Under the pieces are notes generated by a model, which was given only the letters and a program-made list of their open reading frames with translations, had not been told where the DNA came from and did not search any database. 36,252 bases of DNA. Source: a virus (lineage: Duplodnaviria; Caudoviricetes). The DNA is taken from IMG/VR virus record IMGVR_UViG_3300020045_003199, positions 1 through 36,252 of that record. The stretch is one strand, 5' to 3'. Shown here in pieces: positions 1 to 36,252 of this stretch. Every line of letters begins with the position of its first letter. Positions within the stretch are counted from its first letter, which is position 1. Position numbers and translations under genes: made by a program.

Positions 1-121
1 CATGTTATCGTAGGTGCTTGCTTTATTATACGGCACTTTCAACGGTTCCGGATGAATATTTAATACCTACTGAGTATGGTTTTCCTGAAGATTGCCCGTT
101 ACCTAATGAGCAGTAGTATGA
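1..121. repeat. Terminal direct repeat, copy 1 (121 bp), identical to 36132-36252; probably assembly circularisation overlap
   Basis: catgttatcg...cagtagtatga appears base-for-base at both ends of the window. Confidence 0.95.
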
Positions 122-699
122 ACCGTATAAGTCCATATCATATAATCATAGCCGCGTTGCTGGTTATTGTACTGATTCAGTCACAGTGCAAGCCTAAGCC
201 GGTGCCATGCCCTGAAACAAAGATTACTATTGATTCAGTCCTGATCGTTGACACGCTTAAAATCAAAGGAAATACGGTTTACAAGCCTTTGCCGTACAAG
301 GTAATAGATACGTTTGTTTTGCGTACTGAGGTTGACACAAGTAAGATAATAGCGGAATACATCAAACTGCGTAAATATGACCTACCTGTTATGAATGACA
401 GTAACGGAAATGTAAATGTATTCGCTTCGGTTCAGTTCAATAGGATTTCAGATTGGACTTATACGGCTGAATTTTACCCGAAAACAACGATAATTGAAAA
501 GAATCACGTAATAATTGAGAAGCCGCGCAATAGTTTATACGCTGGCTTTGGTATAGGTTATCAGATTGAATCGAATAAGCCTGTTTTTAAGCCTGTAGTT
601 ACACTGATAACTAAAAAGAGTATGATGTATTCAGTTGCTTATGATCCGTTTAACAACGCGCCTGAAATTGGCGTTTCGTGGAAGATCGGACGAAAATAG
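118..699 (+). CDS. Membrane-anchored or lipoprotein of the lysis region (spanin-like candidate)
   Basis: Start moved to ATG 118, just after the stop of the gene at 36062-36247 across the circular junction (ATG 106 is an alternative). N-terminal hydrophobic helix IIIAALLVIVLI followed by QSQC; beta-strand-rich C-terminus ending GVSWKIGRK; last gene before a terminator. Confidence 0.6.
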   Translation: MNRISPYHIIIAALLVIVLIQSQCKPKPVPCPETKITIDSVLIVDTLKIKGNTVYKPLPYKVIDTFVLRTEVDTSKIIAEYIKLRKYDLPVMNDSNGNVNVFASVQFNRISDWTYTAEFYPKTTIIEKNHVIIEKPRNSLYAGFGIGYQIESNKPVFKPVVTLITKKSMMYSVAYDPFNNAPEIGVSWKIGRK

Positions 700-720
700 T
701 TTGCTTGGGTTGAGTTGTGA

Positions 721-764
721 GCGCATACGCCGGGGTTGTGGTTTTCTCCGGCGTTTTGCGTTTC
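721..764 (+). terminator. Hairpin/terminator ending the late operon; 10-nt loop UUGUGGUUUU
   Basis: Stem ACGCCGGGG (727-735)/CTCCGGCGT (746-754), outer GCGCA/TGCGT, then T-rich tail; the G-U pairs form only in + strand RNA. Confidence 0.75.
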
Positions 765-770
765 GGTAAT

Positions 771-1292
771 CTAAACATGATTAACAACACTATTCAATTT
801 ATTCTCATAAGCAAAACTAGCCTCAATCTGAGTATCAAATCCACCAAGATAAAATCTTTCACCATTTATATCTATTTGAGAAACCCATTTTTTGCGTTTT
901 TTATGCCAACAAACACCCGTGTATTTAGACGAATGAGGTATGTGTTTTCTATTTGAATTAACTCTACATGGCACTATTTCTAAATTATTAATATTATTGT
1001 CGGTTATGATAAAATTTTTATGGTTAACTACTAATATATAACCACATGGAGTATGGCTTAGGAATGTTTCACATACAAGTTGATGGATATATTTTGTAAT
1101 CCTTTTTCCTGATTGTTTTAAGTCAACAACATAATACCCATCTTTATTTATTTGCGGCTTCAATAATTTGCCTTTATGAATTCTTTTCCTTCCATCTGAA
1201 TATTTAACTATTCTATCAGTAGATTTTACGTTACCAAAATTACTTACTTGGTATCCACTAAAAATATTTACGTCTTTCCAAATTTCAATCAT
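771..1292 (-). CDS. NUMOD4-HNH-AP2 homing endonuclease
   Basis: EIWKDV..GYQVSNFGNVKS (NUMOD4); HQLVCETF..VNHKN..DNNINNLE (HNH); SKYTGVCWHKKRKKWVSQI..YLGGF..EA..AY (AP2). Confidence 0.9.
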   Translation of the reverse strand: MIEIWKDVNIFSGYQVSNFGNVKSTDRIVKYSDGRKRIHKGKLLKPQINKDGYYVVDLKQSGKRITKYIHQLVCETFLSHTPCGYILVVNHKNFIITDNNINNLEIVPCRVNSNRKHIPHSSKYTGVCWHKKRKKWVSQIDINGERFYLGGFDTQIEASFAYENKLNSVVNHV

Positions 1293-1302
1293 GGCATATT
1301 TT

Positions 1303-1464
1303 TTATAATTCGCTAATTAATTTATTTACTAACTCTCTTACATTAGATTCACCGCCTAGTTCATATAAACGTTTTTCGCGTATATATATAGGTATTGCTT
1401 TAATTTTATTATCAATAGGTTTACGGCCTGCACCCTTTGCTCTTTTTTTAATTTCTTTTTTCAT
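1303..1464 (-). CDS. 53-aa basic DNA-binding protein (GAGRKP motif); candidate regulator, not in the ORF track
   Basis: Manual translation MKKEIKKRAKGAGRKPIDNKIKAIPIYIREKRLYELGGESNVRELVNKLISEL*; has its own promoter upstream. Confidence 0.75.
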   Translation of the reverse strand: MKKEIKKRAKGAGRKPIDNKIKAIPIYIREKRLYELGGESNVRELVNKLISEL

Positions 1465-1479
1465 GTTTTTATTTTTTTA

Positions 1480-1522
1480 CAAATATAGATATAATTTACG
1501 TTTTATTAATAGTTGTTAATAA
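1480..1522 (-). promoter_or_regulatory. Leftward promoter: TTATTAACA box plus TATATTTG -7 element (35-nt offset)
   Basis: Reverse complement of tgttaataa (1514-1522) and caaatata (1480-1487). Confidence 0.7.
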
Positions 1523-1664
1523 AATTATATAAAATAATAAAACACGACATTTTTATAAATTATTTATTATTAATAATTAGATTAATATTATTATTTTATT
1601 ATTATTGTTTTTATAATATACTATATATCAAAGCATTATATTGTTATAAAAATATTTTCACTAT

Positions 1665-1698
1665 TTTGTAAATAATTAATAAATCGTATATACCTTTA
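1665..1698 (+). promoter_or_regulatory. Rightward early promoter (TTTG ... TACCTTTA)
   Basis: Bacteroidota-like -33/-7 elements in the AT-rich divergent region, 25 nt before ATG 1724. Confidence 0.55.
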
Positions 1699-1723
1699 CA
1701 ATATCAAACTAAAACAAAATACC

Positions 1724-1906
1724 ATGAAAACTTTACAAATGATTTACCTGATTTGCACAAGCCCTGAGTTTGACAATGTTATAATTGGGGATGAAGATGA
1801 CAGAACGAGAATTGAAGCAATTGAAAGATTATCAATTGAGCATGAATCTGAATTATGGAAATATCATAAATATTTTGATGATAAAACAATTTTGATTTGG
1901 CAATAA
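1724..1906 (+). CDS. Hypothetical early protein
   Basis: First ORF after the early promoter; A-rich leader. Confidence 0.6.
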   Translation: MKTLQMIYLICTSPEFDNVIIGDEDDRTRIEAIERLSIEHESELWKYHKYFDDKTILIWQ

Positions 1907-1952
1907 TAATTAACTAAAAAAAGATGTGCCAACGGCTACACGGGCAAGAGAG

Positions 1953-2255
1953 ATGAAACATACTAAAGGAGAATGGGAATGGTTCGATAACGGACAATAT
2001 CTCGAAGTAAGAGGTTCAGAATCGTTATCTCCAAATATTGCGATTTTTACAATATCAAGACAAGATCACCATGATTTTGATGAAGATGATATTTGCGAGA
2101 AACTTGAGGCAATAGCCAACGCCAAACTAATCGCAGCCGCGCCGGATTTACTTGAGGCCTGTATTAAAATGATTGAGCATTACGACCGCTATCTTTTATC
2201 ACAGAATGATGTTTACACAGAAATGAAAGCAGCCATTAACAAAGCCACCATTTAA
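1953..2255 (+). CDS. Conserved phage hypothetical protein (HTxGxW...ANAxLIAAAPDLLEA type)
   Basis: Motifs MKHTKGEW and ANAKLIAAAPDLLEA; start reassigned to ATG 1953. Confidence 0.75.
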   Translation: MKHTKGEWEWFDNGQYLEVRGSESLSPNIAIFTISRQDHHDFDEDDICEKLEAIANAKLIAAAPDLLEACIKMIEHYDRYLLSQNDVYTEMKAAINKATI

Positions 2256-2267
2256 CACATAATCACC

Positions 2268-2540
2268 ATGAAACAAATCAACCTAAAACTACCCGCCGAA
2301 CAGATCGACCACCTGGCGACAGTCGGCAACAAATCAGAATACATCCGAAACCTGATTCAGTCGGATATGCACAAAGAGACGCGGTATGAGTATATCTGGC
2401 CGATCATAAGCAAGTACACACTAAATTCAGTACAAACAGGTAATAACTTAGGCTTGATTGCTGACCTTTCAATGATGTTAGCCAGATCAATAAGCGGCGA
2501 AGATATTATCACTGAACTTATGGAAGGAGGCTCAAAATGA
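2268..2540 (+). CDS. Ribbon-helix-helix DNA-binding protein
   Basis: MKQINLKLPAEQIDHL...NKSEYIRNLI matches the RHH (CopG/Arc-like) pattern. Confidence 0.7.
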   Translation: MKQINLKLPAEQIDHLATVGNKSEYIRNLIQSDMHKETRYEYIWPIISKYTLNSVQTGNNLGLIADLSMMLARSISGEDIITELMEGGSK

Positions 2541-2731
2541 ACCTAAAACTAATATCAGAAATAGACGACTGCACCGGCGAATTGAAGTATTTGATTTATA
2601 AAGATGATACCATTGTAATGGTTACATACTTCGAACAGAAAGCACATAAAGAGTTTGATAAATTCGTTAAAGTGCAAACAGAATTGAAACAGGAATCAAT
2701 TCGTAAAACAATTAAAGAAATTGAGATATGA
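2537..2731 (+). CDS. Hypothetical protein
   Basis: ATGA overlaps at both ends. Confidence 0.7.
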   Translation: MNLKLISEIDDCTGELKYLIYKDDTIVMVTYFEQKAHKEFDKFVKVQTELKQESIRKTIKEIEI

Positions 2732-2979
2732 GCTACAACCATTACTTCCCAGGCTCCGACAGTTACGAAGGACACTGCCCGAAATGTGGAAAACGATCAC
2801 ACACCTGTTACGATGAACTTTGTGAATCATGCTTTGAAGATGAGCCGGTACGATGCCCACTTTGCGGCGATCACTACCAACCAGATCAGATGGAAGGTTC
2901 AATATGCCGCCCATGTTTCGAATATGAACGGGATGAAAAGAGGTGGATTGTGGAGGATTGGTTTAGTAGTAGTCATTGA
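2728..2979 (+). CDS. Small zinc-ribbon protein
   Basis: Four CxxC pairs (CPKC, CESC, CPLC, CRPC); ATGA-coupled start. Confidence 0.75.
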   Translation: MSYNHYFPGSDSYEGHCPKCGKRSHTCYDELCESCFEDEPVRCPLCGDHYQPDQMEGSICRPCFEYERDEKRWIVEDWFSSSH

Positions 2980-2994
2980 TAAAAATATATAGAT

Positions 2995-3204
2995 ATGAAA
3001 TACATAGACTTAGTTATTATACTAGATGATAACCTTGCAATTAAATCGGTTACAATCGACATGAATGACACCGGGCTTCCTAGTGATTCGAGTTTAATAA
3101 AAATGGTATCTGTTGCATTATTAAAAAGCATGCAAATGAATAAGGAGAGTGTAGGAGTTCAGGATATATTAAACGAACTAAACATACCTACTAAACCTGA
3201 ATAA
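2995..3204 (+). CDS. Hypothetical protein
   Basis: Fills the gap in the operon. Confidence 0.6.
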   Translation: MKYIDLVIILDDNLAIKSVTIDMNDTGLPSDSSLIKMVSVALLKSMQMNKESVGVQDILNELNIPTKPE

Positions 3205-3205
3205 C

Positions 3206-3283
3206 TGACATATATCAACCGAAACCACTACAAATCTCAACGGTTACAGAGAACAACGTATATACTTTAACCTTAACTTAGCA
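3206..3283 (+). promoter_or_regulatory. Class-B promoter copy 1: tandem TGA-N6-TCA-like sites plus TAACTTAGCA
   Basis: TGACATATATCA (3206-3217), CTACAAATCTCA (3228-3239), TAACTTAGCA (3274-3283); architecture repeated at 6206 and 12418. Confidence 0.7.
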
Positions 3284-3303
3284 TAAAATTAAAACCACAC
3301 GAA

Positions 3304-3588
3304 ATGACACTAATAGAAGAAATAGAATTTCAAAACGTAGATGGAACCTACTACTACAAAGATGTAGAATTTGAGGCAGAACCATCAGTATGCAACGATT
3401 CAATCGGTTCATATGAATATTGGGGACAGAAGTGTTACGACCATCAGCCGGACTATATCAGCACATCCGATAACGGAGGTACAACCTGGGATGAATCAAT
3501 ATATACCGAATCAGAAAATAAGGTGATTAAAAAGGTTGTAGAAGATTACGTTGATAATAAATTTTGTGAACTATATATTAATAATTAA
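3304..3588 (+). CDS. Acidic hypothetical protein
   Basis: DSIGSYEYWGQK motif; preceded by AAAACCACAC. Confidence 0.75.
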   Translation: MTLIEEIEFQNVDGTYYYKDVEFEAEPSVCNDSIGSYEYWGQKCYDHQPDYISTSDNGGTTWDESIYTESENKVIKKVVEDYVDNKFCELYINN

Positions 3589-3600
3589 ACCACACGAATT

Positions 3601-4068
3601 ATGAAAACCACGAAACAATCAGTAGATTACCTCCGAATGATGGAGGCAGAGAACCCAAGAATCAGGAAAGGTAATGCTAACATACGTCAGTCAGAAATAT
3701 ATGTTTCTGATATAATGGTACTATTCACCAACAGCGGAACCATTCACGACAAAGTTGCAGAACTTCAGCAACACTTCATTGACAAAATAGTAACCTGCGA
3801 TTTCGAGGTTATTAAGTTTGAAGTAAACTATTGCCAGGTTCAAATCGAAGGCCAATACAATTTCAATATCTGGATTGGTAACGGTTCGAAATATTGCAGG
3901 GTTTGGGGTGCAATCGGTGATCAGTTTATGCAGTTACCTGACTTCACAGACGAACAACAGGTAAAAGTATTCGAAGGACTATCCGAACTGTATATCAAAA
4001 ATACCGAATTGATTAAGGCTGAAAAAGTGGCCAGGTTAAAGAAGGAATTAACTGAACTCGAATCGTAA
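3601..4068 (+). CDS. Hypothetical protein
   Basis: 155-aa ORF preceded by AAACCACACGAA. Confidence 0.75.
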   Translation: MKTTKQSVDYLRMMEAENPRIRKGNANIRQSEIYVSDIMVLFTNSGTIHDKVAELQQHFIDKIVTCDFEVIKFEVNYCQVQIEGQYNFNIWIGNGSKYCRVWGAIGDQFMQLPDFTDEQQVKVFEGLSELYIKNTELIKAEKVARLKKELTELES

Positions 4069-4079
4069 AACCACAACAC

Positions 4080-4712
4080 ATGACAAACATAACGAAATTT
4101 GAATCAAATATCGAACTCCTGGTTAAACAGGATAAGATCATGGTTGCACTGAATCAACCGCCCCCGCAGGAATGGGTAAAAATTCATCCGTTCATTAAGG
4201 ACTTTAATTATATCCCGATTGAGCGGGTTGAATGGTTGCTGAAAACCTTTTTCAAGACTTCATATAAAATTGAAGTTATCAAAACAGGAACACTGTTAAA
4301 TGCTATTGAGGTTACTGTAAGGGTACATTACAAGTATGCCGATTCTGAAGAGTGGATGTTTCACGACGGGGTAGGGGCAAAGGAAATACAGACTACAAAG
4401 GGGAGCGGCGGTCTTAACCTGGATTTGTCGAACATTAACAGGGGAGCGGTAGAAATGGCGTTACCGATTGCTAAAACAATAGCGATTAAAGATGCTTGCG
4501 ACCACTTTGGTAAGTTATTCGGTTCGGATCTTAATAGGAAAGTTCAGATCGGATATGCCGAAGATACCAAACTCCAACCGATTGACATTAACAGCGAACT
4601 TTTTAAGAAAATGAAAGAAGCTGTTAAGTCGGGGAGTTACACTATTGAACAGATTGAACGGAAATATTCATTAACACAGGAAGCAAAGGAGGCACTGAAT
4701 GAAACAATTTAA
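4080..4712 (+). CDS. Single-strand annealing protein, Rad52/Sak-like
   Basis: YIPIERVEWLL...HDGVGA...A.TIAIKDA..HFGKLFGSDLNRK; directly upstream of an exonuclease. Confidence 0.7.
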   Translation: MTNITKFESNIELLVKQDKIMVALNQPPPQEWVKIHPFIKDFNYIPIERVEWLLKTFFKTSYKIEVIKTGTLLNAIEVTVRVHYKYADSEEWMFHDGVGAKEIQTTKGSGGLNLDLSNINRGAVEMALPIAKTIAIKDACDHFGKLFGSDLNRKVQIGYAEDTKLQPIDINSELFKKMKEAVKSGSYTIEQIERKYSLTQEAKEALNETI

Positions 4713-5292
4713 ACTCCGCGCATCAGCCGCCGGTACACTAGTACCAAACGGTAAAGGTTCTTTAATCTCAGTAGGTGGTAAAACCTACCTGAAAGAATGG
4801 GTTATCTCACAACTTTACGGCGTTGAAAGGCAGATAAAATCAAAGTACATTGATAAGGGCGTAATGATGGAGGATGAAGCAATTGACTTTGTAGTAAGAA
4901 CGCTCGATTTGCAGTTTACGATTAAGAATGAAAAAAGGTTTGAAGATGAATTTTTCACCGGTGAGCCTGATATGCTTACAGATGAATATGTGGACGAAAT
5001 TAAAAATTCGTATGATTGTTTTTCTTTTCCTTTGTTTGAAACTGAAATACCTAATCCGGATTATTTTTTCCAAGTTCAAATATATATGCATCTAACAGGA
5101 AAGCGAAAAGCAAGGTTACACTATGTTTTATTAGATACACCCGCAACACAATGGGATGCAGGAATAATATATAATGTACCTGACGAATTAAGGCGAAAAA
5201 CATTCTACGTTGAATACGATCCGGATGTAATCACTATGTTGCAAGCAAAAGTAACTGAAGCACGGGAATATATTAAAACAATAGCAATATGA
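4699..5292 (+). CDS. YqaJ/lambda-Exo-like PD-(D/E)xK exonuclease
   Basis: RAS..G, KG..MEDEA, GEPD, EIKNS and YFFQVQIYM motifs. Confidence 0.85.
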   Translation: MKQFKLRASAAGTLVPNGKGSLISVGGKTYLKEWVISQLYGVERQIKSKYIDKGVMMEDEAIDFVVRTLDLQFTIKNEKRFEDEFFTGEPDMLTDEYVDEIKNSYDCFSFPLFETEIPNPDYFFQVQIYMHLTGKRKARLHYVLLDTPATQWDAGIIYNVPDELRRKTFYVEYDPDVITMLQAKVTEAREYIKTIAI

Positions 5293-5498
5293 TTAAAGAT
5301 TCAGACCTCCAAACATTAAAGGAACGTATAAATAAGATGATTGATGAAAAACGTGTAAAATCATGTATTTATACTGTTGAACACAAAACAAGTACAATTC
5401 CTGCATGGGATTGGGAAATAATAAATGACCCACAGTATTGCGTTTTAGAATTACAATCAGATACCGAAAATTTTAAATTAACAATTCAATTAAGATAA
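5289..5498 (+). CDS. Hypothetical protein
   Basis: ATGA-coupled to the exonuclease. Confidence 0.65.
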   Translation: MIKDSDLQTLKERINKMIDEKRVKSCIYTVEHKTSTIPAWDWEIINDPQYCVLELQSDTENFKLTIQLR

Positions 5499-5540
5499 CC
5501 AAAACCCAGAATAGCACGTGGACTGTAACCGTGATTTGAG

Positions 5541-5867
5541 ATGTCGGCCCCAGTTAAACATACTTGTCCAGATATTGACAAAATAATATCACAGGTAAAA
5601 TCTGCTGTAAAAGAATTAGAAAATGCAAAAAAACTACTCACACATGAAAAAATAGCAGACGCTGATTATTCAATTGATTACGCTATACGAGAGATTGAAG
5701 ATTTATGTGACAGTGGTTATTATGGTAGGATAAATAATCCATTAGAAGAATTACGAAGGTCAAACTCGTCGCTTCGTGAATGGGGCGAAGAACTAGAAAA
5801 TGAAAATGAAAAGCTAAGTAAAAAAATTGAAGAACTAGAAACCGAACTTAATACTTCACTCCTATGA
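5541..5867 (+). CDS. Coiled-coil hypothetical protein
   Basis: HTCPDID...LEELRRSNSSLREWG with a coiled-coil tail. Confidence 0.75.
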   Translation: MSAPVKHTCPDIDKIISQVKSAVKELENAKKLLTHEKIADADYSIDYAIREIEDLCDSGYYGRINNPLEELRRSNSSLREWGEELENENEKLSKKIEELETELNTSLL

Positions 5868-6208
5868 AAACCTCACACAAAATCCTCCTCACAATCGCAA
5901 TCTTATCAACCTCCGGCGCAATCAGCTACGGAATGAACAGCTGGTTAATATTTCTCGCTTTGCTGTTCTTAGCCGCGTTCCTGTTCTTCCTTTTTTCACT
6001 GTGTTTTATTTCAGCCCGTGCAACTGCAACCGAGGACAGGATAAACCTCGCAGCCTGGCGCGCCGGACTACAATATAAAGACCTGGTTAAAGTAGGAGGC
6101 GTTCAGTATCGTGTTGAATCCAGACACCCTAATAACGTTATTGAACTGTTCCGATATTCCTACGAAAATAAGTTTGTTACGGTTGATGAGTGTTGGCCGG
6201 TGGATTGA
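5864..6208 (+). CDS. Membrane protein with two N-terminal hydrophobic segments
   Basis: ILLTIAIL and WLIFLALLFLAAFLFFLFSLCFI. Confidence 0.7.
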   Translation: MKTSHKILLTIAILSTSGAISYGMNSWLIFLALLFLAAFLFFLFSLCFISARATATEDRINLAAWRAGLQYKDLVKVGGVQYRVESRHPNNVIELFRYSYENKFVTVDECWPVD

Positions 6209-6283
6209 TAAATCTCAACCGAAACACGAGTAAATGTCAGCGGTGAAGTGATACTGGAATTAATTAATTAGAGTAAATTAGCA
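6206..6283 (+). promoter_or_regulatory. Class-B promoter copy 2
   Basis: TGATAAATCTCA (6206-6217), GAGTAAATGTCA (6228-6239), TAAATTAGCA (6274-6283); same 22-nt and 68-nt offsets as copy 1. Confidence 0.7.
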
Positions 6284-6286
6284 CTC

Positions 6287-7006
6287 ATGGAAAGTATAGT
6301 ATATAACGAAGATTGCAGATTGACTGCAGGCCGTTATCCTGATGGGTATTTCGATTGGGTTGTTGACGATGTTCCTTATGGTATTGGAGTTGGAAAGATG
6401 GCATTTTTGACGGAGGTAAAAACAACAGTAAAGCAAAAGAACGGAACCAGGTTGAACGGAAATAAAAATAAAACACCGCACAAAATTAAAGAATGGGATT
6501 TATTGCCTCCACCTCAATCATATTTTGATGAAATGAGGCGAATATCTAAGAATCAAATAATATTTGGAGTTGAGTATGTGAATTGGGAAGGAATGGGGAA
6601 AGGTAGAATAAAATGGAACAAGGGAGTGCCGGAAGGAATGAGTTTTAAGCCTTACGAAATGGCGTACTGCTCAAGCATAAATTACACGCATGAAATTGAT
6701 TTATTGTGGGCTGGAATGTGCCAAGCGAAAAGCCTATCAGAGCCAATGACACAGCAGGGAAATAAGAAACTTAATGAAAAAAGAATACACCCTTGCTCTA
6801 AACCTATACTTCTTTATAAAAAATTGGCAATAGATTTTGATTTTAAAGGGAAGAAAATATTTTGCGGACATAATGGATCTGGAAATGATCGTATTGCGTG
6901 GTATGGATATGTTTCTGAATTTATTGCGAGTGAAATTGACACCGATTACTTTAACGCACAAGAAAAACGTTTTAACAATTACTTACTTCAACCTACACTC
7001 TTCTAA
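6287..7006 (+). CDS. Orphan N6-adenine/N4-cytosine DNA methyltransferase (beta class)
   Basis: YNEDC, DVPYGIG (DPPY-like motif IV), HPCSKP (HPTQKP-like), CGHNGSG (motif I-like), SEIDTDYF. Confidence 0.85.
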   Translation: MESIVYNEDCRLTAGRYPDGYFDWVVDDVPYGIGVGKMAFLTEVKTTVKQKNGTRLNGNKNKTPHKIKEWDLLPPPQSYFDEMRRISKNQIIFGVEYVNWEGMGKGRIKWNKGVPEGMSFKPYEMAYCSSINYTHEIDLLWAGMCQAKSLSEPMTQQGNKKLNEKRIHPCSKPILLYKKLAIDFDFKGKKIFCGHNGSGNDRIAWYGYVSEFIASEIDTDYFNAQEKRFNNYLLQPTLF

Positions 7007-7008
7007 CC

Positions 7009-7209
7009 ATGCGCACCCTCCACATGCAGGATAATTCAACCATCGTCCAAACCTCAACAGACTGTTATATCTACTACAAAGTACCAGGTCACGGCGGTAC
7101 GAATGCGCGGCCGTGGTGCTTGGTATCGGTTCGTACTCGGTTAGGTAGGCTGGAATGGTTCGGGAGTGAGGAGGAATTAGTTAACCACTTAAACAACATA
7201 CACCCATGA
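7009..7209 (+). CDS. Hypothetical protein
   Basis: Tightly packed; ATGA overlap with the next gene. Confidence 0.6.
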   Translation: MRTLHMQDNSTIVQTSTDCYIYYKVPGHGGTNARPWCLVSVRTRLGRLEWFGSEEELVNHLNNIHP

Positions 7210-7502
7210 AATTTGAAACAGAATATCAATTACAACAATTCCGCGAAGTCGAAAAAGAAATGTTTGATGAAAACGGAAAAGCATTTACAGGTAGTAGGAT
7301 TTCCGAAAGACAATCAGAAGAAATGCTAACACTGATTAATTCTCTTGAAACAGAATTAAAAGAAATGCCAAGCAGAGAACAAATACTTCAATTATTGCAG
7401 GATTCATCTCAGCAGTATGGTGAAACATACGAACAAAGAGCAATATTCGATTCAAACTTTGGAGAATTATCAGATGTTATAATAAAACTAATCCAGCATT
7501 AA
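7206..7502 (+). CDS. Hypothetical protein
   Basis: Operonic ORF. Confidence 0.65.
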   Translation: MKFETEYQLQQFREVEKEMFDENGKAFTGSRISERQSEEMLTLINSLETELKEMPSREQILQLLQDSSQQYGETYEQRAIFDSNFGELSDVIIKLIQH

Positions 7503-7512
7503 CACCACACCC

Positions 7513-7800
7513 ATGACAAAACCCACGAACCACCGTCAACAAGCCGCCTCGATGTGCCTTGTGACATCAGTAAACCGTAAACATGTAGTGATGCCGTTCG
7601 TGCGTGATGACCCGCACTGGCCTGAACCTAATTACCTGAATACAGGCATGGCACTTGTCGGAGTGTTGCAGGCAGGCCAGACATTAACAGAATTTCGCAA
7701 CGATTGGATTACAATGAAGGAGACATTCGAGAGGCGGGCGATGGATATAGTGCCGGTGAAAAGGCGGGGTGGGAAGTTATTAACAAGTGAAAGAGAATAG
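7513..7800 (+). CDS. Hypothetical protein
   Basis: Operonic ORF preceded by CACCACACCC. Confidence 0.6.
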   Translation: MTKPTNHRQQAASMCLVTSVNRKHVVMPFVRDDPHWPEPNYLNTGMALVGVLQAGQTLTEFRNDWITMKETFERRAMDIVPVKRRGGKLLTSERE

Positions 7801-7819
7801 GAAAAGTTTTGTATATTTA
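7777..7819 (+). promoter_or_regulatory. Class-A promoter of the replication operon: TTATTAACA plus TATATTTA
   Basis: Box at 7777-7785, -7-like element at 7812-7819 (35-nt offset). Confidence 0.65.
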
Positions 7820-7827
7820 CAGTTGAA

Positions 7828-7924
7828 AGTCCAAGCCATTGAAAAAGAAATTTCACATCCATTTTAGCATTGCCCTTCACCGCCTGGCTTGGACTCCTTC
7901 GGTAAGGGCTTTGCTATTATGGAT
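7828..7924 (+). ncRNA. Structured 5' leader (pseudoknot) of the HNH-primase operon
   Basis: Long stem 7857-7882/7900-7924 whose loop TGGCTTGGACT (7885-7895) is complementary to AGTCCAAGCCA (7828-7838). Confidence 0.65.
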
Positions 7925-7941
7925 ATTTTAATACTTATACT

Positions 7942-8577
7942 ATGGAGGCCAAGAAAACTTACTCAGAACAACTGAAAGATCCGCGCTGGCAGAAAAAGCG
8001 GCTGGAAATTATGAGCCGAGATAATTTTAAATGCATGGAATGCGGGAGCGGTAAATCGACGCTCAATGTACATCATATAAAATATGAAAAAGGCAATGCA
8101 CCATGGCAATATGAAGATTCAAATTTTAAAACATTATGTGATAATTGTCATTCATTAGAGCATATGACTGATAGAATTATGGCTTCATCAGAACTAGATA
8201 AAAAAATTGAACTGGAACGTGAAATAAATTATTGGGATGATTACGAAATAAATAAAAATATTGACTGGAATGATTTGTTTGAAAATAATACAGATATTCC
8301 GGTTGATCCTGATATGATAAAGCAATTATTACGTGCAAAAGGTGATGAAGAACACGAAAGCGGAAATTTACTTGTAATGTGTATGCTTTATGATTTTTGT
8401 GATGTTATCTCAATCGAAAATATAAATACCATTGTCTTTAAGGTGTATGGCGAATACATAAACTTATTATATTCATATAAGAATATATTGCTTCACTATT
8501 TAAGGCACAACGCACTAAATTCTGACATAAGTATAAAAGCGATTTATATTGATGGTTCTTATAGATTATACGCATGA
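7942..8577 (+). CDS. HNH endonuclease with an extra C-terminal domain
   Basis: LKDPRWQKKRLEIMSRDNFKCMECG..LNVHHIKY..TLCDNCHSLEH. Confidence 0.85.
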   Translation: MEAKKTYSEQLKDPRWQKKRLEIMSRDNFKCMECGSGKSTLNVHHIKYEKGNAPWQYEDSNFKTLCDNCHSLEHMTDRIMASSELDKKIELEREINYWDDYEINKNIDWNDLFENNTDIPVDPDMIKQLLRAKGDEEHESGNLLVMCMLYDFCDVISIENINTIVFKVYGEYINLLYSYKNILLHYLRHNALNSDISIKAIYIDGSYRLYA

Positions 8578-10787
8578 TACAGTCAGCACAGGATTATATT
8601 TCAGAGGGTTTTGGTGCATTGCCTTTGAAATCGAACAAATCACCAATGTTGCCAGAAGGGCATAATTATCTTTATTCGATAATATCAGAAGATAATATTG
8701 ATTCTCTATTTATGAGAGCCGATAAAATAGGCATTGCATGTGGTCAGGTTTCGGACGGTTTTATGTGTTTAGATTTTGATTGCCATGGAGGACAAAACAT
8801 AAGCCAGATATTTAATGAGTACATGCGAAATGAATCAATAAAAAATATTATTGATACCCATTTACTACCTGTTTACAAAACCCCATCCGGCGGGTATCAC
8901 ATTTATTTTAAGGGCGAAGTTAAGAATCACCCAGGAATGTGTTTGTCTAGGTATGAGGATAAAACGGTTATGATTGAGGTTCGTGGCCATGGTCAATATG
9001 TTTGCCTATTTCCTTCATCCGGATATAAGAAACTTTGCGGATCTGAAATAATTAAAGTATCAACAATAAGCAATGACGAAAGGGATATTTTGTTTTCTGT
9101 TGCTACTTCTTTTAACCAAGCAATAACCGCACCTGAAACCGAGAAAAAAGGTACAGGTAAATGGCCGGATAAATTTGATATTACTAAACCTATTGGAAGG
9201 TACAACGAGACAGAACAGGAACATGCAAAAAGTTTACTTTTAAATGCTGGATGGAAATTAGTAAAAGTAAGAAGGACTGATAATGTAGAAATGTGGTTAA
9301 GGCCAGGCAAAGAAGAAAACAGCGCAATAACTCACAGTGCAACTTTCGGAAAGTTTCACAACATGTTTTATGTTTATACTGAATCTGACAGCGTTTTCAA
9401 ATCGTGGACTTCTTACAGTTTATTCGATATTCTTTTAAAACTTAAATTTAATGGGAATTTTAAAGAGGCTACCGACTTTTTAAGTGAGCGATACCAAGAG
9501 AAAACAATTATAATTGATGCTCCTGAAGATGAAGATTTAGTAATTCAGGAAAGAAAAACTATTGATTTTCCTATTGAAGTGTTCCCGAAAAATTTACAGA
9601 CTTTTATAAACATGCTAAATGATACTCTGAACTATTCAAAGGATTTTTTAGCACTTTCGGCCATGTTTACCGTAGCAACAATAAACGGTAATACTTACAA
9701 ATTAAGGGTTAAAAACGGATGGATTGCGCCGTCAGTATTTTGGTTTGCTATTTTAGGGGAACCTGGAACAATGAAAACACACCCTGTTTCAATGATGACC
9801 GGGCCGCTATCAAATATTGATAAGGATAGTAAATTCATTTATGATAACCAGATGAATGACTATGAAATGTTATCAGATAAAGAGCGCAAAGGATTGAAGA
9901 AACCTAGATTTAGGCAAACGCTAATATCTGATTATACATTGGAGGCATTGCACGGGGTACATGATTTTAATAAACGCGGTATTGGTTTGTACAAAGATGA
10001 ATTGATTGGATTTCTTAACGATATGAATAAATACCGCAAGGGTTCAGATGAGCAGTTTTGGCTTGAATCATTCAATAATAAATCATATATTGTTAACCGT
10101 GTAACTAAAGAGCCGTTATATATCGACAATATAAATATAAATATTATCGGAACTATTCAGCCGCTTGAATTGAATAAAATGATAATTAATTACGGGGGTA
10201 ATGGTTTAATAGATAGATTTTTATACTCAGGAGCAGAAAGGGAAATATACCCTCTTTCGAGAAAAGAAATTAGTCAGGATTGGATTGATTGGTGGTATAA
10301 ATCTATTGAAAATAATAACGGGTTTTTTAATTACGGTAATTCAGATGACTGTAAAATAGTATCAATGACTCCGGATGCGCTTGAATTGTTTTATCAAATT
10401 GATAGTGATTTAATTGCACTTCAAAAGGTTGATAATATAACTGCAAACATGAGAGGTTATATTAATAAAATGAAAACATACCTTCCAAGGTTTGCACTCC
10501 TTATGGCCTTGTTTGATCTTATACTTGATGGAACGATTATAAATGTTACTTTGGATCACATGGAACGGGCTAATAAAATAATACAATATTTTACCGAATC
10601 TGCAAAGTCAATATTTAATGAATCGGAGGCCACTATGGAAATTGCGCAAGTTAACAGCTCAATGAATGGTAAAACAAAGAAGGAAAAAATAATTGCACTC
10701 CATAACAAGGGATTTAAAAACGTTCAAATAGCAAAAGAATTGAATGTTGCACCTTCAAACGTGAGCGCAATATTAAAAAAAGTATAA
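8574..10787 (+). CDS. Bifunctional primase-polymerase fused to a DUF3987 P-loop (helicase-like) domain and a C-terminal HTH
   Basis: IGIACG..CLDFD, KTPSGGYHIYF and IEVRGHGQYV (Prim-Pol); FPIEVFP, GEPGTMKT, DELIGF, GTIQP and GLIDRFL (DUF3987); QIAKELNVAPSNVS (HTH). Confidence 0.9.
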   Translation: MIQSAQDYISEGFGALPLKSNKSPMLPEGHNYLYSIISEDNIDSLFMRADKIGIACGQVSDGFMCLDFDCHGGQNISQIFNEYMRNESIKNIIDTHLLPVYKTPSGGYHIYFKGEVKNHPGMCLSRYEDKTVMIEVRGHGQYVCLFPSSGYKKLCGSEIIKVSTISNDERDILFSVATSFNQAITAPETEKKGTGKWPDKFDITKPIGRYNETEQEHAKSLLLNAGWKLVKVRRTDNVEMWLRPGKEENSAITHSATFGKFHNMFYVYTESDSVFKSWTSYSLFDILLKLKFNGNFKEATDFLSERYQEKTIIIDAPEDEDLVIQERKTIDFPIEVFPKNLQTFINMLNDTLNYSKDFLALSAMFTVATINGNTYKLRVKNGWIAPSVFWFAILGEPGTMKTHPVSMMTGPLSNIDKDSKFIYDNQMNDYEMLSDKERKGLKKPRFRQTLISDYTLEALHGVHDFNKRGIGLYKDELIGFLNDMNKYRKGSDEQFWLESFNNKSYIVNRVTKEPLYIDNININIIGTIQPLELNKMIINYGGNGLIDRFLYSGAEREIYPLSRKEISQDWIDWWYKSIENNNGFFNYGNSDDCKIVSMTPDALELFYQIDSDLIALQKVDNITANMRGYINKMKTYLPRFALLMALFDLILDGTIINVTLDHMERANKIIQYFTESAKSIFNESEATMEIAQVNSSMNGKTKKEKIIALHNKGFKNVQIAKELNVAPSNVSAILKKV

Positions 10788-11030
10788 CAAAGTTATATAA
10801 GTTATAGTTATGATACACGCTACACACTTAGATACTGTAAGGATTGAGGCTAAAAGTATAACTTTTATAACATTTGCCTTGTATAAAAAACTATGTGAAG
10901 TAAATAGCAAAAAAGTTATAAAGTTATATTATAATATATTATTTATATATAATATACTTATATATAGAGAGTTAAGAGAATAGAGCAGTATAACTTTTTG
11001 TATAACTTTTATATAACATTAGTATAACTT
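10783..11030. other. Putative replication origin (iteron array around an AT-rich core)
   Basis: AAGTTATA at 10790, 10799, 10913, 10921; TATAACTT at 10857, 10989, 11001, 11023; TATAACAT variants; directly downstream of the replicase. Confidence 0.75.
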
Positions 11031-11044
11031 TAAAACTAAACACC

Positions 11045-11518
11045 ATGCCAACCCCCCTCCACCGCCTCCGCACCCTCGCTCTATCAAATATCAGCGAGAC
11101 ATTACCATATCGTGAATCATTCATACATCAATACAAACCGTCAACAGCAAACGGCCTGACCCGATGTGTTATTGACTGGATAAAGTTCTCAGGTGGCCAG
11201 GCTGAACGGATATCGGTGACCGGCCGTATGATAGACAATACGAAGGTAGTATCTGACGTGATGGGACACCGGCGGATTGTTGGTTCAGTCAGCTATCAAA
11301 AGTCATCAATGACGAAAGGGAGCGCAGATATTTCGGCCATAATTAACGGTAGGTCCGTAAAGATCGAGATCAAGATAGGACGCGACAGGCAGTCCGATGC
11401 ACAGAAACAGTATGAACAGTCAGTTACTAAGGCAGGCGGGGTTTATATTATCGTTCACACGCTGGAAGATTTTGTTAATTGGTGGGATTCACAAGCGATA
11501 CAAACTAAATTATTTTAA
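11045..11518 (+). CDS. VRR-NUC/Holliday-junction-resolvase-like nuclease
   Basis: GSADI...KIEIK...QSDAQKQY...GGVYII. Confidence 0.85.
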   Translation: MPTPLHRLRTLALSNISETLPYRESFIHQYKPSTANGLTRCVIDWIKFSGGQAERISVTGRMIDNTKVVSDVMGHRRIVGSVSYQKSSMTKGSADISAIINGRSVKIEIKIGRDRQSDAQKQYEQSVTKAGGVYIIVHTLEDFVNWWDSQAIQTKLF

Positions 11519-11522
11519 GGTT

Positions 11523-12413
11523 ATGAAAGAGAAATTATTACTAAGTTATTCAGGAGGCAGGACATCAACTATAATGACTAAATGGTGTTTAGAAAACCTT
11601 CAGGAAAAATACGAAATGATCGTTGTATTTGCTAATACAGGAAAAGAACGACCGGAAACGCTTGATTTTATTAAACAGTGTGATAATGCTTTCAAATTTA
11701 ATACTGTTTGGCTGGAATGTATTACTAATCCAATCAGGGGAAAAGGAGTATCTTTTCGAATTGTAGATTACGAATCAGCAAACAGAAACGGAAAGCCCTT
11801 TACTGATATGGTTGCTAAACACGGAATACCATCAGTTAAAAGCCCACACTGCACCCGCGAACTAAAAGCATATACAATTAAGGCTTACGCTCGTTCAATT
11901 GGCTGGAAGCGATATTATACAGCTATAGGTATACGAATGGACGAAATTGATAGGATGAACGAAAAGTACAAAGAAAAAAGATTTGTTTATCCAATGATTG
12001 ACGGTAAAATGTGCCCAATGACGAAAAACGATGTTAATATATTTTGGAGCCAGCAAAGTTTTGACTTGAATCTGAAAACCTATGAGGGTAATTGTGATTT
12101 ATGTTTCAAAAAATCATTCCGTAAGTTATTGACTATTGTAAAAGAGAATCCACAATTAACTGAATATTGGAAAGATTTAGAAAGAAGTTATGATAGTTTT
12201 ATTCCTGAAGGAAAAGTAAAAAGATTAAAACCTCCATTAAGACCTTTTAGAAAAAACATTAGTATTTTTGGTATAATAGAAATGTCAAAAGGTAAATTTG
12301 ATCTAGCAACAAATGAAATCGAAGTAAAAAAGATTTTTAAACAACTTCAGTTATGGGGTGTTGACCTTGATTCAAGTAATGGATGTGAGGAAAGCTGCGA
12401 ACCGTTCCGCTAA
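11523..12413 (+). CDS. PAPS-reductase-family (PP-loop) protein
   Basis: SYSGGRTS, FANTGKE.PETLDF, CTRELK, IGIR.DE..R and GNCDLCF; start reassigned to ATG 11523. Confidence 0.85.
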   Translation: MKEKLLLSYSGGRTSTIMTKWCLENLQEKYEMIVVFANTGKERPETLDFIKQCDNAFKFNTVWLECITNPIRGKGVSFRIVDYESANRNGKPFTDMVAKHGIPSVKSPHCTRELKAYTIKAYARSIGWKRYYTAIGIRMDEIDRMNEKYKEKRFVYPMIDGKMCPMTKNDVNIFWSQQSFDLNLKTYEGNCDLCFKKSFRKLLTIVKENPQLTEYWKDLERSYDSFIPEGKVKRLKPPLRPFRKNISIFGIIEMSKGKFDLATNEIEVKKIFKQLQLWGVDLDSSNGCEESCEPFR

Positions 12414-12417
12414 CCAT

Positions 12418-12485
12418 TGACATATATCACTCCAAACCCTCATAAATCTCATTAACATAGTATTGATTTAATTAATAAATTAGCA
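12418..12485 (+). promoter_or_regulatory. Class-B promoter copy 3
   Basis: TGACATATATCA (12418-12429), TCATAAATCTCA (12440-12451), TAAATTAGCA (12476-12485); offsets 22 and 58. Confidence 0.7.
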
Positions 12486-12487
12486 GT

Positions 12488-12664
12488 ATGAAAAAGATAA
12501 GATTAACCAGGAACGAGACGATTAACATTGTCCTTGCGTTGGATATGATCGAAGAACCGGAAGATATGGAAACGGCAACGCATAAGGAACGGTTGATTAA
12601 CTGGAGTTCGTTAAAATCCGGAATAGCTAAGTTACAGAAACGGATTGATGAAGATAGAATTTAA
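12488..12664 (+). CDS. 58-aa hypothetical protein, not in the ORF track
   Basis: MKKIRLTRNETINIVLALDM...KLQKRIDEDRI*; starts just after the promoter element. Confidence 0.65.
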   Translation: MKKIRLTRNETINIVLALDMIEEPEDMETATHKERLINWSSLKSGIAKLQKRIDEDRI

Positions 12665-12701
12665 TTAATATCTAAAACTAATTTTACCTAAATATAAAAT
12701 C

Positions 12702-12986
12702 ATGAAAAAAACAGGAATTGAATTAATTGCCGAAGAAAGGCAAGAGCAAATTGAAAAACATGGTTGGGATAGCGACCACGATTCACAACACCAATATGGA
12801 GAATTGCGAAAAATGGCTGCTGTTTTATGTTGTGATGGCACAGATGCCAGAGTGGAAGATTATGGAGATTTCTCTACTGGCGAAAATATGTGGGGACTTG
12901 AAAACAAATTGGCAAATGATGAAATACACCGACTGAAAGTTGCAGGCGCTTTAATAGCTGCCGAAATTGATAGGTTGCTGGCCTAA
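12702..12986 (+). CDS. Conserved phage protein (ERqxQ...AGALIAAEIDRL family, possibly MazG-like helical fold)
   Basis: GIELIAEERQEQIEKHGW..HD and LKVAGALIAAEIDRL. Confidence 0.75.
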   Translation: MKKTGIELIAEERQEQIEKHGWDSDHDSQHQYGELRKMAAVLCCDGTDARVEDYGDFSTGENMWGLENKLANDEIHRLKVAGALIAAEIDRLLA

Positions 12987-13025
12987 CCCAACTCAGATTT
13001 AATTAATAATTTAAAACCACAGAAA

Positions 13026-13196
13026 ATGGCACCACAAATCGCATTAATTGTATTGTTAATAGTTGAATTAGCATTACAGGCACACAAACACGGAAAACCA
13101 AGAGAGGATTATAACTTTTAGACTTGGTTAATTTCAGTATCAATAACTACAACACTCCTTATTTGGGGCGGATTCTTTAACCAATTATTTAAATAA
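13026..13196 (+). pseudogene. Small two-TM phage membrane protein interrupted by an in-frame TAG
   Basis: MAPQIALIVLLIVELALQAHKHGKPREDYNF*TWLISVSITTTLLIWGGFFNQLFK*; TAG at 13119-13121. Confidence 0.7.
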
Positions 13197-13202
13197 AACA
13201 CC

Positions 13203-13481
13203 ATGATTTCAATCAAAATTGATGTTACCAAAATCAACAAGGCGAAACTTTACAAAGGTGAAAAAGGCACGTACCTGAACTGCACTTTAATTGATACGCC
13301 AACTTCGCAATACGGTGATTACATGATTGTCGAAGAAACCACGAAAGAGGAACGCGAACAGGGTATAAAGGGGGCGATACTTGGGAATGGTAAAACCATT
13401 AAACCGAAGCAGGAACAGACCACTGCACAGACTGCGCAGGACTTACCGTTAACTCCTGTTGAGGATGATTTGCCTTTTTAA
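13203..13481 (+). CDS. ssb: Single-stranded DNA-binding protein (short type)
   Basis: ISIKIDVTKI..KGEKGTYL..ILGNGK with an acidic C-terminal EDDLPF tip. Confidence 0.75.
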   Translation: MISIKIDVTKINKAKLYKGEKGTYLNCTLIDTPTSQYGDYMIVEETTKEEREQGIKGAILGNGKTIKPKQEQTTAQTAQDLPLTPVEDDLPF

Positions 13482-13533
13482 TTAAAATAAAAATATAGCC
13501 TTGAGCGGGCTTTGTAAAACTCAATCAAATATT

Positions 13534-13719
13534 ATGGATGAAATTAAATTAGGATCAACAGTATGTGACAAAGTAACCGGATTTACCGGAGTAGTTACAG
13601 CAGTATGTAATTATTTGTATACTTCTGCTCGTGTAGAAATAACAGCTACACGGGTAGAATCGGACGGGCAAACACAAAGCCTATGGACTGATATTGCACG
13701 GGTTGAACTCTGTAAGTAA
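13534..13719 (+). CDS. Small conserved phage protein (SH3/KOW-like)
   Basis: IKLGSTVCDKVTGFTGVVTA..YL; start reassigned to ATG 13534. Confidence 0.7.
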   Translation: MDEIKLGSTVCDKVTGFTGVVTAVCNYLYTSARVEITATRVESDGQTQSLWTDIARVELCK

Positions 13720-13723
13720 CTAC

Positions 13724-14104
13724 ATGAAACCCATAACCGCCATATCCCAAATCCTAACAGAGCAGTTTGATACAACACTCGAACAGGTATCAGTCCGTAG
13801 GCGAAACATTGACCGTGTAATCCTGAGGCAGGCTATCCATACCTGCCTAGCGCGGTACTCTGAACTCAGCTATATGGAAATTAGCGACATGACAGGCCGG
13901 CAAGATCACAGCACGGTATCACATTCGAAGCGTTGTGTTGAACGGATGGAAGAACACTGCAAGAAACACGGTGCAGTTGATAAGTTGCTTGATTGCTACA
14001 TGACTGTTGAAACTAACTATCTGCGTATAATGTTGCAGAACTCCGAAAAAGTACAGCGAAAATACAGAAGTTATAAAGAAGAACTAAAAGCGACGAGGGT
14101 ATGA
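13724..14104 (+). CDS. Stand-alone DnaA C-terminal (domain IV, Bac_DnaA_C-like) HTH protein
   Basis: RRRNIDRVILRQAI...LSYMEISDMTGRQDHSTVSHS matches the DnaA R..RQ..SL.EIG..G.RDHxTVxH signature. Confidence 0.8.
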   Translation: MKPITAISQILTEQFDTTLEQVSVRRRNIDRVILRQAIHTCLARYSELSYMEISDMTGRQDHSTVSHSKRCVERMEEHCKKHGAVDKLLDCYMTVETNYLRIMLQNSEKVQRKYRSYKEELKATRV

Positions 14105-14385
14105 AAAAGATAAACCTAGATGAAATTGCGAGCGAATATTTAAAAGGCCATTCATTGAGTACACGGCTTTTTATATATGATTCTATGATAAACGCCATGC
14201 GCGAAGCCTGCCACCAAACTATTGAAATGTGTGCTGAGAATGCAAGGCTAGAATCACGTGTATATATGGTTGGCGGAAACTATATTAGTGAAAATTTAGG
14301 GCAAGAAGTAATAATAGAAGAACCTAATATTTATATTGGTATAGACAAAGAATCAATCCTTTCCACTAAATCCCAGATCATATGA
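14101..14385 (+). CDS. Hypothetical protein
   Basis: AMREAC..E.CAENA..IDKESIL motif; ATGA-coupled. Confidence 0.7.
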   Translation: MKKINLDEIASEYLKGHSLSTRLFIYDSMINAMREACHQTIEMCAENARLESRVYMVGGNYISENLGQEVIIEEPNIYIGIDKESILSTKSQII

Positions 14386-14588
14386 CCCCCTACTCCCGTT
14401 CCGCCCGCGCCGTCCTTTACTCCCTCGCTGCGCTGTTAATCCTGCTTATCTGGATGCTGGCTACATCATGCACCCCACAGAAGTACGTTATAAACGCTTC
14501 AGGCGATACATGCCAACCATGCAAGCGTTACTATGAATTAGTAGGTGATAGTTGCGTATACACGTTAAAACCGAGTAAAATTTATTGA
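14382..14588 (+). CDS. Small putative lipoprotein
   Basis: Hydrophobic signal ending LATSC, followed by Cys residues. Confidence 0.6.
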   Translation: MTPYSRSARAVLYSLAALLILLIWMLATSCTPQKYVINASGDTCQPCKRYYELVGDSCVYTLKPSKIY

Positions 14589-14589
14589 T

Positions 14590-14733
14590 ATGGCATACGA
14601 CGTAATACAGGCCGCAATAGATCAGGCTAAAGGATGCGAATATAAACCAAGCATTATAACTTACATTGTTTCAAAAACAGGTAAGATTAAAATAGTTAAA
14701 GTAAAAATTAAACCCAAACGCAGCGAGATATGA
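14590..14733 (+). CDS. 47-aa basic hypothetical protein, not in the ORF track
   Basis: MAYDVIQAAIDQAKG...KIKPKRSEI*; fills the gap exactly with an ATGA overlap. Confidence 0.55.
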   Translation: MAYDVIQAAIDQAKGCEYKPSIITYIVSKTGKIKIVKVKIKPKRSEI

Positions 14734-15104
14734 AAGCACAGGAACTTCGCGTAGGAAACTACATATATAACGGATGGTTAAGCGTCCACAATAGCGTTAC
14801 ACAAGTAACCAGCACAGAAATAGGATATTTAGAAAGTTTCCCAGATCATGATGTTTACCAGCCTGTACCACTAACCGAAGAATGGTTGGTTAAGTTTGGG
14901 TTTGAAAAGTTGAACCACAAAATGAGTAATTGTACCGTTTTTATTAAGGGATGTTGGAGGATAGCAACCAACGATTTTTTAAACTATTCTTTATGGCACG
15001 AAAGAATAAGTCCTCCAACGTGGTCGCTATCATACCTCCAATACGTCCATCAACTCCAAAACCTTTACCACGCTTTAACAGGGGAGGAACTCACATGTAT
15101 ATAA
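14730..15104 (+). CDS. Conserved Bacteroidota-phage-type hypothetical protein
   Basis: ELRVGNY..PVPLTEEWLVKFGF..YVHQLQNLYHALTGEEL. Confidence 0.8.
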   Translation: MKAQELRVGNYIYNGWLSVHNSVTQVTSTEIGYLESFPDHDVYQPVPLTEEWLVKFGFEKLNHKMSNCTVFIKGCWRIATNDFLNYSLWHERISPPTWSLSYLQYVHQLQNLYHALTGEELTCI

Positions 15105-15280
15105 TAATCGGCTACAAACTAAACAACGGATTCGGATATACCGAACTACCGGAACCAATCGAAGTAGAAAGTATTACTAAGATTGAGGAATTCGAACGGG
15201 CAACAGAGCGAAAACTAGGCGGTGGCGTTACAGTTGACGCTGCGTATCGTACTAAATTTATCAACAAACGGAGCGAATAG
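15095..15280 (+). CDS. Hypothetical protein
   Basis: Start reassigned to ATG 15095 (MYIIIGYKL...). Confidence 0.55.
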   Translation: MYIIIGYKLNNGFGYTELPEPIEVESITKIEEFERATERKLGGGVTVDAAYRTKFINKRSE

Positions 15281-15301
15281 GGGGAAATGGGGTTAAATTT
15301 G
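15258..15301 (+). promoter_or_regulatory. Class-A late promoter (terminase): TTATCAACA plus TAAATTTG
   Basis: Box at 15258-15266, -7 element at 15294-15301 (36-nt offset). Confidence 0.7.
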
Positions 15302-15321
15302 CTGTTAATTATCTGTAATAT

Positions 15322-15621
15322 ATGGCACGCAAAGGAGGCAACCCAGCCGGACTAAAACCATTTGTTAAAGGGCCAGACCCGCGAAGATGTACAAGCGGGA
15401 AGAAAGGTATGCCACTAAAAGAGGCTTTAGAACTAGCTTTGGGCGAAGTTGGATTGGATGAAATAGTAAAGAAACTTTGTGAACTAGCCCGCAAAGGCGA
15501 CCTCAAAGCAATCGACATGTTTATGGATCGCTACTATGGTAAAGTATCACAGCCTATTGAACACGACATACCGCAAGGCCTACAAATCACAATCGTAAAG
15601 CACACTAAAGATGCAGATTGA
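15322..15621 (+). CDS. Terminase small subunit (putative)
   Basis: LKPFVKGPDPRR..G, A.KGDLKAI..MDR..GK..Q; immediately upstream of TerL. Confidence 0.75.
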   Translation: MARKGGNPAGLKPFVKGPDPRRCTSGKKGMPLKEALELALGEVGLDEIVKKLCELARKGDLKAIDMFMDRYYGKVSQPIEHDIPQGLQITIVKHTKDAD

Positions 15622-16774
15622 TGCCGGTAACATATTCGACCGGACGCAGACAGCCTGGGAGCAGGGTAAAAAAGTAATAATACATCGCGGCGGCACCGGA
15701 TCAGGAAAAACATACGACCTTATGATTTTCCTGATTTTCTTTGTCGCTTTACTTAATCCTAACTGGATTATCACCATCGTTTCCGAATCAAAACCGCATT
15801 TAGATATTGGAGCCATCCGAATACTTAAAACCGTACTAATCAAATCTGGCCTATTCAAATCTGAACAGTTTAATATATCTACTTCTCGCTATACGTTCGA
15901 CAACGGTACTATTATTGAATTCTTTTCCGCTGATAGGATAGACAAAGCACTTGGAGCCAGAAGGAACGTTTTATATGGCAATGAGATAAACAGCTTAAAG
16001 TTTGAGGTATGGGATGAACTGGCCCGCCGTTCTGAATATATTATCGGTGACTTCAACCCAACACAACAATTTTGGTTAGAGAAGTTCATAGAGTATTATG
16101 GTGATATTGCCGTAATTCTAAGCAACTACACAGATAATCCGTTCTTACCCGAAACAGAACGAAATAGGATTATACGCCGCGCTGCAATGGACCCGAACTT
16201 TAAACGTATTCACATAGATTGCGAATATGGGAGTTATGAAGGCTTGGTTTTCACACAGTTCACACAGGTTGACGCAATACCAGACGGATTAGATCGGTTT
16301 TATGGGTTGGATTGGGGTTATACTAATGACCCCACTTCAGTAATTGAGTGTGCAATAAATGGTACAGACATTTACCTGGATGAGAAACTTTACCGCACCG
16401 GATTAACTAATTCTGACATTGCACGTATATTGATTGACTTAAAAATACGCCCGAACTACGATGAGATTTTTGCCGATTCTGCCGAACCTAAAAGTATTGA
16501 GGATTTACTACGTGCAGGATTCAATATAAAGCCGGCAATGAAGGGTGAAGATTCAATCCGGAAAGGTATTGATAAAATGAAGGAATACAACATACATATT
16601 ACCAGCCGTTCAGTCAATTTGATAAAAGAATTCCGTAACTACGCATGGATTTCAGACAAGACAGGGCAACCGACAAACAAACCTTTAGACGCGTTTAATC
16701 ACGGGATTGACGCGAGCCGTTACGCTATTATGACCAAGCTAGGCAATCCCACTCCGGTTGACTTCTTCCTTTAA
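15611..16774 (+). CDS. terL: Terminase large subunit (PBSX/SPP1-like)
   Basis: Walker A GGTGSGKT, Walker B LYGNE, DFNP, nuclease GLDWGYTNDP, DSAEPKSI and NHGIDASRY. Confidence 0.95.
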   Translation: MQIDAGNIFDRTQTAWEQGKKVIIHRGGTGSGKTYDLMIFLIFFVALLNPNWIITIVSESKPHLDIGAIRILKTVLIKSGLFKSEQFNISTSRYTFDNGTIIEFFSADRIDKALGARRNVLYGNEINSLKFEVWDELARRSEYIIGDFNPTQQFWLEKFIEYYGDIAVILSNYTDNPFLPETERNRIIRRAAMDPNFKRIHIDCEYGSYEGLVFTQFTQVDAIPDGLDRFYGLDWGYTNDPTSVIECAINGTDIYLDEKLYRTGLTNSDIARILIDLKIRPNYDEIFADSAEPKSIEDLLRAGFNIKPAMKGEDSIRKGIDKMKEYNIHITSRSVNLIKEFRNYAWISDKTGQPTNKPLDAFNHGIDASRYAIMTKLGNPTPVDFFL

Positions 16775-16775
16775 T

Positions 16776-16818
16776 TTATCAACAAATAAACAAAACAAAA
16801 CAAAGTAGTATATATTTG
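16776..16818 (+). promoter_or_regulatory. Class-A late promoter (portal): TTATCAACA plus TATATTTG
   Basis: Box at 16776-16784, -7 element at 16811-16818 (35-nt offset). Confidence 0.7.
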
Positions 16819-16840
16819 TACACTTTAAACAGCCGGATAG

Positions 16841-18139
16841 ATGCAGCGAAAGGATATATTTAATTCAGCGAAGCCACTAGAGAACCTGGCAAACCAAATA
16901 CTTTATCAATTCGTTTCTAAAGGCACGCCGTATGCACTGCCCGATAATATCCAGACATTTGTAAACGAAGGCTACGCGGGTAATGTAAATATTTACCCCA
17001 TTATTCGTAAGATTGTCAATCCGGCAATAGGGGTTAAATGGAAGGTTGAAGATCGTAACACAGATGAAGAGGCAACAGATCAGACTCTTAACGACCTAAG
17101 AAAGACCCCCAACAAATCACAGTCATGGAATCAGTTTATGGATGAGGCGTTATGTTGGAGGCTTACAACCGGAAACCGTTATATCTATGTTATTACCATT
17201 GAATCAGGACCGAACAGAGGCAAACCAGCCGAAATACATTTATTACCTGCTTCACAGGTTGAGATAATAGGCGGCGATTGGTTGGAACCTGTTAAAGCAT
17301 ATCACCTGACAATAGGAAACACTTATAAGGAAATACCAGCGAGCCAAGTTATACACGGTAAGACTACTAATCTAAAATATGATTTAGCCGGTTCGCAGTT
17401 GTACGGAATGTCACCACTTGAAGCAGCATTGAAGGTTATGACTGCTACTAATGCAGGTTATGACAGAATGAGCCAGCAGTTTGAGAATGGTGGTCCGGAC
17501 GTGATTATAACAGGAACAAAGGAAACGGCAACACAGGAATGGAACGAGGAACAATTCAAAACAGTTTGGGAACGCTTCGTTAGCAAGTTCAGAAAGAAAA
17601 GTAAAGAGCGTTTCATGCTCAAAAACCTACCTGTTGAAGTTCACGAGATTGGAAAGTCAGTAGTTGACCTTAATGTGTTGGAGTACATTAAGTTATCGCT
17701 TCGTGATTACTGCAATATTTACGGCGTTCCTTCCGCTTTGTTAAACGATAATGAGTTTGCCACACAGTCAGCTAATAACCGCGAGTTTCAACGTCAGTTA
17801 TGGAACAATGCTATCATACCTGAACTGGAAATGTTAAAGGATGACATGAATAAAATTGCAGCTATGTATAACGCTGCAACAGGTCAGAACCTTTATTATG
17901 AATACGAATTGGACGACATTCCAGAACTTCAGGAAGATATTACAACACAGGCCGCCGGATTGAGTTCCGCTTGGTGGATGTCAGTAAACGAACGCCGCGA
18001 AGCTATGGGATTGGATGAGTTACCGATGGACGGAGATACTATTTATGCACCGATGGGAATTTCGCCACTGTCAGACCTTACCGAACCGATCACAGACGAA
18101 GAAACCGCAAATAAAGCCTTACATGGATATAAGTATTAA
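16841..18139 (+). CDS. Portal protein (HK97 family)
   Basis: PNK.QSW..F, TGNRY, YGMSPL, YGVPS.LL and SVNERREAMGL. Confidence 0.93.
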   Translation: MQRKDIFNSAKPLENLANQILYQFVSKGTPYALPDNIQTFVNEGYAGNVNIYPIIRKIVNPAIGVKWKVEDRNTDEEATDQTLNDLRKTPNKSQSWNQFMDEALCWRLTTGNRYIYVITIESGPNRGKPAEIHLLPASQVEIIGGDWLEPVKAYHLTIGNTYKEIPASQVIHGKTTNLKYDLAGSQLYGMSPLEAALKVMTATNAGYDRMSQQFENGGPDVIITGTKETATQEWNEEQFKTVWERFVSKFRKKSKERFMLKNLPVEVHEIGKSVVDLNVLEYIKLSLRDYCNIYGVPSALLNDNEFATQSANNREFQRQLWNNAIIPELEMLKDDMNKIAAMYNAATGQNLYYEYELDDIPELQEDITTQAAGLSSAWWMSVNERREAMGLDELPMDGDTIYAPMGISPLSDLTEPITDEETANKALHGYKY

Positions 18140-18236
18140 CATCGAACAGGCATGGAACGCGGTATTACTTTATACCGTGATACAAGTTCAGGTAATGGCG
18201 ATAAGATTAGAACCGACAGGAATAAACCCGAATTAA
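18123..18236 (+). CDS. 37-aa hypothetical protein
   Basis: Bridges the portal stop and the next ATG. Confidence 0.35.
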   Translation: MDISINIEQAWNAVLLYTVIQVQVMAIRLEPTGINPN

Positions 18237-18237
18237 G

Positions 18238-18426
18238 ATGAAAAAGATAATAACAGCGTTTATTTTGGTGATTTTGTTTGCTTCATGCACTAATTTTAAG
18301 TACGATAATATAATTGTAAAAGATGCAAAAGGCAATTATTACAAACTAAAACAATCAATAGGAGTTCATTATACGATTGAAGAAATAGACATAAAACAAA
18401 TTCAGTTGCTTGATTCAATACAGTAA
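18238..18426 (+). CDS. Small lipoprotein inserted in the head module
   Basis: MKKIITAFILVILFASC signal peptide II/lipobox. Confidence 0.75.
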   Translation: MKKIITAFILVILFASCTNFKYDNIIVKDAKGNYYKLKQSIGVHYTIEEIDIKQIQLLDSIQ

Positions 18427-19220
18427 TGGATAAACGCGCAATAAACACAGAACGACAACGAAGCAGATATTACAAGGCTTCACGTTCGATTGTGCGAAGG
18501 GCTTTAAAGACTTACGAAAAACAGTTCATTGAAGATATAAGGAAATGCACCACGCTTGCACAAATGAAATCCGTTGCAGAACGTCCGTTAAGAAAAGATG
18601 AGACAGAAAAAGCAATAGTTAAAGTTTGGGTTCCTGTAAGTAAGCAGTTCGGGGAGTATACGTTCAGGGCGTTGATGCCAGCACAAAAGGCGATTAACTT
18701 CGGACGGTCTAATCCTATCACTGAGGACTATTGGTTCGCCTGGGTTGAGAAACTCCTAAAAGGTTCACTAGGCCAGCGGATTACATTGATTATCGAAACT
18801 ACCCGGGACGTTTTTATTTCAGTTGTTGACCGGATAGCATACGCAGGATTTGAAGAGGGTAAATCTATACAGAAGATTGCCGCCGAAATGATGAAAGACC
18901 TGGATATAACACAGCGATTCAGGGCGGAACGAATAGCAAGGACTGAGGTTATCGGAGCGTCGAACATGAGCAGCCAGGCCGGGGCGCAGTCAACAGGATT
19001 GGAGTTAGATAAGGAGTGGATTAGTTACATAGACGACAGTACCAGAGAATCACACATAGCGTTGAACGGCGCAAAGGTTGATATGAACGACGAATTCAGC
19101 AACGGATTAGAAGTACCAGGCGACCCGTCCGGAGAAGCAGAAGAAGTAATTAATTGCCGTTGCACTGTTGGTTATTCCGCGAAGTCGGGCGGCGAATACG
19201 CATGGGGGAGAGAAATTTAA
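18426..19220 (+). CDS. Minor head protein, SPP1 gp7/Mu F-like
   Basis: RAERIARTE, KEWIS..D.STRESH, PGDP and INCRC. Confidence 0.92.
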   Translation: MDKRAINTERQRSRYYKASRSIVRRALKTYEKQFIEDIRKCTTLAQMKSVAERPLRKDETEKAIVKVWVPVSKQFGEYTFRALMPAQKAINFGRSNPITEDYWFAWVEKLLKGSLGQRITLIIETTRDVFISVVDRIAYAGFEEGKSIQKIAAEMMKDLDITQRFRAERIARTEVIGASNMSSQAGAQSTGLELDKEWISYIDDSTRESHIALNGAKVDMNDEFSNGLEVPGDPSGEAEEVINCRCTVGYSAKSGGEYAWGREI

Positions 19221-19233
19221 TAAACCACACAAT

Positions 19234-19488
19234 ATGAATCTAGTTAAATACATCACATCAAAAGAATACAGGCAAAAAGAGGCCGACATTAAAAAGATCG
19301 AAGCCGCTAAAGCCGAAGCAGACCGGATGCACGAAGCAACAGGATATAAATATTATGTCATTGTTTGGGCGAACGGGTACAAATCCGTTAACATGCAATG
19401 GGTTAACAGGATGAAGAAAATGAAACTACTGCCGAAAACCTACGATTGGTTACGGCTTGAAAAATACTCGGTTTACGTAACAAAGTAA
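19234..19488 (+). CDS. Hypothetical protein
   Basis: Start reassigned to ATG 19234, after AAACCACAC. Confidence 0.7.
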   Translation: MNLVKYITSKEYRQKEADIKKIEAAKAEADRMHEATGYKYYVIVWANGYKSVNMQWVNRMKKMKLLPKTYDWLRLEKYSVYVTK

Positions 19489-19492
19489 AGTC

Positions 19493-20203
19493 ATGGAAAC
19501 AAACATAAAGATTAAGTCGTTCGGAGGTCAGGTAAAGGATGTCGATATTAAAGGCCGCACCGTTACCGGATATTTCTCTACATGGGGATTCCTGCCAACA
19601 GGTCAGGCTATGCCGGATTCTGACGGGGATGTAATGGACAAAGGGGCATTCTCAAAGACATTACAACAGAATGGACCCGCAGCGGCTAATCGGATATGGC
19701 ATTTAATGAACCACGATACAGGAAAACCGATCAACAAACCGAAAGTATTAAAAGAAGATGAAACCGGCCTGTATTATGAAACTGTTTTTCCTGATACAGT
19801 CCTGGCAAACGATGTAATTAAACTTTATGATTCAGGCGCAATTACTGAACACTCGATAGGGTTCAATATTATACAGTCCCGTAACGAACAAAACTATCAA
19901 CTGATTCAGGAAGTCCGGTTATGGGAGGGTTCATCCGTCCTTTGGGGTGCAAATGAAAACACCCCAACAACAGGAATAAAGTCTGAAGAGTTTGCAATGA
20001 AAACAAACCTTCTCAATGAATTGATGCGTAACGGAACCCTATCTGATGAAACATTTATAATGATCGAGAAACTACTCAAAGATATTCAGGCTATTTTCAA
20101 AGGTTCCGGCAACACCGAACATGAAACACCTGTACAACAACCGACTACCGGCAACACCGAAGCGGAGATAATTCACCAATTTTACAAACGTCTAAACTCC
20201 TAA
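19493..20203 (+). CDS. HK97-family prohead maturation protease
   Basis: GYFS, DGD..KGAF, HLMNHD, GLY, HSIGF and EGSSVLWGANE. Confidence 0.93.
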   Translation: METNIKIKSFGGQVKDVDIKGRTVTGYFSTWGFLPTGQAMPDSDGDVMDKGAFSKTLQQNGPAAANRIWHLMNHDTGKPINKPKVLKEDETGLYYETVFPDTVLANDVIKLYDSGAITEHSIGFNIIQSRNEQNYQLIQEVRLWEGSSVLWGANENTPTTGIKSEEFAMKTNLLNELMRNGTLSDETFIMIEKLLKDIQAIFKGSGNTEHETPVQQPTTGNTEAEIIHQFYKRLNS

Positions 20204-20206
20204 AAC

Positions 20207-21424
20207 ATGGAAGACAAAGACCTCGAATTACTCGCTAAAGAAGCTGAGAAAGTCGAAAAAAAGATGGAGAAACTTGTCGATAACAAGATTGATCCTTTAT
20301 TGAAAAAGTTGGCCGAAATGGGCGAACTTACCCCCGAAATGGCAACTGAACTTAAAAGCTACGGAGCCAAATTCACTGCTTTGCAGAAACAATGTGATGA
20401 ACTGGATATTAAACTTCAGAAGGCTAATGTACCTAACCAGGACGCGCCGGTTTACGATCAGATAATGCACATTATCAAAGAATCGAAATGGTTTCCTAAC
20501 TTCACAAAGGAGAATTCCTTTAAAGGTTCAGGAACGTTCGATTTGAAAGGCGTTGACATTATGCAGTATAAAGTCGGAACCGTTACCCGTGTAACCGATA
20601 CTATTCCGCCACAGTTCACACCGTTCCAGTATGTACCAGGCCGTAGATTCCACATCCGCGATCTTATGCCGATTGGTCAGGCTACTAGTAATACTATCTG
20701 GATGCCGTACGAAAGTGCAGTAACTAACGCTATCGCTCGTGTTGCTGAAGGTTCTGCAAAACCTCAATCAGATTTTACTCCTGCTGTAACTAAATGGCCG
20801 ATAGAAAAAATTGCTACCTGGATAAAATTCTCAGAGGAAATTTTGGAAGATATGCCACAGTTCACAAGTTATTTGACTACTCGCTGGTTGGAGTTACTCA
20901 AACAAGCTGAGGATGTTAAGTTGCTTTATGGTACAGGTTCATCCGATATAAAAGGGTTAACCGTTGCCGCCGCTGCTTATGTTGACGTACTGGCCGATGC
21001 AAAAGTTGACAGATATATGATTCTGGATGCTGCCACTACACAATGCCAGACAGCCGGATTCTTCCCGAATTATATCTTCTTACATCCTACCGATGCAATG
21101 AAGTTACGCCAAACCCGTGACACTACCGGAAACCTTGTATTCCCTATCTGGATGGGTGCAAACCCGCTCAATATCAACGGTGCAACAGTTGTGATTCATC
21201 CAGCTATGACCGCCGGTGACTTCCTTATTGGTGATACTGAAATGGGTTGCCAGTTATGGGATCGTAAGGCTGCAAATGTTAAGTTCTATGATCAGAACGA
21301 GGACGACGCAAAAAATAATTTAATTTTGGCCGTATTTGAGGAGCGTCTAGCTCTTGTCACTTACCAGTCGACCGCTTTCGTTTTCGGTGACTTCGTTTCC
21401 GCACTTGCTAAGGGTTCTGCATAG
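20207..21424 (+). CDS. Major capsid protein (HK97 fold with N-terminal delta domain)
   Basis: Coiled-coil N-terminus; VAEGSAKPQS, KIATWIKFSEEILED, LLYGTG and EERL. Confidence 0.95.
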   Translation: MEDKDLELLAKEAEKVEKKMEKLVDNKIDPLLKKLAEMGELTPEMATELKSYGAKFTALQKQCDELDIKLQKANVPNQDAPVYDQIMHIIKESKWFPNFTKENSFKGSGTFDLKGVDIMQYKVGTVTRVTDTIPPQFTPFQYVPGRRFHIRDLMPIGQATSNTIWMPYESAVTNAIARVAEGSAKPQSDFTPAVTKWPIEKIATWIKFSEEILEDMPQFTSYLTTRWLELLKQAEDVKLLYGTGSSDIKGLTVAAAAYVDVLADAKVDRYMILDAATTQCQTAGFFPNYIFLHPTDAMKLRQTRDTTGNLVFPIWMGANPLNINGATVVIHPAMTAGDFLIGDTEMGCQLWDRKAANVKFYDQNEDDAKNNLILAVFEERLALVTYQSTAFVFGDFVSALAKGSA

Positions 21425-21440
21425 TACTTGTATGACTATC

Positions 21441-21472
21441 GAGGGGTAGGGTGATACTTACCCCTCTTTTTT
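21441..21472 (+). terminator. Rho-independent terminator after the capsid gene
   Basis: GAGGGGTAGG-gtgata-CTTACCCCTC followed by T6. Confidence 0.9.
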
Positions 21473-21473
21473 A

Positions 21474-21481
21474 TATCTTTG
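21474..21481 (+). promoter_or_regulatory. -7 element TATCTTTG upstream of the glycosyltransferase cassette
   Basis: Matches TAnnTTTG; 13 nt before ATG 21495. Confidence 0.55.
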
Positions 21482-21494
21482 CTAAAACCACACC

Positions 21495-22061
21495 ATGAAA
21501 GCAGCTGTTATAAACCTCACAACCAGAATAGACCGATTGCACGCAGTCCGCAAACAGTTTGAATCGTTCGGACTAAAAGAATACGACGTATTTCCGGCCT
21601 ACAATTCACCGGATGCACTCCGCGCCAATGCCCGTTCACACATGGAGTTAATTAAAAATGGGTATAATCTAATCTTTGAAGATGATGTTTTCTTTGAGGG
21701 TACAATAGACCAGCTACCGCTATCAGAACTTCCACCCGATTGGGATATATTGTACTTAGGTGGTAATGTTATCGAACCACTTAAAAGGTTTTCAGCTAAC
21801 TTGCACCGATGCACAGCAGCATGGGGTTCATTCGCTATTATGTACAGTCCTTCAGGTTTACAGTATGTTAAGGACTGTTACCGGATTGAACCGTTTACGA
21901 TATATGATGAATGGCTACGGGTAAGAAGTAAGGCCACACTACAAGCCTATATTCTGAGTACACCAATCGCATGGACGCGGGGCGGGTATTCGGATGTTAA
22001 CCATTGTATTGAGAATTACGAACCACAGATGAGGAAGAATGCTAGAGTTAATATTGTATGA
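21495..22061 (+). CDS. Glycosyltransferase, GT25-like
   Basis: INLTTRIDR, RSH, LIFEDD and PPDWDILYLGG. Confidence 0.85.
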   Translation: MKAAVINLTTRIDRLHAVRKQFESFGLKEYDVFPAYNSPDALRANARSHMELIKNGYNLIFEDDVFFEGTIDQLPLSELPPDWDILYLGGNVIEPLKRFSANLHRCTAAWGSFAIMYSPSGLQYVKDCYRIEPFTIYDEWLRVRSKATLQAYILSTPIAWTRGGYSDVNHCIENYEPQMRKNARVNIV

Positions 22062-22888
22062 GGAATATACCTAAGATAGCGCATTTAGTTTGGTTCGGCG
22101 ACCAACACATGCCGTTAATCAACGTATTTACCATTACGACCTTTCACCGATTGAATCCTGACTGGGAAATTAAAGTTTACACTTCGAAGCAAGGTAATAA
22201 AGACTTTGGTACATTGGAGTGGATACCGCCGTATACAGGAAAGGACTATTTCGAACTAATCAGGGCAATGTCATACGTTCAAATTATTGAAGTTGATCTT
22301 AAAGACTTCGATTGTCCTGTTCATGCTCACGTTATTGCAATGACAGACGTATTCAGGCAACAGGTTTTATTCCGTGAAGGTGGTATTTATTCTGACTTTG
22401 ATGTGATATGGTTACGTCCGATGTCGTACTTTACTGAATTGGATTGCATCGGTGATACTTCGGACTTTCAATGTACAGTTAGTTACTTTAAAACTATTGA
22501 CGGGCATCACAACGTATCAAATATAATTGCGGAACCTGGCAGCGAATTTCTGAAATACACTTTATCGAAATGCGCTAACATGCCGCCGCCGTACTCACAT
22601 CAAGCGTTCGGAACTGACTTGTTTAATAAACTATTCCCGTACAAGGAAGATATAGACGCGAAGTTTAACAGGATGTTATTTCTGAAGTATGAGACGTTCT
22701 TTCCGTTCGGGATTTATAACCTGATTGACTTATTCCAGCGACATGATGAAACTCCAGCGTACCAGCCTAATGTAATGGCTGTACATTGGTTCGGTGGGCA
22801 TCCGTTCGCACATGCTTACATTGATAATGACGGGTTTAACAGAAAGTGTGCAATGACAACGATTTTAAAAAGAGAGGGGTTAATATGA
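22058..22888 (+). CDS. Glycosyltransferase, GT32/DXD (OCH1-like)
   Basis: IPKIAHLVWFG, NPDWE, DVFR..VLFREGGIYSDFD and AVHW. Confidence 0.88.
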   Translation: MRNIPKIAHLVWFGDQHMPLINVFTITTFHRLNPDWEIKVYTSKQGNKDFGTLEWIPPYTGKDYFELIRAMSYVQIIEVDLKDFDCPVHAHVIAMTDVFRQQVLFREGGIYSDFDVIWLRPMSYFTELDCIGDTSDFQCTVSYFKTIDGHHNVSNIIAEPGSEFLKYTLSKCANMPPPYSHQAFGTDLFNKLFPYKEDIDAKFNRMLFLKYETFFPFGIYNLIDLFQRHDETPAYQPNVMAVHWFGGHPFAHAYIDNDGFNRKCAMTTILKREGLI

Positions 22889-23850
22889 AAGTACTTTATC
22901 ATTTGCATGCGTATGTTCCTGAGCACAACGCCGGAGCCGAATGGATGGCACACGCTATCTTAAAATGGCTTGTTAAAGAAGGACATGAATGCCATGTAAT
23001 AACTACATGTGAAGCGAACTACGAATATGACGGGGTTAAAGTCTATCAGGATGATTTCGATAACTGTAACCGTGAATGGCGTTGGTGTGATGTCGGATTA
23101 ACGCATTTGGTCCGCGCCGGCAAGGCTTGGAACTGGTCACACGAAGTAAATAAACCGATTGTTTATGTCGTTCACAATACTTTTACTAATCGTTTGGTTG
23201 AAGTAAAGCAGAATTTTGCACTGATATTTAACACTGATTGGGCGAAAGTGGACGCTGTTAATAAGGGTTACAAACATAAAAACATCGTTTTGCATCCGCC
23301 TGTATGGGTTGAAGATTACAAAACAGACCGAAAAGGAGCTGAATATATCACCCTTATTAATTGCTGGGATCGTAAAGGCGGGCATGTACTTGCTGAATTG
23401 GCCCGATTAATGCCAGATCAAAAGTTTCTCGGCGTGCTAGGTGGTTATGGTGAACAGGTGCAAGCTGTATTGCCAAATCTTGAATACATTGAAAACACGC
23501 CGGACATTAAAAGCGTTTACCAGCGTACAAAACTGTTAATCATGCCGTCGGTTTATGAATCATACGGGCGTACAGCGGTTGAGGCTATGTGTTCCGGTAT
23601 TCCTGTAATTGCTTCGGGTACTCCTGGCCTTCGTGAATCATTGGATGATTGCGGTACGTTCTGTTCTGAAGTTTCAGAGCCACATCAGTTGAAGCCGGAA
23701 GAGTTCAAAGAGAAAATTTATCAACTATTTAATGAAACGCTTTACAATGAACTATCTTTGAAGTCTTTGAAACGGGCTGAAGAATTGGAGAAACGAAGCA
23801 TTAAAGAACTTAAAAACCTGGTTAAATGGCTACAAAACTTATCGCACTAA
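22885..23850 (+). CDS. Glycosyltransferase, GT4 (GT-B fold)
   Basis: GAE, RKG and MPSVYESYGRTAVEAMCSGIPVIAS; start reassigned to ATG 22885. Confidence 0.9.
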   Translation: MKVLYHLHAYVPEHNAGAEWMAHAILKWLVKEGHECHVITTCEANYEYDGVKVYQDDFDNCNREWRWCDVGLTHLVRAGKAWNWSHEVNKPIVYVVHNTFTNRLVEVKQNFALIFNTDWAKVDAVNKGYKHKNIVLHPPVWVEDYKTDRKGAEYITLINCWDRKGGHVLAELARLMPDQKFLGVLGGYGEQVQAVLPNLEYIENTPDIKSVYQRTKLLIMPSVYESYGRTAVEAMCSGIPVIASGTPGLRESLDDCGTFCSEVSEPHQLKPEEFKEKIYQLFNETLYNELSLKSLKRAEELEKRSIKELKNLVKWLQNLSH

Positions 23851-24020
23851 GGAACTTTTCAGGACCGAAAACAATGATTCTGAGAGGGGATGTAATAGAA
23901 GTTAACGAACCGTATGTGTCGGATTGGACTGAGGCGGGGTTATGTGCGTATTATACGGAAAGGGCGATGCCGGTAGTTGAACCAGATAAGGCAACATTTA
24001 AAAACATGAAGAAGAAATGA
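23826..24020 (+). CDS. Small head-associated protein typically found after capsid genes
   Basis: ALRNFSG..RGDVIEV....W..AGL; position before the connector. Confidence 0.6.
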   Translation: MATKLIALRNFSGPKTMILRGDVIEVNEPYVSDWTEAGLCAYYTERAMPVVEPDKATFKNMKKK

Positions 24021-24520
24021 TAACCGTCCAAACAGAAGCAACCACCGAACCGCTGACAGTTACAGAGGCAAAAGATTGGCTAGGTATCACAGGCACAACA
24101 CAAGATGCTAAGATACTGGCCGCTATCCCTGCCGCCCGTAAGAAAGTAGAACAACTTTCCGGCCGTTCACTTGTTGAACGTACTTTGAAATTGATACTTA
24201 CAGACTATTCCGATACAGTAATTGAACTACCATATCCGCCTATAAATGCAGTTGATTCAGTAAAGAGTAAAGCGACAGACGGAACAGAGACAACCTATAC
24301 GGCGACTGATTACGCTTTGGTTTACAATCGACTGCATTTTACCGGATTCGATCAGGATATTGAAATAGTCTATTCAACACTTGCCAACACGGAAGAGTTT
24401 TACAAATTGGCAGTTAAAAAGCAATTAGCATACGATTACCGGAATCAATATTCGGATAACGGTTTCGATCAGGAGGTAATTAAAATGATTAGTTCAGTAA
24501 CGCTTAATTTGGGGTACTAA
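24017..24520 (+). CDS. Head-tail connector (HK97 gp6/SPP1 gp15-like)
   Basis: EPLTVTEAKDWL..QD..I.AARKKVEQ..GRSL, LPYPP and YDYR. Confidence 0.88.
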   Translation: MITVQTEATTEPLTVTEAKDWLGITGTTQDAKILAAIPAARKKVEQLSGRSLVERTLKLILTDYSDTVIELPYPPINAVDSVKSKATDGTETTYTATDYALVYNRLHFTGFDQDIEIVYSTLANTEEFYKLAVKKQLAYDYRNQYSDNGFDQEVIKMISSVTLNLGY

Positions 24521-24618
24521 TGAAAGATTCAACGAGAATGAAATTAATAACAGTATTACAAGTTGTTACATTTGTAATTCAAATCATAACACTTGTAATA
24601 CTAACATTATCGAAGTAA
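24520..24618 (+). CDS. 32-aa single-TM peptide, not in the ORF track
   Basis: MKDSTRMKLITVLQVVTFVIQIITLVILTLSK*; TAATG stop/start overlaps at both ends. Confidence 0.6.
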   Translation: MKDSTRMKLITVLQVVTFVIQIITLVILTLSK

Positions 24619-25070
24619 TGGCAGGAACATCAGTTACACTCGATCCTAAGTCACTTGCAAAAGTTATGAAACGTTTGCGGGATATTGAGCGTAATATGAA
24701 CCCTACCGCACGTACACCGATGGGTGATTTAATGAACATAACAGCATTAGATATTACCCGCGAAGCTAAAGCACGTTGCCCTGTTGACACTGGCCGTTTA
24801 CGTTCTTCGATACACCCTAAAATGAAACCGTCAGATTCATTTAGTTATTCTGATAACGCTGGCAAAACATATTCAGGCGGATTGAAAGAGCCGGTACAGG
24901 AAGGAAAAGAAGTTGTAGTTGGTACGAATGTAGAGTACGCAATGAAGCAGGAAATACGCTCAAACTTTTTACACGGTGGAGTTATTGCAGCCAAACCCGC
25001 AATGCAACGCCGCTTAAAATCATTAGCCGCTAAAGTAGTCGGAGGCAAACCAAATATATCTATCACATGA
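24618..25070 (+). CDS. HK97 gp10-like tail component
   Basis: AKARCPVDTGRLRSSI and VGTNVEYA. Confidence 0.88.
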   Translation: MAGTSVTLDPKSLAKVMKRLRDIERNMNPTARTPMGDLMNITALDITREAKARCPVDTGRLRSSIHPKMKPSDSFSYSDNAGKTYSGGLKEPVQEGKEVVVGTNVEYAMKQEIRSNFLHGGVIAAKPAMQRRLKSLAAKVVGGKPNISIT

Positions 25071-25531
25071 AAAGTTCACTGAGTGCCGTACGATCAACAA
25101 TTAAGACAGCAATAACCGCACTTGGATATGCTGTTTACGACCGTCAGCGCAAGGTTAAGGACTATCCGCATGTGATAATCGGAGAGCAAACAGAAGTACA
25201 GGACGGCGACCAGGGGCAATTCGGGCAAATATCTACTATCAATATTGAAGTTTACAACGGATGGGATTCGGACTATGGCGAACGCGATACATCGGATTTA
25301 ATTGTAACTGCTATTACTGAATTAATAACAAAGCCTTACTCCTTAGTATTTACCGGATTCAGTTCACCTGTTCAGGAAGTTGATAATATAATGAGTTCAA
25401 CCGAACAGACGCAGAGTAAAACTATTGTTGTAACAGTTATCCGGTTAAGGTTTCATTTGTTTGAGGAAGTAATAACACCGGCACCGGCTGTGGTTCAATT
25501 CAATTATACATTGAACTCTTTAATACAGTAG
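25067..25531 (+). CDS. Tail terminator/completion protein (DUF3168-like)
   Basis: VYD..YPHVIIGE..INIEVY; position in the neck module. Confidence 0.75.
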   Translation: MKSSLSAVRSTIKTAITALGYAVYDRQRKVKDYPHVIIGEQTEVQDGDQGQFGQISTINIEVYNGWDSDYGERDTSDLIVTAITELITKPYSLVFTGFSSPVQEVDNIMSSTEQTQSKTIVVTVIRLRFHLFEEVITPAPAVVQFNYTLNSLIQ

Positions 25532-25534
25532 ATT

Positions 25535-26959
25535 ATGTCAGATATATCCTACATAGATAAAAATAAAAACGCTACACCTGGAACCGCTCCAACATTATGG
25601 ACTGATTCAGATGCTAACGAAGTTAAAGCTGCTGTTAATACTAAAGTTGATAAGGTTACAGGTTCGGGTTTGATTGCAGATTCGGAAAAAGCAGCATACA
25701 ACGAGGCGATAAATACATTACAACAAGAAGTTGCAGCAATATCGGCAAGTACAACCGATATAACTATCGCAGCTTCAGATGCCACAGCAACAGAGAAAAC
25801 ACTTGCAACGTATGTTTGTGACGGTACAGCCGACGAGGTGCAATGGGCTTTGGCAAATACAGCAGCAGCAGGCAGGCCGGTTAAATTACTTGGCCGTACT
25901 TTTCAGATTGATAACGATATTATATTAACATCACATTTTCAGGGTATAGGTAATTCAAATGATCCAGGGGAAACCCGCATTGGGGTAGCTTCAACGGCTA
26001 CGATAAAATTACACTTTCCTGGCAATATTACAAACGTTCATATACTTAGTTCGGAAAGAACGAGTAACAGTCCGGCGTTAAAACTTGAAGTGCTACAAAC
26101 AACCGGTATTTATGAGTTTATGACCGGATTACTTCAGGGCGTAAGACTTTGGAGTGCAGATACGGGCGGCATAGGTTTGGAAATAAGTGTACAGGGCGGC
26201 GATGAGTTTCAGTTCATTTCGTTCTGTACTTTTGGGGATATAGGAGTTGCAAATTTTGATACAGGCGTAGTAATTAAGTGTTATGAATCGGGAGCCAATG
26301 CCGGATTTATAAACTCTAATACTTTCAATTCAATCATAACACACGGGTGTAATATACATATGTACATCGGTGCGTTATCAACGCCTGAGTTAAATATAGG
26401 ACAAGTTGCAGCTAATTGCTTTAAATCAGTACACATGCAATGTACAGCGAATTGTACTCAGGGAGTTTACATTTGTGATAATACAGGAACTTATAAAAAT
26501 TCAGGAAATCAGTTTTTAAGTTTTGAGGCTATGGATTGGACTGCTGTTCCTTCTATCAGGCTTGGTCTTGGCAACTTTGCTACACATGCAAGGGGATTTA
26601 TTGTTAATCCTGATTATAGTGGTAGAGCATCAGAAAACGACATAAGAAGCAACGAAAGCCAAATATTAACTAATGGCGGTACTGTTAATGTAACAGCAGC
26701 CGGAGTTTTAACAGTTAACGGTTCAGGCACTTATTTAGTAGGTTCGGAAACAGGGTTAAGCCAGTTTATTACTGAATTGTACGGGTGCAACTATGGTGAT
26801 ATAATTATACTCAGAAGGGCTACCGCCGGAGTTGTAATAAATGTAAGCACGTACATCGGATTGCAGACTGATTTCTTACTTTACGATGCTAAGGATTTAG
26901 TAATGCTGTTTAGTATTGGAGGAGCGCAATTTACTTTAATAGGTTCAAATAAAATATAA
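25535..26959 (+). CDS. Beta-helix (pectin-lyase-like) fibre or depolymerase
   Basis: IAASDA...YVCDGTADEVQ..A..GRPVKL.G.TF cap motif followed by N/G-rich beta-helix-like repeats. Confidence 0.65.
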   Translation: MSDISYIDKNKNATPGTAPTLWTDSDANEVKAAVNTKVDKVTGSGLIADSEKAAYNEAINTLQQEVAAISASTTDITIAASDATATEKTLATYVCDGTADEVQWALANTAAAGRPVKLLGRTFQIDNDIILTSHFQGIGNSNDPGETRIGVASTATIKLHFPGNITNVHILSSERTSNSPALKLEVLQTTGIYEFMTGLLQGVRLWSADTGGIGLEISVQGGDEFQFISFCTFGDIGVANFDTGVVIKCYESGANAGFINSNTFNSIITHGCNIHMYIGALSTPELNIGQVAANCFKSVHMQCTANCTQGVYICDNTGTYKNSGNQFLSFEAMDWTAVPSIRLGLGNFATHARGFIVNPDYSGRASENDIRSNESQILTNGGTVNVTAAGVLTVNGSGTYLVGSETGLSQFITELYGCNYGDIIILRRATAGVVINVSTYIGLQTDFLLYDAKDLVMLFSIGGAQFTLIGSNKI

Positions 26960-26979
26960 ACAACTAAATAAATAAAGCG

Positions 26980-27414
26980 ATGAGCAAAATTGATGGAAAT
27001 TTATTCCGTGTAAAAATCGGAACAGTTGCAATCGGGGGGACAACTTCGGTATCATACAGTATATCGAAGGACTTACAGGAAACTACTAACCAGGATTCAG
27101 CCGGTAATACTGAATACCACCCTACCGCCGGAAAGATTGGTATTAAAGGTTCCGCTGATGGGTTCTATGATCCTGACCACATCCTTAACGGTGAAGAGCT
27201 GATTGACAGGATTGTTAACAACAGTGGTTTGGCTACTATACAGGTAGGCCAGCAAGGAACCGGAAATACAAACGGCGTTTACTGGGAGTTTACCGGATTG
27301 TTTAGCGATGTTTCGATTGACGCTAAAAACGATTCAGTACCTACTATTAAGTTCTCGTTTGTTTCGTCCGGAACAATCACAAAGAAAATCTCAACAGGTT
27401 CAGCAGGTAGCTAA
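26980..27414 (+). CDS. Major tail (tube) protein
   Basis: ETTNQDSAG..GSADG..FTG..FSFVSSG; precedes the chaperones and tape measure. Confidence 0.85.
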   Translation: MSKIDGNLFRVKIGTVAIGGTTSVSYSISKDLQETTNQDSAGNTEYHPTAGKIGIKGSADGFYDPDHILNGEELIDRIVNNSGLATIQVGQQGTGNTNGVYWEFTGLFSDVSIDAKNDSVPTIKFSFVSSGTITKKISTGSAGS

Positions 27415-27416
27415 TT

Positions 27417-27761
27417 ATGTTCGGAGAAGTAACAGCGAATATCGGAGGTAAGATTCGTATCTTGCGTTTCAACTTGAACGCAAGGTATGAGTTTTGTAAG
27501 ATGCACAACATAACCGAACAGGAGGCGTTCAGTTTCTTTCATGATAAACTAAACGTTGAATCAATGCGTGATATGGCCTATTGTGCATTAAAGGCTTATG
27601 ATTTATCAGCCGGAAACCGTATTGATTATAATCAGTATACAGTCGGGGAGTGGATTTCTGAAATGGAACAGGAAGAATATGAAAATATGATGATGGGTTC
27701 TACTGATTCCAATGCAGTCACGAAAGAGGTAAAAAAAAAGCCGGTAAAGAATCGTACCTAA
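27417..27761 (+). CDS. Tail assembly chaperone (G-like)
   Basis: LRFNLNA motif; ends with a slippery A9G. Confidence 0.8.
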   Translation: MFGEVTANIGGKIRILRFNLNARYEFCKMHNITEQEAFSFFHDKLNVESMRDMAYCALKAYDLSAGNRIDYNQYTVGEWISEMEQEEYENMMMGSTDSNAVTKEVKKKPVKNRT

Positions 27762-28051
27762 GTTGGGATGAGTTGCAACAGTCCGCCGCAATGGCAGGCA
27801 TACAACCGGATGTATTTTGGCAGTTGACGTACAGGGATTTGCAGAACTATTTGGAAGGATACACAAAACGCAATAATGACGAATGGAGAAGGACACGTTT
27901 ACAGGCTTGGATAGTTTACGCAGCGAATACAGACGGCAAAGAGCGAAAGAGTTTAACTGAATGGCTACCGTTGCCAGGTGATGTAAAAGAGAAACCTCGA
28001 AGGCTAATGACTCGTAAACAATGGCAATTTATGAACACTAATTGGAACTGA
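27731..28051 (+). CDS. Tail assembly chaperone -1 frameshift extension (GT-like)
   Basis: A_AAA_AAG within the A9G run at 27731-27740; the -1 frame reads AGKESYLSWDELQQSAAMAGIQPDVFWQLT... Confidence 0.8.
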   Translation, partial: KKKAGKESYLSWDELQQSAAMAGIQPDVFWQLTYRDLQNYLEGYTKRNNDEWRRTRLQAWIVYAANTDGKERKSLTEWLPLPGDVKEKPRRLMTRKQWQFMNTNWN

Positions 28052-28052
28052 T

Positions 28053-29687
28053 ATGGCTAGCGTTGAGGAACTGTTAATTAAACTTACGGCGGATAACACA
28101 GACCTGAAACGGAAGTTAGGGGAGAGTGAGAAACAGGTAGGTGGGTTCGGTGGTGCGTTGAGAGGTATTGGTACTTTGGCTGTTGCAGGGTTTGCAGTGG
28201 CTGGAGTTGCTGCATTGGCATTTGGGAAACAGGCATTTAAAGCGGCTGAACAACAAGACCAAGCGAATAAACGGCTAATGTTTGCCGTTAAGAATAACGT
28301 TGTAGCTTTTAAGGAATTAACAGACCAAGCCGAAAAATTAAGAGACGCCACAGGGGTTGATGACGCTGCAATAATGCAGATTCAACAACTTGGTGCCAAT
28401 GCCGGATATTCAACCGATAAGATTAAGAAAGTTACTGAAGCCGCCGTTGAACTTGCAGCCGTTACAGGTCAGGATTTACAAGCCGCTTACATGCAAGCCA
28501 ATGCAACGTTTAACGGTTCTGCTGGAAGGTTAACAAGATTAGATGCTGAATTCGGAACGCTGACAAAAACACAGCTTGAAAACGGGGCCGCAATAGATTT
28601 AATCCTTACAAAATATAAAGGGTTTGCGGCAGCTTCAGCAACAGAAACACAGAAACTTTCATCTAATTGGGATGAATTCACAGAGCGTTTAGGCACGGTT
28701 ACACTTCCAGCTATTAATAGTTTCTTTGAGGCTGTTAATATGAGGTTCAGAATGTCGAGTGATGAGGCATTGAATTTCTGGCAAAAGTTAACCATGCCAG
28801 CACAAGCCTACGCCGATATAATGAGGCAGAAAGCAGCATTCGAAAATTCAGGTAAAACAGCAACTACTTATTACAGAAATTTATTAGGGGTTAATTCTGC
28901 TTTGAGCGGTATGAATGAACTATTAAAAATGGGTGATAAGAAAGGGGCGGTAATTACAAATGAAGATGTAAAGACAACTAAAGAAGCTACAAAAGAACTA
29001 TCAAACTATAAATCTATGGCCGTCCAAGTCTTTGAACTTTTCGGACGTGCCAAACCTCAATTATTAGTACCAACATTAACGGGGGACATATCGCCGTTAC
29101 AATCGAAAGGTATCACACAACCAGGCGACGGCTCAAAACTACAAGCCAGATGGCAAAACGAATTCGGGGCGGCTGTTAAAAAGACTAATTCAGAACTTCA
29201 AGCACAGATGCAATCCATGCAGCAGATGCAATCCATAATGACCGGATTCGGCGAGGCTGCTACGATGGCATTTGGTGAACAGTCGGCAGCGGCTAAGGCT
29301 TTTGCAGTCGGTCAGGTTATCGCTCAGGCTGCAATGGGTATTATGGGGACGTGGGCCGGATATGCTGAATTCGGGCCGGTGGGTACTGCGCTGGCAGTTG
29401 CTCAAACAGCCATGATCGGAGGGCTTGCTATTACACAGCTTGGAAACATCGCCGGAGCCTTTGCAAACGGTGGTATAGTTGGAGGCGGTTCAATGACAGG
29501 CGACCGGATGACGGCCCGGGTTAACTCCGGCGAAATGATACTGAACGGACGGCAACAATCTGAACTGTTCGCAATGGCTAACGGCATGGGAGGACGGCAA
29601 CAGGTGGAGGTAGTAGGGTATATTTCAGGCGACGTAATAAGGCTGGCAAACAAACGGAGTACATATATTGCTGATAAACGTGGATAA
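28053..29687 (+). CDS. Tape measure protein
   Basis: Ala/Gly-rich helical 544 aa; ELLIKLTAD start; FANGGIVGG..GD..ARVNSGEMILN C-terminus. Confidence 0.93.
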   Translation: MASVEELLIKLTADNTDLKRKLGESEKQVGGFGGALRGIGTLAVAGFAVAGVAALAFGKQAFKAAEQQDQANKRLMFAVKNNVVAFKELTDQAEKLRDATGVDDAAIMQIQQLGANAGYSTDKIKKVTEAAVELAAVTGQDLQAAYMQANATFNGSAGRLTRLDAEFGTLTKTQLENGAAIDLILTKYKGFAAASATETQKLSSNWDEFTERLGTVTLPAINSFFEAVNMRFRMSSDEALNFWQKLTMPAQAYADIMRQKAAFENSGKTATTYYRNLLGVNSALSGMNELLKMGDKKGAVITNEDVKTTKEATKELSNYKSMAVQVFELFGRAKPQLLVPTLTGDISPLQSKGITQPGDGSKLQARWQNEFGAAVKKTNSELQAQMQSMQQMQSIMTGFGEAATMAFGEQSAAAKAFAVGQVIAQAAMGIMGTWAGYAEFGPVGTALAVAQTAMIGGLAITQLGNIAGAFANGGIVGGGSMTGDRMTARVNSGEMILNGRQQSELFAMANGMGGRQQVEVVGYISGDVIRLANKRSTYIADKRG

Positions 29688-31981
29688 TGGCAGGAACGAC
29701 ACATTACAGATATATTTTCAAAGCTGATTCGGGTGAGACATGGAAAGTTGAGATACTGGATAATACCTATGTAGGAACAACTTTTACAACTGTTTACCCT
29801 GATTCGAGCGGATTCATTATGTCGTGGGAAGATGCAGGCGAAGATGTTTATAAGCCTATTTTAGCAAGTGAATTTTCAGCGGGGTTGTTTCGTGATGCTA
29901 ATATTCGGGCATTATTGGATAAGATTATAGAAGGCCCGGAATGTAGGTTCTCAATATTAATTTACAAATTAATATCAGCTGTTTATACTCGATTCTGGCA
30001 GGGTTTTCTTTTGCAGGATTCATTAATGAAACCGGATGCCGCCGATAATACCGACCTGATAACAATAAAGGGGAATGACGGTTTCGGGTTGCTTAAAAAC
30101 GTTGATTATGTCTATGCAGATATTGACAACCTGACACGGTTTGCGTATAACGATTGGATGTATAAAATAGGGTTATCACTACCACTGACAACCATATCAC
30201 CGGATGATGCGTTATTCGCTTTTGCTTCGGTATGGTACGAGGCTCAACAATCATCATCCGTAATACCAACGCCACAGCTAGCCGACCCGATAGGGAACAC
30301 TTACATTAGTGAGGCTGCATTCATTGAAGTGGACGATTACGGGGTAATAAAAACTAAGTCTTTATATGACATCCTAAACGCTTTACTTTCACTGCACAAT
30401 TTACAGATGTCGCAATGGAATGGCAAGTACCTGATTATCCAACAGAATACATATGCACAGGCACAGACCCGGGCATGGTACTATTCGAATGACGGTAGTT
30501 ATATTGATACTGAAATAATCGACTTACAGGCAACGATGCCGGACCGATTTACGGCGGGGCAGTTTAATTATATTTTGCCAGCGAAGAAAGTAACAACGGA
30601 GTATGAATATCGGGAAGGGATTTACGATAACAACCTGTTACCGAACAATGTAAACGAAGCAACTAATTATACACTTGGTTTATCAGTTCAGAATTCTGAT
30701 ATTAGAATAACCGGAAAGATAGAGACTATTTACAACGGTTCGGGAGGTACACTTGCACAGATTCAGGCCATTTATAAACTTGTTATTAAGAACGGTACTA
30801 AATACCTGAATCAAAACGCATCCGGAGAACAGGAATGGACTACTTCATCCGGTAATTATGTTCCGATTTATACCCGTAACTTTAAATCTGATTATGCCGG
30901 AGACCAGCGAATTATTACCGATGTTGCTATTACGGCAACCTTACCGGAAGAAGGCGAAACGATAACTTTCAGTTATACTTTTTATCGTTTAGAGAATTAC
31001 GGCGAAGGTACGGCATGGAGTGATGTCGGATGTACTTACACTATCTCGCACGATGATATTGAAGGTTCATTTATTGCCCGTGTTGATTCAGGCGAACCGA
31101 TGCAAGGAAAAGCATTATATGAATCGACAGCATCAAACGGGGCGCGTTCAGATATTGAACTTGAAAACATTTATCTGGGTGATGGGATTAACAAATATAG
31201 TGCAGGTTGTGTGTTTGTTCGCACGGGTGCGCTGGCAATAGTTCAGTCCGAAAATTGGAGTATCTATTCTGAAATAGGAAGTTTTGCAGAATCAATTAAC
31301 ACGCTTCGATGCCGTGAACGTTTAGCACTTCAGAACAATACAATTCAAACCTATATGGGTTCATTCAAAGGCGAACCGAACATACATAAAGGTTTTGTTT
31401 GGGGTGGTTTGTATTGGGCTTGGATGGGTGTTACCTGGGACTGCTCGAATGATAGGTATTCCGGAATGTTGATGGCCATTACCTTAGACCGTGCAGATAC
31501 AGCGGTAAGTACTCCGGTTATAGCTACCGATGATACAAGTTCAGGGAGTTCAATAGGTGGAGGTAGTAACACTGTTGCAGATTCACATAACAGGTTGCAT
31601 AATATTTTTAACACCTCAGACCACTCCGGAACCGGTGGCACAGCGAAGGCCACAATAGTTGACGCTGATTCAGTCGTAATAATAGACAGCGAAGACGGAA
31701 GCAAGGTTAAACGCTCTTTATGGAGTACCATAAAAGGTGCGATGCAAACATATCTGGAACCGATATGGCAGGCGTTAACATGGAAAATTAGTATCGATAC
31801 AGGCACACCTGTTGAAATAGGAATGTCAACAGCTACAACCGGATATACTTCATTAAAATTAAAATCCGGAACAAATGTAACTATTACTGAGGCATCGGGA
31901 ATTGATGATTCGTTAGAAGTTACAATATCAGCAGCAACAACAGCACCAATCGGCATGATAATATTCACTTATACAGTTTAA
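29687..31981 (+). CDS. Tail tip/baseplate hub protein
   Basis: Follows the tape measure; KPILAS, FWQGFL and DGFGLLK motifs. Confidence 0.7.
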   Translation: MAGTTHYRYIFKADSGETWKVEILDNTYVGTTFTTVYPDSSGFIMSWEDAGEDVYKPILASEFSAGLFRDANIRALLDKIIEGPECRFSILIYKLISAVYTRFWQGFLLQDSLMKPDAADNTDLITIKGNDGFGLLKNVDYVYADIDNLTRFAYNDWMYKIGLSLPLTTISPDDALFAFASVWYEAQQSSSVIPTPQLADPIGNTYISEAAFIEVDDYGVIKTKSLYDILNALLSLHNLQMSQWNGKYLIIQQNTYAQAQTRAWYYSNDGSYIDTEIIDLQATMPDRFTAGQFNYILPAKKVTTEYEYREGIYDNNLLPNNVNEATNYTLGLSVQNSDIRITGKIETIYNGSGGTLAQIQAIYKLVIKNGTKYLNQNASGEQEWTTSSGNYVPIYTRNFKSDYAGDQRIITDVAITATLPEEGETITFSYTFYRLENYGEGTAWSDVGCTYTISHDDIEGSFIARVDSGEPMQGKALYESTASNGARSDIELENIYLGDGINKYSAGCVFVRTGALAIVQSENWSIYSEIGSFAESINTLRCRERLALQNNTIQTYMGSFKGEPNIHKGFVWGGLYWAWMGVTWDCSNDRYSGMLMAITLDRADTAVSTPVIATDDTSSGSSIGGGSNTVADSHNRLHNIFNTSDHSGTGGTAKATIVDADSVVIIDSEDGSKVKRSLWSTIKGAMQTYLEPIWQALTWKISIDTGTPVEIGMSTATTGYTSLKLKSGTNVTITEASGIDDSLEVTISAATTAPIGMIIFTYTV

Positions 31982-31984
31982 AAA

Positions 31985-32419
31985 ATGGCAACAAACACAA
32001 TTCCAATTTACACAAGAGGCGGACAAATTTCGTGGTCCGGTGATTTAAAAACAGCAAACACGGCAAAGGACGGAACCGGAACAGTTGAAACAATATTTAC
32101 AGCCGGAGCCGATGGGGCGAGGGTTGAACGTGTCAGGGTTCGGGCATTAGGTACTAATGTCGCAACTGTTTTAAGGTTGTTTATTAATAATGGAAGCGCA
32201 AACTCAACAGCTGCAAACAACACGCTATATGCTGAAATGACAATAGCAGCAACAACACTTTCAGAAACGGCGGCTTTGTTAAATACTAATGAGTTTCCTA
32301 ATGCTACCGACTACACAGCGTTTCCTATTGTATTACCAGCCGGTTATAAACTACTTGCGACGGTAGGTACAACAATAGCAGCCGGGTTAAGAGTTACAGC
32401 GATAGGCGGAACGTACTAA
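31985..32419 (+). CDS. Tail-associated structural protein
   Basis: Thr/Ala/Gly-rich (TANTAKDGTG..VLRLFINNG..LPAGYKL). Confidence 0.6.
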   Translation: MATNTIPIYTRGGQISWSGDLKTANTAKDGTGTVETIFTAGADGARVERVRVRALGTNVATVLRLFINNGSANSTAANNTLYAEMTIAATTLSETAALLNTNEFPNATDYTAFPIVLPAGYKLLATVGTTIAAGLRVTAIGGTY

Positions 32420-32431
32420 AACAACTGAATT

Positions 32432-33451
32432 ATGCAATACTCCGATATGAATGGTTTTCCAGAATCGGGCTTTCCGGTTTTAGCTGACTTCAATGATCGT
32501 ATAGTTTTGAATGCTTTGTATTCGGCACCGGCACGGATTGACGGGTATATCCTTGATTTGCTAGGTAATAGCCGTTTACTTGGGGCTTTGGTTTTATCGG
32601 GTGCAATGTCAGGTGTTACTTCAATTTCAATGAATGGTGCTTTATCCGGTGCTTCAACTATTGCAGCCAGCGGTAATGTAACTTTATCGGCTGGGAACTT
32701 GCTGTTAACGGCTGGTAATATTAAAATGATTGGTGAGATTTCGGATAATTTAGCACGTGTTAAAAAACTTTGGCTTAAAGATTTAGATTTAGTAAACAGA
32801 CCAACGATAGGGGAGGATTTTGTTGCATTACTAAGCGATTTACAAGCAGTCGATTATGAGAAATGGAAACTGGCGTGGTACAACGCTGGAAGTGATGCTA
32901 CTGAATTATTCGACATACTTAGTACAAAATCTTATGAACTTGCAGCCGGAGATAATATAACAATAGATCAACCAACAGTTTCAGGCGATACAACTACACA
33001 AACAATTCATGCGATAGCACCGGTAACACTTGCTAAATTCTATGCTGATTCGGGTAATGTTTCGACGGGAGTAACGGATTCATATAGTTATACTTTGCCG
33101 GCCAATACTTTAACATCAAACGGGCAAAGGCTAGAAATGAGTTATTCAGGATTTTTAGCAAATAATGGCAATAGTAAAACTATGAATGTTTTATTCGGTT
33201 CTACATCAATATCCGGATTAATTACATCAGCAGCAAATACAGGATGGCAATTTAAAATAACATTAATAAGGGTAACAAGCAGTACGATAAGAGTTGAGTT
33301 TGGATTAATTGCTTCAGGCGTTTATTATCCTGCTCCTTTTGATTTTAGCTCGATAAACTTTACAACTACAAACGTTATCAAACTTACCTTACAAGGCGGT
33401 GCAACTAATGATACAGTTGCAAAAATGGCTACTATTGTTTATTGGCCTTAA
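32432..33451 (+). CDS. Tail fibre-like protein
   Basis: LSGA repeats; C-terminal YTLPANTL..NG beta-sandwich-like region. Confidence 0.6.
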   Translation: MQYSDMNGFPESGFPVLADFNDRIVLNALYSAPARIDGYILDLLGNSRLLGALVLSGAMSGVTSISMNGALSGASTIAASGNVTLSAGNLLLTAGNIKMIGEISDNLARVKKLWLKDLDLVNRPTIGEDFVALLSDLQAVDYEKWKLAWYNAGSDATELFDILSTKSYELAAGDNITIDQPTVSGDTTTQTIHAIAPVTLAKFYADSGNVSTGVTDSYSYTLPANTLTSNGQRLEMSYSGFLANNGNSKTMNVLFGSTSISGLITSAANTGWQFKITLIRVTSSTIRVEFGLIASGVYYPAPFDFSSINFTTTNVIKLTLQGGATNDTVAKMATIVYWP

Positions 33452-33454
33452 ATT

Positions 33455-33497
33455 TTGTTAACAATCTGAACAAACGCATATAAATACTTTAATTTTG
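33455..33497 (+). promoter_or_regulatory. Class-A late promoter: TTGTTAACA plus TAATTTTG
   Basis: Box at 33455-33463, -7 element at 33490-33497 (35-nt offset); ATG at 33503. Confidence 0.65.
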
Positions 33498-33502
33498 TCT
33501 CT

Positions 33503-33853
33503 ATGTACTCAATAGACTATATTAATCTGATTTGCACCGACCTGGAAATAACCGACACTCACGAATATGAGATTGACGGTATTAACGCGATATGTGTAGC
33601 TTTGGGGGGAACTGCTCACAAGTACAACATAGACGCGCTTAATGATATTTGTACACTGATGGGTTATACAGGTGGTTGTAAGTACAACATTCAGGCACTT
33701 AACACGATTGTTGTCGGTGGTACATACGAATACGAAAATCAGGCATGGAAAGACATTCAGCAGGGGGCAAAGGTTAGTTCATTTTCATTAAAAGATTCAG
33801 AAGGGTTTACATTAGTTGATTCAGAAGGATTTTATTTAAAAGTTAAAAGTTAA
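33503..33853 (+). CDS. Hypothetical protein with internal Y.I..(I/L)N.IC repeats
   Basis: IDYINLIC, IDGINAIC, IDALNDIC and IQALNTI; C-terminal DSEGF twice. Confidence 0.7.
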   Translation: MYSIDYINLICTDLEITDTHEYEIDGINAICVALGGTAHKYNIDALNDICTLMGYTGGCKYNIQALNTIVVGGTYEYENQAWKDIQQGAKVSSFSLKDSEGFTLVDSEGFYLKVKS

Positions 33854-33858
33854 AAATC

Positions 33859-34983
33859 ATGGCAGATAAAACACTAACAAAAACAGCAGCCCAAATAGAT
33901 GTAATTCTTGGAGCTATAAATGTCTCTAATCAAACAAACTTTGTTAAGTCCCTATTTATCGGTGATGGGGGTACGCATGTTGACAATACCGGAACCGATG
34001 CAGGCGATTATAATTTAATCGTAGGAATGGGAGCCGGAGCAGCACAAACCATTGCAAAGCGTAATACTTTGGTAGGTGCTAATGCGGGGGCTGCTATCAC
34101 TTCCGGATGGGCTAATACATTCGTTGGATCAGGCGCAGGTGCAACCGGTGTCGGAACCGGCAGTCTTGACGTTTCGGGCAATGGCGGTGAGTTTTATGCA
34201 AATACAGCCGTAGGGGAGGGAAGTATGGGAGTTGCCACTATTGCCAGTTATAACACCGCATTAGGCACTAACACTCTTACAAAACTAACAGAAGGTCATA
34301 ATAATGTCGCAATAGGGGTGCATGCACTTAATGAAAATTTAGTTGGTGATGCAAATGTAGCAATCGGAAGAAACGCACTTTATAACAATACAGGTGATTA
34401 CTGTGTTGCAGTTGGAGCTAATGCCGGACAGAACCATGCAAGCGCAGGAAGTATAACAGCTTTTGGCTATGCAGCAGGACAAAAAAACAATAACATCGGA
34501 GCAAATACATATTTTGGATATATGGCCGGGGTTGAAAATGTAGCTGGCTATCAAAACACATTTATTGGTTATCAGGCTGGATTAAGTTCAACTGGTAAAA
34601 ATCAATATTACAATACTATTATAGGTCATCAGGCCGGATTTTCAGCAGGGAATTGTGAGGGAAACACTTATATAGGTGTTTCGGCTGGCTATACTAAAAC
34701 AACCGGAGATTATAATACCTTCATTGGTTACGATGCCGGGAAAAATGGTTCACAGTTAGCAACGGCAGCTAATTCAACAGGAATAGGTAACGGTGCATAT
34801 ACAACCGCTTCAAATCAAATTGTTTTTGGTAATTCATCAGTTACAGATACTTACTTCGGTTCAGTTTCGGGGGCTTCAAAAATCTATGCAAGTAAAGCAA
34901 GATTTACAGCAATTCCGACAAGTGCAAGCGGATTAAGTGCGGGTGATATTTGGAGCGATTCAGGAACATTAAAAATAGTATAA
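33859..34983 (+). CDS. Fibre/receptor-binding protein with YadA-head-like beta-roll repeats
   Basis: Many ~14-aa NTxxGxxAG/NVAIG repeats; C-terminal LSAGDIWSDSGTLKI. Confidence 0.8.
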   Translation: MADKTLTKTAAQIDVILGAINVSNQTNFVKSLFIGDGGTHVDNTGTDAGDYNLIVGMGAGAAQTIAKRNTLVGANAGAAITSGWANTFVGSGAGATGVGTGSLDVSGNGGEFYANTAVGEGSMGVATIASYNTALGTNTLTKLTEGHNNVAIGVHALNENLVGDANVAIGRNALYNNTGDYCVAVGANAGQNHASAGSITAFGYAAGQKNNNIGANTYFGYMAGVENVAGYQNTFIGYQAGLSSTGKNQYYNTIIGHQAGFSAGNCEGNTYIGVSAGYTKTTGDYNTFIGYDAGKNGSQLATAANSTGIGNGAYTTASNQIVFGNSSVTDTYFGSVSGASKIYASKARFTAIPTSASGLSAGDIWSDSGTLKIV

Positions 34984-35141
34984 TGATAAAATACGAATTA
35001 ACACCGGAAAAAGTAAATCTGATCCTAAAGGGATTGTTAAAACTTCCTGCTGAGGAATCAATGCAGTTAATTTTAGAATTGCAAACAGAAGGACAAAGAC
35101 AATTTGAGGAGCAAAACAAACTAAAAGTAACGCAAAAATAA
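34983..35141 (+). CDS. Small protein (possible fibre chaperone)
   Basis: LTPEKVNLILKGLLKLP..S..LI..LQ..Q; TAATG-coupled; start reassigned to 34983. Confidence 0.65.
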   Translation: MIKYELTPEKVNLILKGLLKLPAEESMQLILELQTEGQRQFEEQNKLKVTQK

Positions 35142-35372
35142 TTTTAATTCATTTCTCATGCGAGTTCTGAAATCATTGTCAACAGATGGGTTATTAGGAA
35201 CCAATTTACATGGTTCACTTAATGACACTCCGGCACTTTCGCCGATTGCAATGTTATTGTTTTTAGAAACTCCTGATTCTAAACCTACTGATTTTGATTT
35301 ACCCATAATAAAAACCAATCCCGCTAATAATACAATGCGATCCAGTTGCCCAGGTTTGGGTATAGGTTGCAT
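35121..35372 (-). CDS. Possible counter-oriented small gene (moron-like)
   Basis: 83-aa ORF with a hydrophobic stretch; a TATCTTTG element on the minus strand at 35422-35429. Confidence 0.35.
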   Translation of the reverse strand: MQPIPKPGQLDRIVLLAGLVFIMGKSKSVGLESGVSKNNNIAIGESAGVSLSEPCKLVPNNPSVDNDFRTRMRNELKLFLRYF

Positions 35373-35489
35373 ATTAGCGGAATTGGATTTAAGATTTTCA
35401 TTTGTTAACTGAATCGCCTTACAAAGATATATATAAAAATGCGATTTTCGACAAAATGATAAAAATAAATTTAGTACAACACGAACATT

Positions 35490-35702
35490 ATGACCGGATA
35501 TTTTGAAGAATCACCAGGAAACCGATCAATAACGCGCTTAGCGTTCTGGTACGGTATTATTTGGGCGGCTTTGTTTACAACAGCTTTCGCGTTCATTAAA
35601 GATTTGTCGTTCGGGGAGGTTGTCGGAATGTTTACCGGTTTGAGTTCGCCGTTTTTTGCGCTGAAATTGATACAGAAGAATATAGAAAATAAAAATCAGT
35701 AG
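35490..35702 (+). CDS. Holin-like two-TM protein
   Basis: SITRL followed by two hydrophobic helices and a basic tail KLIQKNIENK. Confidence 0.65.
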   Translation: MTGYFEESPGNRSITRLAFWYGIIWAALFTTAFAFIKDLSFGEVVGMFTGLSSPFFALKLIQKNIENKNQ

Positions 35703-35705
35703 GAT

Positions 35706-36059
35706 ATGAACAACATCGAATCAGGGTTATTTAAGTTTGGCCTTTGGGCTTTTGGTATTATGTTTTCAGCTATATTTTTAATGGTATCTTTGACTTATAA
35801 AAGTCAGTTAGATACGGCTGATTTTTTAAGAAACCATGCAATAACACAAAGCCAAACAGAAGAATATACAATTAGGCGGTTATCCGTTGATTCAGTTAAC
35901 ATAATTAAACTACAATCAGAAAATTATGATTTAAAAATGTGTATTAAAAGAATATCACCTGAAGTTTACAAAAGTATTTTTTTAGATACTTTTGAAGCAT
36001 TTTACCCGAAACAGGAAGCAATTTTACCAGAAGAAAAATATCATTTAAAACCTGAATAG
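35706..36059 (+). CDS. N-terminal TM plus coiled-coil protein (lysis region)
   Basis: FGLWAFGIMFSAIFLMVSL, then a helical region. Confidence 0.6.
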   Translation: MNNIESGLFKFGLWAFGIMFSAIFLMVSLTYKSQLDTADFLRNHAITQSQTEEYTIRRLSVDSVNIIKLQSENYDLKMCIKRISPEVYKSIFLDTFEAFYPKQEAILPEEKYHLKPE

Positions 36060-36061
36060 TT

Positions 36062-36247
36062 ATGGCAAAATTAACGAGAGAATTAGAATCAGAAGCAGGA
36101 AATAAAAATGCAAATCCTGTTTATTGCACTGCATGTTATCGTAGGTGCTTGCTTTATTATACGGCACTTTCAACGGTTCCGGATGAATATTTAATACCTA
36201 CTGAGTATGGTTTTCCTGAAGATTGCCCGTTACCTAATGAGCAGTAG
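36062..36247 (+). CDS. Small Cys-containing hypothetical protein
   Basis: CTAC..RC...FPEDCPLP. Confidence 0.6.
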   Translation: MAKLTRELESEAGNKNANPVYCTACYRRCLLYYTALSTVPDEYLIPTEYGFPEDCPLPNEQ

Positions 36248-36252
36248 TATGA
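36132..36252. repeat. Terminal direct repeat, copy 2
   Basis: Identical to 1-121. Confidence 0.95.

Follow-up and report, generated by a model that had tools for sequence, protein, structure and literature searches.

The window analysed here is a stretch of 36,252 nt that makes up a whole circular phage genome, with a terminal overlap of ~120 nt and direct terminal repeats. Nearly all of its genes lie on the + strand, and its genes specify a head of the HK97 type and a long-tail module, together with a primase-helicase and an exonuclease. No integrase, classical repressor or antirepressor was matched among the 62 window proteins, and in this complete genome neither PHROGs nor Pfam recognised an endolysin in the cassette at the lysis position (35158-36247, 76-699). 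Capsid relatives in cultured phage records are only ~30% identical. Sites of the form TAnnTTTG, the Bacteroidota -7 promoter consensus, are found upstream of the terminase, portal and glycosyltransferase genes. The start regions of the window are devoid of Shine-Dalgarno motifs and show A at -14 to -11, preceded by T at -16/-15. Flavobacterium johnsoniae start regions also have A at -14 to -11, and an A run at these positions is reported to promote initiation in Bacteroidota (PMC6847099). Because of this start-region pattern and the TAnnTTTG sites, we infer that the host is likely a member of the Bacteroidota.

A hairpin at the end of the late genes

The element studied here opens with the stop codon (697-699) of the last late-region ORF and continues through a G/U-rich tract into a GC stem with a 10-nt loop and an interrupted U run (Table 1). 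Five phages carry it: the window and four relatives, designated G001, G002, G006 and G009 (contig L004 has the element of G001). In the window, a lower stem is added by pairing of 719-725 with 757-763. Folding of 717-770 gives -25.0 kcal/mol (z -4.2) on the + strand versus -16.9 kcal/mol on the - strand, in agreement with an earlier sequence-only reading of this DNA that had assigned a hairpin with an antisense loop to the + strand. The U run of the window is poor and a terminator scan did not call the hairpin, its 10-nt loop exceeding the 8-nt limit of the scan; GC stem and U run are both present in the four relatives. No Bacteroidota -7 promoter (TAnnTTTG) was found within 250 nt upstream of the element in any of the five carriers, and the element sits between a stop codon and a terminator-type hairpin with no visible promoter of its own. 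By inspection, the window loop contains no U-turn motif (YUNR), and the 5' tract of the window has no 8-nt match to any of the 66 start regions of this genome. We also considered an ORF that would begin within the hairpin on the minus strand, and rejected it on the grounds that its ATG (724-726) is not conserved in the relatives.

Table 1. Coordinates of the hairpin element, its neighbours and the start-site tags in the window
Feature	Position	Strand	Remarks
Last late-region ORF, phrog_25644	76-699	+	First ATG 76; membrane/lysis-cassette protein predicted by position
G/U-rich 3' tract	700-726	+	Partly paired as lower stem in the window
Terminator-type GC stem	727-754	+	727-735 pairs with 746-754
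10-nt loop UUGUGGUUUU, predicted seed	736-745	+	Identical in G002 and G006; core GUGGUU in 5/5 carriers
Interrupted U run	754-763	+	UUUUGCG in the window; 4-8 consecutive U in relatives
HNH endonuclease gene	771-1292	-	Converges on the hairpin; not located here in the other four carriers
Tag before ATG 3304 (ORF without known function)	3291-3299	+	First gene after the second early promoter region
Tag before ATG 3601 (early ORF without known function) and second AAAACCAC	3587-3611	+	Second copy just inside the gene, at 3604
11-nt perfect site before ATG 4080	4067-4077	+	Exact match to 735-745; best predicted target
Weaker variant site before ATG 7513	7502-7510	+	Rank 7/66, -7.8 kcal/mol
Tag before ATG 13026	13013-13021	+	Small membrane-type ORF, phrog_5479, early stop
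Tag before ATG 19234	19222-19229	+	84-aa ORF in head module
Tag before ATG 21495	21484-21492	+	Occupies most of the short glycosyltransferase-operon leader

Start-site tags complementary to the loop

The 8-mer AAACCACA occurs seven times in the window, a number reached in none of 100 shuffles (mean 2.1). Its sole minus-strand copy is the hairpin loop (737-744), while all six + strand copies (3292, 3587, 4068, 13014, 19222 and 21485) begin 10-14 nt before an ATG (3304, 3601, 4080, 13026, 19234 and 21495, respectively). The sequence-only reading had placed the motif upstream of six ATGs. All six copies indeed stand at starts, but the numbers it listed as ATGs are positions of the motif. The 11-nt perfect match that it reported at 4067 proved exact, whereas its inventory of the motif was incomplete, the second AAAACCAC having been overlooked. 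As for the weaker variants it had proposed, the site before 7513 ranks well (7/66) but those before 11045 and 13203 fall outside the best 9 of 66.

The gene at 4080 encodes a putative single-strand-annealing recombinase and adjoins a RecE-like exonuclease; it has no Pfam match, and a Rad52/Rad22 lead appears on 11% of one Atlas cluster. The gene at 21495 is the first of three glycosyltransferase genes, and the leader of this operon lies behind a terminator and a TAnnTTTG promoter-like site (21474). Homologues of 21495 in other loci (16 matches, several from the same records) and homologues of 19234 (4 matches) are without the tag, and the tag therefore appears to have been gained in this lineage at unrelated genes. 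As regards these genes themselves, the three glycosyltransferase genes (21495-23850) lie between the major capsid gene and the head-tail adaptor and are kept in capsid relatives; their products could modify the virion or the host surface. In ORF 13026-13196 there is a stop at codon 32, after which the frame runs for 24 further codons to a second stop, so that it would be either a broken gene or the product of an assembly error.

Column-wise shuffling of 55 hand-picked start regions brought this 8-mer to six occurrences in 0 of 20,000 trials, and any 8-mer to six in 1 of 3,000. AAACCACA is the commonest 8-mer of the window start regions. Among 151 terminator-like hairpins from the window and its relatives, the window loop matches the largest number of its own start regions (six; 129 hairpins match none), and complementarity of the loop to the top start-region 8-mer was seen in only 1 of the 151. 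We also counted the tag in 151 Bacteroidota genomes (514 Mb), which represent the phylum of a Bacteroidetes bin and may not include the true host: AAAACCACA followed by ATG occurs 771 times, as against 638 for the reversed control. This corresponds to a density of ~1.5 per Mb (control 1.2) versus 111 per Mb in the window, and the highest value for any sampled genome is 4.7 per Mb. In phages, the tag 8-mer is present in 6/66 start regions of the window, 1/49 of G002 and 2/49 of G006, and in 1 of 1,804 start regions left after de-duplication of 87 related phage loci. Because automatic start calling mis-picks some ATGs, the counts on related phages admitted as many as three ATGs for each ORF, and G009 belongs to the background in the 1,804-region count and to the carriers in the 1,747-region background counts given below.

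As far as the sampled genomes go, then, the tag is not a general host habit, which is the explanation that the sequence-only reading had set against its own proposal. The A run is the generic part of the tag, and CCAC is its specific part. It appears highly improbable to us that the tag is nothing but a generic initiation preference of the host, or a DNA-level site such as an operator, a Chi-like site or a cassette junction, with no RNA-RNA pairing involved. TAAAAC is the commonest start-region word in the window, as a generic preference would have it, and two neighbouring sites share 12 nt as if duplicated; against this stand the near-control level in the 151 genomes and the single occurrence among 1,804 phage start regions, and, for a DNA-level site, the fixed strand and ATG distance. 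The three copies situated in intergenic spacers of <15 nt likewise point to RNA, and the likely operators are other repeats (at 3206, 6206 and 12418).

These repeats merit a description of their own. A 39-nt intergenic sequence is present in three copies (3206-3244, 6206-6244 and 12418-12456), which contain imperfect TGA-N6-TCA palindromes and stand before early operons; it also occurs in G001 and G002, and the copies are likely operator/promoter elements. The palindrome GTATATAC, at 1686-1693 and 3258-3265, overlaps both early promoter regions. G002 and G006 each have two copies in the corresponding regions and G001 has one; the palindrome possibly serves as a repressor site. A small ORF (2268-2540) has weak ribbon-helix-helix leads (Atlas scores < 0.9), and its occurrence among viral contigs is nearly confined to four of the five carriers of the element; it is a candidate repressor for the repeats just described.

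The element and its cognate sites in related phages

Carriers were collected from protein scans, pattern scans and a terminator survey of 802 hairpins; the stem-loop pattern scan returned 10 stretches, namely 4 real ones and 6 in GC-rich unrelated DNA. In the four relatives the same unit, composed of stop codon, G/U tract, GC stem, GUGGUU loop and U run, follows the last late gene. The element measures 60-69 nt in the five carriers, and in the relatives the tract is single-stranded and consists of 83-94% G+U. The loop is UUGUGGUUUU in the window, G002 and G006 and AGUGGUUAA in G001 (and L004) and G009. The upstream genes belong to three unrelated families, and the loop type is independent of the upstream family. 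ORF 76-699 of the window has a homologue in G009 (32%) and shows no relationship to the genes ending the late region in G001, G002 and G006; relatives of this ORF numbered none by protein scan and two by BLAST in related phage records. The stems differ among carriers but pair in 40/45 cells. Covariation in the stem is modest, with 2/9 pairs changed on both sides in five sequences from which the structure was itself derived. Between the window and G002, the loop is identical at 10/10 positions while the fourfold-degenerate sites of gene 4080 agree at only 16/59, which suggests that the loop identity reflects selection, with the caveat that these are mosaic genomes whose parts have local histories.

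Two related loci show what is found where the element is missing. The closely related G008, which is 89% complete and has 23 proteins in common, ends its late region with the same gene but has neither hairpin nor tag, and in L220 the lysis genes end in an ordinary two-way terminator and no start carries the tag. A separate observation on L220, which is without the element, is a hairpin at L220:11190-11235 with nearly the stem of the window's element, preceded by AACCACAC and situated directly upstream of a gene; this contig is placed in a bin labelled Berkiella, probably through a binning error. In G009 (L332:9611-10018) the element faces a convergent integrase fragment and not an early promoter.

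Wider searches added no carrier. The exact 24-nt hairpin had 0 matches in viral contigs, and the tract-plus-loop pattern gave 119 loci from 46/64 parts of the viral contigs, one of them real and already known. The pattern search in metagenome contigs returned 89 matches with no convincing terminator. A covariance model built from the five elements (R1) detected no new carrier in 88 + 24 loci or 5 further records, and in the 151 bacterial genomes it gave 2 weak matches, both without the loop. BLAST against 50,697 cultured phage records produced one chance match.

G002 and G006, which had not been used for discovery, allowed the loop and the tag to be compared independently of the window. In these two phages 3/98 start regions match all 10 loop bases. 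Permuted loops did as well in 3/120 cases, all of them shifts of the same word, and the full match is absent from background phage start regions (0/1,747). In G001 and G009, which have the other loop, 0/126 start regions match UUGUGGUUUU even at 8 nt. At 8 nt, the count for G002 and G006 is not unusual, with 24/120 permutations as good. One site, that before 3304, is homologous in the window, G002 and G006; it lies at the head of the second early operon and precedes three unrelated genes. All five carriers are mosaic relatives, and since G002 and G006 share a near-identical element and one homologous site, the independent evidence comes to ~2-3 sites. The AGUGGUUAA loop covaries only weakly with start regions: matches of at least 7 nt were seen in 3/69 start regions of G001 (53/1,680 permutations as good) and in 0/57 of G009, whose record is without recombination genes, and pooling of the two gave 168/1,680 permutations. 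The covariation of loop and start-site motif that the sequence-only reading had proposed as a check is thus seen for the identical loop of G002 and G006 and is weak for AGUGGUUAA. The best site of G001 is only a 6-mer, and the same 6-mer precedes a gene in the non-carrier G008; AAACACC directly before an ATG is found in G001 too.

When accessibility was included, the top-ranked loop target (1/66 start regions in the window, 1/49 in G002, 1/49 in G006 and 1/69 in G001) was, in 4/4 carriers holding the recombination operon, either the recombinase-like gene itself or the gene that opens this operon. The predicted duplexes are of -8 to -11 kcal/mol and 8-11 bp, they are A/U-rich, and their formation requires partial opening of the 10-nt loop; for Bacteroides sRNAs, a need for extended seeds has been suggested (PMC7366714).

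The composition of the tract raises the question of whether the G/U-rich tail instead acts as a broad antisense on A/C-rich start regions belonging to the host or to rival phages, with the match to own genes as a secondary, lineage-specific trait. The high G+U content and single-stranded state of the tract in the four relatives would suit such a role, as would its 8-nt matches to 2-8% of background start regions and the invariance of the GUGGUU core even in G009, where own targets are few. The complement of the loop, however, is depleted in background start regions (1/1,747 at 9 nt versus a permutation mean of 4.3) and rare in bacterial genomes, and we regard this possibility as quite unlikely.

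Units of another kind came to our attention in distant Bacteroidota-type phages (L073:7540-7610; L072:7400-7470; L011:3230-3310; L068, L069, L070, L075, L077, L078, L045, L042, L067). They consist of a promoter-like TAnnTTT(G/A) site, a short tract and a GC terminator, are mostly located at the late/early junction, and contain in the tract the complement of a generic start region plus AUGAAA. The ATG on the opposite strand opens only short, non-conserved ORFs, and neither Rfam nor FopS matches were obtained for these units, which are likely stand-alone anti-start sRNA genes. In L058:4860-4960, L059:3955 and L060:2322, the loop of a terminator hairpin is complementary to a stretch ~30 nt upstream, just before an ATG; the arrangement resembles that of an attenuator, or of a site on which an antisense RNA acts.

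Proposed action and relation to known RNAs

In summary, the comparisons demonstrate the complementarity, its restriction to start regions, the conservation of the loop behind unrelated genes and the co-occurrence of loop and tag, and at the level of sequence the feature is real, non-random and partly conserved. On balance it seems probable to us, if with considerable doubt, that the hairpin loop at the 3' end of the late transcript pairs with start regions of the phage's own genes and lowers their translation. The hairpin would terminate the late (lysis) transcript. Because no promoter of its own is visible, the RNA would exist either as the late mRNA's 3' end, left intact, or as a processing product of ~60-70 nt; in either form it would act on early mRNAs in trans and accumulate late, once late transcription is under way. 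The loop is predicted to pair at ~-14 to -3 of six start codons and the duplex would cover the A run at -14 to -11, the expected outcome being repression, that is, less initiation on recombination and accessory genes. Extension of the helix may be permitted by the weak closing pairs of the window element and, in G002 and G006, by a bulge beneath the 4-bp inner stem. As the predictions point repeatedly to the recombination operon, the element would most simply serve as a late feedback brake on recombination and accessory genes, and the glycosyltransferase operon and one head-module gene would have joined the target set in this genome. The multi-target antisense RNA from a 3' end that the sequence-only reading envisaged is thereby partly borne out, in that the loop is conserved while stem and upstream gene change and the tag is found almost only together with this loop.

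A simpler account would hold that the hairpin is an intrinsic terminator only, that the tag is a site for an RNA-binding protein of phage or host or a translation enhancer of this lineage's host, and that the loop match is a leftover or a coincidence. Such an account leaves unexplained why a long loop is kept at 10/10 positions while neutral sites are saturated, why this loop should be the complement of the top start-region 8-mer, and why tag and loop are jointly absent from G008; nor does any sampled genome approach the tag density of the window. Still, the A run of the tag coincides with a generic Bacteroidota determinant (PMC6847099), ACA motifs are described as enhancing translation by themselves (PMC3879156), the real host may be missing from the 151 genomes, and G009 has the element without cognate sites. 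We consider this account unlikely.

Pairing of the loop with start regions in trans, the reading we prefer, has several parallels among known RNAs, although the element itself belongs to no described family that we could detect. Rfam gave no family at the gathering score for the element and nothing relevant up to E 10, c4 models included. None of the five carrier records passed the FopS model (RF04319, 56-bit cut-off), and relaxing the search to E 1 brought no hit to the element; the positive control from B. thetaiotaomicron was detected in this search. The element nevertheless resembles FopS and GibS of Bacteroides thetaiotaomicron, which are reported as RNAs of ~65-70 nt with a single-stranded 5' stretch and an intrinsic terminator that pair with several mRNA initiation regions, as is predicted here, in a phylum without Shine-Dalgarno use (PMC11697453, PMC7366714). 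One FopS copy (FopS-14) is reported to be 3'-derived, and a FopS sequence has been found in a phage (PMC11697453). The seed of FopS and GibS is described as the 5' single strand and most of these RNAs as having their own sigma-ABfr promoter, and binding by RbpB and repression of target mRNAs are further traits of FopS. In the element, by contrast, it is the terminator loop that holds the specific match, a promoter of that kind is not seen, and the targets would be the phage's own genes.

GcvB of enterobacteria is an independently transcribed chromosomal sRNA that needs Hfq and has a G/U-rich seed. It is reported to repress multiple targets by masking ACA-containing enhancers upstream of the start (PMC3879156). 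The element similarly has an accessible G/U-rich seed complementary to C/A-rich elements upstream of several starts; it differs in that its predicted targets are phage genes, and there is no sequence match. [quoted passage not shown] In icaR, too, the regulatory sequence is in the mRNA 3' end and the intact mRNA may act, through 3'-5' UTR pairing, but icaR is reported to act in cis on its own Shine-Dalgarno region, whereas the conserved sites of the element are on other transcripts (PMC3868564).

By the icaR precedent (PMC3868564), the loop could pair within its own transcript with the sites of 19234 and 21495, 2/6 sites being upstream in the late region. The distance of 14-17 kb between these sites and the 3' end, the terminator at 21441 that intervenes for the first of them, and the location of the conserved sites in early operons downstream of the hairpin speak against this. 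The minus strand, which folds with the sense motif in its loop, might alternatively provide a decoy upon read-through from the HNH gene, but in the relatives the U run is confined to the + side and the HNH gene is not found at this place. We judge both of these variants to be very unlikely.

Lastly, the P1/P7 c4 RNA (RF01695) and the P4 CI RNA are phage RNAs that act in trans through short complementarity, as is proposed here for the element (PMC8546580). The c4 RNA is reported to repress one antirepressor operon, to maintain lysogeny and to be processed from its own operon (PMC8546580), whereas the element ends a late operon and its sites are dispersed over six unlinked or early genes. The likeness to c4 and CI drawn in the sequence-only reading did not extend beyond that of a trans-acting phage antisense, there being no Rfam match, no Bacteroidota -7 promoter within 250 nt upstream and no integrase or classical repressor matched among the 62 proteins. 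By analogy, the best reading is that the element works like GcvB, GibS or FopS rather than like c4 or CI. We found no published description of such an RNA in a Bacteroidota phage in literature listings, in which few subscription papers were covered.

More tentatively, and as a possibility rather than an expectation, the terminator may double as a multi-target antisense regulator for which no additional gene is required. The phage would recruit any gene into a regulon shut off late by means of a CCAC tag behind the A run, which takes the place of a Shine-Dalgarno sequence for Bacteroidota ribosomes, and such elements may represent a wide class of RNA tails directed against start sites among phages of the Bacteroidota. 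If true, a phage of a phylum without Shine-Dalgarno use would time its genes post-transcriptionally and without recourse to a regulator protein, recombination and accessory genes being switched down by the end of its lysis mRNA. The 10-nt loop and the 9-nt tag would make a small module for probing which signals at -14 to -4 are read by Bacteroidota ribosomes, and possibly also a compact means of knock-down in these bacteria.

Follow-up and report, generated by a model that had tools for sequence, protein, structure and literature searches.

The C protein of phage Mu binds at −43.5 on the Mu late promoters (PMC2582627). For the Ltr activators (RinA, ArpU and LtrA-C), a gene of ~130 amino acids ends the early module and its site is located just after it (PMC3753634). 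In the gene transfer agent of Rhodobacter capsulatus, a DnaA-like domain in GafA is needed to activate the virion genes, and in the Hyphomicrobiales a small separate DnaA-like gene is described before gafA (PMC9638019). The DnaA box has the consensus TT(A/T)TNCACA, and both TTATCAACA and TTATTAACA appear among the DnaA* box variants of T5-like phages (10.1101/866236). Promoters of the Bacteroidota are described as having a −7 element, TAnnTTTG, at −12 to −5 and a TTTG element near −33 (PMC6847099, PMC7366714, PMC9723704), the −33 element being weak in a genome-wide study of F. johnsoniae.

Many Bacteroidota phages have a stand-alone DnaA domain IV gene, currently annotated as coding for a replication protein. 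Such genes are carried by cultured Flavobacterium, Cellulophaga and Tenacibaculum phages, and those of mumin6-1, phi19:3 and Gundel_1 have already been annotated via PF08299 or as DnaA. A literature search, mostly of open-access main texts, found neither a published function or target for a phage mini-DnaA nor a description of the promoter class considered below. The locus analyzed here offers a concrete target word, position and promoter set for such genes.

The phage and its stand-alone DnaA domain IV protein

The window, i.e., the whole stretch of DNA analyzed (36,252 bases), is an entire virus record with direct terminal repeats. Using PHROGs, a tailed-phage layout was identified, with exonuclease, methyltransferase, primase-helicase, terminase, portal, head, neck, tail and tail-spike-like genes. 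In the 66 ORFs scanned, no integrase was detected. The terminase shares 67–68% identity with copies in two Bacteroidales genome bins and TAnnTTTG words are present in the intergenic regions, from which the host is inferred to be a member of the Bacteroidota. The genes of most concern here are:

8574–10787: primase-helicase (PHROGs)
11397–12413: PAPS-reductase-family gene, within the replication operon
13724–14104, plus strand: stand-alone DnaA domain IV protein, candidate activator (Pfam, profile, AlphaFold and Foldseek)
from 15611: terminase large subunit (PHROGs)
from 16841: portal (PHROGs)

The 13724 ORF encodes 126 amino acids, or 136 if translation starts at the TTG at 13694, and its product is a stand-alone DnaA domain IV. 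The preliminary description had recognized this domain by its signature and proposed an HMM search against PF08299 (Bac_DnaA_C), which scored above cut-off (35.0 vs. 31.5 bits, E 1.4e-8, residues 5–70), this being the only Pfam family to do so. The AAA+ and N-terminal domains of DnaA are absent, and 126 amino acids leave no space for the former. A family profile built from 22 sequences matched DnaA chains exclusively in the PDB (E 7.6e-13 to 1J1V). The AlphaFold model has a pLDDT of 94, and its best five Foldseek matches were all DnaA with a probability of 1.0 (best E 5e-3, with nothing at E ≤ 0.001). This model also places two C-terminal helices (residues 87–105 and 117–124) outside the Pfam domain. 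The DH(S/T/A)T motif of the recognition helix is kept (GRQDHSTVSH, as against GGRDHSTVIH in Bacteroidota DnaA), as is the basic loop (RRRN, as against KTRK).

A HMMER search of 1.84 billion representatives returned 41 rows, the query among them, the best relatives being 110–145 amino acids in length with identity of up to 46%. Word-index searches from the single protein returned zero relatives, and the 22-sequence alignment was too variable for use in a locus search. Among 160 loci selected by their terminase, a stand-alone DnaA domain IV gene was present in 27.

Although the protein belongs to DnaA domain IV, a role as replication initiator is unlikely, because the likely origin of replication has other repeats and no box. 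This AT-rich region (10780–11035) lies directly after the primase-helicase gene and holds 11 TATAAC/GTTATA words. Repeats also occur beside the primase-helicase homologs of two related phages, with ten TTTTTAACA-type words in G005 and TTGTTAC repeats in G301, and as the words of all three phages differ, repeats at this position are phage-specific. No origin-type cluster of at least three box-like words was found in the window, and the origin-initiator role was set aside on this ground.

Two further groups of genes deserve mention. Three glycosyltransferase-like genes (21495–23850), of which two are common to G029 and G301, separate the major capsid gene from the neck genes; they are possibly involved in virion glycosylation. 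A leftward gene of 53 amino acids (1303–1464, minus strand) bears a GAGRKP motif and has a homolog in G029, with no Pfam or PHROG match. It is directed away from the early operon, from which a highly AT-rich gap separates it, and as a guess its product could be a small DNA-binding repressor.

Predicted box-containing promoters in the window and in related phages

The preliminary description had listed five promoters in which a DnaA-box-like word precedes a −7 element at a fixed distance. All of their coordinates were confirmed, with start-to-start offsets of 35, 35, 36, 35 and 35 nt, and a probable sixth pair that had been overlooked is added here:

1480–1522, minus strand: box TTATTAACA (1522–1514) and −7 element TATATTTG (1487–1480); predicted leftward promoter of the 53-amino-acid gene and an HNH gene
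7777–7819, plus strand: box TTATTAACA (7777–7785) and −7 element TATATTTA (7812–7819); predicted promoter of the HNH, primase-helicase and mini-DnaA operon
15258–15301, plus strand: box TTATCAACA and −7 element TAAATTTG, offset 36; predicted promoter of the terminase genes
16776–16818, plus strand: box TTATCAACA and −7 element TATATTTG; predicted portal/head promoter
23718–23760, plus strand: probable sixth site with one mismatch, TTATCAACT at 23718 and TATCTTTG at 23753, offset 35
33455–33497, plus strand: box TTGTTAACA and −7 element TAATTTTG; predicted promoter of the 33503 gene and the tail-spike-like block

The sixth site sits within a glycosyltransferase gene, 65 nt ahead of the neck/tail block. 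Box copies lacking a −7 element also proved more numerous than first listed, with two more at 33978 (minus strand) and 35176 (plus strand). The block behind the 33455 promoter had been described as one of fiber and lysis genes; a tail-spike-like gene and an unassigned gene of 116 amino acids are indeed found there, but no lysis gene was identified.

The word TTRTYAACA has 11 strand-matches (nine loci) in the window, compared with 3.3 ± 2.0 in shuffled sequence and at least 11 in 0 of 100 shuffles; some of the sites are perfect palindromes. Pairs with TAnnTTT(G/A) number five at offsets 35–36 and zero in all other two-offset windows from 15 to 60 (p = 2.6e-8 under an AT-rich-window null). With the −7 element placed at −12 to −5 (PMC6847099) and start sites predicted on this basis, the box, with consensus TWRTNAACA, is located at about −47 to −39, in a single orientation throughout. 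Eight intergenic −7 candidates were listed for the window, and in four of them the box is missing at 35–36 or shifted by one. It is absent from the promoter at 21474, after the capsid gene, and from a candidate rightward early promoter near 1691, which has a TTTG upstream. A sigma-70 promoter and terminator scan gave a signal at shuffle level. A reverse box-like word, TAATTAACA (15303–15311, minus strand), lies just past the −7 element of the terminase promoter and covers the predicted start.

Across the Bacteroidota, the −33 TTG is clear in the ribosomal-protein promoters of rplM and rplU (L723–L782), where 37 of 42 proximal host promoters have a TTG placed 19–24 nt upstream of the −7 element, as against 6 of 42 box promoters. 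The shortage is not specific to box promoters, since the other phage −7 candidates are equally poor (42 of 206). The box promoters thus look like promoters with an activator-dependent layout, in which the −33 element is mostly missing.

The arrangement is retained in related phages. The promoter before the 33503 homolog has a box at offset 35 in five of five records (G000, G005, G029, G034 and G301) with diverged spacers. Promoters matching the terminase promoter with its box were found in G005, G029, G301, G356, L412 and L477, and the portal promoter box is also present in G005, G356 and L412. Phage G029 has an internal site in its glycosyltransferase cluster, like that at 23718 in the window, while a clear box is missing from its homolog of the 1480–1522 promoter. 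Phage G005, found via its homolog of the 13724 protein, has five sites at offset 35 and none at any other offset from 20 to 51; its terminase and portal are unrelated to those of the window, yet gene and boxes are retained. Phage G301 was initially a counter-example and was dropped as such when the variant T(T/A)ATGAACA was found at both of its matching late promoters; it also has a tandem pair of boxes 11 nt apart at the end of the mini-DnaA gene. The candidate promoter after the mini-DnaA gene of G034 has no box.

Some observations on other records are worth recording. At three mini-DnaA loci (L525, L556 and L560), TTGTTAACA- or TTTATTAACA-like words occur ~17–20 nt upstream of the −7 element, where they cover the −33 region, in a phase that differs from the 35–36 offset. 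Locus L358 (PP511318.1) is filed as Microviridae, yet is 35.8 kb in length with terminase and portal genes, so that this label is probably wrong. In the host genome G163, an identical box-plus−7 sequence is found three times (C9:12–55, C90:12–55 and C141:7543–7586), two of the copies being at contig ends, as for an insertion-sequence end with an outward promoter.

Association of box and gene, and the reader of the box

The box was found in all six members of the clade of the 13724 protein (SH-aLRT 84 in a quick tree), G005 and G301 having been found by the gene, L412 and L477 by the terminase and G034 by the box. Box-positive proteins outside this clade are scattered in the poorly resolved quick tree. 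Of the 160 loci selected by terminase, 27 carry the gene (363 kb) and have nine pairs at offsets 35–36 and seven at 30 other offsets; the 133 without it (1,028 kb) have one and 21, respectively. Six of the nine pairs are accounted for by G301, by G029 and by a near-duplicate of the latter, and the query alignment had included the terminases of both G301 and G029. For the 34 whole records from this set (those of at least 10 kb among 80 viral loci, 33 being below 90% completeness), three of the nine with the gene have the box, compared with 0 of the 25 lacking it (p = 0.014, rising to 0.053 once the G029 near-duplicate is removed).

Sets selected by the box gave a less uniform outcome. In a strict scan, for which 50 of 105 loci were submitted and 48 records searched, the gene was present in 5 of 13 records with at least two sites and in 3 of 35 with one (p = 0.025); for records at least 90% complete, these figures are three of four and two of eight (p = 0.22). 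In the first set selected by the box, for which 49 of 121 loci were submitted and 47 searched, there was no clear excess, as the gene was found in 5 of the 47 and in 2 of the 47 controls with another spacing.

The box lies −6 to +8 nt from the stop codon of the gene in 5 of 14 gene-plus-box records; in the window this distance is 1154 nt. One of the five is the cultured phage Gundel_1 (gene at 16309–16734, box at 16742), with an exact box 8 nt past the stop codon and before a replication gene. It is the only one of four cultured gene-bearing genomes tested with an exact box at offset 35, and four cultured phages without the gene have no exact box at 35–36.

One of the refuting outcomes named in the preliminary description, a box equally common in phages lacking the gene, was partly borne out. 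In the complete 81-kb record G353, two box promoters lie between genes and neither Pfam nor two profiles detected a DnaA domain IV; the gene behind one of its boxes has no Pfam match above cut-off. Records with at least two sites and no gene also include G027, G028, G031, G051, G345, G349, G373 and G379, which are 12–69% complete. Conversely, of the 39 phage mini-DnaA sequences placed in the tree, 25 originate from a record or locus without the box; many of these are fragments, though the complete cultured phages mumin6-1, phi19:3 and Arctus_1 are among the box-less carriers. Taken over these sequence sets, the co-occurrence appears weakly positive.

With regard to the box itself, its likeness to the DnaA box was upheld, and it is a genuine variant of the host phylum as judged by its enrichment upstream of Bacteroidota dnaA genes. 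In 30 such upstream regions, some from genomes related to each other, TTATCCACA occurs 24 times (16 of 30 regions), TTATCAACA 14 times (13 of 30), TTATTAACA six times and TTGTCAACA five times, compared with 0.3–0.45 expected per word; TTGTTAACA, the 33455 box, does not occur. In 30 sites from nine related records, position 5 is free (C13, T11, G3, A3) and positions 6–8 are AAC in all 30. These sites were collected at no more than one mismatch, with C at position 6 admissible; three of the nine records were box-selected and a few sites lie inside ORFs. The free position 5 matches the DnaA consensus, and a polar, single-domain reader is therefore favored; there was no enrichment of the reverse box orientation. 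The canonical C at position 6 was found at none of the 30 sites, and canonical TTATCCACA at the offset in none of the 160 terminase loci. As the host dnaA regions hold both position-6 forms about equally (41 and 37), this suggests that the box may be read by something other than host DnaA.

In host genomes, the box with its spacing shows no enrichment as a general promoter feature, in keeping with the phage system first proposed. Across 201 Bacteroidota genomes, the pattern was hit 53 times (39 genomes) at offset 35–36 and 48 times (34 genomes) at the control offset of 30–31; a looser pattern gave 16 and 16 in five host genomes, and ten genes 3' of host hits have no common theme. The exact box was present at 0 of 70 candidate −7 sites before host rplM/rplU, and a one-mismatch box at three of 70, two of these in G001, whose terminase is the closest among the cell genomes. 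A general host promoter or UP element was ruled out as a candidate by the lack of excess in the 201 and five genomes and by the 0 of 70 exact matches.

Based on these comparisons, we propose that mini-DnaA activates the box promoters as the phage's own switch for its replication and virion genes, a proposal to which we would give an even chance. It would bind the boxes and recruit the host RNA polymerase, turning on the replication, head and tail genes. A single monomer would occupy the polar 9-mer TWRTNAACA centered near −43, beside the position of sigma region 4, its contact compensating for the missing −33 contact; the extra C-terminal helices might, speculatively, contact the polymerase. 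The first molecules may come from read-through from the box-less early promoter near 1691, which could supply them because no terminator was called before 7777 (scan from 7300), after which mini-DnaA would raise the expression of its own operon (7812) and turn on the late blocks. The activator role put forward in the preliminary description is thus supported by the domain, the box variant, its absence from hosts, the activator layout and the clade link, while the boxes of gene-less G353 and the gene carriers without a box count against it. More tentatively, with a chance that we would put appreciably below even, the captured domain could be a freestanding, ATP-independent activator that reads the box in place of the −33 element, with boxes shared with host DnaA, so that the lytic program would begin on a host replication signal before the phage copy takes over.

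Host DnaA might likewise occupy the boxes, if only speculatively, and it could even be the activator itself, with phage expression tied to its level or ATP state and mini-DnaA being a secondary competitor or modulator or acting at the host origin. We consider this a doubtful but serious alternative. The occurrence of TTATCAACA beside TTATCCACA upstream of dnaA (14 times, 0.3 expected) speaks for it, as do the two box promoters of G353, the box heading the very operon that contains the mini-DnaA gene, and the activation of nrdAB and lambda transcription by host DnaA (PMC8203912). Set against these are the absence of the canonical word from the 30 sites and from the offset in the terminase loci, the lack of such a promoter class in hosts, and the contrast between the six of six clade members with the box and the 0 of 25 gene-less terminase relatives. 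The phage protein is favored over host DnaA because of this clade link, the gene-adjacent sites and the lack of a canonical box at the offset. A reader unrelated to DnaA is unlikely, whether the polymerase alpha subunit in a UP-like contact, another host factor or another phage protein, possibly one that binds the palindrome TTGTTAACAA as a dimer. Speaking for such a reader are the AT-richness of the site and its position, about that of proximal UP elements; some sites are perfect palindromes, and one-mismatch boxes do occur before host rplM/rplU, two of the three in G001. Yet none of the 70 host candidates has the exact box and the five host genomes show no excess. A palindrome reader would not be expected to leave position 5 variable with its mirror position 6 fixed, an asymmetry by which the dimer was disfavored, and in an all-against-all comparison no other G000 protein was common to all box-bearing records compared.

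Binding by mini-DnaA could also repress or time the promoters by blocking upstream contacts of the polymerase, which we regard as improbable. DnaA does repress several promoters (PMC8203912) and one box precedes the operon of the gene itself, as in negative feedback. The site, however, is upstream of the core promoter, in rigid phase and polarity and with the −33 element mostly missing, and repression of terminase, portal and tail promoters would ill suit a phage with no integrase among the 66 ORFs scanned. That the pairs are chance words in AT-rich intergenic DNA is very improbable. Single pattern matches without a second site, found in 39 of 47 records (viral contigs), and a loose viral scan (gaps 10–40) without a peak at offset 35–36 are what chance would give; for the clade of mini-DnaA, chance is refuted by the p-value of 2.6e-8 in the window, the five sites of G005 at offset 35 with none elsewhere, and the offset conserved in related phages.

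Comparison with known systems

Should mini-DnaA indeed activate the box promoters, it would define a new family of transcription activators that phages derived from the host initiator; it would also supply a small inducible promoter–activator pair for genetic work in the Bacteroidota. Should the boxes be read by host DnaA, this would link the virion genes of the phage to the cell cycle of its host.

The 13724 protein shares its fold and signature (RQ ... DHSTV) with DnaA domain IV (E. coli 1J1V; M. tuberculosis 3PVP; PF08299), and differs from DnaA in the absence of the AAA+ and N-terminal domains and in its two extra C-terminal helices. The cultured-phage "DnaA protein" genes of mumin6-1, phi19:3 and Gundel_1 are of the same kind as the 13724 gene. 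The window box matches words enriched upstream of Bacteroidota dnaA; unlike DnaA boxes in origin arrays, those of the window are single and located at promoters, with A in place of C at position 6. The DnaA* boxes of T5, as described, lie in the injection-stop region and not at promoters, and their reader is full-length host DnaA (10.1101/866236). Host DnaA also activates promoters at nrdAB and in lambda, again as the full-length host protein (PMC8203912).

GafA resembles the 13724 protein, a candidate activator, in that it has a DnaA-like DNA-binding domain (at its N-terminus) and activates phage-like virion genes. It differs in its size (42 kDa), its sigma-like C-terminal domain, its contact with the omega subunit and its chromosomal location, and no DnaA-box site is named for it in the account consulted (PMC9638019).

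Mu C and Mor are likewise small phage proteins, acting at promoters that keep the downstream element and lack the upstream hexamer, and the center of the site at −43.5 compares with about −43 here. These are, by contrast, dimers of another family on a 16-bp dyad, as against a polar 9-mer and a DnaA domain in the window (PMC2582627). In the Ltr systems the site is located just past the activator gene, an arrangement seen in 5 of 14 gene-plus-box records, while in the window the two are 1154 nt apart. These systems differ in their direct repeats at the terS promoter, their Gram-positive temperate phages and cI control (PMC3753634), whereas in the window the box is at several promoters, such repeats are lacking, the protein has another fold and an integrase was not found. 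The 13724 protein had no Pfam or PHROG match to the Mor/C or the RinA/ArpU/Ltr families. By analogy, the system would work like Mu C or Ltr activation while being a member of neither family.
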